Origin: an uncultured Verrucomicrobiae bacterium
GTDB lineage: Bacteria > Verrucomicrobiota > Verrucomicrobiia > Limisphaerales > Palsa-1400
Direction of reading: 5' to 3'
Assembly (NCBI GenBank): GCA_963702845.1
Contig: OY969763.1
Coordinates: 1,408,001-1,472,000, forward strand
Length of the DNA stretch: 64,000 nucleotides
The position numbers were made by a program, and so were the translations under genes. Below the pieces are notes generated by a model, which was not told where the DNA came from, searched no databases, and saw only the letters and a program-made list of their open reading frames with translations. Below are positions 1 through 64,000 of this stretch, piece by piece. Within the stretch, counting starts at the first letter, position 1, and each line of letters begins with the position of its first letter.

Positions 1-534
1 TCCAACGGATTCGAGCACCGCACGGACGGTTTTGCCGGCGATAATGCCAGTTCCAGGTGACGCGGGGCGCAAGAGGATCTTGGCGCCGCCGTAGCGAGCC
101 AGAATTTCGTGCGGGATGGTCGCGTCTTTGATCGAGACGGGCGTCATGTTGTTCTTAGCCATCTCGCCACCTTTGCGGATGGCTTCGGAAACTTCCATGG
201 CTTTGCCAAGACCGAGACCGACACGACCGCGCTTGTCACCAGCGACAACGAGGGCGCTGAAGCTAAAGCGGCGACCGCCTTTGACGACCTTGGCCGAGCG
301 GTTGATGAAGACAACCTTTTCGCTCAGTTCGGAACCGCCACCTTCACCGGAACCGCCTTCGCCGGGTGCGCCAGGGCCACCGGTGCCGGGACGTTGACGA
401 CGGGGTCCGCGATTGCCGCCAGGGCCACGATTGCCACCGCCGGGTCCACGACCACCACCACCACCAGGTCCACCGCGAAAGCCACCGCCACCGCCGCGAG
501 GGCCGCCTGTATTTGTATTTGGAGTTTCAGCCAC
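1..534 (-). CDS. rpsE: 30S ribosomal protein uS5 with Gly/Arg-rich N-terminal extension (3' end outside window)
   Basis: Manual translation from GTG at 534: [22 protein letters not shown]...[32 protein letters not shown]...[22 protein letters not shown]; follows rplR. Confidence 0.95.
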
Positions 535-557
535 AGTTTTTTCTCTCTTGTTACTGG

Positions 558-923
558 TTAAAATTTCAATCCGGCTTCGCGAGCGGCATCAGCCAATGCT
601 TTGACCTTGCCGTGATAAGGCGCACCGCTGCGGTCGAAGACCACGCTGGTGATACCTTTGCTCTTCGCTGCTTCAGCGGCGAAGGTGCCGATTTTTTTGG
701 CACTGGTAACGTTCGCGCCGAGCTTATCGCGATCGGGAGCGTTCTTTGCCGTGGTGCAGGCGGAAGCGACCGTCAAACGGCCTTCATCGTCAATGAACTG
801 CACGTAGATGTGCTCGTTCGTGAAACGAACGGCCATACGAGGGCGGTCTTTTGTGCCGGTAACTTTTTTGCGAATACGCCAGTGGCGCAGTTGCCGTAAT
901 TTCTGTTTTTTATCAGTTCTCAT
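558..923 (-). CDS. rplR: 50S ribosomal protein uL18
   Basis: [16 protein letters not shown] and [28 protein letters not shown] motifs; operon position. Confidence 0.97.
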
Positions 924-1012
924 TTTTTACGAGCCACGGATTTGGCCGTGTGCTGCTAAATTTTATATCAAAAATTGTTTCTAAATGTTGCGGCCAAGAT
1001 GGCCACACCTCA

Positions 1013-1549
1013 TTATTGAACAGTCTTGCCTTCCTTGCGGACGACATGCTCGTCGCTATAACGAACACCTTTGCCTTTGTAAGGTTCCGGCGGGTAGTAG
1101 CTGCGGAGTTCCGCGGCAACCTGGCCGACGAGCTGTTTATTCGGTCCTTCGATCGTCACCTTGGTGTTTTCTTCCACCTTCACCGTGATCTGGTCCGGTA
1201 TGGGATAATTGATCGGGTGCGAATAGCCAAGCACTAGGTTTACAACCTTGCCCTGGACAGCGGCTTTGAAACCGACGCCCTGGATTTCCAGCTTCTTGAC
1301 GAAACCTTCGCTGACGCCCTTGACCATGTTGTTCAAGATGGAGCGGCTGAGGCCGTGCAAAGCTTTGGCTTGGGCATCTTCGCCGTCGCGCGCAACAATA
1401 ATGTTGCCGTTGTCGACTTTGACGGAGGTGCGCTTGGGCAGATCGAAATCGAGCTTGCCTTTCGGACCTTCCACAAAAACTTTCTGGCCTTTGATTTCCA
1501 CCTTAACCTTAGGCGGGACTGCAACAGGCATTTTTCCGATACGTGACAT
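1013..1549 (-). CDS. rplF: 50S ribosomal protein uL6
   Basis: MSRIGKMPV...PEPYKGKGVRY. Confidence 0.98.
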   Translation of the reverse strand: MSRIGKMPVAVPPKVKVEIKGQKVFVEGPKGKLDFDLPKRTSVKVDNGNIIVARDGEDAQAKALHGLSRSILNNMVKGVSEGFVKKLEIQGVGFKAAVQGKVVNLVLGYSHPINYPIPDQITVKVEENTKVTIEGPNKQLVGQVAAELRSYYPPEPYKGKGVRYSDEHVVRKEGKTVQ

Positions 1550-1599
1550 AAAATCTTTTCAGTTACAGCGTCGTTACCTCGGCTGTTACAAAATAATGT

Positions 1600-1989
1600 T
1601 TACCAAACTACGCAAAGCATTTCTCCACCGACGTTCTTCTTCTTCGCCTCGGTACCGGTCATGATACCTTGTGAGGTCGAGAGGATGGTCGTGCCGAGAC
1701 CGCCGAGAACGCGAGGTACTTCGGTCGCACCGCTGTAGCGGCGCAGCCCAGGAGTGCTCACGCGCTTGATGCCTTCGATGACAGGAGTGCGGCCGGCATA
1801 CTTCAGCTTGAGCTTGAGCTTCTTGCTGGTCGGCTTACCGTCCACCGCCACCTCGGCGATATAACCTTCGCGCTTCAAAATATGGGCGATGCTCTCTTTG
1901 AGCTTCGAATGCGGCATTTCTGTCTCCGGCAACTGCGCGCGGCTGGCGTTGCGGATGCGCGTCAACATGTCTGAAATAGGATCCATCAT
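1600..1989 (-). CDS. rpsH: 30S ribosomal protein uS8
   Basis: MDPISDMLTRIRNA...ILSTSQGIMT...GGEMLCVVW. Confidence 0.98.
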   Translation of the reverse strand: MMDPISDMLTRIRNASRAQLPETEMPHSKLKESIAHILKREGYIAEVAVDGKPTSKKLKLKLKYAGRTPVIEGIKRVSTPGLRRYSGATEVPRVLGGLGTTILSTSQGIMTGTEAKKKNVGGEMLCVVW

Positions 1990-1991
1990 AA

Positions 1992-2261
1992 TTACCAACT
2001 TGCTTTAGTGACACCGGGGACGAGACCTTGCAACGCTGCTTCACGAAAAGTCATACGTGAGCAGCCGAACTTGCGCAGGTAACCGTGGCGGCGACCGGAC
2101 ATGGAACAACGATTGACGACGCGGGACGGACTGGCGTTGCGCGGCAGTTTGCTCAGCGCGGCATAGTCGCCCTTGGCTTTCAATTCGGCGCGAAGCGCGG
2201 CGTATTTCTTAACCGTCGCGGCTTTCTTTTTATTGCGTTCTATCCAAGATGTTTTTGCCAT
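1992..2261 (-). CDS. rpsN: 30S ribosomal protein uS14 (89-aa form without the CxxC zinc ribbon)
   Basis: [22 protein letters not shown]...PGVTKASW. Confidence 0.96.
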
Positions 2262-2270
2262 AAAAAATTA

Positions 2271-2816
2271 TTATTTTTCAGCGAACGGCATGCCCATCAT
2301 TTTCAACAGGTCGTGCGCTTCTTCGTTGCTCGTGGCGCTCGTTACGATGGTGATGTCCATCCCTTGCGTGCGCTTGATCTTGTCCAATTCGATTTCCGGG
2401 AAAATTGTCTGGTCATTGACGCCGAGCGAGTAATTGCCACGACCGTCGAACGAACGAGGCGAAACGCCACGGAAGTCACGAATACGGGGCAGGGCAGCGG
2501 CGACGAGGCGATCGAAAAATTCGTACATGACCTCTTTGCGCAGGGTGACATGGCAACCGATGGCCTGGCCTTCGCGCAATTTGAAGCTGGCGATGCTGTG
2601 GCGGGACTTGGCGATCACGGGCTTGCGGCCGGTGATGGCAGTCATGTCGCGCGCGGCGTCGTCGATTGCACCTTTTTCCAACGAGGCGCTCACGCCCATG
2701 TGGATCACGATTTTTTGGATCTTCGGGATCTGATGGACGTTCGTGTACTTCCGCTTCTCTTTAAGAGCGGGAGCAACTTCCTTCTGGTACTTTTCGTATA
2801 ATCTGGCTGTATTCAT
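2271..2816 (-). CDS. rplE: 50S ribosomal protein uL5
   Basis: ALPRIRDFRGVSPRSFDGRGNYSLG, GMDITIVT. Confidence 0.98.
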   Translation of the reverse strand: MNTARLYEKYQKEVAPALKEKRKYTNVHQIPKIQKIVIHMGVSASLEKGAIDDAARDMTAITGRKPVIAKSRHSIASFKLREGQAIGCHVTLRKEVMYEFFDRLVAAALPRIRDFRGVSPRSFDGRGNYSLGVNDQTIFPEIELDKIKRTQGMDITIVTSATSNEEAHDLLKMMGMPFAEK

Positions 2817-2856
2817 TCGCTTATTTCCGGATTTTGCCGGAGCGTTTTGTTAAAAT

Positions 2857-3123
2857 TTATTCTTTGTTAGCTTCAGCCTTACCGTGCTTGGCGTCGTGTT
2901 TGGAAGCGAGCACCACATTCGAGATGTGGATCGCAGCTTCACGCTCGATGATTGCGCCTTGCGGGTTGTTCTGATTCTTGCGCGTATGGCGTTTGACGAT
3001 TTTTACGCCTTCGACCAACACGCGGTCTTTTTTGGTGATGATTTCAAGGACTTTGCCGCGCTTGCCCAGTTCAGAACCGGCAATAACGACCACCTCATCA
3101 CCCTTTTTCACATGAAATGCCAT
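2857..3123 (-). CDS. rplX: 50S ribosomal protein uL24
   Basis: [14 protein letters not shown] motif; EAAIHISNV. Confidence 0.97.
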
Positions 3124-3125
3124 AA

Positions 3126-3492
3126 TTAAATAACCTCCGGCGCGAGCGAAATGATCTTCATGAACTTCATATCGCGCAGTTCGCGGGCGACCGGTCCGAA
3201 GATGCGGGTGCCGCGGGGATTCTTTTCCTTGTCGATGATAACAATCGCGTTGTTGTCGAAGCGCAGATACGAACCATCGGAACGGCGAATCTGCTTCCTC
3301 GTGCGCACGATAACTGCGTCAACGACATCGCCTTTTTTGACGGTGCCATCGGGAGCTGGCCTCTTTGATGTGCGCCTTGATGATGTCGCCGATGCCCGCA
3401 TATTTCTGGTTACGGCCAATGACGCCAATGGCCCAGGCGAGCTTCGCGCCGGTGTTATCGGCCACGTCTAAATTGGAACGAATTTGCAACAT
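3126..3492 (-). CDS. rplN: 50S ribosomal protein uL14 (one-base frameshift near 3355-3362, probable sequencing error)
   Basis: N-term [17 protein letters not shown] from ATG 3492; C-term [10 protein letters not shown]...[15 protein letters not shown]...SLAPEVI in another frame; span 367 nt = 3n+1. Confidence 0.95.
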
Positions 3493-3498
3493 AAAATC

Positions 3499-3834
3499 TT
3501 AAGCGTTAACTGGCGAAATCTGCTTGGCCTTTTCCAGGACCTGGGTTAAGCGCCAGCGCTTCAACTTCGAGAGCGGGCGGGTTTCGCGGATCAACACCAC
3601 GTCGCCAACCTGGGCTTCACGTTTTTCGTCGTGGGCGTAGAACTTTGAAAAAGCTTTGACGACTTTCTTGAATTTCGGATGCGCAAAACGGCGTTCAACA
3701 CTGACAACGATGGTCTTGTCCATTTTATTGGAAATGACCTTGCCGAGACGTTCCTTACGATGGCCGCGGTCTTCTGCGGTATCGAGTTGCGCTGCAGCCG
3801 TGCTGCCTACGTTTCCTTTTATTTCTTCGGGCAT
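3499..3834 (-). CDS. rpsQ: 30S ribosomal protein uS17
   Basis: KMDKTIVV...HDE...GDVVLIRETRPLSKLKRW. Confidence 0.97.
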   Translation of the reverse strand: MPEEIKGNVGSTAAAQLDTAEDRGHRKERLGKVISNKMDKTIVVSVERRFAHPKFKKVVKAFSKFYAHDEKREAQVGDVVLIRETRPLSKLKRWRLTQVLEKAKQISPVNA

Positions 3835-3844
3835 AGTTCCTCAG

Positions 3845-4054
3845 TTATTTCGTCTTTGCAGCGGCGGTTTTGCGCAGTTGAGTAGCGCGGGTTTCAAGGC
3901 GCGCGATATCGCGGCGCAAGTCGCGCAAACGGGCCGGCTTCTCGAGCTGGCTGCTGGCCTGTTGAAGGCGCAGATTAAATCGCTCCTGGCGAAGGTCGCG
4001 ACTTTTAGCGGTCAGCTCTTGCAATGTTAAATCTTTAATTTCGGTCATCTTCAT
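3845..4054 (-). CDS. rpmC: 50S ribosomal protein uL29
   Basis: ERFNLRLQ...LRRDIARLET; position between rplP and rpsQ. Confidence 0.95.
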   Translation of the reverse strand: MKMTEIKDLTLQELTAKSRDLRQERFNLRLQQASSQLEKPARLRDLRRDIARLETRATQLRKTAAAKTK

Positions 4055-4057
4055 ACC

Positions 4058-4477
4058 TTAGAGATCAGCGTGACGTGAAATGAATTTCGTCTTGATCGGG
4101 AGCTTGGTCGCGGCCAAACGCATGGATTCACGCGCGATCGCTTCCGGCACACCGTCCACTTCGAACAACACGTTCGCGGGACGGATGACAGCCACCCAGG
4201 ATTCAAGAGGGCCTTTGCCCTTACCCATACGGGTTTCCAACGGTTTCTTGGTAAAAGATTTTTGCGGGAAGATGCGGATCCAAACTTTGCCACGGCGCTT
4301 CATGTAGCGGGTGACAGCGACACGGGCGGCTTCGATTTGCTTGGTGTCGAGCCAGCAGCGTTCAAGGGCTTGCAGGCCGTATTCACCGAAAGCAACGGTG
4401 CCGCCGCGAATGGCGATGCCGGTCCGGCTGCCGCGGTGCATCTTGCGATATTTAACTCTGGCTGGTTGAAGTGGCAT
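4058..4477 (-). CDS. rplP: 50S ribosomal protein uL16
   Basis: QIEAARVA...[13 protein letters not shown]. Confidence 0.98.
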
Positions 4478-4495
4478 GGGTCAAAAATGTTAAAT

Positions 4496-5200
4496 TTATT
4501 GTGCAGCAACAGGCGCTGGGGCAGGGGCAGGAGCCGCTACCGGGGCCGTCATTGCTTCTTTTGGTTTCTGGTCAGGCTTGAACTCGCCTTTGCAAATCCA
4601 GCACTTGATGCCGAGTTTGCCATACATCGTGTGCGCTTCGGCAAAGCCGTAATCGATGTTCGCGCGCAAGGTGTGCAGCGGAACGCGGCCTTCATGATAT
4701 TTTTCGACACGCGCGATTTCAGCGCCGCCGAGACGGCCGCCGACGCGGATCTTGATGCCTTCAGCGCCGAAATCCATGGCGACTTGAACGGACTTTTTCA
4801 TGGCGCGACGGAAGGAAACACGGCGTTCCAATTGGAGCGCGACGTTTTCAGCAACGAGCTGAGCATCGATCTCAGGCTGCTTGATTTCCATGATGTCGAC
4901 GTAAACTTCTTTGCCGGTCATCTTGCTGAGATCTTCCTTGATCTTGTCGATTTCAGCGCCTTTGCGGCCGATGACGACACCCGGACGGGCAGTGTGAATG
5001 GTGATGCGGCAGCGCGAGGCAGCGCGTTCGATGCCGATGCGCGCAACGGAAGCGCCTTCGAGTTTGCTTTTGAGAATTTCGCGAATCTTGCGGTCTTCTG
5101 CGAGGAGCTTGCCGAATTCTTTCTTTTCAGCAAACCACTTCGAGCCCCAGTCTTTAGTGACGGCGATTCGTAAACCTACTGGATTAGTTTTCTGGCCCAT
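4496..5200 (-). CDS. rpsC: 30S ribosomal protein uS3
   Basis: [36 protein letters not shown]. Confidence 0.98.
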
Positions 5201-5202
5201 AA

Positions 5203-5556
5203 TTATTCGTCGGACAAAATGATTTTAACGTGGCAGTTGCGTTTAATGATCGGACCAGCGGAACCGCGGGCCTTGGGGGTAAAACGTTTCATGCTGGTCG
5301 CGGTGCCGGCAACGGCTTCTTTGACGCGCAGACGATCGGTCTTGAAATCGGCGTAATCCTTGTGGTTCGCCTTCAAGTCTTCGGCATTGGCCACGGCGGA
5401 ATGGAGCGTCTTGGCGACGATGCGCGCACCTTTGCGGGGCACCACGGCCAGGACTGCCTCCGCTTTGGAGGCGGGCAAACCGCGAATCTGACGCACGACT
5501 TCGCGCATTTTCTGCGCGGACATGCGAACGTTTTTTGTAATAGCCTGAACTTGCAT
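5203..5556 (-). CDS. rplV: 50S ribosomal protein uL22
   Basis: [17 protein letters not shown]...SAVANAE...PKARG. Confidence 0.95.
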
Positions 5557-5558
5557 AA

Positions 5559-5840
5559 CTATTTCGCTTCGGCTTTGGCGGTGTGTGCGCCGTGTTTCTT
5601 AAAGGTTCGGGTCAAGGAAAACTCACCCAGGCGGTGGCCAACCATGTTTTCAGTGACGAACACCGGGTTAAAGACTTTGCCGTTATGCACGTTGAAGGTC
5701 AGCCCCACGAAATCGGGGGTGATCATCGAACGGCGCGACCAGGTCTTGATCGGGGACTTCGATTTGGCAGCCTTTGCCTTGTCGATCTTATCCTGCAAAT
5801 GTTGGTCAATGAATGGACCTTTTTTAATTGAGCGTCCCAT
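5559..5840 (-). CDS. rpsS: 30S ribosomal protein uS19
   Basis: [27 protein letters not shown]. Confidence 0.98.
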
Positions 5841-5843
5841 AAA

Positions 5844-6698
5844 TTACTTTCTCTTCATTGGGCGACCATCACGGCGCACCAAAATAAAACGGTTAGAATA
5901 CTTGCGCTTGTTGCGAGTGCGATAGCCCTTCGCCAGCAAGCCCCAAGGTGAAGTCAATTGTTGCCAACCGCCACCTGATTTTGATTTACCTGCACCACCG
6001 CCGTTCGGGTGATCGACAGGGTTACGAGCAACACCACGGGTAATACCGCGAATGCCGCGATGACGGGAACGGCCCGCTTTACCAAGCGTGACGTTTTCGT
6101 GTTCGAGATTTCCAACCTGGCCAACCGTCGCATAGCAGCTTTCGTGAATGCGGCGAACTTCGCCTGAAGGAAGGCGAACCGTGGCATAACCTGCATCACG
6201 CGACATCAAAGTCGCTGCGCCACCGGCTGTGCGAACCATTTGAGCGCCACGGCCAGGGGTGATTTCGATGGCATGAATCGGGATACCGACAGGGATGTTC
6301 TTGAGAGGCAAGGCATTGCCGGTTTCAGGAGCCGCCGTAGGACCGCTCATCAGCTTTGTTCCGACGGTCAGACCGTTGGGAGCGATGATGTAGGTTTTTT
6401 CGCCGTCCTTATATTGAAGGAGAGCTAGGCGAGCGGTGCGAATCGGATCGTATTCGATTGCGAGAACATCAGCTTCAACACCATGTTTTTGGCGTTTGAA
6501 ATCGACGAGACGATAAAATTGTTTGTGTCCGCCGCCGATGCCGCGCGCAGTAACACGACCGTAAGCATTACGTCCGCCTGATTTTTTGCGGATTTCGATC
6601 AGGCTACGTTCTGGCCGATCCTTAGTGACCTCGTCAAACGACGCGACGGTAATATAGCGCGTCGAGGGCGTTAACGGTCTAAACGTTTTAACTGGCAT
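5844..6698 (-). CDS. rplB: 50S ribosomal protein uL2
   Basis: IEYDPIRTARLALL, GKAGRSR, RGVARNPVDHPNGGG; ATG at 6698 preferred over the upstream TTG. Confidence 0.98.
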   Translation of the reverse strand: MPVKTFRPLTPSTRYITVASFDEVTKDRPERSLIEIRKKSGGRNAYGRVTARGIGGGHKQFYRLVDFKRQKHGVEADVLAIEYDPIRTARLALLQYKDGEKTYIIAPNGLTVGTKLMSGPTAAPETGNALPLKNIPVGIPIHAIEITPGRGAQMVRTAGGAATLMSRDAGYATVRLPSGEVRRIHESCYATVGQVGNLEHENVTLGKAGRSRHRGIRGITRGVARNPVDHPNGGGAGKSKSGGGWQQLTSPWGLLAKGYRTRNKRKYSNRFILVRRDGRPMKRK

Positions 6699-6864
6699 AA
6701 AAATCAAAAAATACAAGTACAACCCACACGGGCTGCACAAATTACGCTTTTCAGCTTTTTAGCGCTTTAGCGGCTTCGGCCATTACTCCTGCGCCCAGAG
6801 GGGCGATCAGTTATCGGTCAAGCCAAGTGCTCTTACCTACCCTTCTATAGGGCGAGGAGCGCAG

Positions 6865-6892
6865 AACATACCAGAGGCAAGTAGGCGCGCAA
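6865..6892 (-). promoter_or_regulatory. Putative sigma70 promoter for the rplB-led operon
   Basis: Minus strand TTGCGC-N16-TATGTT with TG extended -10, ~165 nt upstream of the rplB ATG. Confidence 0.5.
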
Positions 6893-7091
6893 GGGTTTTT
6901 TGAAACTTTTTTTGTCTTAGTTGCCTGAGGAGTAGAAACCTCGCGATAAACTGTCATTCAGCCTTCGCTTCTTGATTCGCCCTTTTTGTATATGCGCACT
7001 ACGGTATTCACCTGTCGCAGAATCAAGGCAGCCGATCTGGAGAACTGCAAAGTTGTTGCCGTAACAGCTTTCTATTTTACAATCCACCGAT

Positions 7092-9497
7092 ATGTCACCG
7101 CAGAGGCTTGTGCCGCTTCTAGTATTCCTCTGCCTTTTCAGCGCAACTGCCGCCGACTACTCCGTCGCCTCTTTGTCAGCGGACTATGTAATTTGTGAAG
7201 GCCCACCCACCTTCATTGGGTCGCAAGGTGTGACAACGCTCCGCGTCGGCGCCAACAACAATAACGGCTCTGCAAGCGGCCGCAATGCGGTGATGATTTT
7301 TTCGATGCCTCTGCTCGCCGCAGGCGAACAAGTGTCGAGCGCATCGCTAGGTGTCAACGTTGCCGGGCGTTCGGGTTCGCCGAGTTTTAATGTAGACCTG
7401 TGGGGCATCGGTTTTCAGTCCAATACAACCGCCGTCGCAAAATATTTCGAGGCGAACACTGGTGATGTCGGGAATATCAAATTGCAAGACGATGTCATTA
7501 CCCCAGGTTTTTCCACTGGCGATGTGACCCTAACGAATCACGCCGGGTTGGCTGCGTATCTACAAAGTTTTTATGTGGCAAACTCGAACTACTCCGGCGG
7601 CTCTTATGTTTTTTTGCGGCTGAATCCTGACGCGGACTCGGGGGCCACCAGTCTTGGTTGGAGTATTTCCGCCGCCGAATCCGGCACTCCAGCCATTCTG
7701 ACGATTTCCACTGTGGGCGGGCCAACCAATGTGCCGCCGACGATCACCGTGCAACCTCAAGACCAACTGGTGATGCCGGCATCGAATGTTTCTTTTACGG
7801 TCGCCGCGACTGGACCTGGAACGCTGAGCTACCGCTGGAGTTTCAACGGGGCGCCAATGAGCGATGGCGGGCGAATTAGCGGTACGACGTTTCCGGCGCT
7901 TGATATCAATTCGGTGATGACGAACGACACAGGAAGTTATTCGGTCGTTGTGTCGAATGAGTTCGGCGCGGTCACCAGTTCGGTGGCCACACTGAAAGTC
8001 CTTGAGCCCACCACCAACAATTACACCAATATCATTGTCCTGATCAGCGACGATCAACGCTGGGATTCGGTTGGCGTCGTGCAGCGTGAAATGGGTGTTT
8101 CAGGCCGATTTCCATGGTTCACGAATGGCACGCCGAACATCGATCGAATCGCCACCGAAGGTCTGCGGTTCCGGAACGCGTTTGTGGGATGCTCGTTGTG
8201 CTCGCCGAGTCGCGCATCGATTTTGACCGGGAGTTACAATCACTTGAACGGGGTCATCAATAACAATACGGTATTTCCGACGAGCTCCGTTACGTATGCC
8301 ACCCAGCTCCAGGAGGCGGGCTATGTCACCGCCATGGTCGGAAAGTGGCACATGGGAAGCCAAACCGCGCGACCGGGATTTACATTTGCCGCCAGCTATG
8401 TCGGGCAGGGGAATTACAGCAACCAAACCTTTTTGGTGAACGGCGTTTCGACGCCGACGACAGGTTGGGTCGATGACGTTGCTACAGATTTCGCCCTCGG
8501 GTTTATCAGCACCAATATCAACAAACGTTTTGCCTTGCACCTCGGTTACAAGAGCACGCATGGCCCGAATGATTTTCCGTCCTGGTCCGGTAGTCTTTTC
8601 ACGAGTTCGGTGAGCCGTGATGTGCCGAACCTCGACGTGCCGCCTCCCTATCGGTCGAACGTTGTGGCAAACAGTGAGTCGGCCAAGCGCGACTATCACC
8701 GGTGCCTGACCGCGATGGACGTGGACGTTGGGCGCATCCTCGATTACCTCGACCAAACCGGCCTTGCGACAAACACCCTCATAATCTTCTTGGGTGACAA
8801 CGGCTATTATCTTGGTGAACACGGTTTGGGTGACAAACGCTCCTTCTATGACGAGAGCTGGCGGGTTCCATTGATTGTGCGTTACCCTCGTCTGATCACC
8901 CAACCGTTCGTGAGAAATGAACTGGTGATGAACATCGATATCGCGCCCACCATTCTCGACATCGCCGGCGTCGCTATCCCGCCCGATATGCAGGGCAAAA
9001 GTTGGCGGCCTTTGTTCAATGCCGGGTCCGTGCCCGATTGGCGGCAAAGCATCCTTGGCGAATACATTCTTGAGAACGGCTATACCATTCCAACCACCGT
9101 CGCCGTCCGGACGACGACCTCGAAAATGGTTCTTTGGCCCGGCAATCCATCTTGGGCGGAAATGTTCGATTTGGCGACCGACCCTTATGAAGTCACAAAT
9201 TTGTTCAACAATCCGGCGAAGGCAGCTATGCGCGACAGCTTGCACTCGGAGTTGAACCGACTCTCAACGCAATTCAGACTGTCGGTAACGTTGACGAATG
9301 CCGTGCGCGCAGCCGGCAATTTTCAACTCACATTGAGCGGCGGGATCGGGCCACGCTATCAACTCCAGAAAACCACCAACTTGCAATCCTGGACTTCAGT
9401 GACAGAGGTTAAAATGACCAGCGGCCAAATGACCGCAGCGGATACGAACGGAGCCGCCCCGAGCCAACTCTATCGCGCCGAATGGATCGGCGATTAG
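7092..9497 (+). CDS. Secreted multidomain formylglycine-dependent (S1) sulfatase: signal peptide, beta-rich N-domain, Ig domain, sulfatase domain, C-terminal domain
   Basis: SDDQR, CSPSRAS, GKWH and GDNGYYLGEHGLGDKR motifs; PTITVQPQ...LSYRW...GSYSVVVSN Ig repeat; hydrophobic N-terminus. Confidence 0.92.
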   Translation: MSPQRLVPLLVFLCLFSATAADYSVASLSADYVICEGPPTFIGSQGVTTLRVGANNNNGSASGRNAVMIFSMPLLAAGEQVSSASLGVNVAGRSGSPSFNVDLWGIGFQSNTTAVAKYFEANTGDVGNIKLQDDVITPGFSTGDVTLTNHAGLAAYLQSFYVANSNYSGGSYVFLRLNPDADSGATSLGWSISAAESGTPAILTISTVGGPTNVPPTITVQPQDQLVMPASNVSFTVAATGPGTLSYRWSFNGAPMSDGGRISGTTFPALDINSVMTNDTGSYSVVVSNEFGAVTSSVATLKVLEPTTNNYTNIIVLISDDQRWDSVGVVQREMGVSGRFPWFTNGTPNIDRIATEGLRFRNAFVGCSLCSPSRASILTGSYNHLNGVINNNTVFPTSSVTYATQLQEAGYVTAMVGKWHMGSQTARPGFTFAASYVGQGNYSNQTFLVNGVSTPTTGWVDDVATDFALGFISTNINKRFALHLGYKSTHGPNDFPSWSGSLFTSSVSRDVPNLDVPPPYRSNVVANSESAKRDYHRCLTAMDVDVGRILDYLDQTGLATNTLIIFLGDNGYYLGEHGLGDKRSFYDESWRVPLIVRYPRLITQPFVRNELVMNIDIAPTILDIAGVAIPPDMQGKSWRPLFNAGSVPDWRQSILGEYILENGYTIPTTVAVRTTTSKMVLWPGNPSWAEMFDLATDPYEVTNLFNNPAKAAMRDSLHSELNRLSTQFRLSVTLTNAVRAAGNFQLTLSGGIGPRYQLQKTTNLQSWTSVTEVKMTSGQMTAADTNGAAPSQLYRAEWIGD

Positions 9498-9761
9498 GAA
9501 CGAAAGCGCCCTGCGTCGCCGCTGTGCGATGCAGTGAAATCCCGTCAGGGCGTGACCTGTTTATAGAACTTTATTGTGAAGTTCTGGGTTCAGTCGGTGA
9601 GGGCAAGGTTCTACGCAGGGATTACAGCCTCATCGAGACCTCATTGTCACCGTATCGAAAATGCAGCCGAATAAACCTGCTATGAATTGCCCATTGCTGT
9701 CGCACGTGCAATCGAATTGAACCAAGCTGAAGCTGACAAAAGCGGTGTTTACAAAACGCCC

Positions 9762-10814
9762 TCACTGCGAGCGCAAACGATAAAATCGGATCGGCGTTGT
9801 TGGCATAGTCGACTCACCGAAATACACCGAATTCGAATTCACAACGTTGGTTGCAACGGGAACCCAGTCCGTCAAATTCTGTGAAGCATCGATGACTACC
9901 TGTTCACTATTCGTGCCCAGGATCGTGAAGCCAAAGTGATTCGAACTGTATTCAAAATGTCCATCAGACAACAGCACCTTGGCAGGGCCAAATGGAAATT
10001 GCTCTTCGACGAACCAGTTTGATTGATTTCCACTGGCGACGTAACCACGAGCTCGAATGACACCGGTTGTTTGAGAAATACCAGCCAACTGCCACCCGCC
10101 GACAATAGGTTGCGCTTCACCCAAATCAGTCCAATTCAGGCCATCTGGTGAATACGAAAAGTGCACGCGCCAAAACTCAGGCCCTGGCCCGCCGCGCAAC
10201 CAGGTTATCGTCGATCCACCAACCGAAAAACTCTGCATAGGCGCGAGAAACTGTATCAACCTGCCCACCCGCCAGCGCGAAGCTCCACCCAAATGCGCGA
10301 ATGTACCCGTCAAGACAATGTTGCCAAACCGGTCAACGGCAACGCCATTCACTGTACCGTCTGTTCCGATGTTGAAACCGGAGTCCACTGTGCCGTTGCT
10401 GTCGAGACGACCTATGCAAGATATGGACACCCCATTTAACGTTGAGAATCCTCCACCAACCAGAATTGCTCCATCGGACTGCAAGCAAATGGCGTTTACT
10501 GCTCCATTCGCTTGAGGAGCAAAAGCTGCGTCTAACGTTCCGTCTGAGTTCAAACGCGCGATACACTGTCGCACTTGGTTGCCAACTAAGCCAAATTGGC
10601 CGCCAACAAGAATCCGTCCATCAGGTTGAACGACAGCGCAGTAAACCGAATTATCAATGGCTACATTGAAATTCGGATCAATGTCACCCGCACTATTAAG
10701 TCGGACGAGCTTCGATCGCGCCACGCCGTTAACAGCCGCAAAATCGCCGCCAATAATGATTGAACCATCCCGTTGCAACGCGATGCACCGAACACCTCCG
10801 CCCGTCAAGTCCAA
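9762..10814 (-). CDS. Delta-60-repeat beta-propeller protein, apparently 5'-truncated
   Basis: Repeats such as VQPDGRILVGGQF...IARLNSDGTLDAAF; ORF begins mid-repeat, no signal peptide, in-frame TGA just upstream. Confidence 0.75.
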   Translation of the reverse strand: MDLTGGGVRCIALQRDGSIIIGGDFAAVNGVARSKLVRLNSAGDIDPNFNVAIDNSVYCAVVQPDGRILVGGQFGLVGNQVRQCIARLNSDGTLDAAFAPQANGAVNAICLQSDGAILVGGGFSTLNGVSISCIGRLDSNGTVDSGFNIGTDGTVNGVAVDRFGNIVLTGTFAHLGGASRWRVGRLIQFLAPMQSFSVGGSTITWLRGGPGPEFWRVHFSYSPDGLNWTDLGEAQPIVGGWQLAGISQTTGVIRARGYVASGNQSNWFVEEQFPFGPAKVLLSDGHFEYSSNHFGFTILGTNSEQVVIDASQNLTDWVPVATNVVNSNSVYFGESTMPTTPIRFYRLRSQ

Positions 10815-11326
10815 CTCCCGGGTGTTTCCTATTCAAGGTCCTATCGCGCAAACCTCGGCCAACTCTTGACACGTAGCTACGTTATTCATAGTTAAGTAGT
10901 AGCCTGTTGTCGGCTGGCCTGCGGCAAAATTGGGTGCTGCTTTCACTGTGCATCTAAGCACCGCTTTGTTCTTTGAAAAGTTTGAGAAATGTCGGCAAAC
11001 ATCCATTTGTTTGCGAACCTTGTCCAAGTTGGTGTGCTCGTCGTAACCCATTCTGAGTTCAGCGTTGACACGCTGAATTCAGAGTTGGTTTCGGAGAGTT
11101 TCGGGTAGTTGCGGTTAAAAAGACCCCTTACACAGGCGACGTGGTCGGCCCTTTTAGCTTTAACGTCAGGGACTTTACCTCTGCGAAACATGCAAAAAAC
11201 ATGCGTTTTTCTGCGCGAATTTGCGGTAGGATTTCGCATCTTTCCGCAACATTTCCGCATACGTTCGTGAACTTCGCCGTGCGCGAAACAACCAACGGTA
11301 AGTTGACGGCTAGCAATGCCCAGTCG

Positions 11327-12079
11327 TTATCGGCGATTATGAAAACGCGCTCGCAGCACATGCAGAATAAACTGTGGATTGCCGATGATGTAGCGCTTCC
11401 AGAGATTACGTGGATCGGAGAAGAGGCGGTGCAACCATTGTAAACCGATGCGCCGCATCCATCCGGGCGCTTCCTTCATCGTGCCGGCGTAGATGCGGAT
11501 TGTTCCGGCGCCGATGCCCCAGACAATGGAGTTGGGGCAAATGGAAGCGGCGAGTTGGGCAGTGAGTTCGGTTCGAGGGGTGCCCATTCCCAGAAAGATG
11601 AAATTGGCATTCGCATGCTCGCGGAAAATTTTCTCGTAAGCTGCTTCAGCGAGGAATCCGGAGCTTGTGTGGATGATTTTGCAATGATTTTGCAATGTAT
11701 TGATATTGTGAGCCGCCGCTTCACACTCTGTGTCTGTCATGCCGATAAGGAGTGCGGTTGTGGTTGGCATGCGTGAGTCATTAAGAAACGCACGAAATGC
11801 TTCGGTCATGTTGCAACGTTCGTGGATGTTGCTCCCGAACAGGCGCGCGCCCCAAACGATACCTTTTCCATCGGCGGCGTTGATGCGGGCGTCGTTCAAG
11901 GTTTTGCAAAGCGCAGCATGTTTGGCCGCAAGGTTGTAAATGTGTGCGTTGACGCAAAGGATGGTTCTGGGCTGCTGGTGTTTATCACTGAGCAGAATCA
12001 GCAGTTCATCGAGTAATTGCGGAATGGTGTGCCGTGAGCAACTGATCTGGCCGACCGAAACTTTGGAGAGCGCTGCCAT
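11327..12079 (-). CDS. WecB/TagA/CpsF family (GT26) glycosyltransferase
   Basis: NAH, ADGKGIVWGARL, GMGTPRTE, APGWMRRIGLQWLHRL..DPRNLWKRY. Confidence 0.92.
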   Translation of the reverse strand: MAALSKVSVGQISCSRHTIPQLLDELLILLSDKHQQPRTILCVNAHIYNLAAKHAALCKTLNDARINAADGKGIVWGARLFGSNIHERCNMTEAFRAFLNDSRMPTTTALLIGMTDTECEAAAHNINTLQNHCKIIHTSSGFLAEAAYEKIFREHANANFIFLGMGTPRTELTAQLAASICPNSIVWGIGAGTIRIYAGTMKEAPGWMRRIGLQWLHRLFSDPRNLWKRYIIGNPQFILHVLRARFHNRR

Positions 12080-12165
12080 TATGACTAACGATAGACTGCG
12101 AAGTTGTGGAGGAAAACGCCACGCAAATAGTTGATGCCAGTTTGTCCGACCGCTATGGTCATCCG

Positions 12166-13248
12166 ATGAAATACATGCGCATTGCACTGGATGCTTGCAC
12201 CTTGGGAAGGAGGCGAACCGGGGATGAAACCTATGTGCGTGGTCTTCTTAAGGGGTTTGCTGAGTTGCAGCCGAAAAATTTAGCGCTTCATGTGATAACA
12301 ACATCCGCCTACAGCGGGCCGAAACTTGAAGGTTTCGAATGGCACCAGGTACCGGAATCGAATTTTTTCGTCCGCAATTTTTCCGGTGTTCCAAAGTTAT
12401 TATCGCAGGTCGGGGTGGACCTTTATCACGCTAATTATTGGGCCCGCTACTGGGACTCGTTGCCGAAGGTAGTCACGATTCATGATGTCGCGTTTGCTGC
12501 ATTTCCAAAGGGGTTTAAAAAGCATGAGGTGTTAATTTTTAACGCACTGTCGAAGCGTGTTGCACAAAAGGCGCGACACATTCTGACGGTGTCGGAGTTT
12601 TCGAAACAGGAAATTCACCGCTTTCTTCGAGTGCCATTGGAAAAGATAACAGTAACATATAATGCGTTGGATGACTGTTTTCGGCCTGCCGACAAAAAAA
12701 ATGCTGATGTCCCCTTCATTCTTTATGTCGGCAATTTGCACCCGCGAAAAAATCTCGTCCGATTGGTTGAAGCATTTGTAAAACTGAAGAGGGAGCATCG
12801 GACAGATTTGTCTTTGAAAATCGTAGGCCAAAAGGCGTGGCTCTACGGCGATATCTTCGAGAGCGTCAGAAAAAGCGGCTTGGAATCAAGCGTGCATTTT
12901 ACCGGATACGTTTCGCAAGACGAATTGGTGCAAACGTATCAAAATGCAACGGTGATGGTTTATCCGTCCTTGTATGAAGGTTTTGGACTTCCGGTTCTGG
13001 AGGCGATGGGTTGCGGCGTTCCGGTTGTGACATCGAAATCGACGTCGTTGGTAGAGGTGGCCCAGAATGCTGCGGAGCTAGTGGATCCAACTTCAGCGGA
13101 TTCGATTTGTGAAGGTATTTGGAATGTAATTTCTTCTGAGCGGCGGCGGCAGGAATTGCGGGCGAGGGGATTGATTCGCGCCCAGCAATTCAATTGGCAA
13201 ACGACGGCGGAAAAAACTCTTCGGGTGTACGAGGCTGTGCTTCAATAG
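12166..13248 (+). CDS. GT4 glycosyltransferase
   Basis: VVTIHD, VGNLHPRKN, PSLYEGFGLPVLEAM. Confidence 0.95.
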   Translation: MKYMRIALDACTLGRRRTGDETYVRGLLKGFAELQPKNLALHVITTSAYSGPKLEGFEWHQVPESNFFVRNFSGVPKLLSQVGVDLYHANYWARYWDSLPKVVTIHDVAFAAFPKGFKKHEVLIFNALSKRVAQKARHILTVSEFSKQEIHRFLRVPLEKITVTYNALDDCFRPADKKNADVPFILYVGNLHPRKNLVRLVEAFVKLKREHRTDLSLKIVGQKAWLYGDIFESVRKSGLESSVHFTGYVSQDELVQTYQNATVMVYPSLYEGFGLPVLEAMGCGVPVVTSKSTSLVEVAQNAAELVDPTSADSICEGIWNVISSERRRQELRARGLIRAQQFNWQTTAEKTLRVYEAVLQ

Positions 13249-13251
13249 CGA

Positions 13252-14064
13252 CTATCGTTTCTTTGCAATTATGATGTCTTGAAAGCTCAAGTATTTGGCG
13301 CGCCCACACCAACTTCCATATTGAATCGGCTCGATGATGGCGCAGTCGTGTTTATCGTAGACTTGTCGCACGAATGATTCGCTAAGTGCGGTCGTATCTT
13401 CTGGGTCAGAAAGTTTTTCGACGCGATAATGTTCGCTTTTGTGCGGTAACTTAAATTCGCCTTTGCCCACATCAATCAAAGACTCTGACTGACTATTGAG
13501 CAGCAAATAAGTTATCATCGACCGGCCACCTGGTTTGAGGACGCGTGAAATCTCAGACATGTAGTGATCAACGGCGTCGGGGAGCATGTGCGTAAACACG
13601 GATCCGAGCACCACGAAGTCGAACTTGCGATCTGGAAACGGAAAACGAAATTCCGTAGCCTGAAACTTACCAAATGGATTGTAGTGTCGATTGAACACAT
13701 CGATGTGCTGGAAGTGGAAGTTGGGGAAACGACTGCCGATGTGAGAACTGCACCATTCAACTCCTGACTTTACGATGTCGATTCCTTCGTAGCGGCCATT
13801 ACTCGAGAGATATGACGTCAGCGGGAGTGTTTTGCGTCCCATTCCGGAGCCCATATCCAGAACGGTATCGTCTGGTTTCAGACCGCCAAGTTCAGTGAAA
13901 TATTTGAAGAATTCCTCGCCATTCTGTTTAAATATCGCTGCTCCACGTGGCCCGTCGTACATCTCTCGCAGCGGCGGTATGAGTGGGTCCTGGGTGCCGG
14001 TCACTTTGCGAGTAAAATCGATTGCACCCAACAGAAGTTCTTTGTACCAGACCGGATTCGACAT
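13252..14064 (-). CDS. Class I SAM-dependent methyltransferase
   Basis: VLDMGSGMGR motif I; FDFVVLGSVFTHM; RVLKPGG. Confidence 0.9.
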   Translation of the reverse strand: MSNPVWYKELLLGAIDFTRKVTGTQDPLIPPLREMYDGPRGAAIFKQNGEEFFKYFTELGGLKPDDTVLDMGSGMGRKTLPLTSYLSSNGRYEGIDIVKSGVEWCSSHIGSRFPNFHFQHIDVFNRHYNPFGKFQATEFRFPFPDRKFDFVVLGSVFTHMLPDAVDHYMSEISRVLKPGGRSMITYLLLNSQSESLIDVGKGEFKLPHKSEHYRVEKLSDPEDTTALSESFVRQVYDKHDCAIIEPIQYGSWCGRAKYLSFQDIIIAKKR

Positions 14065-14142
14065 GCCGCAAACGTAGGAGACGAGTGTTGATATGAGAAG
14101 AACATTCTCCTCGTGGACGATTGATACCACGGCACCGTAAAC

Positions 14143-14186
14143 TTGCTGTAACGAGCTTCACCGCCTACAATGTCGCCCTTTAGGAG
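14143..14186 (+). promoter_or_regulatory. sigma70 promoter and SD for the GT2-GT4-wzy-GT4 unit
   Basis: TTGCTG-N17-TACAAT, then AGGAG 6 nt before ATG 14193. Confidence 0.55.
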
Positions 14187-14192
14187 AATTGA

Positions 14193-15014
14193 ATGGCGAG
14201 TAGTCTATTTACGATCATAACACCGGCTTTGAATTGCCGGGAATTGTTGCCGCGGAACATCGCGTCCGTGCGCGCGCAGCGTTTAACGAATCAAATCGAG
14301 CATTGGGTTATTGACGGGGGATCCAAAGACGGCACGGTTGAATTTTTACAGACGCAGCCAGACGTTCGCTTCATTTCAGAAAAAGACAACGGACTTTCAA
14401 ACGCGGTGAATAAAGGGATTCAGCGAGCAACTGGCGAATGGATTATTTGGCTGAATGCTGACGATGAACTGGCAGTGAATGCGTTGAGCGAGTTTTTAAA
14501 GTTGGTTCGGCAATTTCCGAACACGTATGTTTTTAGCGGCTCGCAAAAGTTGTTCGGTTATGATGGGTCTTTGGAACGCATCAGCGAAGGGTGGGACTAC
14601 AATTTGAAGGATCTGCTCGGCAGGCGCCCCGCAATCGTCCAGGCGTCTACGTTTGTGCATCGGCTTGTGTATGAGAAGGTTGGCCTTTTGGATGAGAGCT
14701 GTCGGTATGCGATGGATTACGAGTGGACGGTCCGTGCGATGCATCATTTCCGTTGCCAGCCTTTGCCAATTGTGCTGACGCATTATCATCGGCGGCCAGG
14801 CTCAATCACCGATGCAGGGATGCCGAATTCCTTTCACGAGATTTTGCGAGTTCGCCGCAAATACGGTAAAAGTCGAGTCGAATTGGCGGAATGGCGGTTT
14901 CGTTTTTATATCTGGACGGAGCCTCTGCGCCGAGTTATCTGGTTGCGACGCGCGGTGCGCGCGATCAAAGGTTGGTTCGGCCAAAAACCCTTGCACCCGA
15001 TTCCCGGCGCGTGA
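14193..15014 (+). CDS. GT2 glycosyltransferase (WcaE-like)
   Basis: IDGGSKDGT, SEKDNG..NAVNKG, WLNADD, YAMDYE. Confidence 0.93.
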   Translation: MASSLFTIITPALNCRELLPRNIASVRAQRLTNQIEHWVIDGGSKDGTVEFLQTQPDVRFISEKDNGLSNAVNKGIQRATGEWIIWLNADDELAVNALSEFLKLVRQFPNTYVFSGSQKLFGYDGSLERISEGWDYNLKDLLGRRPAIVQASTFVHRLVYEKVGLLDESCRYAMDYEWTVRAMHHFRCQPLPIVLTHYHRRPGSITDAGMPNSFHEILRVRRKYGKSRVELAEWRFRFYIWTEPLRRVIWLRRAVRAIKGWFGQKPLHPIPGA

Positions 15015-16099
15015 TGGATGCCAGTCGATTGAAACGAATAACCATTCTGCACGTCGTCGGCGGCTTGGACGCTACTGGTGGACTGATGTATGTGGCGACG
15101 GAATTGGCGGGGGGCGCGGCGGACGGTCTTAGGAGTTTTGTATGGAAACACCGCGAGTTTAAACCAACACTCAATCGGGATTTATTCGTATGTCGTGGAA
15201 ACGCACTGCGAACTGACCAGAGCATTGCCGCCGACGTGCTGGGCGCTCTCAAGGAGTTGCCAACACTGCTGCGTTGGATTCGGGGTGAAGAGAATGTTGT
15301 TCTCCATGCACATACTCGGGTGGGGACGATTTCGTCAGCTATTGCGAGCAAGATTACCGGCTGTCCGTTGGTCGTGCATTTTCATTATTTGTGTCGGTAT
15401 AAATGGTTTTATCGACTGTTGTTAAAATGGACTGGTGCGCATGCAGTGTTCACTTCAACTAAAACGTGTCGGCATTTTGGATTTGATCCTGCGCAAACCG
15501 TGGTGATGCCGTGTATTCCGTGGCCGAAGAAGTCCGCTGCCGCAGGTCGAAGAAGGCGTTTCGTTGCCGCAGCGTCGTTTGTTTCCTGGAAGAATCTTCA
15601 TTTGATTATTCAGGCATTCAATCAGTTGAACTTTGGTGGCAAGGAAACGGATCTGGTTTTATTTGGGAGGTCCGATCGACCGTTTCGTAAAGAAGAGCAG
15701 GAGCAGATCGTTTCGCTGGCGCGGACCAATCTTGCAATCGAAGTCAGAGACCACGATCTCCGATGGATGGATGAATTGACGGCAAATGATGTCTTCGTTC
15801 ACGCCGCAGACCAAGAACCGTTCGGAATAGTGATCCTGGAAGCGTTTTCAAGAGGGTGCCGCTGTGTCGTGCCGTCGGGAACATTCCTCGACGATTTACC
15901 TGAACCTGCCCGTTCCCATGGAATTTGGCGCGTAAACCCGATGACAGTGTCGAATTTGGCACAGCAGATGTCGGCTGCAATGTCATCGCCGCAAGATGCA
16001 GAGGAACTCTGGCGACTGCGGAACGCGGCAGCCGTGGGGTTTTCATTGGAAAACGCGGTATTAAAACTTTCGACAGTGTACAGAAGTATGCTACACTAA
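15014..16099 (+). CDS. GT4-type glycosyltransferase
   Basis: ILHVVG, LHAH, EPFGIVILEAF; TGATG overlap with the upstream gene. Confidence 0.85.
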   Translation: MDASRLKRITILHVVGGLDATGGLMYVATELAGGAADGLRSFVWKHREFKPTLNRDLFVCRGNALRTDQSIAADVLGALKELPTLLRWIRGEENVVLHAHTRVGTISSAIASKITGCPLVVHFHYLCRYKWFYRLLLKWTGAHAVFTSTKTCRHFGFDPAQTVVMPCIPWPKKSAAAGRRRRFVAAASFVSWKNLHLIIQAFNQLNFGGKETDLVLFGRSDRPFRKEEQEQIVSLARTNLAIEVRDHDLRWMDELTANDVFVHAADQEPFGIVILEAFSRGCRCVVPSGTFLDDLPEPARSHGIWRVNPMTVSNLAQQMSAAMSSPQDAEELWRLRNAAAVGFSLENAVLKLSTVYRSMLH

Positions 16100-16115
16100 G
16101 CCCTAATTTTGGAGA

Positions 16116-17606
16116 ATGACCCCGAGCCTCGTTAAAAACTTTATCGTCCTTTGCATCTGCGCGTTGATCGCACTGGTATTTGGTTTTGCAATTTCTGTGC
16201 AAAGCTATGAGCTGCTTGTCCTGCCGGTAATTCTTGCACTATTTGCCGCGACGATCGTTGTGCCTGGCTACAGTTTTCTTCTGGCGTTCGGGTTGACATG
16301 CCCGTTTATCTTGCCGCTGCCGTTTGTGTGGGGCCTGCCGATGTTGCTTTTCATCCTTGGATTGTGCGGCTTGAAGTACATTCTTCGACGCGCGCTGCGG
16401 CATGAGCAACTGGCGATCAACTACAGCTTGCCTGTCGCGCTTTTTTTTGCCTGGGTCGTAGCGCGTTATATCGTGGATCCGGTGAAACCGGGTATGGCTC
16501 TGGGTCTGAGCGAAGGTGTCACAGGATTTCGCGCGTACGTGAACTATGCAATATGCGCAGCGGTATTTTTATTTGTGGGACTCTTTAAGACTGACCGGGA
16601 AATCGCCAAGCTGTTGCGTTGGATGTACGGACTGTCGGCGGTGCTGATATTAATTTTCCTTCCGCTCGTTTTTACGAAAAGCCTTTGGATCGCTAATCTT
16701 CTGAGTAATTTAGGGATTTTTGTGACGTTTTTCGACAATGGGTGGTTGCGCTTCGTGGTTCTGCCTGATTTCGGCCTGATGGTCATTTTTGCGGCGTTGC
16801 TACCCAATTTATTTAATGTGCGTTCATTCTGGCGTGCCGTGTCGATCGTAGTTGGAATCGCAGCGGTTGCGATGGGTGGAAACCGCAGCTCTCTAGTGAT
16901 GCTCTTTGCTGTTGCGGTCATTTTTGGATTTGTGCGTTATCGCACGGCAGGATTGGTGGCGACCCTTGCGGGGGTGGGTCTTTGCTTGGCGGTTATGTTT
17001 TATATCGGTGAAACCGAGCCGAATATTGATCCTGCTTTATATCGTTTGACGGCGTTAGTGAGTCCGCGCGCTGCACGCCTCACCGAGGCCGAGCAAACAA
17101 TCGAATGGCGAAAGGTGCGTTGGGACCGCGCCATCCAAGATATCCGAGATCATCCGTGGATCGGAATGAGTTATGGCGGCCTTGAGAACGCGTTTGTATT
17201 CGCCAACGGAGCAGATTACGAACGTGCCCGTGAGGACATCGATGTTGCTTCTGGCACGATTCACAATGGATATTTGGCAAATGCTCGAGCACTTGGAATT
17301 CCTTCGCTGCTATTATTTTTGGGTATTTTCGCGTCGCAGCTTGTTGTGCAAATGAAGCAGGCACTAAAGTGGAGGAACCAGGATCCATTTAGAAGCGAGT
17401 TGCATGTGTTTATCTGGATGAATCTAATCTGTCTTGCGCTTCACATCTATATCGGTATTGACCTGAATACTCCGCAATTGTGGTTCTTTTTGGGATTGGG
17501 TGCTTTGCTGCAGAACTTGAGTAAACAATCAATGCAATCCCAAGCTGACGTGCTCCGATCGCCGCCGAACCACACGGTTGCACCGGGTCCGTTTGCGCTT
17601 GCTTGA
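16116..17606 (+). CDS. O-antigen ligase/Wzy-like polysaccharide polymerase
   Basis: Polytopic membrane protein with GGNRSS, R..RWDRAI...HPWIG and HNGYL motifs. Confidence 0.82.
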   Translation: MTPSLVKNFIVLCICALIALVFGFAISVQSYELLVLPVILALFAATIVVPGYSFLLAFGLTCPFILPLPFVWGLPMLLFILGLCGLKYILRRALRHEQLAINYSLPVALFFAWVVARYIVDPVKPGMALGLSEGVTGFRAYVNYAICAAVFLFVGLFKTDREIAKLLRWMYGLSAVLILIFLPLVFTKSLWIANLLSNLGIFVTFFDNGWLRFVVLPDFGLMVIFAALLPNLFNVRSFWRAVSIVVGIAAVAMGGNRSSLVMLFAVAVIFGFVRYRTAGLVATLAGVGLCLAVMFYIGETEPNIDPALYRLTALVSPRAARLTEAEQTIEWRKVRWDRAIQDIRDHPWIGMSYGGLENAFVFANGADYERAREDIDVASGTIHNGYLANARALGIPSLLLFLGIFASQLVVQMKQALKWRNQDPFRSELHVFIWMNLICLALHIYIGIDLNTPQLWFFLGLGALLQNLSKQSMQSQADVLRSPPNHTVAPGPFALA

Positions 17607-17640
17607 TGACTGTGTTTCCTAACTATGCAGACCCCGGCGG

Positions 17641-18790
17641 ATGAAGATCAGTTTTGTCACAGAGTACAGATTCTAGCGACGTTCGAAATTGGTCGGGCAT
17701 ACCATATCATATGCAATTGGCGCTGAGCCGTTCTGGCGCTGATGTCGAATTGATCGGATCATTGCAGACGCCGAATTACTGGCCGTTACGGTTGAAGCAG
17801 ATTGCTACGCGCATTTTCGCTGGTAAGCGGTACATGCGAGAGATTTCACCGAGGGTTTTACAGTCGGACGCTTCGCAAATTGCGACACGGCTTGAGGGTA
17901 ATTCATCTAACCTGGTATTTAGTCCCGGTAGCCGAGCTGTTGCCCACCTTGATCGGAAGGAGCCAATCGTGTTTTGGACTGATGCAACGTTTGCCGCGAT
18001 GGTGGACTTCTACCCTTCATTTAGCAACCTTTCCCAGGAATCGATCCGAGACGGAAATGCGGCTGAGCAGGCAGCGCTCGACCGGTGCAAGTTGGCGATC
18101 TATTCGTCTGAATGGGCTGCTGAATCGGCGCGGCGGCATTACAGGGTCGAGGCATCTAAAGTCAAGGTGGTGCCCTTCGGTGCAAACGTTCACTGTGGTC
18201 GGACGGTGAAAGAAATTACCTCCATCGTAGAGTCGAGGCCGCGCGATTCGTGTAATTTGCTGTTCGTCGGAGTGGAGTGGCACCGCAAGGGCGGTGATGT
18301 AGCCGTTGCAATTGCCGAAGCGTTGAAGACGGGAGGTTTGCCAACGCAACTCACGCTGCTTGGCTGTGAACCGCCGAAATATATGCAATTGCCGGAATGC
18401 GTGCACGTGGCCGGTTTTATTTCGAAAACAACGATTGAAGGTCGTGCGGAAATTGAACGGTTGTTTCGATGGGCACATTTTTTAATCCTGCCTGCGAGGG
18501 CCGATTGCACGCCGATGGTTGTTGCTGAAGCTAATTCCTTTGGAACTCCTGCCGTTGCAACAAATGTTGGTGGCATATCCAGCATCATTAGGGACGAGGT
18601 CAACGGAAGGACGTTTGCGCTTGAGGACGATATCAGTGCCTATTGTCACTGGATTCGTGCAACGATTCAGAATCCAAACCGTTATATGAACATGGCTCTG
18701 TCCTCATTTAACGAGTACCTTACTCGTTTGAACTGGGATGTTGGGGTGAAACGGGTCATTCAGTTGCTGAATGAGGTAATTCAAAGGTGA
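17641..18790 (+). CDS. GT4 glycosyltransferase (frameshift near 17668)
   Basis: MKISFVTEY from ATG 17641 joins DSSDVRNWSG... in another frame; GVEWHRKGG, EANSFGTP. Confidence 0.85.
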
Positions 18791-18809
18791 TACCGAAATT
18801 TTGCTGGAA

Positions 18810-19553
18810 TCATTCGCGCAGGAAAATGGCGTCCGCTTGGAGGATGCGGCCGTCGGATGGGTGGCGAATCTGATCGAATACGCCTCGGAAAGCGAATCTT
18901 CGACTGCGAAGGTGATCGTAGATTTGTGGGAACAAGACCTGCCCTTCATAGAGCGGTTCAAATGATGTTTCGATGATAAGCGCTTTGGCGCGGCTGACGG
19001 TTTGTTGGCCACCGTCGAGGACTTTGCTTTCGTAACCCTGAACGTCAATTTTGATCAAGAGCGGATCGGAAAACTCCAATCGTTGAGTCACATCATCCAG
19101 CCGCTCCATTTGAACCTTGATTGTTTGTGTCTGCGCGGAATGCGGAAATGCTTTTCGGTGAAGGTCGGCCATTCGCAATAAGGATGATGAGTCGATTGCT
19201 GTTGATTGTTGAAACTCAACTTCTCCGCGTTTTTCGCCGATGGCGCAGTTAATCGCTTGGCAGTCGGTCAGCCCCGAGAGGGTTTGCTGCAATTGTACGA
19301 ATGAGGCTGGAATGGGCTCGAATGCAAATATTTTTATACCGGGCCACGCAACGTGTGCGGCACGGCTGAATTCGCCGACGGCGGCGCCGATATCAAGCAA
19401 TGTGGCGAACTTCGCGTCTCGCAGCCAGCCGAGGTTGATTTTTTCGAAGAGTTCCAGAGGCACGCCTTTTCTGCGGACACGAAGCAGCGATGGGTTTTCA
19501 ATTACTCGAGCCAGACTTCTCAGTTTGTAAACAAAAAAGGGAACGGCACTCAT
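18810..19553 (-). CDS. FkbM family methyltransferase
   Basis: LDIGAAVG, FAFEP, IKIDVQGYE..VLDG; ATGA overlap with the wzx stop. Confidence 0.92.
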   Translation of the reverse strand: MSAVPFFVYKLRSLARVIENPSLLRVRRKGVPLELFEKINLGWLRDAKFATLLDIGAAVGEFSRAAHVAWPGIKIFAFEPIPASFVQLQQTLSGLTDCQAINCAIGEKRGEVEFQQSTAIDSSSLLRMADLHRKAFPHSAQTQTIKVQMERLDDVTQRLEFSDPLLIKIDVQGYESKVLDGGQQTVSRAKALIIETSFEPLYEGQVLFPQIYDHLRSRRFAFRGVFDQIRHPSDGRILQADAIFLRE

Positions 19554-21067
19554 GATCGTGCTGGATTGATTTTTAGGTTCGCCCACTTTGCCAGGGGCAC
19601 CATTGGAAATTGTTGAAGCGTCCACCAGCAAAGTGCAACGCTGGAAATTACTAGCAAACTGTAAGTGATGGCATCTTTCTGCGGAAGAAGAATCGCTGCT
19701 GCTACGGTCGCAATAATCCAGAGTATAGGAAATCTCAACCATCGAGCGACCGACCGAGAATTGATTTCGAGACGTTTAAGAGCCAGCCACGTCAGTAAGA
19801 GCGTTGTGACGAAACCTATGTTGCCGACGACCGCGCCAAGAAGGCCCCAATGGGTTCCGCCCAATCCAATCAGCAACAGCGACAGTGCGCCGCCTAACAG
19901 CTGAATTACCGTATGTGGGGTGAGTTCACCGATGGCGGGCAGGATGAAGTAACCAAGGGCGTTTAATGAGTAGATTGCGTAAATCAACGATGCGTACCGC
20001 AGTGCCTGAACAGTCATTGCATCTACAGCGCCGTGAAAGAGACCACGTGCGATTATCGGCGCAAGGACGACGATGCTCGCCGCGATTCCGAATGAGAGGG
20101 CGGCGTTGAATTGCAAGGCGTGTCGGATTTCGTCGCGTGCTCCAGGCGGACGCTTATTATGGGTCCACAAGTGTGTGACTCGTCCGAGCAGAGGTTGGAC
20201 GGGCAACGCCGAGACGGCATTGATTTGCGTGGTAATGGTGGTGATGGCGGCGTAAACACCTAGTGTACGGATATCCAAGAATGCGCCAACGATCAGCCGA
20301 TCACATTGCGTAAACAATACGCCGCCGACGTTCGAGATCGTATTTAGGAGGCCGAAACGAAACATCTGGCCGGTCTTGCTGGTGTTCCAGTGTAAACACA
20401 TGTGTTCCTGACGTAGTAAACGAAACACCGCAACGCCGTGTGCGAACAGGGCCGCTATCGCGACTACAGTCTGCACGATCATAAATCCAAATGTTCCTCC
20501 TCCATAAGCGGCGACAATCACCATGGCAATGCCCAACATTACGGATTGGAGAGTTAAAACAGCGTTGAGCACGCCAAAACGCTGAAACGCCTGTTGCAGG
20601 CCTATCAAGGCTTGTTGTGGTAGGCGCGCCAAAACAAGAACACTTCCGACGCGGAGCGCCTTTGCAACGAGTTTGCAGTCGGTAGTCGGAATTTTAGGAA
20701 AAAGATTGACGATCGCGTCGGCACCGAACATCAAACTGACGGCGACAGCCGCGCCGAGGAACAGACTTGCCGTTATTGATATCGTGAGAGTTTCAGAAAA
20801 GGCCCGGTGATTATTCTCAGCGAGATCGCGTGCTGCGAAAACGGTTACCGCTGACGACAGGCCAATCTCAGTGACTGCGGAAACTCCGACGATTGCAAAT
20901 GTAAGGCTCCAGATCCCGTATTCAGTGGTGCCGATTATCCGGATAAGAAACGGCACTAACGCCAGCGCGACCGCCAGTCGCACGATTCCACCTACACTAT
21001 TATAAATGCCATTTTTCAAAACGAAGAGATTCGTCTCTTTGACGATGCGGTTTCCAACACAGCGCAC
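19550..21067 (-). CDS. Wzx-type oligosaccharide flippase
   Basis: Polytopic membrane protein; IGTTEYGIWSL, DRLIVGAFL...GVY; start uncertain. Confidence 0.85.
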   Translation of the reverse strand: MRCVGNRIVKETNLFVLKNGIYNSVGGIVRLAVALALVPFLIRIIGTTEYGIWSLTFAIVGVSAVTEIGLSSAVTVFAARDLAENNHRAFSETLTISITASLFLGAAVAVSLMFGADAIVNLFPKIPTTDCKLVAKALRVGSVLVLARLPQQALIGLQQAFQRFGVLNAVLTLQSVMLGIAMVIVAAYGGGTFGFMIVQTVVAIAALFAHGVAVFRLLRQEHMCLHWNTSKTGQMFRFGLLNTISNVGGVLFTQCDRLIVGAFLDIRTLGVYAAITTITTQINAVSALPVQPLLGRVTHLWTHNKRPPGARDEIRHALQFNAALSFGIAASIVVLAPIIARGLFHGAVDAMTVQALRYASLIYAIYSLNALGYFILPAIGELTPHTVIQLLGGALSLLLIGLGGTHWGLLGAVVGNIGFVTTLLLTWLALKRLEINSRSVARWLRFPILWIIATVAAAILLPQKDAITYSLLVISSVALCWWTLQQFPMVPLAKWANLKINPARS

Positions 21068-21203
21068 CGACCCTAACTATGAGACGAATTCTTGGCGGCT
21101 TAAACAATTAAAAAAACACTTGTTGCGGTGTGAGAACCATAAAGCGTACGGGTATGCCGCTCTTCGAGAAAAATCTGCTGAAGAAAGTAGCTGTCGATCA
21201 ACG

Positions 21204-21455
21204 CTATGCAGCCCCCGCAGCAGCTTCGCCGTTGTCGCCGATGGCTTCGACTGGGCAGCCTTCTTTGGCTTCTTTGCACTGGTTCTCTTCGTCAGGGGTG
21301 GCCGGCTGTTTGTAGACGTAAGAGTATCCGCCGTCATCGCTGCGGGTGAAGTTGGCCGGTGCGGTTTCGCGGCACAGGTCGCAATCGATGCATTGATTGT
21401 CGACGTAGTATTTTCCGGGAACGTTATCGGGGTATTTGTTCGCGATATCAGCCAT
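21204..21455 (-). CDS. Single-cluster ferredoxin
   Basis: CIDCDLC...CPVEAI; own putative promoter TTGCTA-N18-TATATT at 21499-21470. Confidence 0.92.
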   Translation of the reverse strand: MADIANKYPDNVPGKYYVDNQCIDCDLCRETAPANFTRSDDGGYSYVYKQPATPDEENQCKEAKEGCPVEAIGDNGEAAAGAA

Positions 21456-21546
21456 AAAAATTCAGGCGCAATATAGGTGCGCTGTTAAGGTCATAGCAAG
21501 CGGAAGTTTCAGGAACGTTGTTTAAGGTCAAATTCGTTGCCGCAAC

Positions 21547-23022
21547 TCAGCGGTTGGCGGTGCATTGATCTCGGCGTAGAAAGCTGTGCGACGGCCCGAT
21601 CGGCACTCTTGAGAACGTCGTTTGGATACACTCCAAGGTAAAGCATTGCCACGACGCAAATCGACCAGGCAGACTTTCATCGGGATGGAAACGGATATCG
21701 GCGTAAAGATCAGCCGGATCTTTCGCCCAGTAAATCGCGCGGATTACGCCGAAGTAGTAATAGAGCGAGATGACAACGCCAATGATCGGCGATCGTGGCG
21801 AGCCAATAGTAAGAAGTGTATATGGCGCCTTGTTCGATAATTGATTTGAGCAGTAGAAATTTGCCGAAGAAGCCAGCAAGTGGGGGAATGCCAGCCAGGG
21901 AGACCATCGCCAGCGCAAGGCTGGCGGCTAAGAGCGGCGAACGGTGATTGAGTCCGGCGAGTTCGGAAATGTCTTCGGTTTCGCGCGCGACGAGTAGTAT
22001 GACGATGAACGCAGCGGCAAGGGTGAACAGGTAACCAAGGAGGTAATAGAGAATCGCGCTGGATCCGGACTGGTTTAGTGCAGCGATGCCGAGTAGCAGG
22101 TATCCCGCATTGGCGATGCTGGAGTAGCCGAGCAAACGCTTCAAATTGCGCTGCGGAATGGCGCACAAATTTCCGTAAAGAATCGTGATGGCCGCAATGG
22201 TCATCAGCAAGGCATTCCAGTGTGTGGCGATGGGGTGGACAACTTCGAAGATAACGCGAACGAGAACCACGAAACCCGCGGCTTTCGAACCGATAGCAAG
22301 GAACGCGGTCGCAGGGGTCGGTGCGCCTTGGTAAACGTCCGGAGCCCAGATTTGGACGGGAAAGGCAGCGATTTTGAAACCGAGCCCGACCAGAACCAGC
22401 AATACGCCAAGCCAAATCACGTTGTTGGTCGAAAAGTCGCTGTTCGTCAGGATCTGCAGATTTGCGAAATTCGTCGTGTTGGCTGAGCCAAAAATCAGAG
22501 CAATGCCGAACACCAGGAAACCGGTCGAAACAGCGCCGATGATTAAATATTTCACACCGGCTTCAAGGGAGCCGAGGCGATAGCGTTGGAAGCTCACGAG
22601 AATGTAGAAGCTGACGGTGATGAGTTCGAGCGAGACGAACACCATGATGAAATCGTGTGCGGATGCAGCGAACATCATTCCGGTGAGTGCGAAAAGGATT
22701 AGCGTGTAGAATTCCGCGATACCGGCGCGGATACGGTCGGCGAACTCAACGGACATCAAGAGCACGAAAATCGCGGTGGTCAGGAAAAAGCGTTTGAAGA
22801 ACAAGCGCCAGTCCGTCGTGCACATACATTCCACCGAATGCGATGTAATCACCGCCGTCGATACTTGGGACAGAAGGTGTAGGCCAGAATCGCGAGCACG
22901 CCCAAAGCCGCTAAATAGCCGAGCTTCGGCTTGAGCGAAACCGGCGTCCACAAATCGACGAGAATGATCCCCAGTGCGAGGACGATGACGGCAAGTTCCA
23001 GGCTGATAGTGGAAAGGTTCAT
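21547..23022 (-). CDS. nuoN: NADH-quinone oxidoreductase subunit N (several frameshifts; 3' end approximate)
   Basis: Start MNLSTISLELAV at 23022; SLEAGVKYLIIG, GFKIAAFP..W.PDVYQGAPTP, KRLLGYSSI. Confidence 0.92.
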
Positions 23023-24521
23023 TTCTGGATTTGGGCGACCATCGTTTGGGACGGGAGCAAGTCGGGCAAAGATTTTTTGATGTTGTCGGTCAACAGGCGC
23101 GGGAAGCAGCCGAAGATAATCAAGCCCGCAAGCAGCAGGGCATAGGGCATTTTGCGCCAGAGGCTCTTCGCGTCTGAAACGTCAGTCCATTCGCGGTCGC
23201 CATGCCAAACATTGCGAATCGCGCGGAGCATATAAACGCCCGCAATGACGAGCGCGCCCCAAACTGCGAGGCCAGTGATGAGTTGAAATTTTGACCAACT
23301 GCCGAAGAGGACCAACGCTTCGCCGGGGAAACCAGCGAAACCCGGCAGGCCGCAGCCAGCGAGCATCGCCATGATCATTACGGCGCCGATGTAAGGCATC
23401 GCTCGGAGCAATCCGCCCATGTCCGCGATTTTCGTGCTGTTGATTTGGTTGGCAATGTAACCGCTAAGAGCAAACGTCAGTGCCGCGAGCAAGCCGTGCG
23501 CGACCATGATTAAGACGGTGCCGGTCACACCGATAACATTCAGGCTGGCGATTCCGAGGAAAGCAAAGCCCATGTGAGCGACGCTCGAGTTACCAATCAG
23601 CATATTCAAGTCGCGCTGACGCATTGCGACGAGGCCGCAATAGATAATGTTACCGAGGCAAAGCCACGAGAGCAGGGTCATCCAGTTTTGCGCTTCGCCC
23701 GGCATCATCGGCAGCGCGATACGGATGAGACCGTAGAGACCGAACTTCTTTAGCACACCGGCATGAATCATTGCTGTCGCCGGTGGTGCTGATGCATAGC
23801 CGAGCGGAGCCCAGGTGTGGAATGGCCAGAGCGAAACCAAAATTCCGAAACCGAACAGCAACAGTGGGAAGATGAGATGTTGAGCGTTGCTCGCGATTGA
23901 GTTTGCTTTGAAGTAACGCGTCATTTCGATGATGTCGAACGTGCGCACCCCGACCGGCATTTGGAGATACAACGCGATCAAGCCGATCAGCAGCAAGAGC
24001 GCGCCAAGGCTGAGATAGAGCGTGATTTGGAATGTCGCGTAGTTCTTGTTTTCGCCACGACCCCATACGCCAATCATGATGAAGGTCGGCACGAGCGCGA
24101 GTTCGTGCAGGAAATAGAGGAAGAACATGTCGAGTGACGCGAACGCACCGAGGATGCCGCCGGACATCACTAGTAGCAGAATATAAAATTCTTTCTCACG
24201 CGTTTTGATGTGGTTCGAAATGCAAACTGCGGCAAACGACACAATCGCTCCCATCAGAATCAAACCGAGATTGATGCCATCGACACCGACGTGATAGCTG
24301 ATGCCAAGTGACTCAACCCACGGGATTTTCTGAACGTATCGAAATCCATTTTCAACCGGAGCACTGTTGAAGTGCACGAACACACAAATGGCACCGGACA
24401 TCGCAAGGAACGAACCAAGCAGTGCCAAGCCGCGAATGACGACTTTGTAGCTGCGCGGGATCAGCACAATCACCAGCGCGGTGACTAGCGGTAAACCAAA
24501 GATGTAGGTAAGGGGTGACAT
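23019..24521 (-). CDS. nuoM: NADH-quinone oxidoreductase subunit M
   Basis: GVDGI, PFHTWAP, SSVAHMG, GLPGFAGFPGE. Confidence 0.95.
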   Translation of the reverse strand: MSPLTYIFGLPLVTALVIVLIPRSYKVVIRGLALLGSFLAMSGAICVFVHFNSAPVENGFRYVQKIPWVESLGISYHVGVDGINLGLILMGAIVSFAAVCISNHIKTREKEFYILLLVMSGGILGAFASLDMFFLYFLHELALVPTFIMIGVWGRGENKNYATFQITLYLSLGALLLLIGLIALYLQMPVGVRTFDIIEMTRYFKANSIASNAQHLIFPLLLFGFGILVSLWPFHTWAPLGYASAPPATAMIHAGVLKKFGLYGLIRIALPMMPGEAQNWMTLLSWLCLGNIIYCGLVAMRQRDLNMLIGNSSVAHMGFAFLGIASLNVIGVTGTVLIMVAHGLLAALTFALSGYIANQINSTKIADMGGLLRAMPYIGAVMIMAMLAGCGLPGFAGFPGEALVLFGSWSKFQLITGLAVWGALVIAGVYMLRAIRNVWHGDREWTDVSDAKSLWRKMPYALLLAGLIIFGCFPRLLTDNIKKSLPDLLPSQTMVAQIQK

Positions 24522-24524
24522 GGT

Positions 24525-26383
24525 TTAGTGCACGAAAACAAAGAACAGGACAACGGCCACACCGAGCGCGAGCAGGAACGCGTAGTTCTGCAGATTGCCG
24601 GTTTGCACCAGTCGCAACGCGCGGCCGAAAAATTCCGTCGTGCCGTGAGTCCCGCGAACCACAAAACCGGCGATGACCCAGCGGTCAAATGCGTCCGCAA
24701 ACCGCGCGAGCAGGTCCTGGGTGTATTTGATGATCTCAGCGTAAAGTTCGTCGAAGTAAAATTTATCGCGCATCCAGCGGGCAGGGGCGCCCAATATCGC
24801 CGGCAGTGGGTCGGATTTCGCTCGGGCATAGAGGCTCATTGCGATGAAGAACCCGACTGCGAGTGCAAGCAATCCAGCCAATCGCACCAACCGGAGCGTG
24901 AATGAACGGAGCGAGCGGCGCAAAGATCGGTTCGGCTTCGACGCTCGGGTTCAATTGCGAACCGACAAATTGTGCGATGCCAAAGAAACCACCAGCGACT
25001 GAGGCAATCGCCAGAATCCGGAGCGGAATCGTCATCACTGGACGGCGACTCATGCGCGTGCTTCGGCAAATCGGATTTCGCGTTGCCGAGGAACACAACG
25101 AAGAACAACCGGAACATGTAAAAGGTCGTCAGGAACGCCACGAATACCGCAATCGCGAACAGAGCTTTGTTGTGGTCAAACGCCACACCGAGGATGCCGT
25201 CCTTACTGAAGAAACCGCTCAAAGGCCATAATCCGCACAAAGCCAAAGTGCCTGCGAGAAACGTCCAGAACGTTGTCGGAATTTTCTCTTTCAACGAACC
25301 CATCTTCCAAATGTCTTGTTCACCGCTGAGCGCATGAATCACTGATCCTGCGCCAAGGAACAGCAGCGCTTTGAAGAACGCGTGCGTGGAGAGATGGAAC
25401 ATCGCCGCGGTCGGGCCGGTCAGACCGACGGCCATGACCATGTAACCGAGTTGCGACAACGTGGAATAAGCGAGGATGCGTTTGATGTCGTTCTGTTGAA
25501 CGGCCATCAATGCAGCCATTAACGCGGTGATTCCGCCTATCCAGGAAATGACTTGGAGCGCGGAAGCATCGAAGATGTAAAACACGCGGCAGAGCATGTA
25601 AACACCGGCCGCGACCATCGTCGCGGCATGGATGAGTGCGCTGACCGGAGTGGGGCCTTCCATCGCGTCGGGCAACCACACGTGCAGCGGAAATTGAGCA
25701 GATTTACCAACCGCACCACAGAAGATGAGCAAACCGACTGCCGTCGCGCTCGTGCCGAATAGCGCCGGGTTCGCGGCGATGGCTTCTTTGATTGCGGCAA
25801 AATTCAGTGTGTGCGCGATCACCCAAACCAAAATGATTCCTGTGAAAAATCCGAAATCGCCCACGCGGTTCGTGAGAAAAGCTTTCTTCGCTGCATCGGC
25901 AGCGGAAGGTTTTTGATACCAGAAACCGATGAGCAGATAGCTCGAAACACCGACGAGTTCCCAGAAGATGAACATCTGAAACAGATTGTTGCTAAGAACA
26001 ATGCCGGTCATGGAGAAGGTGAACAGGCTCAGGCAGGCGAAAAACCGGCTGTAGCTGCGGTCGCCATGCATGTAGCCGATCGAATAAATGTGAATCAGGC
26101 TGCCAACCCCAGTGACGATCAAAAGCATCATCAAGCTGAGCTGATCGAAACGCAGGCCGAATGAAATGTTCAGATTGGCCACCGTCAGCCAGGGCACGCT
26201 GAGTTCGTGCACAACGTGATCGCCGAGTTGAAAGCCGGCGAGTTTCGCGACGGTCAGAAGGAAGCAGGTCACAATCGACAGCACCGAAATTCCGGCGCTC
26301 AAGCCCTGCCAGCGTTGCGTGAACAACGTGATGACCATTGCTGCAAAGAGCGGCAGAAATAAAATTAACCAGGCATCGTTCAT
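24525..26383 (-). CDS. nuoL: NADH-quinone oxidoreductase subunit L (frameshifts near 25040 and 24860)
   Basis: GKSAQFPLHVWLPDAMEGPTPVSALIHAATMV, HAFFKALLFL; C-term QTGNLQNY in a downstream frame. Confidence 0.95.
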
Positions 26384-26385
26384 GG

Positions 26386-26694
26386 TTAGTTGCGCATCGT
26401 GGCAAGATCTTCAACGTGCGTCGTCTGGCGCTTGCGGTAGAGCGCGACAATCAGCGCCAAACCGACAGCGACTTCGCTTGCAGCGACGGTAATAATGAAA
26501 AACACGATGAGTTGACCGTTGAGGTTGTTGTTAAATCGAGAGAACGCGACGAGCGCGAGGTTGGCCGCGTTGAGCATCAGCTCGAGCGACAAATAAATGA
26601 CCAACACATTGCGCCGAATGATAACGCCGAGCAGGCCGATGCAGAAGAGCAGGGCGCTGACGACGAGATAATGTTCGAGACCGATGCCACTCAT
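26386..26694 (-). CDS. nuoK: NADH-quinone oxidoreductase subunit K
   Basis: MSGIGLEHYL...ELMLNAANL...VAASEVAVGLAL. Confidence 0.95.
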   Translation of the reverse strand: MSGIGLEHYLVVSALLFCIGLLGVIIRRNVLVIYLSLELMLNAANLALVAFSRFNNNLNGQLIVFFIITVAASEVAVGLALIVALYRKRQTTHVEDLATMRN

Positions 26695-27199
26695 TTCAAA
26701 TCCTTCTTGCTCAAGCAAAATTGTGCCAATCATCGCTACAAGGAGAATCAGTGAAACAATTTCAAATGGCAGCACGTAGTTTTGGAACAACTTCGTTCCC
26801 AATGCTGCCGTGCTCTCCATTTTCGGATCGTTCATCGGAACAGTCGCATGCACAAACGGTCCATCCCACAGACGGCCGATAATCACAGATGCAATACCCG
26901 CAACGGCAACTAAACCAAGCCCGGCACTGAACAGCGGAATCTTGCGCCGTTGTTCTTCTTTCAAATCAAGCAGCATGATGACGAACAGGAAGAGCACCAT
27001 GACTGCGCCGGCGTAAACGAGCACCTGGACGGCTGCGAGGAAGAAACGCGTGGAGAAGCACAAACAATCCCGCCATCGAAATTATCGTCAGCACGAGAAA
27101 CATCGCACTCGTCACGGGGTTGTTGCTGAACGGATTGACGATTACAAGCAATCCGCAAATGAGCGTCAGCGCAGCGAATAGATAGAACAGGGCGTCCAT
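26691..27199 (-). CDS. nuoJ: NADH-quinone oxidoreductase subunit J (two frameshifts)
   Basis: NPVTSAMFL, QVLVYAGAVMVLFLFVIMLL, YVLPFE spread over two frames. Confidence 0.9.
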
Positions 27200-27700
27200 T
27201 ATTTATTCTTCCACTTCCAAATTTTGTCCTGGTGCACCCCGCCAAGCGCGAGGAGCTTTTCTTTGTCGTAAATCATTTCCTGCCGGCTCTGCCCGGTCAG
27301 CGAATAATCGCGCATCAGGAAAATCGCTTCTTCAGGACAAACTTCCTGGCAAAAGCCGCAGAAAATGCAGCGCAGCATGTCGATCTTGAATTCCTTCGGA
27401 GCTTTTTCGACATTGCCGACTTCTGGCGTGCCTTCGGGCCCGGGCGGCGTGATGCGAATGGCTTTTGGTGGACAAACAAATTCGCAAAGCTGGCACGAAA
27501 CGCATTTGGTGCGGCCATCCGGATCTTTCACGAGATAGGGCGCGCCGCGATAATTTTCGGGCACGGTCCACTTCTCTTCCGGATATTGCATCGTCACTTT
27601 CTTTTTGAAAGAAGTGGCGAACCGTCACCTTCAGGCCGTCGATGACCGCCGGCAGATAAAGCCGTTCTGCTAAAGTTAATTTTGCACGTTTTACAATCAT
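27199..27700 (-). CDS. nuoI: NADH-quinone oxidoreductase subunit I (frameshift near 27600)
   Basis: [12 protein letters not shown] and [13 protein letters not shown]-term [12 protein letters not shown]. Confidence 0.95.
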
Positions 27701-28738
27701 GCGATCGCCCACAGCACGAGGGCTGTGACCAAAATGTTCAGGAGTGACAGCGGGATGAATCGGCGCCAGCCAAGGTCCATCAATTGGTCATAACGAAACC
27801 GCGGCCACATCCAGCGCACCCAAATGAAAATGCCCATCAAAACCAGAATCTTGGCAATGAAAATTACGATTTGCGCGATGCCCATGCCGATGGACTGCGC
27901 GGGTTGATCGAGACCCGCGAACGGCAAGCGTCCATCCGCCGAGAAACAGCGTCACCATCATCGCCGACGCGGCAATCATGTTGGCGTATTCCGCCATGAA
28001 GAAGAGTGCGAACTTCATCGAACTGTATTCGGTGTGATAACCGCCGACTAGTTCCTGTTCGGATTCGGGCAAATCAAACGGCAGACGATTGGTTTCCGCA
28101 AACGCCGCGATCATGAAGATGATGAATGCGAGCGGTTGTTTGAAAACGAGCCAGCAGTGAGTTTGATAGCCAATCACATCGCTCAGGTTCAACGAGCCAA
28201 CCAGCATGAACAGCGGCACCACCGACATTCCCATCGCGATTTCATAAGAAATCATCTGCGCACTCGAACGAATGCCGCCGAGAAACGAATATTTGTTATT
28301 AGAGGCATAACCCGCGAGCACGATTCCGTAAACACCGAGCGAAACGATCCCGAAGGTATAGAGGATGCCGACATTGAGGTCAGCGATCACCATCTTCTGT
28401 GCGCCGATATTGGATCCGAACGGAATAATAGCGATGGTCAACATTGCCGGAATCATCGCAATCATCGGCGCAAGCCAGAAGTATGCTTTGCGAACGTGTT
28501 GCGGGGTGAAGTCTTCTTTCAGAAACGATTTCACGCCGTCGACAATGGGTTGCCAAATACCAGCAGGACCAACGCGATTTGGACCATGACGATCCTGAAT
28601 CCACGCCGAAATTTTGCGCTCCGCCAAAGTCGAGTAAGCGATCATCGGCATGAGCACGGAGAGCACGCAGACGATTTTCAGAACACTGAACAGCGTCATC
28701 TGCGCGGTCGGCGGTAAACTGTTAAACCAGGCGATCAT
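27697..28738 (-). CDS. nuoH: NADH-quinone oxidoreductase subunit H (frameshift near 27925)
   Basis: [39 protein letters not shown]. Confidence 0.95.
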
Positions 28739-30460
28739 ATTTCGACGGTCGCTCCATGGTCGCTTAATCCGCCCCACGTCAGATTCTTGAATGCCGGAAC
28801 TTCAGCGGCCATTTGGTTGAAAAGTCCTTCGATCGTGGCGAAACCGTTCTGGCCAGTCACATCGTGCACGAGTTCGTGCAAAAATTCCCATTCAGCGACG
28901 CGCGTTGCCCTTCGGCTGAATGTTCTGCATGAACCGTTGCACGCGGCCTTTGATATTCACGAAACTGCCGCGCTTTTCTGCATGCGCACAGCCGGGCAGG
29001 AGATAGTGCGCGAGTTCAGTCGTTTTGTTCGGCAGGATATCGCTGACAATGAGCGAATCCAATTTACCGAGGAGATCTGCACCAATGCCGTGCTTCGTCA
29101 CGTCTTCGCCGAAAACAATGAGGTGTTTGATTTTGCCGGCGCGGATGCCTTCAGCAATTTTCGGAATGTTCGAACCCATCTGCTTGGGAGAGATGCCGAT
29201 TAACTTCGAACCATTGCTGTTCGGATTGCGGTCCGCATTCAGCAACAGATGATCACCCTTATCCAAGCGCGCGACAGAATCGGTCAAGGCGTCATAACTT
29301 TTGGCGAGTTTCTTCAGCAGATAAAGCTCTTCATTTGTCTGGCGAGCCGAAGCGATAATCGCAACAGAACCTGCAGCGGCATTTTTCAGCACATCGGAAA
29401 CAGCGCGGATTGCCGTTGCCCACGCACCGTCCTGATATTGTAAATTTAATTTCGAACCGCCGACTTTGGTCAGGCGATCATCGCGATTGATCCACTTGTA
29501 ATTCAGCCGTCCGTAATCGCACATCCACGTCGAATTGACCGCATCGTTCTCGCGCGGTTCGTAGCGATACACTTTATTTTCGCGCGAACCGATGACGATA
29601 TTGCAGCCCGTGCCGCAACTGGTGCAGATACTCTTGCTCTCTTTCAGGAACCAGACGCGCATCTGGAAACGAAAATCCTTCGACGTCAGTGCGCCGACCG
29701 GACAGATGTCCACCGTATTCAGCGTGTAATTGTTATCAAAATTCTTTCCCGGGAATTTCGTCAGCGTGCTGTAACTGCCGCGTTCGACAAAACCGAGCGC
29801 ATCGTCCTTTGCAATGTCCTTCGAGAAACGAATGCAGCGCGAGCAAAGAATACAACGCTCATCATCCAGCATGACGCGGGGACCGAGATTGACTTGCTTC
29901 GGTTTGTGAACCTTTTCTTCCGTGAAGCGGCTCGTTGAATTTCCGTAATCCACCGAATACTCCTGCAGCTTACATTCACCGGCTTGGTCGCAAATCGGAC
30001 AATCAAGCGGATGATTAATCAGCAAATATTCCAGAACGCCTTCGCGCATCTGTTTCGTCGCAGGCGAACTTGGATAAAGTTCCATTCCCGGCGAAATTGG
30101 ACTCGCACACGCAATCGCGCCGCGTGCAGACGTCGGTTCGTAGGGGAGAACGGATCGCGCAATCTTCGGCGTCCCATCCGGATTCATGACCGGCTTTTTG
30201 TCTGGCCCCATCACGGCATGACCAAATTCCACCAGGCACATCCGGCAATTACCCGCGATCGGCAGCTTCGGATGATAACAATAATGCGGAACCTCCACGC
30301 CGGCCTGCGCGCACGCTTGCAGCATGGTCGTCGGCTGAAGTTTGCCCTGCCAATCGGGCATCATCTTCGGCACTTCAATTTCCTTGCCGTCCACCTTCAC
30401 CTTGATCTTTTCGACCGGTGGCGGCGCAGGTTTTTGTTCAGTTGAAATTCCGTTCGACAT
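28735..30460 (-). CDS. nuoG: NADH-quinone oxidoreductase subunit G, short form (frameshift near 28900)
   Basis: PHYCYH...GNCRMCLVE, NHPLDCPICDQAGECKLQ, CILCSRC, CTSCGTGC; C-term EWEFL...TVEI* overlaps the nuoH ATG. Confidence 0.93.
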
Positions 30461-30466
30461 GGCAAA

Positions 30467-31901
30467 TCAATGTTTCGGACTGGCAGCGATTTTCATTTCG
30501 CCGCTCGGCCCTGCGCCGGTGCCCGTGCTTCGCTTCATCGCGAGCACCGCGCGCTTCGAATTCGTCTTTAAATTTATTTACAAAACTTAGAACTGGCCAC
30601 GCGCAAGCTTCGCCAAAAGCGCAAATCGTGCGGCCTTGAATACCTTGAGCGATGCGCAGCAAGTAATCGGCGTCCTGCTTTGCGACCGTGCCCGCTCGTG
30701 AGCGATGCAGCGCTTTGCTCATCCAGAGCGAACCTTCGCGGCAAGGCGTGCATTGGCCGCAACTTTCGTGCGCGTAAAATTCCGAAAGGTTTGCAAGCGC
30801 CGCGACGATATCCGTCGAGTCATCCATCACAATAATTGCGCCGGAACCCGACATGCTGCCGGCTTGTTGCAGCGAATCGAAATCATAAGGCAAATCGAGC
30901 AGGTCAACTTCGACCGGCGTCAACTGGCCGTCGGGCGCTTTGCGTTTAATCTTAAATTTCTCGCCCGCTTTAAAAACTTTCGCCGACGAACCGCCAGGAA
31001 TGATCGCTTTGAGTTTGCGACCTTCGCGCAAACCGCCACCGAACTTCTCGATGCAAAAATCATTTCGCCGAGCGTCGCCTTGCCGACTTCCACTTCGAAA
31101 TACCCGGCTTCTTCACATGTCCGCTGACGCTGACGATGCGCGTGCCGGTATTGTTCGGCGTGCCGAGCTTCGCGTATTCCGCGCCGCCCATCTGCACGAT
31201 GTGCTTCACCGCCGCGAGCGTCTCGACGTTGTTAACAATCGTCGGGCACATGTAGAGCCCGAGAATAGCAGGGAAGTAGGGCGGCTTGATGCGCGGGTAA
31301 GCGCGCTTGCCTTCGAGCGATTCAATCAGGCCCGTTTCCTCACCGCAAATGTAAGCACCCGCGCCGCGATGGATGTGGATCTCAAGATCGTATCCTTTGC
31401 CCAAAATGTTTTTGCCCAGGAAATTCTTCTCGCGAGCTTCCTTCAAGCGCGCGATTCAAGATGCGCGCACCTTCCGGCATTTCGCCGCGGATATATATAT
31501 AGGCAAGATGAACATCATTCGCGAAGCAGGCGATGATCATGCCTTCGATCAACTGATGCGGATCTTTGTGGATGATCTGGCGGTCCTTGAACGTCCCCGG
31601 CTCCGACTCGTCCGCGTTGCAAACCATGTAAATCGGTTTGCCGCTCTTGCGATCGACAAGCGACCACTTCAACCCGCACGAAAATCCCGCGCCGCCGCGC
31701 CCGCGCAAACCCGAAGTCTGCACCTCCTGCCGAAGCTGTTCCTGCGCCGTCTGTTTCTTTCCATCCGGCAAATCCTTCGTCTGCAGCGACAACGCTTTCT
31801 TCAGCGTCTCGTAGCCGCCGTTCCGCATATAGCAATCGATATCGAGTCGTGTAACCCGGTTGATCGACGTGCTTTAAAATAAGTCGATATTCTTGCGGCA
31901 T
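30467..31901 (-). CDS. nuoF: NADH-quinone oxidoreductase subunit F (several frameshifts)
   Basis: [45 protein letters not shown] across successive frames. Confidence 0.93.
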
Positions 31902-31985
31902 GGTCAGTTGCGAACTTTGGCGTTCAATCGGGCAGACCCCGACTTGACTCCGCCAATAGATTCTTTACCTTTGCTAGCGCTTACT

Positions 31986-32059
31986 TGCCCGATGGTGTAA
32001 CGGTAGCACAGCAGACTCTGAATCTGCTTGTCATGGTTCAAATCCATGTCGGGCAGCCA
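31986..32059 (+). tRNA. tRNA-Gln (anticodon CTG) with encoded CCA
   Basis: Acceptor TGCCCGA/TCGGGCA-G-CCA, D arm TGGTGTAACGGTAGCAC, anticodon arm GCAGA-CTCTGAA-TCTGC, T arm CATGG-TTCAAAT-CCATG. Confidence 0.97.
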
Positions 32060-32061
32060 CT

Positions 32062-32547
32062 TCATTTGCACCTCCCCAGCATTTCATCAGCGTTTTTCAT
32101 CGTGACCGCTTCGTGAAATTCATCATTCAGCATCATCACCGGTGCTGTGCCGCAACCTGCCAGGCACTCCACAAATTCGACCGTGAACTTTCCGTCCTTC
32201 GTGGTCTGCGCGCCGTGCTCGCTGGCATTAAGTCCCAGCTTCTTGCAAAAATGTTCGCGTAATTCAGCGCTTCCGCCGAGCGCACAACTCAACGTGCGAC
32301 AAACCTTAATATGATATTTCCCGAGCGGCACCTGCCGGAACATCGGATAGAAAGTGACCAACTCGTAAACATTGATCGGCTGCAAATCCAGTTTCTTCGC
32401 CGTCCACTCAATCGCTTCCTGCGAAATATGTCCAAAGCGTTCCTGGATGGCGTGCAGGAACATCAGCGACGCGCTCCGTTTCTGCGGGTAATGAGTGGTC
32501 AACTCATCCAGTTCTTTTTCCATATCTGGCGGAACGGCAAAGCTCAT
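32062..32547 (-). CDS. nuoE: NADH-quinone oxidoreductase subunit E
   Basis: VTFYPMF, CRTLSC, VECLAGCGTAP. Confidence 0.96.
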   Translation of the reverse strand: MSFAVPPDMEKELDELTTHYPQKRSASLMFLHAIQERFGHISQEAIEWTAKKLDLQPINVYELVTFYPMFRQVPLGKYHIKVCRTLSCALGGSAELREHFCKKLGLNASEHGAQTTKDGKFTVEFVECLAGCGTAPVMMLNDEFHEAVTMKNADEMLGRCK

Positions 32548-33834
32548 CGGTCACATTCCCCCATAACGAAATCGAGCGAGCCAAAAATCGCCACTGTATC
32601 GCTGATCATATGTCCGGGCATCACGTGCGGCAAAATGCTCAAGTTCACAAACGATGGCGCGCGAATCTTCAAACGATTCGGTGTGCCGCCGCCTTTGCTG
32701 TTAATGTAAAAACCAAGTTCGCCCTTCGGATTTTCCGCGCCGAAATAAACTTCGCCAACCGGCGCGTTCACGCCTTGCGTCACGAGAATAAATTGATGAA
32801 TCAATTCCTCCATGCTCGTCAGGACTTTGTCCTTCTTCGGCAAAACAACTTTTCCATCCGGCACGTTGACCGGCTCTTTGGCGATATTGTCAGCGCCGCC
32901 GGGCAACTTATCCAGGCACTGCTGCAAAATACGAACGCTCTGGCGCATTTCTTCGATGCGCACCAGATACCGATCATAACTATCGCCAACCGACCCAATC
33001 GGAATCTCAAAATCCAGTTCGCTATAAACGAGATACGGATGAGCCTTGCGAATATCGTGATTCATACCGCTGCCGCGCAGATTCGGTCCAGTCAGTCCGT
33101 AATCGATCGCGTCTTCTTTGCTGATCACGCCAACATTCCTCGTCCGATCAATGAAAATCTTATTTCGCGAGAGCAGCTTCTCTGTCTCGTCGATATTTAC
33201 AACGACTTCATTCAGAAATTTCTGGCACATCGCGACCCAGCCTGGAGGCAAATCACGCGACACACCGCCAATCCGCGTGTAACTCGTCGTAAAACGCGCA
33301 CCCGTCAGCGCCTCGCACAAATTATAAATCTTTTCCCGTTCCGTGAACGTGTGCAGGAACACCGTCATCGCGCCGACATCCATCGCGTAAGCACCCAATC
33401 CCAAGCAGGTGCGCCGAAATGCGCGCCAGCTCGCAGCAAATCACACGTATATATTGGCAACGCAGCGGCAACTGCTTATCGATGCCCAGCAACTTTTCCA
33501 CCGAGAGCGCATAGGCGACGTTGTTCGCCAGAGGCGCGAGATAATCCAGACGATCCGTATACGGAATAAATTGCGTATACGTCATGTTCTCCGCGATTTT
33601 TTCGTCGCCGCGATGCAGATAGCCGATGTCGGGAATCGCCTTCGTGATGATCTCGCCATCGAGTTCCAAAATAACGCGCAACACACCGTGCGTCGCAGGA
33701 TGCGACGGCCCCATATTCAGGACCATCTTCTCGCCTTGGATATCTTCCAACTGATCCGCCGGACCAGGGGAGGGCGCGCTCGTCTCTACGCGGGCGGCGG
33801 GATCACGAAATTCAATTGTTTGCGTCTGCGCCAT
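32544..33834 (-). CDS. nuoD: NADH-quinone oxidoreductase subunit D (frameshift near 33400)
   Basis: NMGPSHPATHGVLR, GYLHRG.EK, ENPKGELG, GSLDFVMGECDR. Confidence 0.96.
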
Positions 33835-33835
33835 G

Positions 33836-34522
33836 CTATTTCTTCTCTATTGGGCCGGGCCCAACCGGCCCCGGTCCATGCGATTGCCCGTGCAAATGTT
33901 TATCATCATCGCGCCGCTCAACGCGCGCATTCAGTGCCAAATCGGCAGTATCGGGAATACGCACCCGCGGTTCACGCGCTTCTGCATCCGATCCACCGGC
34001 AACCGTCACAAACGGTCCACCTTCCAGCGGCGCGGGTTTCGTAAATGCAATCTCCGGCAAATTCGTCGGCTTACCTGCAAGCGGAAAATCTTTGCGCAAA
34101 GGAAAATACGGATAACCCTCCCACATCAAAATACGGCGCAGATCAGGGTGGCCGCGGAACCGAATCCCCATCATGTCGTAAATTTCGCGCTCGTGCCAAT
34201 CCGCCGTGCGCCACACCGAAGTCACCGTAGGCAACTCCGACTTCTCTTCACTAACATCCGTTTTAATGCGCAGCGTGCAATGATGTCCGTAACCGTAAAT
34301 GTGATAAACCAGCGTCCAGCGCGGATCATCCCCGTAATTATCGATGCTTGAGACGTCCACCAGAAAATCAAACCCGAGATTCTTTTTCGCAAACGCGCAA
34401 ACATCCGCAATGCGTTCCGCGTCCTTTAATTTGAGCGTAATATCACCGCGAAACTCCACCGGTTCGGAGAGGACGTCACCGAATTGTGCTTTGAGTTGGT
34501 TAGCGAGTTCGCCGGGGGACAT
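33836..34522 (-). CDS. nuoC: NADH-quinone oxidoreductase subunit C
   Basis: ADWHEREIYDMMGIRFRGHPDLRRIL..PLRKDFPL. Confidence 0.96.
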   Translation of the reverse strand: MSPGELANQLKAQFGDVLSEPVEFRGDITLKLKDAERIADVCAFAKKNLGFDFLVDVSSIDNYGDDPRWTLVYHIYGYGHHCTLRIKTDVSEEKSELPTVTSVWRTADWHEREIYDMMGIRFRGHPDLRRILMWEGYPYFPLRKDFPLAGKPTNLPEIAFTKPAPLEGGPFVTVAGGSDAEAREPRVRIPDTADLALNARVERRDDDKHLHGQSHGPGPVGPGPIEKK

Positions 34523-34577
34523 TTGTAATTTCTAATCTTTAATTTGTAATTCTTTTGCGCTCTTTGCGGTTAGATCG

Positions 34578-35090
34578 TCAAACAACTCTCCTCTGCATCG
34601 CAATCGCCGGTTCCCGCTGCACCTTGGCTTGCAACCTCATAAATCCATCGAGCAACGCTTCCGGCCGAGGCGGACACCCCGCCACATAAACATCCACCGG
34701 AATAATACTATCCACGCCTTGCAGCACCGCGTAACTGCGATACATCCCACCCGTGGAAGCGCACGCCCCCATCGCAATCACCCATTTCGGTTCGCACATC
34801 TGTTCATAAATGCGCCGAACGGCGATCGCCATTTTATAAGTCACAGTGCCGGCAACAATCATCACATCCGATTGCCGCGGAGAAAATCTCATCACCTCTG
34901 CGCCGAACCGCGCAATATCATAACGGCTCGCGCCCGCCGCCATCAGTTCGATAGCGCAACAAGCCAGCCCCATCGGCATCGGCCAAAGAGAATTTTTGCG
35001 AAACCAATTGATCGCAGTATCGAGGCGTGTGTGAATCACATCGCCTTCCACCTTCGAGTTATACCCCACTTCTGTTGTCTTAATTTGCAT
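34578..35090 (-). CDS. nuoB: NADH-quinone oxidoreductase subunit B
   Basis: [23 protein letters not shown]. Confidence 0.97.
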
Positions 35091-35207
35091 CGCGAAATTG
35101 CGCTAACAATTAGATTTACTAAACATCCTACAAGTGGGTCAGGCAAGCACTTTGTGATTTTTTTCACAAGCTCTTGACTGTTGTCAGAACCGTCTGAGCA
35201 GCAGGGC

Positions 35208-36338
35208 TCAGGACGTCAATTGCGGAACAGGCGGAGTGTTGAGGGATGTCTGCAGTATCAACCGTGCAAGGCGCAACGCCGAATCCGGGCGGCTTGCAGC
35301 CTCAAGGCTCGCGCGCCAGTCGCCCCAGACTTCGGCGTTATTCGCAAAAGTCCGTTGCACCCAGTTCGGCACCTCGTAAGGTTCGGACACCGTGCCGCCG
35401 TCCAACGATTGGAGCAAATACGCGTTGCCTTCCTCCTGCCCTGGGATGACCTGATTAATAATCATTGGGCAATTCGCGGCTATCGCTTCTTGCACGATCG
35501 CGCCGCCCGCTTTCGCAATCAGCACGTGATGCGACATGAGCAATTGCGGCATCTGGTCAGTCCAACCGATGACCTTAATTCGTGAACCAAACGAACTGAG
35601 ACGCTGCGTCAGTCGCTGTTGCAGCGCGATATCCCGGCCAGTGGTGATCGTGAGTTCGCAGGTCTGATTGAGCTCAAGCAACCGCTCAAGCGTATTGTCA
35701 ACGACTGCTTTGCCAGTGTTAATGACGTAAAGAACGCGAGGTGCGGTCTTGCCGATCGGCGGATCAAATTTCGGTGGTTCAGTGAACTTGGGATTAACCG
35801 GGAAACCCAGATCCTGGATTCGATCCGCTGCCACGCCGTTTTTCCGTAAGACCTCAGCCGTCTCTTGATTAGGAACAACAAACACATCGCTATACGCGAG
35901 ATACCACGCGGAACAAACGCTGATGGAATCGGTCACGACGGTGAAGAGTTGAAACGGGCGTCGCGATACGTCAGGAAATAGCGTTGCGAGCACGTGCGAG
36001 TAAACCGGATACGTCGACACAATCGCGTCCGGCGAATGTTCGCGAATCAATTTGTCCATCGCTCGATGCAACCTTCGCGCGCCCTTCACCTGTCGCCGGA
36101 ACGTCGGCGGGTCATCAAACATTCGAAACATACGCGCCCACACCTTCGGCGCGTGTTTCACAACCAACCGATAGCCCGCTTTCATCAACGTGTTCAGCGG
36201 CCCGTACGCGACCTCAAACAAATCGATCACACGAACGTCGGCCTGTGCGTCAGTTAGACGAATCGCATCGTGGACACTGCGCGCTGCGGCGTTGTGTCCG
36301 TCACCAAAACTTGCCGTTAGAATCAGGATTTTCTTCAT
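35208..36338 (-). CDS. GT28 monogalactosyl/glucosyl-diacylglycerol synthase (UgtP/MGD-like)
   Basis: ILILTASFGDGHNAAA, VVTD, GFPV.PKF, KAGG...EA, PGQEEGNA. Confidence 0.88.
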   Translation of the reverse strand: MKKILILTASFGDGHNAAARSVHDAIRLTDAQADVRVIDLFEVAYGPLNTLMKAGYRLVVKHAPKVWARMFRMFDDPPTFRRQVKGARRLHRAMDKLIREHSPDAIVSTYPVYSHVLATLFPDVSRRPFQLFTVVTDSISVCSAWYLAYSDVFVVPNQETAEVLRKNGVAADRIQDLGFPVNPKFTEPPKFDPPIGKTAPRVLYVINTGKAVVDNTLERLLELNQTCELTITTGRDIALQQRLTQRLSSFGSRIKVIGWTDQMPQLLMSHHVLIAKAGGAIVQEAIAANCPMIINQVIPGQEEGNAYLLQSLDGGTVSEPYEVPNWVQRTFANNAEVWGDWRASLEAASRPDSALRLARLILQTSLNTPPVPQLTS

Positions 36339-37123
36339 GCGAGACGAATCTCAGACGTTGCCAGTGGATTATCCTCATCAACGTATGACTTGGTGTGAGT
36401 TGCCATATTCAGCAGCGTCATATTGCCCTCGAAATCTTCCGCCAGCGCCGTGCAGTTCTCCACCCAATCGCCGCAATTCAAATACATGATATCGCCGACC
36501 TGCCGAATTTCCGGCCGGTGAATGTGTCCGCAAATCACGCCATCAACGCCGCTCTTGCGCGCAAATTGGATCAGCGACTCTTCGTAATCGTTGACGTATT
36601 TCATGGAAGCTTTCGCTTTCATCTTGATGTAGGAAGCGAACGACCAATACCCAAACCCGAGCAACCGGCGAACGCGATTGATCCAGACATTGAGGTCGAG
36701 AATCTTGTCGTAAAGCGCCGAACCAACGCGGTCGAGCAACCGATTAAAATGCGTCAATCCATCGAACTGATGGCCGTGGAGGACGAGATAACGTTTGCCG
36801 TTCGCGCTTTCGTGAATCGTCCGTTCTAGCAAACGCACCGCGCCAAAACTGAAACCAAGAAAGTGCTGCAAAAATTCGTCGTGATTACCCGTAATCAACG
36901 TAACCCGCGTGTGCTTTCGGTTTTTGCGCAGCAACTTTTGGATGAGAACGTTGTATTCATCGCTCCAGTACCACTTCCGTCGCAATTGCCAGCCATCGAT
37001 GAAATCGCCGACGATATATAGGTCCTGGCAATCAACCTCACGCAGGAACTCGATCAGGGGAGCGACACGGGCGTGCTTTGTGCCAAGATGCACGTCTGAT
37101 ATCCAGATAGCGCGATATTTCAT
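36335..37123 (-). CDS. PlcP/LpxH-like metallophosphoesterase (probable intracellular phospholipase C)
   Basis: ISDVHLG, GDFIDGW, GNHD, HG.QFD, ICGHIH, NCGDWVE.CTAL; ATGA-coupled to the glycolipid synthase. Confidence 0.85.
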   Translation of the reverse strand: MKYRAIWISDVHLGTKHARVAPLIEFLREVDCQDLYIVGDFIDGWQLRRKWYWSDEYNVLIQKLLRKNRKHTRVTLITGNHDEFLQHFLGFSFGAVRLLERTIHESANGKRYLVLHGHQFDGLTHFNRLLDRVGSALYDKILDLNVWINRVRRLLGFGYWSFASYIKMKAKASMKYVNDYEESLIQFARKSGVDGVICGHIHRPEIRQVGDIMYLNCGDWVENCTALAEDFEGNMTLLNMATHTKSYVDEDNPLATSEIRLA

Positions 37124-37513
37124 GGTCAAACCTCGTTTCCCCGCGAAACTCGCGTTTCTGCCTTTGAGTTGCAACTACAGAATAACCCGCAGAAGAGATT
37201 TTACACCGCTGCCTCGTAACCGTTGCACAATTGTAACATTGCGCCCGCTGGAATGACGTCCATTGCAGCCACAGGATGCGGGGAACCCGCATCTCCTCAG
37301 CAGTAGTGATCAACGGTTTTAACCGTTTTTGCCCACGATCCCGCGCGCCGGTTTAACGGGCCAGTCGGTCCGTTCGTCTCGCCCGTTTGCATAACTCGAG
37401 CGTCTGGTATATGTATTTGATTGCGGGCCTCTCACTAGCGGTGGACGCAGCCAAACCAAAAGAGAAGCGACCGCATCTTGAATTCTTTAAAAGAATTCAG
37501 TTCAACAATTTAA

Positions 37514-39706
<2,193 letters not shown>

Positions 39707-39710
39707 ATGC

Positions 39711-39777
39711 GGTAAGGACGACTTCCTCGTCGTCCTCTTGCTCTTCCCCCTTACCTCCGCAAGGCAGGTGAGGGGGT
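39711..39777. repeat. Two adjacent GC-rich hairpins downstream of katG (REP-like or terminator)
   Basis: AGGACGAC-TTCCTC-GTCGTCCT preceded by GGTA; CCCCTTACCT..GCAA..AGGTGAGGGG. Confidence 0.5.
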
Positions 39778-40069
39778 CTCGATACTTCCTCGTTGACGGG
39801 GTAGCAGCTTCATAGCAAAATCGCTCGAAGCGCTTATGCGCTTTGGGCGCTGCTACTGTTCAGTGCCGCTGATTGCTCTTTGAAATCCGAAATCGCTGCA
39901 CTATAGCAACTTGGACTTGCTGGGAGTTGCTACAAGTTGCGACTTGTAGCTGATTGTAGCAACTAGTAGCAACATTCCCGCGAAAGTTTTTGGCCGTCAT
40001 TGACCCCACTGCGCTTGCTTGTTTAACCTAAGCCCACACGCCGGTCCTGTGTCCGCCCGGTTGAACCAA

Positions 40070-41336
40070 ATGAACAACAAGCAAATTGAGGCCTCCTACA
40101 AGATCGCTCGCGACCAATATGCCGAGTTTGGTGTCAATACAGACGCCGCCCTGAAGCGTCTGGCCAAAATCCCGATCTCACTTCACTGCTGGCAAGGCGA
40201 CGATGTGGGCGGCTTCGAAAACACCGGCACCGGCCTGACTGGCGGTATTCAAGCCACCGGCAATTACCTCGGCAAAGCACGCACCGCCGACGAATTACGT
40301 GCTGACCTGGACAAAGCGCTCACGTTAATCCCCGGCAAACATCGCTTAAATCTCCACGCGTTGTATGCCGAGACCGGCGGAGTTCGGGTCGAACGAAACG
40401 AACTCGAACCAAAACATTTCAAGACCTGGATCGCATGGGCAAAGTCGAATGGGATGGGTCTCGATTTCAACCCGAGCTTTTTCTCGCATTCAAAATCAGC
40501 CGACGGTTTTACCTTGGCGCACCAGGACAAAAGCATCCGCCAATTCTGGATCGAACACGGCATCGCTTGTCGGAAAATCGGTGCCGCCATGGGTCAGGCC
40601 CTTGGTACGCCATGCGTCACGAATGTGTGGATTCCGGATGGCTACAAAGACACGCCAGTCGATCGCAAAGCGCCACGCGAGCGTTTAGCCGAATCGCTCG
40701 ATGCAATTTTCGCGAAGCCGACCAATTCGAAACCACAACCTCGATGCTGTCGAACCGAAATTGTTTGGCATCGGCTCCGAAAGTTACGTCGTCGGCTCGC
40801 ACGAATTTTATTTCGGGTACGCCGTCCGCAATCGCAAGCTCCTCTGCCTCGACGCTGGCCACTTTCACCCGACCGAAGGCATCGCTGACAAAATCTCCTC
40901 CGTGTTGACGTCGCTCGACGAAATCCTGTTACACGTCAGCCGCGGCGTCCGTTGGGACAGCGATCACGTCGTCATTTTGGACGACGCGTTACTCGCCATC
41001 GCGCAAGAGATCGTGCGCGGCAGTTATCTGGACCGAGTCCATATCGGACTCGATTATTTCGACGCCAGCATCAACCGCATCGCCGCCTGGATCATCGGCA
41101 CCCGCTGCATGATCAAAGCGTTGCTCATCGCGCTCATCGAACCGACTGCCAAACTCCGCGCCCTCGAAATCGATGGGGACTACACGAGCCGCATGGCGCT
41201 TCTGGAGCAATGCAAGATACTCCCGTTCGGCGCAGTCTATGATTACTACTGCCTCAAAGCCGACATGCCGACCGGCGCTGGATTCATGAGTGAAGTGAAG
41301 GCGTACGAAAAAAACGTCTTGAGCAAACGCGGTTAG
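40070..41336 (+). CDS. rhaA: L-rhamnose isomerase (frameshift near 40725)
   Basis: [56 protein letters not shown]; promoter TTGACC-N18-TAACCT at 40000-40029. Confidence 0.95.
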
Positions 41337-41342
41337 CAAATC

Positions 41343-42859
41343 GTGAGCGCTCCTCTCCTTCAACTCAGCGCGATCACGAAATCGTTCGACGCCGTCCGAG
41401 CGTTGAAAGGAGTTTCCTTTTCGCTGAACGCTGGAGAAGTCCACGCCTTGCTCGGTGAAAATGGCGCGGGCAAATCAACGCTCATCAAAGTCATCACCGG
41501 CGCACACCAACCGAATACCGGCACGATTGCGATTAACGGCAACACAGTCGAAAAACTCTCACCCGCTTCCGCGCACAAACTCGGCATCGCGGCGATTTAC
41601 CAACAGCCGGCGTTGTTCCCTGATTTGTCCGCTGCTGAGAATATTGCACTCGGCCTCGAACCTGCCTCCGCGTTGCGCCGCGTTAATTGGTCTCAACGTC
41701 GCGCACAAGCACGTGAGCTTTTAAAGCGCGTTGGTGCTGAAATTGATCCTGACACCGAAGTGCGCGAGCTTTCGATGCCGCAGCAACAGCTCGTCGAGAT
41801 TGCGCGTTCCCTCGGAAAAGGCGCGCGCATTCTGATCATGGATGAGCCCACCGCGTCGTTGACTCAAAAAGAAGTTGAGTTGCTGTTCGGCGTGATTCGC
41901 GAATTACGCAAAGACGGTGTTGGCATCATCTACATTTCACATCGTCTCGAAGAAATCTTCGCCGTTGCCGACCGCGTCACGGTTTTGCGCGATGGCGAAA
42001 GTGTCGGCAACTCATGCTGTCAATGAAATCGATAAGACCAAGTTCATCCGGCTGATGGTCGGTCGCGAAGTCGCCGCGATTTATCCGCCGTCCCAATCCG
42101 CTCCGGGCGCTGCCGTGCTATCGCTCTCAAAAATCGGCTGCGCACAATCGCAGATTCACGACGTCAGCTTCGACGTGCGCGCTGGCGAGGTCTTCGGTCT
42201 TTCCGGCTTAGTTGGAGCAGGGCGTACCGAACTCGCTCGAATTCTTTTCGGCATCACTCCAGCCGACACCGGCACGATTCGAACTCAACGGCCAAACAAT
42301 CCAAATCCATTCACCGCAACAAGCGATCGATCACGGCATCGGCTACGTCCCGGAAGATCGCCGTCGTCACGGCGTCATTTTGGAAATGTCCGTCGCGGCG
42401 AATTCCACGATGAGCATTCATCGCCGGATTTTTCCCGGCACATGGTTGCGCAATAAAGCCGAACGCGATCTTGCGCAAAAATATATCCGCGATCTCGCCA
42501 TAAAAACCTTCTCGCCGGACTCAAACGTCAACACGTTGTCCGGCGGCAACCAACAAAAAGTCGCGCTTGCACGCTGGCTCGCGTCCGGTCCGAAGGTGTT
42601 GATTCTGGATGAACCCACTCAAGGCGTGGATGTCGGCGCGAAATCCGAAATCCACAAACTCATCCGCTACCTCGCCGCTCAGGGTCTCGCGGTCATCATG
42701 ATTTCGTCCGACCTTCCGGAGATTCTGGGAATGAGCGATCGCATCGGCGTGATGCGTGGCGGCACCGTCACGGCAATTCTCGACGGTAAAACAGCCGACG
42801 CCGATACCGTCATGGCCGCTGCGTTGGGCCAAACCCATCAACCCGCACCGGCCCAGTGA
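41343..42859 (+). CDS. Sugar (probably rhamnose) ABC transporter ATP-binding protein, two NBDs (two frameshifts)
   Basis: GENGAGKST, MDEPT, YISH; GLVGAGRTE, LSGGNQQKV, DEPTQGVDVGAK. Confidence 0.9.
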
Positions 42860-43782
42860 AATATTTCCGCGAAATCTCGGTCGCTTTCGCGCTGCTTGCG
42901 TTGCTCGTCGCGCTCGCGATTGTCGCGCCGGCGTTTTACCAGCCGCAGCCACTTCTCTCGCTTGCCACGCGCGAAGCGCCCACTCTCATCGTCGTGTGCG
43001 GAATGGCGCTCGTCATCATCTGCCGACAAATCGATATTTCGGTCGCTTCACAGTTCGCCATCTGTAGCGTCTGCGCCGGCTTGCTCGCGGCGACGAAGAT
43101 TCCGCTCATTATTGTTTTGCCTGCCTCGGTTTGCATTGGTGCGATTTTGGGTTCGATAAACGGCGCACTCATCGCTGGACTCGGACTGCCCTCGATCGTT
43201 GTCACTCTTGCCACGATGGTGACGTGGCGGGAAGCGCTCCGTTGGCAACGACAAGGCGTGTTTGTGAACCTGCCGGACAACGTGCAATGGTTTGGGTTGA
43301 GCCAATCCTCCGGCCAATGGACGGTTATCGCGATCGCACTTGCTCTGTTCTTCGTCCTCGCGATTTGCATGAAGCGCATCGCGGCCGGCCGATTTGTTTA
43401 CGCCGTCGGTTCCGACGCCGAGGCGGCACGCCTCGCCGGTATCCCGCCGCAACGCGTCACGTTTCTTACGTTCGCCTTTATGGGTGCGCTGGTTGGTTTA
43501 GCCGCGATGATGAACGTCGTTCAATCTCCGCAGGTCGATCCCAAGTCGGGTACCGGCATCGAACTAAAAACGATTGCAGCAGTCGTTGTGGGTGGTGTTG
43601 CCATTTCGGGTGGTCGCGGAAATCTCTGGGGAGCGTTCGCCGGTCTGTTACTGCTCGCATGCGTCAGTCCCGCGTTAACGCATCTGCACGTCGAGTCTTA
43701 TTGGGAAAAAGCGATTCAAGGCATGATCATTCTGCTCGCCGTCGTTGCAGATGGAATCCGAACCAAGCGAGGTAAAGCGTGA
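42856..43782 (+). CDS. Sugar ABC transporter permease (RhaP-like)
   Basis: IDISV, PSIVVTL, ELKTIAAVVVGG..ISGGRG. Confidence 0.9.
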   Translation: MKYFREISVAFALLALLVALAIVAPAFYQPQPLLSLATREAPTLIVVCGMALVIICRQIDISVASQFAICSVCAGLLAATKIPLIIVLPASVCIGAILGSINGALIAGLGLPSIVVTLATMVTWREALRWQRQGVFVNLPDNVQWFGLSQSSGQWTVIAIALALFFVLAICMKRIAAGRFVYAVGSDAEAARLAGIPPQRVTFLTFAFMGALVGLAAMMNVVQSPQVDPKSGTGIELKTIAAVVVGGVAISGGRGNLWGAFAGLLLLACVSPALTHLHVESYWEKAIQGMIILLAVVADGIRTKRGKA

Positions 43783-44795
43783 CAAAGTTCCTGCGTTCCA
43801 ATCTCGCCAAGCACGAAGCCATCCTGCTGGCCGTGGTCATCGCCGAATGGTTCTACTTCAATTCCGTCGGAGCGCACTTCGGCTCACTCGACAACACGTT
43901 CGACATCATTCGTCACTCCGTCGAAATCGGCCTGCTCGCTTTGGTGATGACACCAATCATTTTAACGGGCGGCATTGATTTGTCCGTCGGTTCGCTACTC
44001 GGTTTGTGCGCGATTCTTTTTGGAAAACTTTGGCGCGATGCCGGCTTGTCGCCGGTAACTGCTGGAATCTGCACACTGGGTATCGGCGCATTAGCTGGTG
44101 GGTTAAACGCGACGTTAATCACGTGGCTGCGCCTGCCGCCGTTAATCGTGACACTCGGAACCTATTCACTTTTTCGTGGCGTCGCGGAAGCCATCACGCA
44201 CGGTGTCGATACGTTCACCGGATTTCCGGCATCATTCCTCTTCCTCGGACAGGAACGTTTTCTCGGCATGCCTGCGCAAGCGCCGATATTCATTGTCGTC
44301 ACGATTGCCGTTTGGTTGCTCGTTCATCGCACGACTTTTGGCCGTTCGTTTCGTGCGATTGGTTTTTCTCCTGAAGGCGCGCGTTACGCCGGGCTTCCAG
44401 TGGAGCGGCGCATCGCGATGGTTTACGTGCTGGCCGGCATCGTCAGCGCGCTCGCGGCGATTATCTATACCGCGCGACTTGGGCAGGCGAAAGCCGATGC
44501 GGGCACGGGTTACGAACTTTTCGCCATCACGGCCGTCGTCCTCGGCGGAACAAGCATATTCGGTGGCATCGGGACTGTGCATGGAACGTTGCTTGGCGTC
44601 GCTGCTATTGCGGTGCTCAGCAATGGTCTGGTTCACGCGCGGCAACCGCGCGAGGTCGCGGGAATGCTTACAGGGCTGCTGTTGATCCTGGCGCTTGCCA
44701 GTTCGGTTGTTCCAAAACTATTTGCAAGGTTGCGGGCGCGTCGGCAGAACTGCGGATTTCAATCCGAAAAACATATGAAACTCAAACTTCAATAA
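43779..44795 (+). CDS. Sugar ABC transporter permease (RhaQ-like)
   Basis: GGIDLSVG, GYELFAITAVVLGGTSIFGG. Confidence 0.9.
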   Translation: MTKFLRSNLAKHEAILLAVVIAEWFYFNSVGAHFGSLDNTFDIIRHSVEIGLLALVMTPIILTGGIDLSVGSLLGLCAILFGKLWRDAGLSPVTAGICTLGIGALAGGLNATLITWLRLPPLIVTLGTYSLFRGVAEAITHGVDTFTGFPASFLFLGQERFLGMPAQAPIFIVVTIAVWLLVHRTTFGRSFRAIGFSPEGARYAGLPVERRIAMVYVLAGIVSALAAIIYTARLGQAKADAGTGYELFAITAVVLGGTSIFGGIGTVHGTLLGVAAIAVLSNGLVHARQPREVAGMLTGLLLILALASSVVPKLFARLRARRQNCGFQSEKHMKLKLQ

Positions 44796-44804
44796 TAAAC
44801 TTCA

Positions 44805-45841
44805 ATGAAAATTCAAATTTCGCACTTACTGCAGAAGTTTGGCGCTGGAGACTGCTTGGAGTTCATTTACCGGCGGTTGCAACAAAGTCTTCGGATTCCG
44901 CGGCGTCCGGCTAGCAGCGCGCAAGGGCAAAAAAGTCACGATCGCGCTGATGCCCAAGAGCAAAGGCAACGCCTACTTTATCTCCTGTAAAAACGGCGCG
45001 GACAAAGCCGCCAAGGAACTTGGGGTTGATCTGGTGTTTGATGGGCCGACCGATCCCGATCCCGCCAAGCAAAACGAAATCATCGAAAACTGGATCACAC
45101 TTGGCGTCGATGGCATTGCTGCCGCGTGCGAAAATAAAGAAGGCATTTCCACCGCGCTGCCGCAAAGCAAAGACAAAAGGGCATCAAAGTTATCACCTAT
45201 GATGCGGACGCGCTTCCCGATGCTCGCGACTTCTTCGTGAATCAGGCCACTCCTGAAGGCATCGGTTTCACACTGATGGACGAAGCCGGCGCGCCTGTGC
45301 AATGACCAGGGCGAATTCGCCATCATCACCGCGAGCCTGACTGCCGCGAACATGATCGAGTGGCAAAAATACATTGAGCAACGCCGCAGTGGAAAAGTAT
45401 CCGAACATGAAAATGGTCGCGCTTCGTCCCTGCGATGATTTGAAAGACAAGGCGCAAAGCGAAGCCACCTCACTGATGAGCGCGAATCCGAATCTCAAAC
45501 TCATCATGGCCATCTGCTCGCCGGCCGTTCCTGGCGCTGCGGAAGCCGTGAAGCAGGCTGGCAAAGCAGGGCAGGTGAAGGTCATCGGTCTCGGCCTGCC
45601 TTCCGAAAATCGTCGCTACGTCAAAGAAGGCGTGACCGACAGCGTCATTCTTTGGAAGACCGAAGACCTCGGTTACCTTACTATCCGCGCGGCCAAAGCT
45701 CTCGTCGACGGCGATTTGAAACCCGGCGCTACTAGTTTCAATGCTGGTCCACTCGGCACGATCGAGATCAAAGGCGACAACATCCTTCTCGGCAAGCCTT
45801 TCATATTCAATAAAGACAACATCGACCAGTTTAATTTCTGA
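44805..45841 (+). CDS. Sugar ABC substrate-binding protein (RhaS/LsrB-like; several frameshifts, start uncertain)
   Basis: MPKSKGNAYF...GADKAAKELG, VIGLGLP, LWKTEDLGYL, FNKDNIDQFNF in successive frames. Confidence 0.82.
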
Positions 45842-45876
45842 ACTAACTGTTATTTGCGCGTTCGTTTGCGCACGGG

Positions 45877-46969
45877 CTACTTCAATGCATTTAAAAGATG
45901 ATGCAGAAAGGCTGCGTTGTCGCATTGCAAATAGTGCATCGCTCCGCCCATGCGCGAATAACTTTTGCAGAAACGCAGGTAATACGCTGGATTGGTCTTG
46001 GGCGGTTCGCCCTTGGTCCAATCCCAATTGCCGCCGTCCTGAAGGTCGACGACGTAAATGTTGTGGTCACGCACGATTGAGCGTTTCGCCTGCAATCGCA
46101 GATTGTTCACGCAACTCAGGCTCTTTTCGAATACTTGCGGGCCCATGATCGCCGAACCGACCGACAGACACGACTCCGCCATCGAGTTTTTCCACAGCGT
46201 CGCCGAAAATCCGAAAATCAATTCCGGCAGCTCGCCCGAGCGCAGCGCCGTTGAACATCGGGTGATTGGAAATGATGTCGTAACCAATTCCCGGATGCAC
46301 GGTCAGCGGTATTCGCAATTTGAAACTCTGCGCGAGGATGCTGGTCGATTTGTGCGGATGCTTTACTTCGTAGCGCCCGGGTACCAATTGATGCGTCACC
46401 ATGGCCTGCAACAGTTCAGCGCGAGCGGGCGCGAGCGGATGGCGTGGATCGGCTTTGAGCAATTGTTCCAAGGCGTCTGCCTGGGGAAGAACGGTGCCGT
46501 CTTCGGAAACAAACTTGCCCAGACTGCTGCCGAACCCAAGCGCCTCGAGCGCGCCGGTTAAAACCGCCAGTTGGATATTACGGCCCGTTTCGTCCCAGGT
46601 GCCGAAGGTGCCGGTTGCGACATTTTTCTGAACGCTCTCGGTCGAAACACCGGCAAACGCAAATTCCCAATCGTGGATGATGCCCGCGCCATTCGTGGCG
46701 AGATGTGTGATCCAACCATGTTCCATCAAGCGAATCACGATGTTGGCCGCGCCGTTCTTAACTAAATGCGCGCCGTAAATCAGCATTACCGACGCTTTCT
46801 TGTCGCGCGCGGCTTTGATGTTCTTTGCGCACTCTGCGATCCGGGAAACGTTCGACGGCTCAATCGCTCCGGCTTTCGAGTCAGGATCAATGAGAATGTC
46901 GCTCAGTCGCGCATCGGAGACGCGTTGCGACAAGGGATAAACTTTCAGCTTTGTGAGGTCCAGTGGCAT
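45877..46969 (-). CDS. Conserved hypothetical protein, deoxyhypusine-synthase-like (frameshift near 46160)
   Basis: GAHLVKNG, HLATNGAGIIHDWE, TVHPGIGYDI, VGSAIMGPQVFEK motifs. Confidence 0.65.
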
Positions 46970-47116
46970 TGATTTCGGCCAAACATTTTCTGGCCAGTTA
47001 ACGGTGTTTGCAGTAAATGTCAATCGCTGCCATTTCTTTGGCTGCGAGAGGCGAAGGCCTCAGGAGGAACAAGCGAAGCTTGAATACCAACATCCGCGAA
47101 GAGGCACACACGTAAC

Positions 47117-48001
47117 ATGCCAGACATTGTAACAAAAACGAACGCCGTGATTGTGGTCAGCTCGGAAACCGCCGAGAAGGCGAAACCGTTCATTCAAAGG
47201 GTTTTCGAGTATCTACAGCACAATTCCGACAAGCTGCTGGCGGGACTTTTCATCGTCATCATTGGAGTGATCATTTCGCGGTCCATCGCGAAAGTGATGA
47301 ATCGTGCCCTCGAACGGCGTTTGCTCGATCCGCCGTTGCGCATGTTGCTCGTGCGTCTGGCCCGTTACGGCACGTTGGCGATTGCGCTCGTTATTGCTCT
47401 CGAAACGTGCGGTTTCAACATGACCGCGCTCATCGCCGGTATTTCTGTCGCTGGTGTCGGTGTCGGCATCGCGATGCAGGGGTTGCTGAGCAATATCATC
47501 GCGGGATTCACGATTATTTTCACCAAGCCTTTTCGTGTTGGTGAATACGTCGCCATTCTGAATTGCAATGGCGTGGTCGGCAGCATCGAGTTGACGACGA
47601 CGACTCTGCTTAAGCCGGATACGTCCGTCATCGTGATTCCGAATCACAAAATCATCGGCGAAATTCTGCAAAATTACGGTGTCATCCGGCAGTTGGATTT
47701 AAGCGTAGGTGTCTCTTACTCCACCGATTTGAATCGTGCCCAGGCGTTGATTCAGGAAATTCTACGATGCAATTCGCGTGTGTTGCGCGAGCCCGGGCCC
47801 GCAGTGTTGGTGACGGGGATGGGGGATTCGGCCATTACGATTGCGATCAAGCCTTTCGTTAAATTGCAAGACTGTGGCGCGGCCATGACCGAGCTGAATC
47901 AGACGATCGTTGAAAAATTCCGCGCCGGTAATATTGAAATTCCATTTCCACAGCGGGAAATTCGTGTTTTGAATTCCGACGGGAATACGATAAAGAACTG
48001 A
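47117..48001 (+). CDS. mscS: Small-conductance mechanosensitive channel
   Basis: GIAMQGLLSNIIAG..IIFTKPFRVGE, IPN, IEIPFPQR. Confidence 0.93.
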   Translation: MPDIVTKTNAVIVVSSETAEKAKPFIQRVFEYLQHNSDKLLAGLFIVIIGVIISRSIAKVMNRALERRLLDPPLRMLLVRLARYGTLAIALVIALETCGFNMTALIAGISVAGVGVGIAMQGLLSNIIAGFTIIFTKPFRVGEYVAILNCNGVVGSIELTTTTLLKPDTSVIVIPNHKIIGEILQNYGVIRQLDLSVGVSYSTDLNRAQALIQEILRCNSRVLREPGPAVLVTGMGDSAITIAIKPFVKLQDCGAAMTELNQTIVEKFRAGNIEIPFPQREIRVLNSDGNTIKN

Positions 48002-48090
48002 GGACGAATTACCGCAGAAGGACGGACTCAGAGTAAAAAAGCCCGGCTACCCTCTGTGTTCTCTGAGCCTCTGTGGTTTCGTCACTGACC

Positions 48091-49164
48091 ATGAACGCCA
48101 CAGACCATCAAACCAGCCGTCGCACCTTTTTAAAATCCGCCGCTCTCGCCACGGGCGCGCTCGCTCTTGCTCCTGCGGGGTTCGCGGACGCTCCAAAGAA
48201 GCTTAATGTCAAACTCGGCCTCGATAACTTCTCCGTGCGCGCGATGAAGTGGAATGCTTCGCAATTAATAGACTACGCCGCGAAGCTGAAGACCGATTCT
48301 CTGTTCCTGACGGACCTCGATTGTTACGAAAACTTCAACGACGACTACTTGCGCGATTTGAAGAAAAAGGCGGATGACCTCGGTCTGCAGATCCACGTTG
48401 GTTCCTGGAGCATTTGTCCGACGGCGAAAGTATTTAAGAAAAAGTGGGGCACCGCCGAGGAACACGTCGCTCTCGGGATCCGTTTGGCAAAAGCGCTCGG
48501 TTCGCCTGTTTTTCGCTGCGTGCTTGGGACCGGCGAGGATCGCTTTAGCCAGGGCGGCATCGAAGCGCGCATTGCCGATACCGTGCAGGTTTGTCGCGCC
48601 AGTCGCAGCCGTGCGATGGATGCCGGCGTGAAGATCGCGATCGAAAACCACGCTGGCGATATGCAATCGTGGGAACTCGTCCAATTGATCGAAGAGGCCG
48701 GCAAAGATTACGTGGGTGCCAATATCGATTCCGGTAACGCCTGTTGGACGATGGAAGACCCGCTGCAAAATCTGGAAGTGCTTGCTCCTTATGTTGCGAC
48801 GACCAGCCTGCGCGATTCGATGGTGTGGGAATCGGCCAATGGCGCAACCGTTCAGTGGACGGCGATGGGTGAGGGGAACGTGGATGTGAAAACCTACTTC
48901 AACCGCTTCGCCGAACTGTGTCCCGGCATCCCTGTTCACATTGAAACCATCTCCGGCTTCTCGCGCGAAACGCCTTACCTGAAGCAGGATTTCTGGAAGG
49001 TTTGGCCCAAGGTGCCGGCCAAGAACTTCGCCCGTTTCCTGGCGTTGGCTAAAACCGGTAAGCCGTTGCCGGGCGCAAACGCCAATGATCCTGCGTATCA
49101 ACGGGATCAGATTGAACGAAGTCTCAAGTACTGCAAAGAAGGCCTGGGGCTCGGGCTCAAATAA
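48091..49164 (+). CDS. Tat-exported sugar-phosphate isomerase/epimerase (xylose-isomerase-like TIM barrel)
   Basis: SRRTFLK twin-arginine signal; IENH, DSGN, MGEGNVD. Confidence 0.85.
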   Translation: MNATDHQTSRRTFLKSAALATGALALAPAGFADAPKKLNVKLGLDNFSVRAMKWNASQLIDYAAKLKTDSLFLTDLDCYENFNDDYLRDLKKKADDLGLQIHVGSWSICPTAKVFKKKWGTAEEHVALGIRLAKALGSPVFRCVLGTGEDRFSQGGIEARIADTVQVCRASRSRAMDAGVKIAIENHAGDMQSWELVQLIEEAGKDYVGANIDSGNACWTMEDPLQNLEVLAPYVATTSLRDSMVWESANGATVQWTAMGEGNVDVKTYFNRFAELCPGIPVHIETISGFSRETPYLKQDFWKVWPKVPAKNFARFLALAKTGKPLPGANANDPAYQRDQIERSLKYCKEGLGLGLK

Positions 49165-49182
49165 TCAGCGGTAAAACTGGGT

Positions 49183-49413
49183 TTAGTAGAGCGGTCTGAC
49201 GGTACGGCTTCGTTTTCCTCGAGTTGTGGCGCGGCAAACGGCCAGCGTCAATACCATCAAACCAGCCACGCCAAACAAGACAAGCACCAGCGGACCCATT
49301 AAGGTCCGGAGTTCTTCGATTGCGGGGAAAGCAAACACGCACAGCAAGGCCGCCGCACCCCATGCCATCCCGATTGAAATCCGTTCGGGTTCGGTTCGTC
49401 GTGAAGGATTCAT
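49183..49413 (-). CDS. Small hypothetical membrane protein (2 TM)
   Basis: Two hydrophobic segments and a basic tail; fills the intergenic gap. Confidence 0.4.
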   Translation of the reverse strand: MNPSRRTEPERISIGMAWGAAALLCVFAFPAIEELRTLMGPLVLVLFGVAGLMVLTLAVCRATTRGKRSRTVRPLY

Positions 49414-49619
49414 AACTTACTAGATCGTTTAGGGGTCATTACTTATCAAGACAGAGATAACCATGAATTGTGCCAAGCTATTTAGGAGAATCGCCAGTCG
49501 TGCTATCCTGTATCTTACAGCAGTAATTTCATTCCTTTCTTTCAGTAATCCTCCCGATTGTTGACTGTGGCCGAACAAGTCACAATCGGTTTACAAAGGA
49601 GTCCGGGACCGAGGAAGAC

Positions 49620-51542
49620 ATGAGAAGGGTATACGGTTTGCTGTTATTGGTGATCGGTTTGTGGGTGCGATTGGGGTATGCCGATACGCGCAGCCACGCC
49701 GTTGAATTGTGGGCATCCGTTCAGGAATCCCCGCCGCAGATTACTTTACAGTGGCGCAATAATTGGGAAGGGCTGTCCTATTATGTACAGCGAAAGTCCA
49801 AGACCGATACACAATGGACTGACGTCGCGGTGCTGAATTCCGGCACCACGACTTTTACTGACAGCAATGTCAGCATCGGAAGCGCCTACGAATATGCAGT
49901 AATAGAATATCCACCCGATGATTTTCCACATACCGGGTATATCTATGCTGGCATTAGGGCGTCATTGCAGGATCAGCGTGGGAAAATCATTCTTCTGGTC
50001 GACAACACCTACACTTCTCCCCTTGCAACTGAACTCGAACGTTTGCAACAGGACCTGACCGGCGACGGCTGGATCGTGCTCCGGCACGACGTCTCGCGGA
50101 CGGACACGGCACCGCACATAAAATCGCTTGTCCAGGCTGACTACACCGCCGACCCACAAAACGTCCAGGCGCTCTTCCTGCTGGGCCATGTGCCTGTGCC
50201 GTATTCAGGTGATTACAATGCGGACGACCATCCGGATCATACGGGTGCCTGGGTCGCAGATCCGTATTACGGGGATATGGATGGCAGTTGGACGGACAGC
50301 ACGGTCAGATATACAACTTCGACACGCGTTGCAAACCGTAATATCCCGGGGGACGGGAAGTTTGACCAGACGTTAATCCCTGGAACTGTGCGGCTTGAGA
50401 TTGGTCGCGTTGATTTGTCCAACCTGCCCGCGTTTGCTCCGCTGACGGATATCGACTTAACCCGAGCGTATCTAAACAAAGATCACTCGTTCCGGACGGG
50501 GGGGCTGGTGCTACAAAAGCGTTCGCTGCTCTTCGACGATTTCGGGGAAGCTGACGGCGAAGCCTACGCGGCCAGCGGTTGGCGCAATTTTGCGCCGCTG
50601 CTTGGACCGTCCAGCACCACCGAAATCGGCGAAAACCAATTCTTTAACTACGTGGGAAATCAGGATTACCTCTGGAGTTACGTCTGTGGGGGAGGAGATC
50701 CCGATTACACCGACTGTTATAACTTCGGCGAAACAGGCGATTTTGTTTCGAACCAATGCAAAACAATTTTCCTGATGTTTTTTGGAAGCTACTTTGGCGA
50801 TTGGGATGCGACGAACGATATCTTTCGTTCTGCCCTTGGTTCCGGTGACATTCTTACCGTAGCATGGGCTGGCCGGCCGCATTGGTTTTTTCACCACATG
50901 GGATTGGGAGAGGCGATTGGCTATAGCGCGCGGCTGGTTCAAAACAATACCGGCCTATACCAACCGACGAACTTCTGCCGTGAAGTTCATGTTTCGCTTT
51001 TGGGCGACCCGACCTTGCGCATGCAAATCGTGCAACCACCCAGCGGACTTACTGCGACAACGAATGGCGCCTACGTGAACTTGAAATGGAATGCGTCGTC
51101 TGATTCGAGTTTGCTTGGCTATCACGTTTACCGCGCGAGCAACGCCAATGGGCCTTTTACCCGTCTCACAACGTCGCCGGGTTCAGCGCTGTCATTTCAG
51201 GATTCGCCGGGAACCGGCACCTACACCTACATGGTGCGCGCAATTAAGTTGGAAAGCGGGTATAGCGGGAGTTTCACGAATGCGAGCGAAGGAATCTTCA
51301 CGAGTGCCAGTGCGATTGTCCCGGCTACGCCTGTGTCCATTTCGCAACCAAAGTGGAGTGCAAATGAGGTCTCGTTTTTGTGCAGTGGTCAGCCCGGCGA
51401 GAAATTCGTAGTCGAGCGTAGCCCGGATTTGAAACAATGGAGCGCTATCGCGACGAATGTGCTGACCAGTTCGAACCTGCAATTTACCGATACGCGCCCG
51501 GTTTCCGCCGAATCTTCCTATCGCACGCGACTGACCCAGTAA
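49620..51542 (+). CDS. Secreted protein: FN3-like, gingipain/peptidase C25-like, FN3 and C-terminal domains
   Basis: Signal peptide; LFLLGHVPVPY, DPYYGDMDG.W, IGRV, LLGDPTL; FN3 LKWNAS...GYHVYR...YMVRA. Confidence 0.72.
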   Translation: MRRVYGLLLLVIGLWVRLGYADTRSHAVELWASVQESPPQITLQWRNNWEGLSYYVQRKSKTDTQWTDVAVLNSGTTTFTDSNVSIGSAYEYAVIEYPPDDFPHTGYIYAGIRASLQDQRGKIILLVDNTYTSPLATELERLQQDLTGDGWIVLRHDVSRTDTAPHIKSLVQADYTADPQNVQALFLLGHVPVPYSGDYNADDHPDHTGAWVADPYYGDMDGSWTDSTVRYTTSTRVANRNIPGDGKFDQTLIPGTVRLEIGRVDLSNLPAFAPLTDIDLTRAYLNKDHSFRTGGLVLQKRSLLFDDFGEADGEAYAASGWRNFAPLLGPSSTTEIGENQFFNYVGNQDYLWSYVCGGGDPDYTDCYNFGETGDFVSNQCKTIFLMFFGSYFGDWDATNDIFRSALGSGDILTVAWAGRPHWFFHHMGLGEAIGYSARLVQNNTGLYQPTNFCREVHVSLLGDPTLRMQIVQPPSGLTATTNGAYVNLKWNASSDSSLLGYHVYRASNANGPFTRLTTSPGSALSFQDSPGTGTYTYMVRAIKLESGYSGSFTNASEGIFTSASAIVPATPVSISQPKWSANEVSFLCSGQPGEKFVVERSPDLKQWSAIATNVLTSSNLQFTDTRPVSAESSYRTRLTQ

Positions 51543-51544
51543 CC

Positions 51545-52639
51545 TTAGATCAACTGTTTAACCGCACGCAGCAGCGCGGTCGCTTCAGCATCGGTGCCGA
51601 TGGTGATACGCAGGAAATCTTTCGTCTCAGGATAACGAAACCAACGAACGAGGACTTTTTTCTCACGCAATTTGCCCAGCCATTGTTCCGCGGGGAATTT
51701 CGGCGGACGCGCGAAAATGAAATTCGTTTCGCTCGGCAACACTGTGAACCCGAACTTCGTTAATTCAGACGTAAGTCGGTTCCGTGTCGCGATGACCTTT
51801 TTGAAATTGGCGCGGTAGTAGGGAAGATCGGACAACGTTTCCAGCGCGGCAACCTGCCCAAGTCCATTGACGTTGTAACTGTCCCGTATCTTGTGCAATG
51901 CCGCGATCAATTCTGGATGGCCAACGAAATATCCCACGCGCTGGAAGCACAAGGAATACGCTTTGGAGAACGTGCGCGAGACGATTACATGCGGGTGCTT
52001 CAGAGCCAGTTCCATCGCGTTCTCTTTGGCGAAATCGACGTAAGCTTCGTCGAGGACGACAACGCCGCGCATCGAGCGGCACAGCTTGTCCAACTCCGCC
52101 GTGCTGTATCCGCGTCCGCTGGGGGCATTTGGTGTCGTCACTAATGTCAGAGCCGCGTCAGCTTTCCACGATGCCGGTTTCTTGACCGGAATCTCAAAGT
52201 CCGCTCCAAGCGGGACCGGATTGGTCTGCGCGCCGTGAATGTCCGCGAGCACCGGATAAAGCGAATAACTGGGGGTGAAATACTGCACCACTTCAGCAAG
52301 TTGCGGTCGACGCGACGCGCTAGAAGGCTCGACAAAACATTTAATAGCAAGCGCGAGCAATTCGTCAGAACCATTGCCGATGATGATATTCTCCGTTTTG
52401 CATCGGTGCAATTTCGCCAAACGCTCACGCACCTTCTCAGCCGTGGGATTGGGATAAAGCCGCAAGCGTCCGTCCACCGCCGCTTTCACCGCGCGCAAAA
52501 CTTTTGGGGAAGGCGGATATGGATTCTCGTTCGTATTGAGTTTAATCAGGCCTTTAATCTTCGGCTGCTCGCCGGGGACATAGGCGTGCAGTCGCTCGAC
52601 GAGGGGTCGAATAGGGCTTTTCGAATTGGGAGAGCGCAT
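51545..52639 (-). CDS. hisC: Histidinol-phosphate aminotransferase
   Basis: KLNTNENPYPP, GNGSDE, DEAY, SRTFSKAY; downstream of hisD. Confidence 0.95.
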   Translation of the reverse strand: MRSPNSKSPIRPLVERLHAYVPGEQPKIKGLIKLNTNENPYPPSPKVLRAVKAAVDGRLRLYPNPTAEKVRERLAKLHRCKTENIIIGNGSDELLALAIKCFVEPSSASRRPQLAEVVQYFTPSYSLYPVLADIHGAQTNPVPLGADFEIPVKKPASWKADAALTLVTTPNAPSGRGYSTAELDKLCRSMRGVVVLDEAYVDFAKENAMELALKHPHVIVSRTFSKAYSLCFQRVGYFVGHPELIAALHKIRDSYNVNGLGQVAALETLSDLPYYRANFKKVIATRNRLTSELTKFGFTVLPSETNFIFARPPKFPAEQWLGKLREKKVLVRWFRYPETKDFLRITIGTDAEATALLRAVKQLI

Positions 52640-52641
52640 GA

Positions 52642-53940
52642 TCAGCGTTTTGCGATTCGGATTTGGGCCGATTTCCCGTGGGCGTAGAGGCCTTCCATCT
52701 CCGCGAATTTGCTTAGCGCGGGCATTGCTTTATTGAGTGAAGCGCGGTTGTATTCGACGAGGCTGGTGCGGCGTTGGAATTGATCCACGGTTAGACCGCT
52801 GAACGATGCGCCTGCGCCGCCAGTGGGCAACACGTGGCTCGGGCCGGCGATGTAGTCTCCCAGCACTGTCGGCGTAAAATTGCCGACGAAAATGGCGCCA
52901 GCGGTAACGATCTTCGCAACGGTTTTATCGGCGCTGCGCACGACGACCTCGCAATGCTCAGGTGCGATGCGATTCGTCAATTGGACACCCGCATCTACAT
53001 CCTTCACCTGGATAAGCCAACCATTGCTGTCGAGCACGCGCTTGATCGCCTCGCCGCGTTCAGCTTTACTGGCTTGCCGCTCGATCTCCTTTTCAACGGC
53101 GCGAATCAGTTTGGCCGACGGGCTCACCAGCCAAACACGCTCATGGCCGGTGCCGTGTTCAGCCTGGGCCAACATGTCCGCCGCAATGTAGGCGGGGTTA
53201 GCAGTGTCGTCCGCCAGTACCAGCAGCTCGCTCGGGCCCGGCAACAAAGCGATCGAAACGTAGCCGAACAGCAATCGCTTCGCGGCGACCACGTAGGCGT
53301 TACCCGGTCCAAAAATTTTCTGAACCGGACGAATAGTCTCAGTCCCGAGCGCCATCGCTGCAACGGCGTGCGCGCCGCCCACGCGATAAACCTCCGTCGC
53401 GCCCGCAACGCGTGCGGCATAAAGCAGGGCCGGGTTCACTTCACCTTTTGCATTGCAAGGCGTGCAAACCACAATTTCGCGACATCCCGCGACCCGGGCC
53501 AAAGGAATGGTCATCAATGCGGTGGATACCAGAGGTGCATGTCCCGCCGGGATGTAAACACCGACGCGCGTCAAAGGATCAAATTTCTCTCCCACTTTCG
53601 CGCCGTGCGAATTTCTCGCCGACCAGTTCTTGCGCAGCGATTTCTTTGCAAACGCTTCCACGTTCTTCTGCGCTTCGGCGACGGCTTTGCGCAGGCCTTC
53701 GTCCGCCTGCACTGCCGCCGTCATGAACTCGGCCTGCGTCAGCGGAATTTGATCGGGAAAAAGTTTCGCGCGGTCAAAGCGCTCAGTGAATTCCAACAAC
53801 GCCGCATCGCGCCGCTCGCGAACAGCTTCAATGATCGCGCGAGTTTGCTGTTCAATGTTGGGATCAAATAAACTGGACGCCCCAACCAGCGCATCGATTT
53901 GCGCGGCGTAGTTGCGATCCGTATAGCGGGCAGTTTTCAC
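52642..53940 (-). CDS. hisD: Histidinol dehydrogenase
   Basis: GPGNAYV, GPSE, QAEH, APEH, GDYIAGPSHVLPT. Confidence 0.96.
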   Translation of the reverse strand: MKTARYTDRNYAAQIDALVGASSLFDPNIEQQTRAIIEAVRERRDAALLEFTERFDRAKLFPDQIPLTQAEFMTAAVQADEGLRKAVAEAQKNVEAFAKKSLRKNWSARNSHGAKVGEKFDPLTRVGVYIPAGHAPLVSTALMTIPLARVAGCREIVVCTPCNAKGEVNPALLYAARVAGATEVYRVGGAHAVAAMALGTETIRPVQKIFGPGNAYVVAAKRLLFGYVSIALLPGPSELLVLADDTANPAYIAADMLAQAEHGTGHERVWLVSPSAKLIRAVEKEIERQASKAERGEAIKRVLDSNGWLIQVKDVDAGVQLTNRIAPEHCEVVVRSADKTVAKIVTAGAIFVGNFTPTVLGDYIAGPSHVLPTGGAGASFSGLTVDQFQRRTSLVEYNRASLNKAMPALSKFAEMEGLYAHGKSAQIRIAKR

Positions 53941-53948
53941 CGGCGAGC

Positions 53949-53977
53949 AAGCTATGGGAACGCAAACCGATTGTCAA
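53949..53977 (-). promoter_or_regulatory. sigma70 promoter of hisD (near-leaderless)
   Basis: TTGACA-N17-TAGCTT ending 8 nt before the GTG start. Confidence 0.7.
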
Positions 53978-55269
53978 AACTGCGCGGTGTCGCGGGCAGG
54001 GGAGGTGGCGGGCGTTTTCCTGAATACACCGAGGAATGATTCGGGCAGCAATCGGATGATATAAATCGTGCCCAGCAGAGTCATCACCCCGCAACAGATG
54101 AACACGCCACCGGGCGTGAGATGTGCGATTGACGTCATGACGTAGTATACACCGGACGCGATGAACACTCCGACAAACGACAACAGGTTCGCAGCCGCTA
54201 ACACTCCGCCTTTTTTATCTTTCTCTGGCCGATGCTGTAACAAAGCCCCAATCGGCACGATGAAAAATCCGGCGAAAAATCCGACGACGATCAATCCTGC
54301 ATCAAACATCCAAAACGTCAGTCCGGGTATTCCGAGCAGAACGGCCAGCACTGTCATGCCGATTGAACCCAGCGGAATCAGCCGTGTTTCAATTTTTCCA
54401 CGCGACAAATAACCTGCGGCCACGCTGCCTATGCCGATACCGATTGCGGCCGATGCCTGCGAATAGCCGTTTTGCGTATCGGCGAGCCTGAGCACGTCTT
54501 TCCCGTAGAGGATGATGTTGAATTGCAGAATGGTGCCGAAAAATGAGAAGTAAGTGTTGCCCAACATTGCCAGCCAAAGCGGCCGGTCTTTATGCATCAG
54601 TTGAATCTGCGTCCAAAGATCGGCCAGAAAATTCGCTCGAAACGGCTTATGCGGCGCGGCTGCGGGAACATGTGAGATTTTGAAACTCAAGGTCAGGCCG
54701 ATGAAGGCGAGTACAATCAAAATCCCACCTGAGTAGCCCTGGCGGCCACGAAACACGTCAGACAAAATCGCGCCCAACGCTGTGCCGAGAATAATTGCGG
54801 TGAATGTTCCGAATTCGATGATCCCGTTGCCCCACGACAGTTTGTTATCCGGCAAGATTTCCGGCAATAAACCATATTTTGACGGGCCAAACAGCGCGCT
54901 ATGCACGCCCATCAGAAACACGCCAGCCAGTTCGATTGGCAGGTTCTTCAACACTAGGCCTAGCGTTGCAAAGCCCATCACGCAAATTTCGAAAACCTTG
55001 ATGCCGATCGTGACCGAGCGCTTGCTGTAGTGATCGGCGAAGTAACCGCCGGTCATGGAAAACACAATGAACGGTAACGCGAACAGCGCCCCGACGATGG
55101 GCACGAGTTTGTCACGCTGACCTTCCGGCAGGCCCATGCCGAGGATGATGAAGATGACAAGATTCTTGAGCGTGCAATCGCTAAACGCACCTTGAAATTG
55201 CGTCGCAATCAAACTCCAAAATCCGCGCTTCCAATGTTTCGGTGGCGTTTCCATTCTCCGCTCTGACAT
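53974..55269 (-). CDS. MFS transporter, LplT/Aas N-terminal-domain-like
   Basis: TQFQGAFSD, LFALPF..FS..GG..AD, SALFGPSKYGLLPE. Confidence 0.85.
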   Translation of the reverse strand: MSERRMETPPKHWKRGFWSLIATQFQGAFSDCTLKNLVIFIILGMGLPEGQRDKLVPIVGALFALPFIVFSMTGGYFADHYSKRSVTIGIKVFEICVMGFATLGLVLKNLPIELAGVFLMGVHSALFGPSKYGLLPEILPDNKLSWGNGIIEFGTFTAIILGTALGAILSDVFRGRQGYSGGILIVLAFIGLTLSFKISHVPAAAPHKPFRANFLADLWTQIQLMHKDRPLWLAMLGNTYFSFFGTILQFNIILYGKDVLRLADTQNGYSQASAAIGIGIGSVAAGYLSRGKIETRLIPLGSIGMTVLAVLLGIPGLTFWMFDAGLIVVGFFAGFFIVPIGALLQHRPEKDKKGGVLAAANLLSFVGVFIASGVYYVMTSIAHLTPGGVFICCGVMTLLGTIYIIRLLPESFLGVFRKTPATSPARDTAQF

Positions 55270-55420
55270 AGCAATACGTCACCGCAGCGCGAAACGGAAA
55301 TTGAAAAGAGAGGAGGTATTATCGAGGAATACGATATGGTGTTCGAAATGCCAAAAAAAGAGCAGGACAGCCTTCCCGGTGGTTGGACCCGTTACATCGT
55401 TACAACCCTGTAAACATTGG

Positions 55421-56794
55421 TTATGGCGCTTCGTCCTGAATAAAGGTTTGAACTTTAAAACGGCTTGCGACGAAAACAAAAACGACGGCTGCCACAACCA
55501 TTAGACATCCAAAGAACAGGTAGTATTCTGCTCCCTCTAAAATAAGTTTGCCATTTACCTTGTTGAACTTATTCACCAACGCCGTGAAGAGATTTCCCAT
55601 TGTTACCGCGCTCAACCAAACGGCTAGCATCAGTGACTTCAGTTTCTTGGGCGCTTGCGTGTAATAAAATTCCAAACCGGTAATTGAGATTAGAATTTCC
55701 GCCGCGGTAATAAAGAAATAGGCCAGCACGTGCCACCAGGCGCTTGGGGCGAAGCCTTGAGTAATCCGATGTTCAACCCAAGCCGTAATAAAAAAGGAAG
55801 GGATCGCCACGATAAATCCCAAAGTCATCTTTCTTAATGGTGTGACTGTAAAAAATCTATTGAGGTACGGATAAACAAAGTAAGAGAAAACGGGAATGAA
55901 CAGCACAACGAAAATGGGATTAATCGCTTGTAGTTGCGACGCCAGCCAAACGTGGCCGAAGATTTGGCGATCCATTTTTTCTGCCTGAAGTACCCAAGCC
56001 GATGAGCTTTGGTCAAACAATGACCAGAAAATCGCGACAAAAATATTCAGCAACAGAAGCCGGCCGATGACGCGTAATCCAACCGGACCGACTGCTTCTT
56101 TCAAGAACGATGTTCCAGCGGGAGGGATGTGGACGAATTTGTTGCGGCCAATCCAAAAAACGCCCGTCGCCAGTAACATTAGCACCCCCGGGATCGCAAA
56201 CGCGAGATGCGGGCCTTTGTCATTTAGCACTACGGGAATCCAAATTGTGGAAATCGTGGAGCCCAAATTGATGGCAAAATAGAACCAACTGTATACTCGT
56301 GGAAGAAGGCTTTGGTTCGACGCGCCAAACTGATCTCCAACGTGTGCGGACACGCATGGCTTGATCCCGCCCGCGCCGAACGCAATTAAAGACAGCCCAA
56401 CAAAAAGCCCAGTACGGGTTGCGTCCAGAGCCAAGGCGAGATGTCCCAAACAGTAAACCAAAGAGAGGATTAAGATGGTTCGATACTTGCCGAGAAAGGC
56501 ATCGGCTAGAATTGCTCCAAGAAACGGCAGAAAGTAAACGCTTGAGACAAACAGGTGATACCAATACTTGGCATCTGATTCATCCATTACTTCCAGTGCA
56601 CCGTTTCGCCCCAACAAATAATGCGTCATGAAAACGACGAGAATCGCTCTCATGCCGTAATAGCTAAACCGCTCCGCTCCTTCGTTCCCGACGATGTAGG
56701 GAATGCCGGTCGGCATCCGATCTGATTTGACGGGAGCCGTCAGGTAGCCGTGTTTGGCGGCGTAGCGGCGGAATGCTTCGACGGGGTTGAACAC
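55421..56794 (-). CDS. POT/PTR family proton-dependent oligopeptide transporter
   Basis: EGAERFSYYGMR (ExxER), GGIKPCVSAHVGDQF, FYFAINLGS. Confidence 0.95.
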   Translation of the reverse strand: MFNPVEAFRRYAAKHGYLTAPVKSDRMPTGIPYIVGNEGAERFSYYGMRAILVVFMTHYLLGRNGALEVMDESDAKYWYHLFVSSVYFLPFLGAILADAFLGKYRTILILSLVYCLGHLALALDATRTGLFVGLSLIAFGAGGIKPCVSAHVGDQFGASNQSLLPRVYSWFYFAINLGSTISTIWIPVVLNDKGPHLAFAIPGVLMLLATGVFWIGRNKFVHIPPAGTSFLKEAVGPVGLRVIGRLLLLNIFVAIFWSLFDQSSSAWVLQAEKMDRQIFGHVWLASQLQAINPIFVVLFIPVFSYFVYPYLNRFFTVTPLRKMTLGFIVAIPSFFITAWVEHRITQGFAPSAWWHVLAYFFITAAEILISITGLEFYYTQAPKKLKSLMLAVWLSAVTMGNLFTALVNKFNKVNGKLILEGAEYYLFFGCLMVVAAVVFVFVASRFKVQTFIQDEAP

Positions 56795-56831
56795 GGGACA
56801 AATTAAGAATTAACAGTTGCATTAAAAAGGC

Positions 56832-56865
56832 AAAAGTTCCGCGCAACCTGTGTCGCGCGGAACTT
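56832..56865 (-). terminator. Intrinsic terminator downstream of the YlbF-family gene
   Basis: AAGTTCCGCGC-N10-GCGCGGAACTT stem followed on the minus strand by TTGCCTTTTT. Confidence 0.7.
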
Positions 56866-56897
56866 GTTAAATTTTGCCTTCTTAGTTCTTAATTGAA

Positions 56898-57305
56898 TTA
56901 GTGGCAGCCGCAGCCAGAGCCGCAGGAGCCGCCTTCAAAATCTTTTTCTTCCGGCAAACGGCCGAGTTCGAAAGTCTTGGTGAGATATTTATTTACGGAA
57001 TCCTGCATCTCGTGCATTTGCTGTTGGGCTTCCACGAAATTTTTCGCGACAGGATTACTGAAGAACTTCTCGCGTTGCTTCTCGAACGCTTCGACTTCCG
57101 TGTTTTCAAGCTGCACGCCTTGTTGTTGCTTATGCTGCAGGTATTGACCTTTTTCGCTGAGGTCCTGGTACATCTGCTGCGCTTCGGTGTTGATCATGAA
57201 TTTGTCCATGTTCGCGCGGATGGTCTGAAACTCGGGCTGTTTCAAAATCGTTTCGCAAAGTTCGCGCGTCTTCTGGATCAACGTTTCATTGGTCTGTGTA
57301 TGCAT
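56898..57305 (-). CDS. YlbF/YmcA (Com_YlbF) family protein with Cys-rich tail
   Basis: Helical Gln/Glu-rich body (ELCETI...NPVAKNFVEAQ) ending GGSCGSGCGCH; promoter TTGCCA-N17-GATACT at 57345-57317. Confidence 0.8.
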   Translation of the reverse strand: MHTQTNETLIQKTRELCETILKQPEFQTIRANMDKFMINTEAQQMYQDLSEKGQYLQHKQQQGVQLENTEVEAFEKQREKFFSNPVAKNFVEAQQQMHEMQDSVNKYLTKTFELGRLPEEKDFEGGSCGSGCGCH

Positions 57306-57522
57306 AAAGGTATATCAGTATCGGCGAGTGGCCGCTTTTTGGCAATCTGCCAGCAAGCCATGGCGGGAGCCAGTCGAATTATATAACGGAGCGGTATTCA
57401 GTGACTTGAAACCGTAAGGGGTCGCAACTCGCTCTCCTTACAAATGTGTAGGGCATTCCCCCTCAGGTAAAACCATGATTCACCTTGCAGACGCTTTTAC
57501 GACGCTGGTCTATTCTGGCGTC

Positions 57523-57571
57523 GCAGTAGAGTTAGTTTTCATAGGCGCCCCGGGTGGGGCGCCATTTTTTT
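57523..57571 (+). ncRNA. Candidate small RNA, copy 1 (~48 nt: single-stranded 5' segment plus terminator)
   Basis: TATTCT -10 at 57511; GCAGTAGAGTTAGTTTTCATA then GGCGCCCC-GGGT-GGGGCGCC and a T-run; 39/41 identical to copy 2. Confidence 0.65.
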
Positions 57572-57796
57572 GCCCGCGAAGAGTTTGCTTTGGCCTGTTC
57601 ATGTTCTGGTTTGCATTCCGACTTCTGTTTGTCAGTTTCGAACATCAGAACATCTCGGGCTTGCTTCTACAGTTCGGTCAGGAGCCTCCATTAACAGGTC
57701 GTAAGGCCTGACCCGAGGTTGTAGGGCCAAACCTTCCAACACAAACCTCAGTTCCCCTTGCAGACACAATTTCCGCTCTTACCTATGCTAGGCAGC

Positions 57797-57843
57797 GCAG
57801 TAGAGTTAGTATTCACAGGCGCCCCGGGTGGGGCGCTTTTTTT
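57797..57843 (+). ncRNA. Candidate small RNA, copy 2
   Basis: TATGCT -10 at 57784; GCAGTAGAGTTAGTATTCACA then GGCGCCCC-GGGT-GGGGCGCT and a T-run. Confidence 0.65.
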
Positions 57844-57963
57844 GTGTACGCAGCAGTCCGCGTGATTGCGCTCTCAGTGGCGGGGCGAAGATCAAAATAC
57901 ATTTGTGCAATAGCGCGGCGGGTCTACAATCGCCATCACACCAGAAGAATCGAACAAAAAAAC

Positions 57964-58923
57964 ATGAATCGTATTGCCTATTCCCTGCTTTGCGCGCTCG
58001 CATTCGCATCCACCGCATGTTTGGGCGGAGAACTGAATTTTTCACTCGCACCAAATTTCTTTGAACATGATCCCGATCACCAGCCGCTTGGCCCGTGCCA
58101 TGGTGGGGTGGTAATTGATAAGGCCGGGAACATGTATGTGACGACCGACACCGCGCGCGGCATCGTGGTGTTTACGCCGAAAGGTAAATTCCTGCGCGCC
58201 TTTGGTCCAAAAGGGCTTCACGGCCTGGAACTTCGGAAAGAAGGTGGCAAGGAATATATCTACGGGGCGCGCCCGGGGGACCATGAAGTCGTAAAGATCA
58301 ATCTAGCCGGCGAAACTCAATGGACGATCACTTGCCCGATGGAGTCAGGCATTTTTAAAGAAGCGAAAGATTTCCATCCGTGCGCGGTCACGGTCGGACC
58401 CGATGGCGCCATCTTCGTCGCCGATGGCTATGGATCGAACTACGTTCTGAAATTTGATAAAAACCGCAAATTCGTAAAGGCCTTCGGCGGTCCCGGAGAA
58501 GCGGAAGGAAAATTCAAAACGTGCCATGGAATTGCGCTGGACACGCGACTGAAAAAACCGCTCTTGCTCATTTGCAACCGCAACAACAATCGGGTCGAGT
58601 ATTGGGACCTTGACGGTAACTTCGTCAAAGTGATCCAAAAAGATCTCCGGATGCCAGCCGCCGTAAATATCCGTGGCAAGTACGCCGTGTTTCCCGAATT
58701 ACAGGGACGGGTCACCGTCCTCGACGAAAAAGGCAACATCGCCGCGCAAGTGGGAGACAATCCCAACGACAAACAGCGCGCCAATTTTGGGTTGCCGCCC
58801 GATCAATGGAAAGATGGGATCTGCAACTCGCCGCACGGAGCCTCGATCGACAAGGACGGAAATCTGATTGTTACGGAATGGAGCAAATTTGGCCGAGTGC
58901 AAAAATTCGTCCGGACAAAATAG
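57964..58923 (+). CDS. Secreted NHL-repeat six-bladed beta-propeller protein
   Basis: Signal peptide; FVADGYGSNYV, FKTCHGIALD, CNRNNNR, SPHGA. Confidence 0.85.
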   Translation: MNRIAYSLLCALAFASTACLGGELNFSLAPNFFEHDPDHQPLGPCHGGVVIDKAGNMYVTTDTARGIVVFTPKGKFLRAFGPKGLHGLELRKEGGKEYIYGARPGDHEVVKINLAGETQWTITCPMESGIFKEAKDFHPCAVTVGPDGAIFVADGYGSNYVLKFDKNRKFVKAFGGPGEAEGKFKTCHGIALDTRLKKPLLLICNRNNNRVEYWDLDGNFVKVIQKDLRMPAAVNIRGKYAVFPELQGRVTVLDEKGNIAAQVGDNPNDKQRANFGLPPDQWKDGICNSPHGASIDKDGNLIVTEWSKFGRVQKFVRTK

Positions 58924-59096
58924 GGCATTGCAGTCGAGGGCTAGACTGGAAACCGGAGCGGTGGGAACCTCGGTAACACTTATGGCACCCACCGGATAGG
59001 CGCGGTACCCGGTTTCGTTCTTGTTCTCTGCTTTGCGATGGAACGATGCGACCTTGCCATATTGACCTTCCGGCCAGATTTAATACGCTTCGCTGG

Positions 59097-59786
59097 ATGA
59101 TTATTGCGCCATCATTGCTCGCCGCAGATTTCACCGAGTTTGGCAAGGAAGCCGCACGTGTGGAAAAGGCCGGCGCCGATTGGTTGCACCTCGACATCAT
59201 GGACGGCCATTTCGTGCCGAACATTTCCTTCGGCCCGGCCGTGGTCAAAGCCATTCGTCCTTGCTGCAAAATGGTGTTCGACGTCCACCTGATGTGCACA
59301 CGTCCGGAAATCCTGCTCGAACCGTTTGCCAAAGCCGGCGCCGACCGCATCACCGTCCACGTCGAACTCGGCGAACAGGTTCCGTCTTTATTCTGGAAAA
59401 TCCGCAATCTCGGCAAAGAAGTTGGACTGTCGATCAACCCTCCGACCGCGATGGCCGCCGTTGAGCCATATTTAAAAGACGTCGATTCTTTGTTGATCAT
59501 GACCGTGAACCCTGGCTTCGGTGGCCAGGAATTCATCACCGAAACTTTGACGAAGGTTCAGCAGGCCTACGCCTGGCGACAGGAACGCGGGCTTAAATAC
59601 AAAATTGCTGTCGATGGCGGCATTCAATTCGAAACCGCCGCCGAATGCGCCCGCGCCGGAGCAGATACTTTTATTAGCGGGACGGGGTTGTTTGGGCAAC
59701 ACAGCTTGGCCGCTGCCATCAAAAAAATGCGCAAAATTGTCGAACGATCGGCTCCGATACAGGGCGAAATTCAGTTCAATCCCTGA
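59097..59786 (+). CDS. rpe: Ribulose-phosphate 3-epimerase
   Basis: IAPSLLAADF, HLDIMDGHFVPN, DVHLM, MTVNPGFGGQ, VDGG. Confidence 0.97.
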   Translation: MIIAPSLLAADFTEFGKEAARVEKAGADWLHLDIMDGHFVPNISFGPAVVKAIRPCCKMVFDVHLMCTRPEILLEPFAKAGADRITVHVELGEQVPSLFWKIRNLGKEVGLSINPPTAMAAVEPYLKDVDSLLIMTVNPGFGGQEFITETLTKVQQAYAWRQERGLKYKIAVDGGIQFETAAECARAGADTFISGTGLFGQHSLAAAIKKMRKIVERSAPIQGEIQFNP

Positions 59787-59847
59787 TACCAATATCGCCC
59801 GAGGATTGTTACTCACCACTGACGACAGACAACTGACCACTGATACT

Positions 59848-61263
59848 ATGGCAGACATCAAATTTGGCACCGACGGCTGGCGCGCAGTAATCGCCGAAGA
59901 TTTCACTTTCGCCAATCTCGATCGTGTTACGCAGGCGACCGCTGATTATTGGAATGCGAACGTTAACGGATTCGGGCGCAAAGCGATCGTCGGCTACGAC
60001 CGCCGTTTTCTTTCGGACAAATTCGCGCTGCGCGTGGCCGAAGTGTTGGCCGGTAATAATTTTGAGGTTCACCTGACCGATCGTCCGACGCCGACGCCAT
60101 CCGTCTCCTACGGCGCGAAGGACCAAAAAGCCGTCGGCGGCGTGATGATCACTGCCAGCCACAATCCGCCAATGTTCAACGGGTTTAAGTTGAAGGCGTA
60201 TTATGGCGGTTCTGCCGACCCAACGATTTGCCAAGCAGTTGAAAAGGAATTGGACAAAACGCCAGCGAAGGAAGCGAAAGCCGAAGACGCCATCGCATCT
60301 GGCAAAATCAAAATCCGCGACATTCGCCCCGCGCATTACAACGCGATCAAAAAACTCGTCGACTTCAAACTCATCGCCAAAAGCAAACTGCGCTTTGCGC
60401 ATGAAGCTTTGTTCGGTGTCGGCGCCGGTTGCTTCGACGAAATGCTCAAGGGCACAACGTGTCGCGTCACTACGCTCAATGGTCGTCATGATGTTAATTT
60501 CGGCGGCATCAATCCCGAGCCGATTGCGAAGAATTACGTCACCAGTTCCGCATACCTCAAGAAGCACCCGCACGACATCTGTCTCGTCACCGATGGGGAC
60601 GCCGATCGCGTCGGCGGAATGGATGGTCGCGGTAATCCGCTGACCACGCACCAGATCATCTGCCTGTTGCTACATCATTTCATCGTCAATCGCAAAGGCC
60701 AAGGCCGCGTCATTAAAGCGCTGACCACCACGTCGATGGTCGACAAAATTTGCGCTGCCTACAACCTGCCGCTAACCGAAACCGGCGTTGGCTTCAAATT
60801 CATCTGTACGGAAATCCTGAAAGGCGACGCATTGCTTGGTTTCGAAGAAAGCGGTGGCATCGGCTACCCCGCGCTCATGCCCGAACGCGATGGCATTGCT
60901 TCCGGGATGATGCTCCTCGAGATGCTCGCGACGGAAAAAACTTCCGTTAACAAACTCCTGGCGCGTTTGGAAAAGCAATTCGGTCCGCATCGCTATGGCC
61001 GAATCGACACCGCCTTCCCGCTGGAGAAGCGCGGCGCGTTGATGGAATTCTGCAAAACCAAACCACCGGCAAAACTGCTGCGTTCACCCCTTGCCGATGT
61101 GAAAACGTTCGACGGCGTCAAATTCGTTGCGCAAGACGGAAGTTGGCTGATGCTGCGCGGTTCCGGCACGGAGCCGATCCTGCGCATTTACGCCGAAGCT
61201 AAATCCGACGCTGACGTAAAAAAACTTCTGCAGGACGGCGTGCGCATTACCAAGCAGGTTTAG
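59848..61263 (+). CDS. Phosphoglucomutase/phosphomannomutase family protein
   Basis: FGTDGWR, ITASHNP, DGDADR, GFEESGG, RGSGTEP. Confidence 0.95.
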   Translation: MADIKFGTDGWRAVIAEDFTFANLDRVTQATADYWNANVNGFGRKAIVGYDRRFLSDKFALRVAEVLAGNNFEVHLTDRPTPTPSVSYGAKDQKAVGGVMITASHNPPMFNGFKLKAYYGGSADPTICQAVEKELDKTPAKEAKAEDAIASGKIKIRDIRPAHYNAIKKLVDFKLIAKSKLRFAHEALFGVGAGCFDEMLKGTTCRVTTLNGRHDVNFGGINPEPIAKNYVTSSAYLKKHPHDICLVTDGDADRVGGMDGRGNPLTTHQIICLLLHHFIVNRKGQGRVIKALTTTSMVDKICAAYNLPLTETGVGFKFICTEILKGDALLGFEESGGIGYPALMPERDGIASGMMLLEMLATEKTSVNKLLARLEKQFGPHRYGRIDTAFPLEKRGALMEFCKTKPPAKLLRSPLADVKTFDGVKFVAQDGSWLMLRGSGTEPILRIYAEAKSDADVKKLLQDGVRITKQV

Positions 61264-61307
61264 CCTTCATTTCCAGCCCCCCTTGGGGAACGGTCAGGCC
61301 GGCGCGA

Positions 61308-61332
61308 TTTTGACGAATTTTTTACGTCAAAA
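61308..61332 (+). promoter_or_regulatory. Putative KdpE-type operator upstream of the kdp operon
   Basis: T-rich direct repeat TTTGACG/TTTTACG 11 bp apart; also reads as palindrome TTTTGACG-N9-CGTCAAAA. Confidence 0.5.
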
Positions 61333-61419
61333 GGCCCCATATTGATTACCCGTCAAAGCGCCTTCACACCACAGTGTCGTTGTAAGAGAAATCGATCGGC
61401 TTGTCCGGTCGCGAGACTT

Positions 61420-61503
61420 ATGACTGATCTTATTTTTATAGGCATTGCCGTCGCGTTCTTCGCCGTGAGCGGGCTTTACACGTGGCTTTGCGAAAAACTC
61501 TAA
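61420..61503 (+). CDS. 27-aa single-TM peptide upstream of kdpF
   Basis: MTDLIFIGIAVAFFAVSGLYTWLCEKL*, 5 nt before kdpF. Confidence 0.7.
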   Translation: MTDLIFIGIAVAFFAVSGLYTWLCEKL

Positions 61504-61508
61504 CATTT

Positions 61509-61592
61509 ATGGAAAACCTCATTGTCGGCGGTGTCGCCCTCGCGCTGTTCATTTATTTGTTCGTGGCAATGGTGCGGCCGGAAAAATTCTAA
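61509..61592 (+). CDS. kdpF: K+-transporting ATPase subunit F
   Basis: MENLIVGGVALALFIYLFVAMVRPEKF* (YL..A...PEKF signature). Confidence 0.92.
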   Translation: MENLIVGGVALALFIYLFVAMVRPEKF

Positions 61593-61599
61593 GGACCTT

Positions 61600-63516
61600 A
61601 TGCAATCTTCAGGCTGGATTCAATTTGTCATCTTCATCGTTGCTCTGACGGCGATCACGAAACCGATGGGGCTTTATTTAATGCAGGTGCTCGATGCGAA
61701 GGGGCGGACGTGGTTCGACCCGGTGCTGCGGCCGTTGGAACGGTTGACGTATCGCGTCATGGGTGTGGATCCGAACAAGGAGCACGATTGGAAGCATTAC
61801 ACATGGGCAATGCTACTGTTTAGTCTGGTCGGCTGTTTGTTCACCTACGCGATTTTGCGACTGCAGCACCTGCTGCCATTGAACCCGCAGGGGTTTGGTG
61901 CGCTTTCGCCGGATTTGGCGTTTAACACGGCGGTCAGTTTTACGACGAACACGAATTGGCAGTCGTACTCCGGCGAATCCACCATGTCTTATTTGTCTCA
62001 GATGGTTGGGCTGGTATTCCACAATTTTACGTCTGCGGCGGTGGGCATCGCGATTGCGGCGGCGTTGGTGCGGGGGATTGCGCGGCATTCGATTAAGACG
62101 ATCGGGAATTTCTGGGTAGACCTGGTGCGCGTGACCTATTACCTGCTGCTGCCGATTTGCGTGGTGTTTGCGGTGGTGTTGGTGTCGCAAGGGATGATTC
62201 AGAATTTCAAGCCTTACACAAAAGCGAAGTTAACGGAGTCATTCACAATTCAAGTTCCGAAGACGGACGATAAAGGGCAGCCGGTGACGACGAATGTGGT
62301 GGTGATGGTGCAGACGCCCAAGTTGGACGCGCAGGGCAAGCCGGTTGTGGAAAATGGCGCGACGCTGATGGTGAATGTTCCGCAATTGGATGCGAAGGGA
62401 CAGCCGGTGATGACGAATATGCCGGTGATGGTGGACCAGAAGGTGGAGGAGCAAGTTATTCCGCAAGGGCCAATGGCGTCGCAGGTGGCGATCAAGATGT
62501 TGGGGACGAACGGCGGCGGTTATGCCAATGCGAATGCGGCGCATCCATTTGAAAATCCGACACCGCTTTCGAATTTTTTACAGATGTTGTCAATTTTTTC
62601 GATTGGCAGCGGGTTGACTTATTACCTGGGTCGAATGGTGAAGAATCAGCGGCACGGATGGACGGTTTGGGGCGTGATGATGGCGCTATTTATTGCGGGC
62701 GTGTTGTTGTGCTGGTGGGCTGAATCAGCGGGCAATCCGATTCACCAGCATCTAGGTGTGGCTGTGGCGGATGGGAATATGGAAGGTAAGGAAGTCCGCT
62801 TTGGAATCTTCAACTCTGCGCTGTTTGCCACAGTGACGACCGATGCTTCGTGCGGGGCAGTCAATTCGATGCACGATTCCTTCACTGCGCTCGGTGGGTT
62901 TGTGCCGCTATTCAATATCCAGCTCGGTGAAATTATTTTCGGCGGCGTTGGCGCGGGACTTTACGGCATGTTGGTGTTCGTCATTCTTGCCGTGTTCATT
63001 GCGGGGCTAATGGTTGGACGCACGCCGGAATATATCGGTAAAAAAATCGAATCGTATGAAGTTAAAATGGCGATGTTAGCTTTGCTGATTCTCGCCATCG
63101 ACATCCTTGTGTTCTCAGCCTGGGCATCGGTCAGTCAATCGGGTTTGGCTGGCCTGAACAACAATGGACCGCATGGGCTGAGCGAAATGCTTTATGCATT
63201 CAGCTCCGCCACTGGAAACAACGGCAGCGCGTTCGCCGGACTGACAGCCAACACACCGTGGTACAACACAACCCTGGGCATCGCCATGCTGATTGGCCGA
63301 TTCCTGATGATTGTTCCGATCATGGCGATTGCCGGGTCCCTGGCACGGAAGAAAGTCGCGCCCGCGAGCGCGGGGACATTTCCGGTTTCGGGTGGAACGT
63401 TTTTCATTTTGCTGACCGGCACGGTCATTCTGATTGGGGCCTTAAACTTTCTACCCGTGCTGACACTTGGCCCGGTCGTCGAACATTTCCTGACATTGCA
63501 GGGAAAACTCTTTTAA
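61600..63516 (+). CDS. kdpA: K+-transporting ATPase subunit A, with repeat insertion
   Basis: NTAVSFTTNTNWQSY, GTNGGG, GAVNSMHDS, NNGSAFAGL. Confidence 0.98.
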   Translation: MQSSGWIQFVIFIVALTAITKPMGLYLMQVLDAKGRTWFDPVLRPLERLTYRVMGVDPNKEHDWKHYTWAMLLFSLVGCLFTYAILRLQHLLPLNPQGFGALSPDLAFNTAVSFTTNTNWQSYSGESTMSYLSQMVGLVFHNFTSAAVGIAIAAALVRGIARHSIKTIGNFWVDLVRVTYYLLLPICVVFAVVLVSQGMIQNFKPYTKAKLTESFTIQVPKTDDKGQPVTTNVVVMVQTPKLDAQGKPVVENGATLMVNVPQLDAKGQPVMTNMPVMVDQKVEEQVIPQGPMASQVAIKMLGTNGGGYANANAAHPFENPTPLSNFLQMLSIFSIGSGLTYYLGRMVKNQRHGWTVWGVMMALFIAGVLLCWWAESAGNPIHQHLGVAVADGNMEGKEVRFGIFNSALFATVTTDASCGAVNSMHDSFTALGGFVPLFNIQLGEIIFGGVGAGLYGMLVFVILAVFIAGLMVGRTPEYIGKKIESYEVKMAMLALLILAIDILVFSAWASVSQSGLAGLNNNGPHGLSEMLYAFSSATGNNGSAFAGLTANTPWYNTTLGIAMLIGRFLMIVPIMAIAGSLARKKVAPASAGTFPVSGGTFFILLTGTVILIGALNFLPVLTLGPVVEHFLTLQGKLF

Positions 63517-63522
63517 TCGCGT

Positions 63523-64000
63523 ATGACACAAAAATCTGCATCACTTTTCGACTGGAAAATCGTCGGGCCGGCCATTGGCGATTCGTTTAAGAAGCTGAAT
63601 CCGAGGTTGATGATCAAGAACCCGGTGATGTTCGTGACCATGGTGGGCGCGGCACTGACAACGGCTGGCATTTTCACGACAGAAAAATCGCTGCGCGGGT
63701 TTGTCGTGCAATTGGCGATTTGGCTGTGGTTCACGGTGTTGTTTGCCAATTTCGCGGAAGCCGTCGCGGAAGGACGCGGGAAAGCCCAAGCGGCGAGTTT
63801 GAGAAAAGCCCGCAAGGAAACAATCGCGCGGCGGCTCCGCAACGGTCGTGAGGAACTGGTGCCCGCGCCTGATTTGCTGAAGGGCGATCAAGTAGTATGC
63901 GAAGCTGGCGACGTGATTCCGGCGGATGGCGACGTCGTGGAAGGCATCGCGAGCGTGGATGAAGCGGCGATTACAGGCGAGTCCGCGCCCGTGATTCGCG
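63523..64000 (+). CDS. kdpB: K+-transporting ATPase subunit B (3' end outside window)
   Basis: KLNPR..IKNPVMFV, WLWFTVLFANFAEAVAEGRGKAQA, VDEAAITGESAPVIR. Confidence 0.97.
   Translation, partial: MTQKSASLFDWKIVGPAIGDSFKKLNPRLMIKNPVMFVTMVGAALTTAGIFTTEKSLRGFVVQLAIWLWFTVLFANFAEAVAEGRGKAQAASLRKARKETIARRLRNGREELVPAPDLLKGDQVVCEAGDVIPADGDVVEGIASVDEAAITGESAPVIR

Follow-up and report, generated by a model that had tools for sequence, protein, structure and literature searches.

A tandem pair of predicted small-RNA genes of an undescribed family in Verrucomicrobiota, with a seed antisense to start and signal-peptide codons

The window analyzed here, a 64,000-nt stretch of the source genome G000 (6.03 Mb, 89.8% complete), contains two tandem plus-strand copies of a short unit that resembles a stand-alone small-RNA gene. 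Copy 1 opens with a palindromic box of 7-5-7 architecture (TGTRRGG-N5-CCYYACA; 57447..57465, centered at -67), followed by a putative third half-site CCTTGCA overlapping a predicted -35 hexamer CAGACG (57483..57493, the hexamer at 57488-57493), a 17-nt spacer, a predicted -10 hexamer TATTCT (57511..57516), a 20-nt single-stranded seed (57523..57542), and a predicted intrinsic terminator (57544..57571). Copy 2 follows the same plan, with a box scoring 19.0 bits and centered at -68 (57720..57738), a third half-site plus predicted -35 hexamer CAGACA (57756..57766, the hexamer at 57761-57766), a predicted -10 hexamer TATGCT (57784..57789), a seed with two changes (57797..57816), and a terminator hairpin with its U-run (57817..57843). 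The motifs named in the preliminary description of this locus—TGTAGGGC at 57447/57720, TTGCAG at 57485/57758, and TATTCT/TATGCT at 57511/57784—are all in place, and its figure of 39/41 identities for a 41-nt block common to both copies is exact. This similarity is far above chance (blastn E 4e-11). The two copies are the only ones in G000 found by blastn across the whole 6.03-Mb genome, and a whole-promoter matrix scan of the same genome revealed no third. The tandem arrangement occurs in G000 and in its congener G002, where copy 2 has the same variant seed; copy 2 appears to be a genus-level paralogue that has retained a seed of its own. Outside the unit, the locus is flanked by a divergent YlbF/YmcA-family gene on the minus strand (56898..57305), which is also a neighbor in L002 and L098 only, and by a plus-strand NHL-repeat gene (57964..58923) that is missing from this place in G002. 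Elsewhere in the window, a tRNA gene (31986-32056) is the sole Rfam match, and the ORFs at 61522-63999 resemble what we take to be kdpA and the start of kdpB. Contig C1 of G000 also carries a short intergenic repeat that occurs ten times between small genes (at 181074, 1602181, 1725406, 1728950, 1731246, 5448976, 4311581, 2851035, 2836487, and 2198118), possibly gene-cassette (attC-like) sites.

The first finding of this study is that both units are very probably genuine RNA genes, apparently two members of an undescribed small-RNA gene family. Each is predicted to yield a plus-strand RNA of ~49 nt, starting near 57523 (copy 1) or 57797 (copy 2), that ends in an 8-bp GC hairpin with a 4-nt loop followed by seven T, with z scores of -3.3 and -3.2, respectively. 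The 5' strand, previously described as unpaired, is indeed almost free of pairing in copy 1, where opening it costs 0.7 kcal/mol; in copy 2 the cost is 2.0 kcal/mol, the strand being folded in part through the intramolecular pairs that both substitutions add. In G002, the RNA is identical to that of G000 at 40/40 positions in both copies, while the promoter spacer matches at only 10/17 and 9/17, which bears out the earlier proposal that sequence between the motifs has diverged under selection on the RNA; purifying selection thus seems to act on the RNA letters. Seed conservation in relatives, which had been suggested as a check, is evident both in family genomes and in a metagenome scan that was blind to the seed, specifying only the -35 region and the exact hairpin. 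That scan returned 59 loci, 52 of them distinct, of which two were chance matches and 50 had a full promoter; in 48 of these 50 loci, which are related and hence non-independent, the 20-nt seed is exact, with a single change in one and a different strand in another (L310). The latter locus (L310:260-390), where the same promoter and hairpin accompany another 5' strand, may be a seed-swapped paralogue. In G012 there are four dispersed paralogues (L011, L141, L145, and L216) with different seed ends; L141 looks decayed and the stem of L216 is compensated. No Rfam family matched the window unit or five relatives at the gathering threshold (Rfam 15), in agreement with the preliminary description, which recognized no described family, the best score being 18.7 bits against a threshold of 40, and RyhB reaching 15.6 bits against 55 through its terminator only; at E values up to 10, the same six queries gave chance scores only.

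The distribution of the unit is that of a family-restricted gene with no fixed genomic context. DNA search found it in 19/24 family genomes and a covariance model in 26/31 (58–85 bits, 1–4 copies per genome); the model did not find it in G007, G015, G019, and G021, genomes that are 78–95% complete, and in G023 only a terminator-like match was seen. Outside the family, nothing scored above 31.6 bits with the covariance model in samples of 151 order and 151 phylum genomes, searches in which 38 of ~500–7600 candidates were scored per genome, so that distant homologues may be missed. The weak out-of-family matches, of which 25 loci were read, are mostly ordinary terminators after stop codons, and a DNA-search match in G032 is of this same type. 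At contig ends of G065, which belongs to another family, two identical short units (L161/L219/L220; L161 is cut by contig ends) consist of a -10-like hexamer and a terminator together with a 15-nt strand similar to the seed, and may be distant relatives. A scan of a genome collection with a 14-mer, a query so short that most matches are due to chance, identified the unit in three of 120 loci (L098, L114, and L122), all in Verrucomicrobiota records. Neighborhoods differ widely between genomes and no neighbor is constant, as would be expected for a trans-acting gene. These data also bear on whether the product might lie on the opposite strand, as a short ORF (MKTNSTA) or an antisense RNA or antitoxin, or whether the unit might be a mobile repeat. 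The minus strand does read ATG AAA ACT AAC TCT ACT GC, and conservation stops at the Ala wobble position. However, synonymous positions are invariant, the frame beyond is unconserved (10 codons in copy 1 and 22 in copy 2), one nucleotide is deleted in L216, paralogues alter the ATG, and the promoter and U-run point the other way. As for mobility, there are no plasmid or phage matches—two viral matches were rejected since both lie inside coding sequence—and the low copy number and varied neighbors are equally at odds with a mobile-element end. We therefore regard this alternative as highly improbable and treat the plus-strand RNA as the product.

The second finding concerns how these genes are likely to be controlled. 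The preliminary description took TTGCAG as the -35 element, which is misplaced: it lies 20 nt from the -10, and at 17-nt spacing the hexamer is CAGACG (57488) or CAGACA (57761). Since the -10 hexamer follows CAGACA by 16–18 nt in the parsed promoters, CAGACA rather than TTGCAG is the likely -35, and CCTTGCA instead resembles a third half-site for a regulator. A TAnnnT-type hexamer is found 6–7 nt upstream of the conserved G of the RNA in 32/32 parsed promoters, a C replacing the first T in one of them. Each copy is thus predicted to be under a sigma70-type promoter, an assignment made by conservation, the promoters of both copies having escaped a consensus promoter scan. The motif TGTAGGGC forms the left arm of a box missed earlier, a 19-bp palindrome whose center lies at -66 to -69 in 33/33 promoters. 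Above 14 bits, a matrix built for this box finds 22 sites in G000, 20 of them intergenic in a genome that is 16% intergenic; at 13 bits, 26/38 sites are intergenic, compared with 3–21 of 21–94 for 20 shuffled matrices. Strict boxes are present in G000, in 19/24 family genomes, and in 2/16 other genomes. By these measures, the palindrome appears to be a real, family-wide regulator site. Three family genomes (G007, G019, and G021) yielded neither the RNA nor a strict box, possibly reflecting joint loss with the regulator, and two others (G008 and G011) have the RNA and no strict box.

The genes downstream of this box provide hints about the signal. Among 40 strict sites that were fetched (L420-L459), five are upstream of hpnH, in five genomes, and others precede RfaH/UpxY-like, FHA, flgB, HU/IHF, and pilin-like genes. 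The box-defined regulon also includes sulfotransferase-like genes and the rpmB region, and box sites of the regulon on contig C1 of G000 are at 790262, 478138, 282054, 2925622, and 4386247. For four strict boxes, the gene driven by the same layout of box, half-site, -35, and -10 is a short membrane ORF (L428:1524-1872, L451:1504-1852, L430:1209-1557 on the minus strand, and L438:1540-1888). This conserved ORF of ~65 codons has two hydrophobic stretches and lies behind a receiver-domain gene in three cases; blastn did not find it in G000. Because of the nature of the regulon genes, an envelope or surface signal seems plausible. A NarL/LuxR-type activator is a lead rather than a result, suggested by the resemblance of the arms to the Gac-box and by the extra half-site, which recalls ComA promoters; G000 has 16 LuxR-type HTH matches. 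The PEP-CTERM/PrsR box was considered and rejected: only ten proteins match a loose PEP-CTERM pattern, and that box is, according to the paper describing it, confined to Proteobacteria with sigma-54.

The third finding is that the seed is bipartite, its 3' half being exactly complementary to ATGAAAAC, the 8-mer with which genes of G000 most commonly begin. Genes were called by a crude self-trained script (4865 genes, 4357 used), and SD-like tetramers precede only 466/4357 of the starts, compared with counts of 250 and 201 for control windows, which agrees with the earlier remark that many starts here lack an SD. Some Verrucomicrobia are classed as SD-scarce in the accessible part of a published survey (PMC10783764). 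ATGAAAAC begins 100/4357 genes, a match equaled by 164/200000 seed shuffles; it also ranks first in two start sets chosen without a start model and only 112th at internal ATGs. Consistent with the proposed pairing over the start codon, 14 of the 100 best genome-wide duplexes fall at starts, compared with 1–5 for five shuffled seeds. The variant seed of copy 2, antisense to GTG AAT ACT where copy 1 is antisense to ATG AAA ACT, is shifted toward Met-Asn-Thr starts (19 genes, rank 21), and it has 28 of its 50 best predicted targets in common with copy 1. In a few cases, paralogues differ at the base opposite the start codon's first letter, this base being also simply the last of the strand. The enrichment of ACT at codon 3 after ATG AAA (30/100 vs 66/378, p 0.007) is not counted as support because codons 4–7 of the same genes give 43/173. 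Together, these predictions support the earlier reading of a trans-acting sRNA that would pair over start codons.

The other half of the seed, which the preliminary description had overlooked together with the export bias that follows, is a 5' heptamer antisense to Leu-Leu codons. Its site occurs in 13.7% of signal-peptide-like starts and in 4.2% of others, it ranks 165/16384 for enrichment in signal-peptide-coding starts, and 16 of the 50 best predicted targets place an in-frame Leu-Leu opposite it; the seed variants L217 and L209 retain Leu-Leu in the antisense frame. Of the 25 and 50 best predicted targets, 20 and 34 are signal-peptide-like against a baseline of 29%, as called by a crude rule of our own that N-terminal membrane anchors also pass and with duplex energies that ignore mRNA structure. 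Shuffled seeds (39) give means of 6.3 and 13.3, with maxima of 11 and 22, and internal windows give 5/25. Copy 2 behaves similarly (32/50 vs 12.6; 0/44 shuffles as high). The top ten targets are three sulfatases, a DUF6923 protein, a methyltransferase, a ceramidase-like protein, and four large proteins with Ig, lectin, FG-GAP, RCC1, or carboxypeptidase-regulatory domains. The bias was replicated on 400-kb samples of three other genera (G012, G016, and G014), in which the top 20 targets include seven, five, and ten that are both start-covering and signal-peptide-like against ~1.4 expected, with 0/60, 1/60, and 0/60 shuffles as high; in G016, the signal-peptide count of the top 20 taken alone is not enriched (5; 17/60 shuffles as high). 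G037, a genome in which no copy of the RNA was found, shows the same bias (6 vs 1.6; 0/60 shuffles), which implies that what the seed fits is signal-peptide starts in general rather than co-evolved ones. When only the 5' half is shuffled, mean energy is unchanged (124/470 as good) and the gain is restricted to strong duplexes (12 vs 5.2; 14/470 as good).

These target predictions must be weighed against the alternative that the sRNA base-pairs with a single key target or a handful of them, at starts or elsewhere. The match to a class would then be a by-product, e.g., of descent from an antisense copy of the start of a signal-peptide gene. Such an RNA would account for the invariance of all 20 seed positions, the middle included, which exceeds the needs of loose multi-target pairing, and for the location of most of the 100 best genome-wide duplexes away from starts. 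It would also fit the lack of visible adaptation on the target side, since the ACT share of YATGAAAACN is similar across RNA-bearing family genomes (600/3401, 17.6%, the opposite strand of the RNA gene itself included), family genomes without the RNA (99/669, 14.8%), and other families (310/1875, 16.5%). Exact two-part sites number 0–4 per genome and are present in other families too. However, no dominant target emerges: G000 has no exact complement longer than 13 nt outside the RNA genes themselves, and one of the two best targets, the only one followed, has full-length orthologues in just 2/30 family genomes, with weaker pairing at the one ortholog start that was scored (-17.2 vs -25.0). We consider a few-target RNA unlikely, and a class-wide one the better account.

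A further alternative is a protein-binding RNA, either a sponge or a guide with a fixed hairpin handle, akin to the Rsm RNAs driven by the Gac-box. The stem is near-invariant, with no double change across 24 alignment rows, and pairing gives no explanation for this. The box is one spacer base off the Gac-box (TGTAAG-N6-CTTACA), L310 retains promoter and hairpin with another 5' strand, and neither Hfq (PF17209) nor ProQ was found in G000, all of which would suit a protein partner. Nevertheless, CsrA was likewise not found in this 89.8% complete genome and the RNA has no GGA motif, so that membership of the Csr/Rsm sponges finds no support. Moreover, L216 combines a changed stem (11 bp, with two double-sided changes) with a near-identical seed, and complementarity to starts and signal peptides is not something that protein binding predicts. 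This makes a protein-binding role somewhat less likely still than a few-target one.

Our preferred reading, to which we assign a probability of roughly 0.55, is that a regulated, chaperone-free, RybB-like antisense RNA masks the AUG and early codons of many mRNAs for exported proteins and reduces translation from them. Each stand-alone gene would be switched on by a transcription factor occupying the upstream palindrome, and the invariant 5' strand would then pair over the start and first codons of these mRNAs, blocking translation and acting as a shared brake on exported proteins. Specifically, the 3' half of the seed would pair with AUG AAA AC(U), i.e., Met-Lys-Thr, the commonest start in G000, and the GC-richer 5' half would reach a few codons further, most frequently to Leu-Leu in the hydrophobic core of the signal peptide, the mRNA being looped out between the two paired stretches. 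To our knowledge, signal peptides are the sole sequence feature common to unrelated exported proteins, and one seed could therefore reach the whole class. In an SD-scarce genome in which Hfq, ProQ, and CsrA were not found, the start region would be the available target, and the long seed may stand in for a chaperone. What the data show directly is the sequence, its conservation, how promoter and terminator are laid out, and the statistics for the box and for complementarity; transcription, activation, in-cell pairing, repression, and a trigger linked to envelope remodeling are all things that we infer. A bolder version, to which we would give slightly worse than even odds, is that the RNA is an antisense reader of a signal-peptide code (Met-Lys-Thr, then Leu-Leu) that needs neither Hfq nor ProQ to hold down much of the secretome and that extends, at the post-transcriptional level, the reach of a regulator of hopanoid and surface-polysaccharide genes. 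If the preferred reading holds, an SD-poor, chaperone-lacking bacterium would regulate a functional class of mRNAs via the codons that signal peptides have in common, and the unit would offer a minimal 49-nt scaffold for chaperone-free silencing. The regulator site, with its conserved regulon (hpnH, RfaH-like), is a lead that can be followed. In the literature we found neither this RNA nor any sRNA reported to hit signal-peptide codons as a class, although motif catalogues in supplements or behind subscription could contain one, and no regulatory RNA for this bacterial group in Rfam or in the literature found.

Comparison with known systems, for which the sources cited were accessible in part, highlights important similarities and differences. 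The RNA shares with RybB/MicV/VrrA/MicA a conserved 5' seed followed by a terminator, paralogues with a common seed, and targets enriched for envelope proteins, in our case by prediction (PMC6694218); RybB itself binds ompD inside its first five codons (PMC4911921). The RybB type, as described in those accounts, has a sigmaE promoter, Hfq dependence, and porin targets, whereas here the promoter is of predicted sigma70 type with a box, Hfq was not found, and the predicted targets are sulfatases and large surface proteins. Furthermore, the seed here is longer (20 nt), bipartite, and includes an anti-AUG, and the CRCUGCUUUU seed given for the RybB type (PMC6694218) is absent from the RNA. The palindromic box, with its TGTAAG/CTTACA-like arms upstream of an sRNA, parallels the Gac-box of RsmXYZ in the accessible description, although the spacer is 6 nt there and 7 nt here by the same arms (PMC11837529). 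The extra half-site near the -35 is reminiscent of ComA promoters (PMC4797271), except that it is oriented as a right arm, unlike in the ComA tripartite promoters as there presented. Closer in mode of action is IhtA from Chlamydia, in the same PVC superphylum, which like our model is Hfq-independent and occludes the AUG rather than the SD; its three stem-loops, with a 7-nt G/C clamp located in a loop, and its two targets shown in the accessible text (PMC4355289) contrast with the single hairpin and open AU-rich 20-nt strand of the RNA described here, which has no Rfam match. IhtA requires its G/C clamps according to the same account (PMC4355289), and the AU-rich helix on the AUG side of our seed counts against start-codon occlusion. 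GibS from Bacteroides thetaiotaomicron acts in an SD-lacking host without Hfq or ProQ through an unstructured, conserved, extended 5' seed at start codons, but that seed spans 30–50 nt on few metabolic mRNAs, the accessible part of its description mentions no targeting of signal peptides as a class (PMC7366714), and in Rfam it has no sequence match to our RNA. The RNA thus belongs to none of the RybB/MicV/VrrA, IhtA, or GibS groups, and IhtA and GibS are, by analogy, precedents for start-codon occlusion without Hfq.
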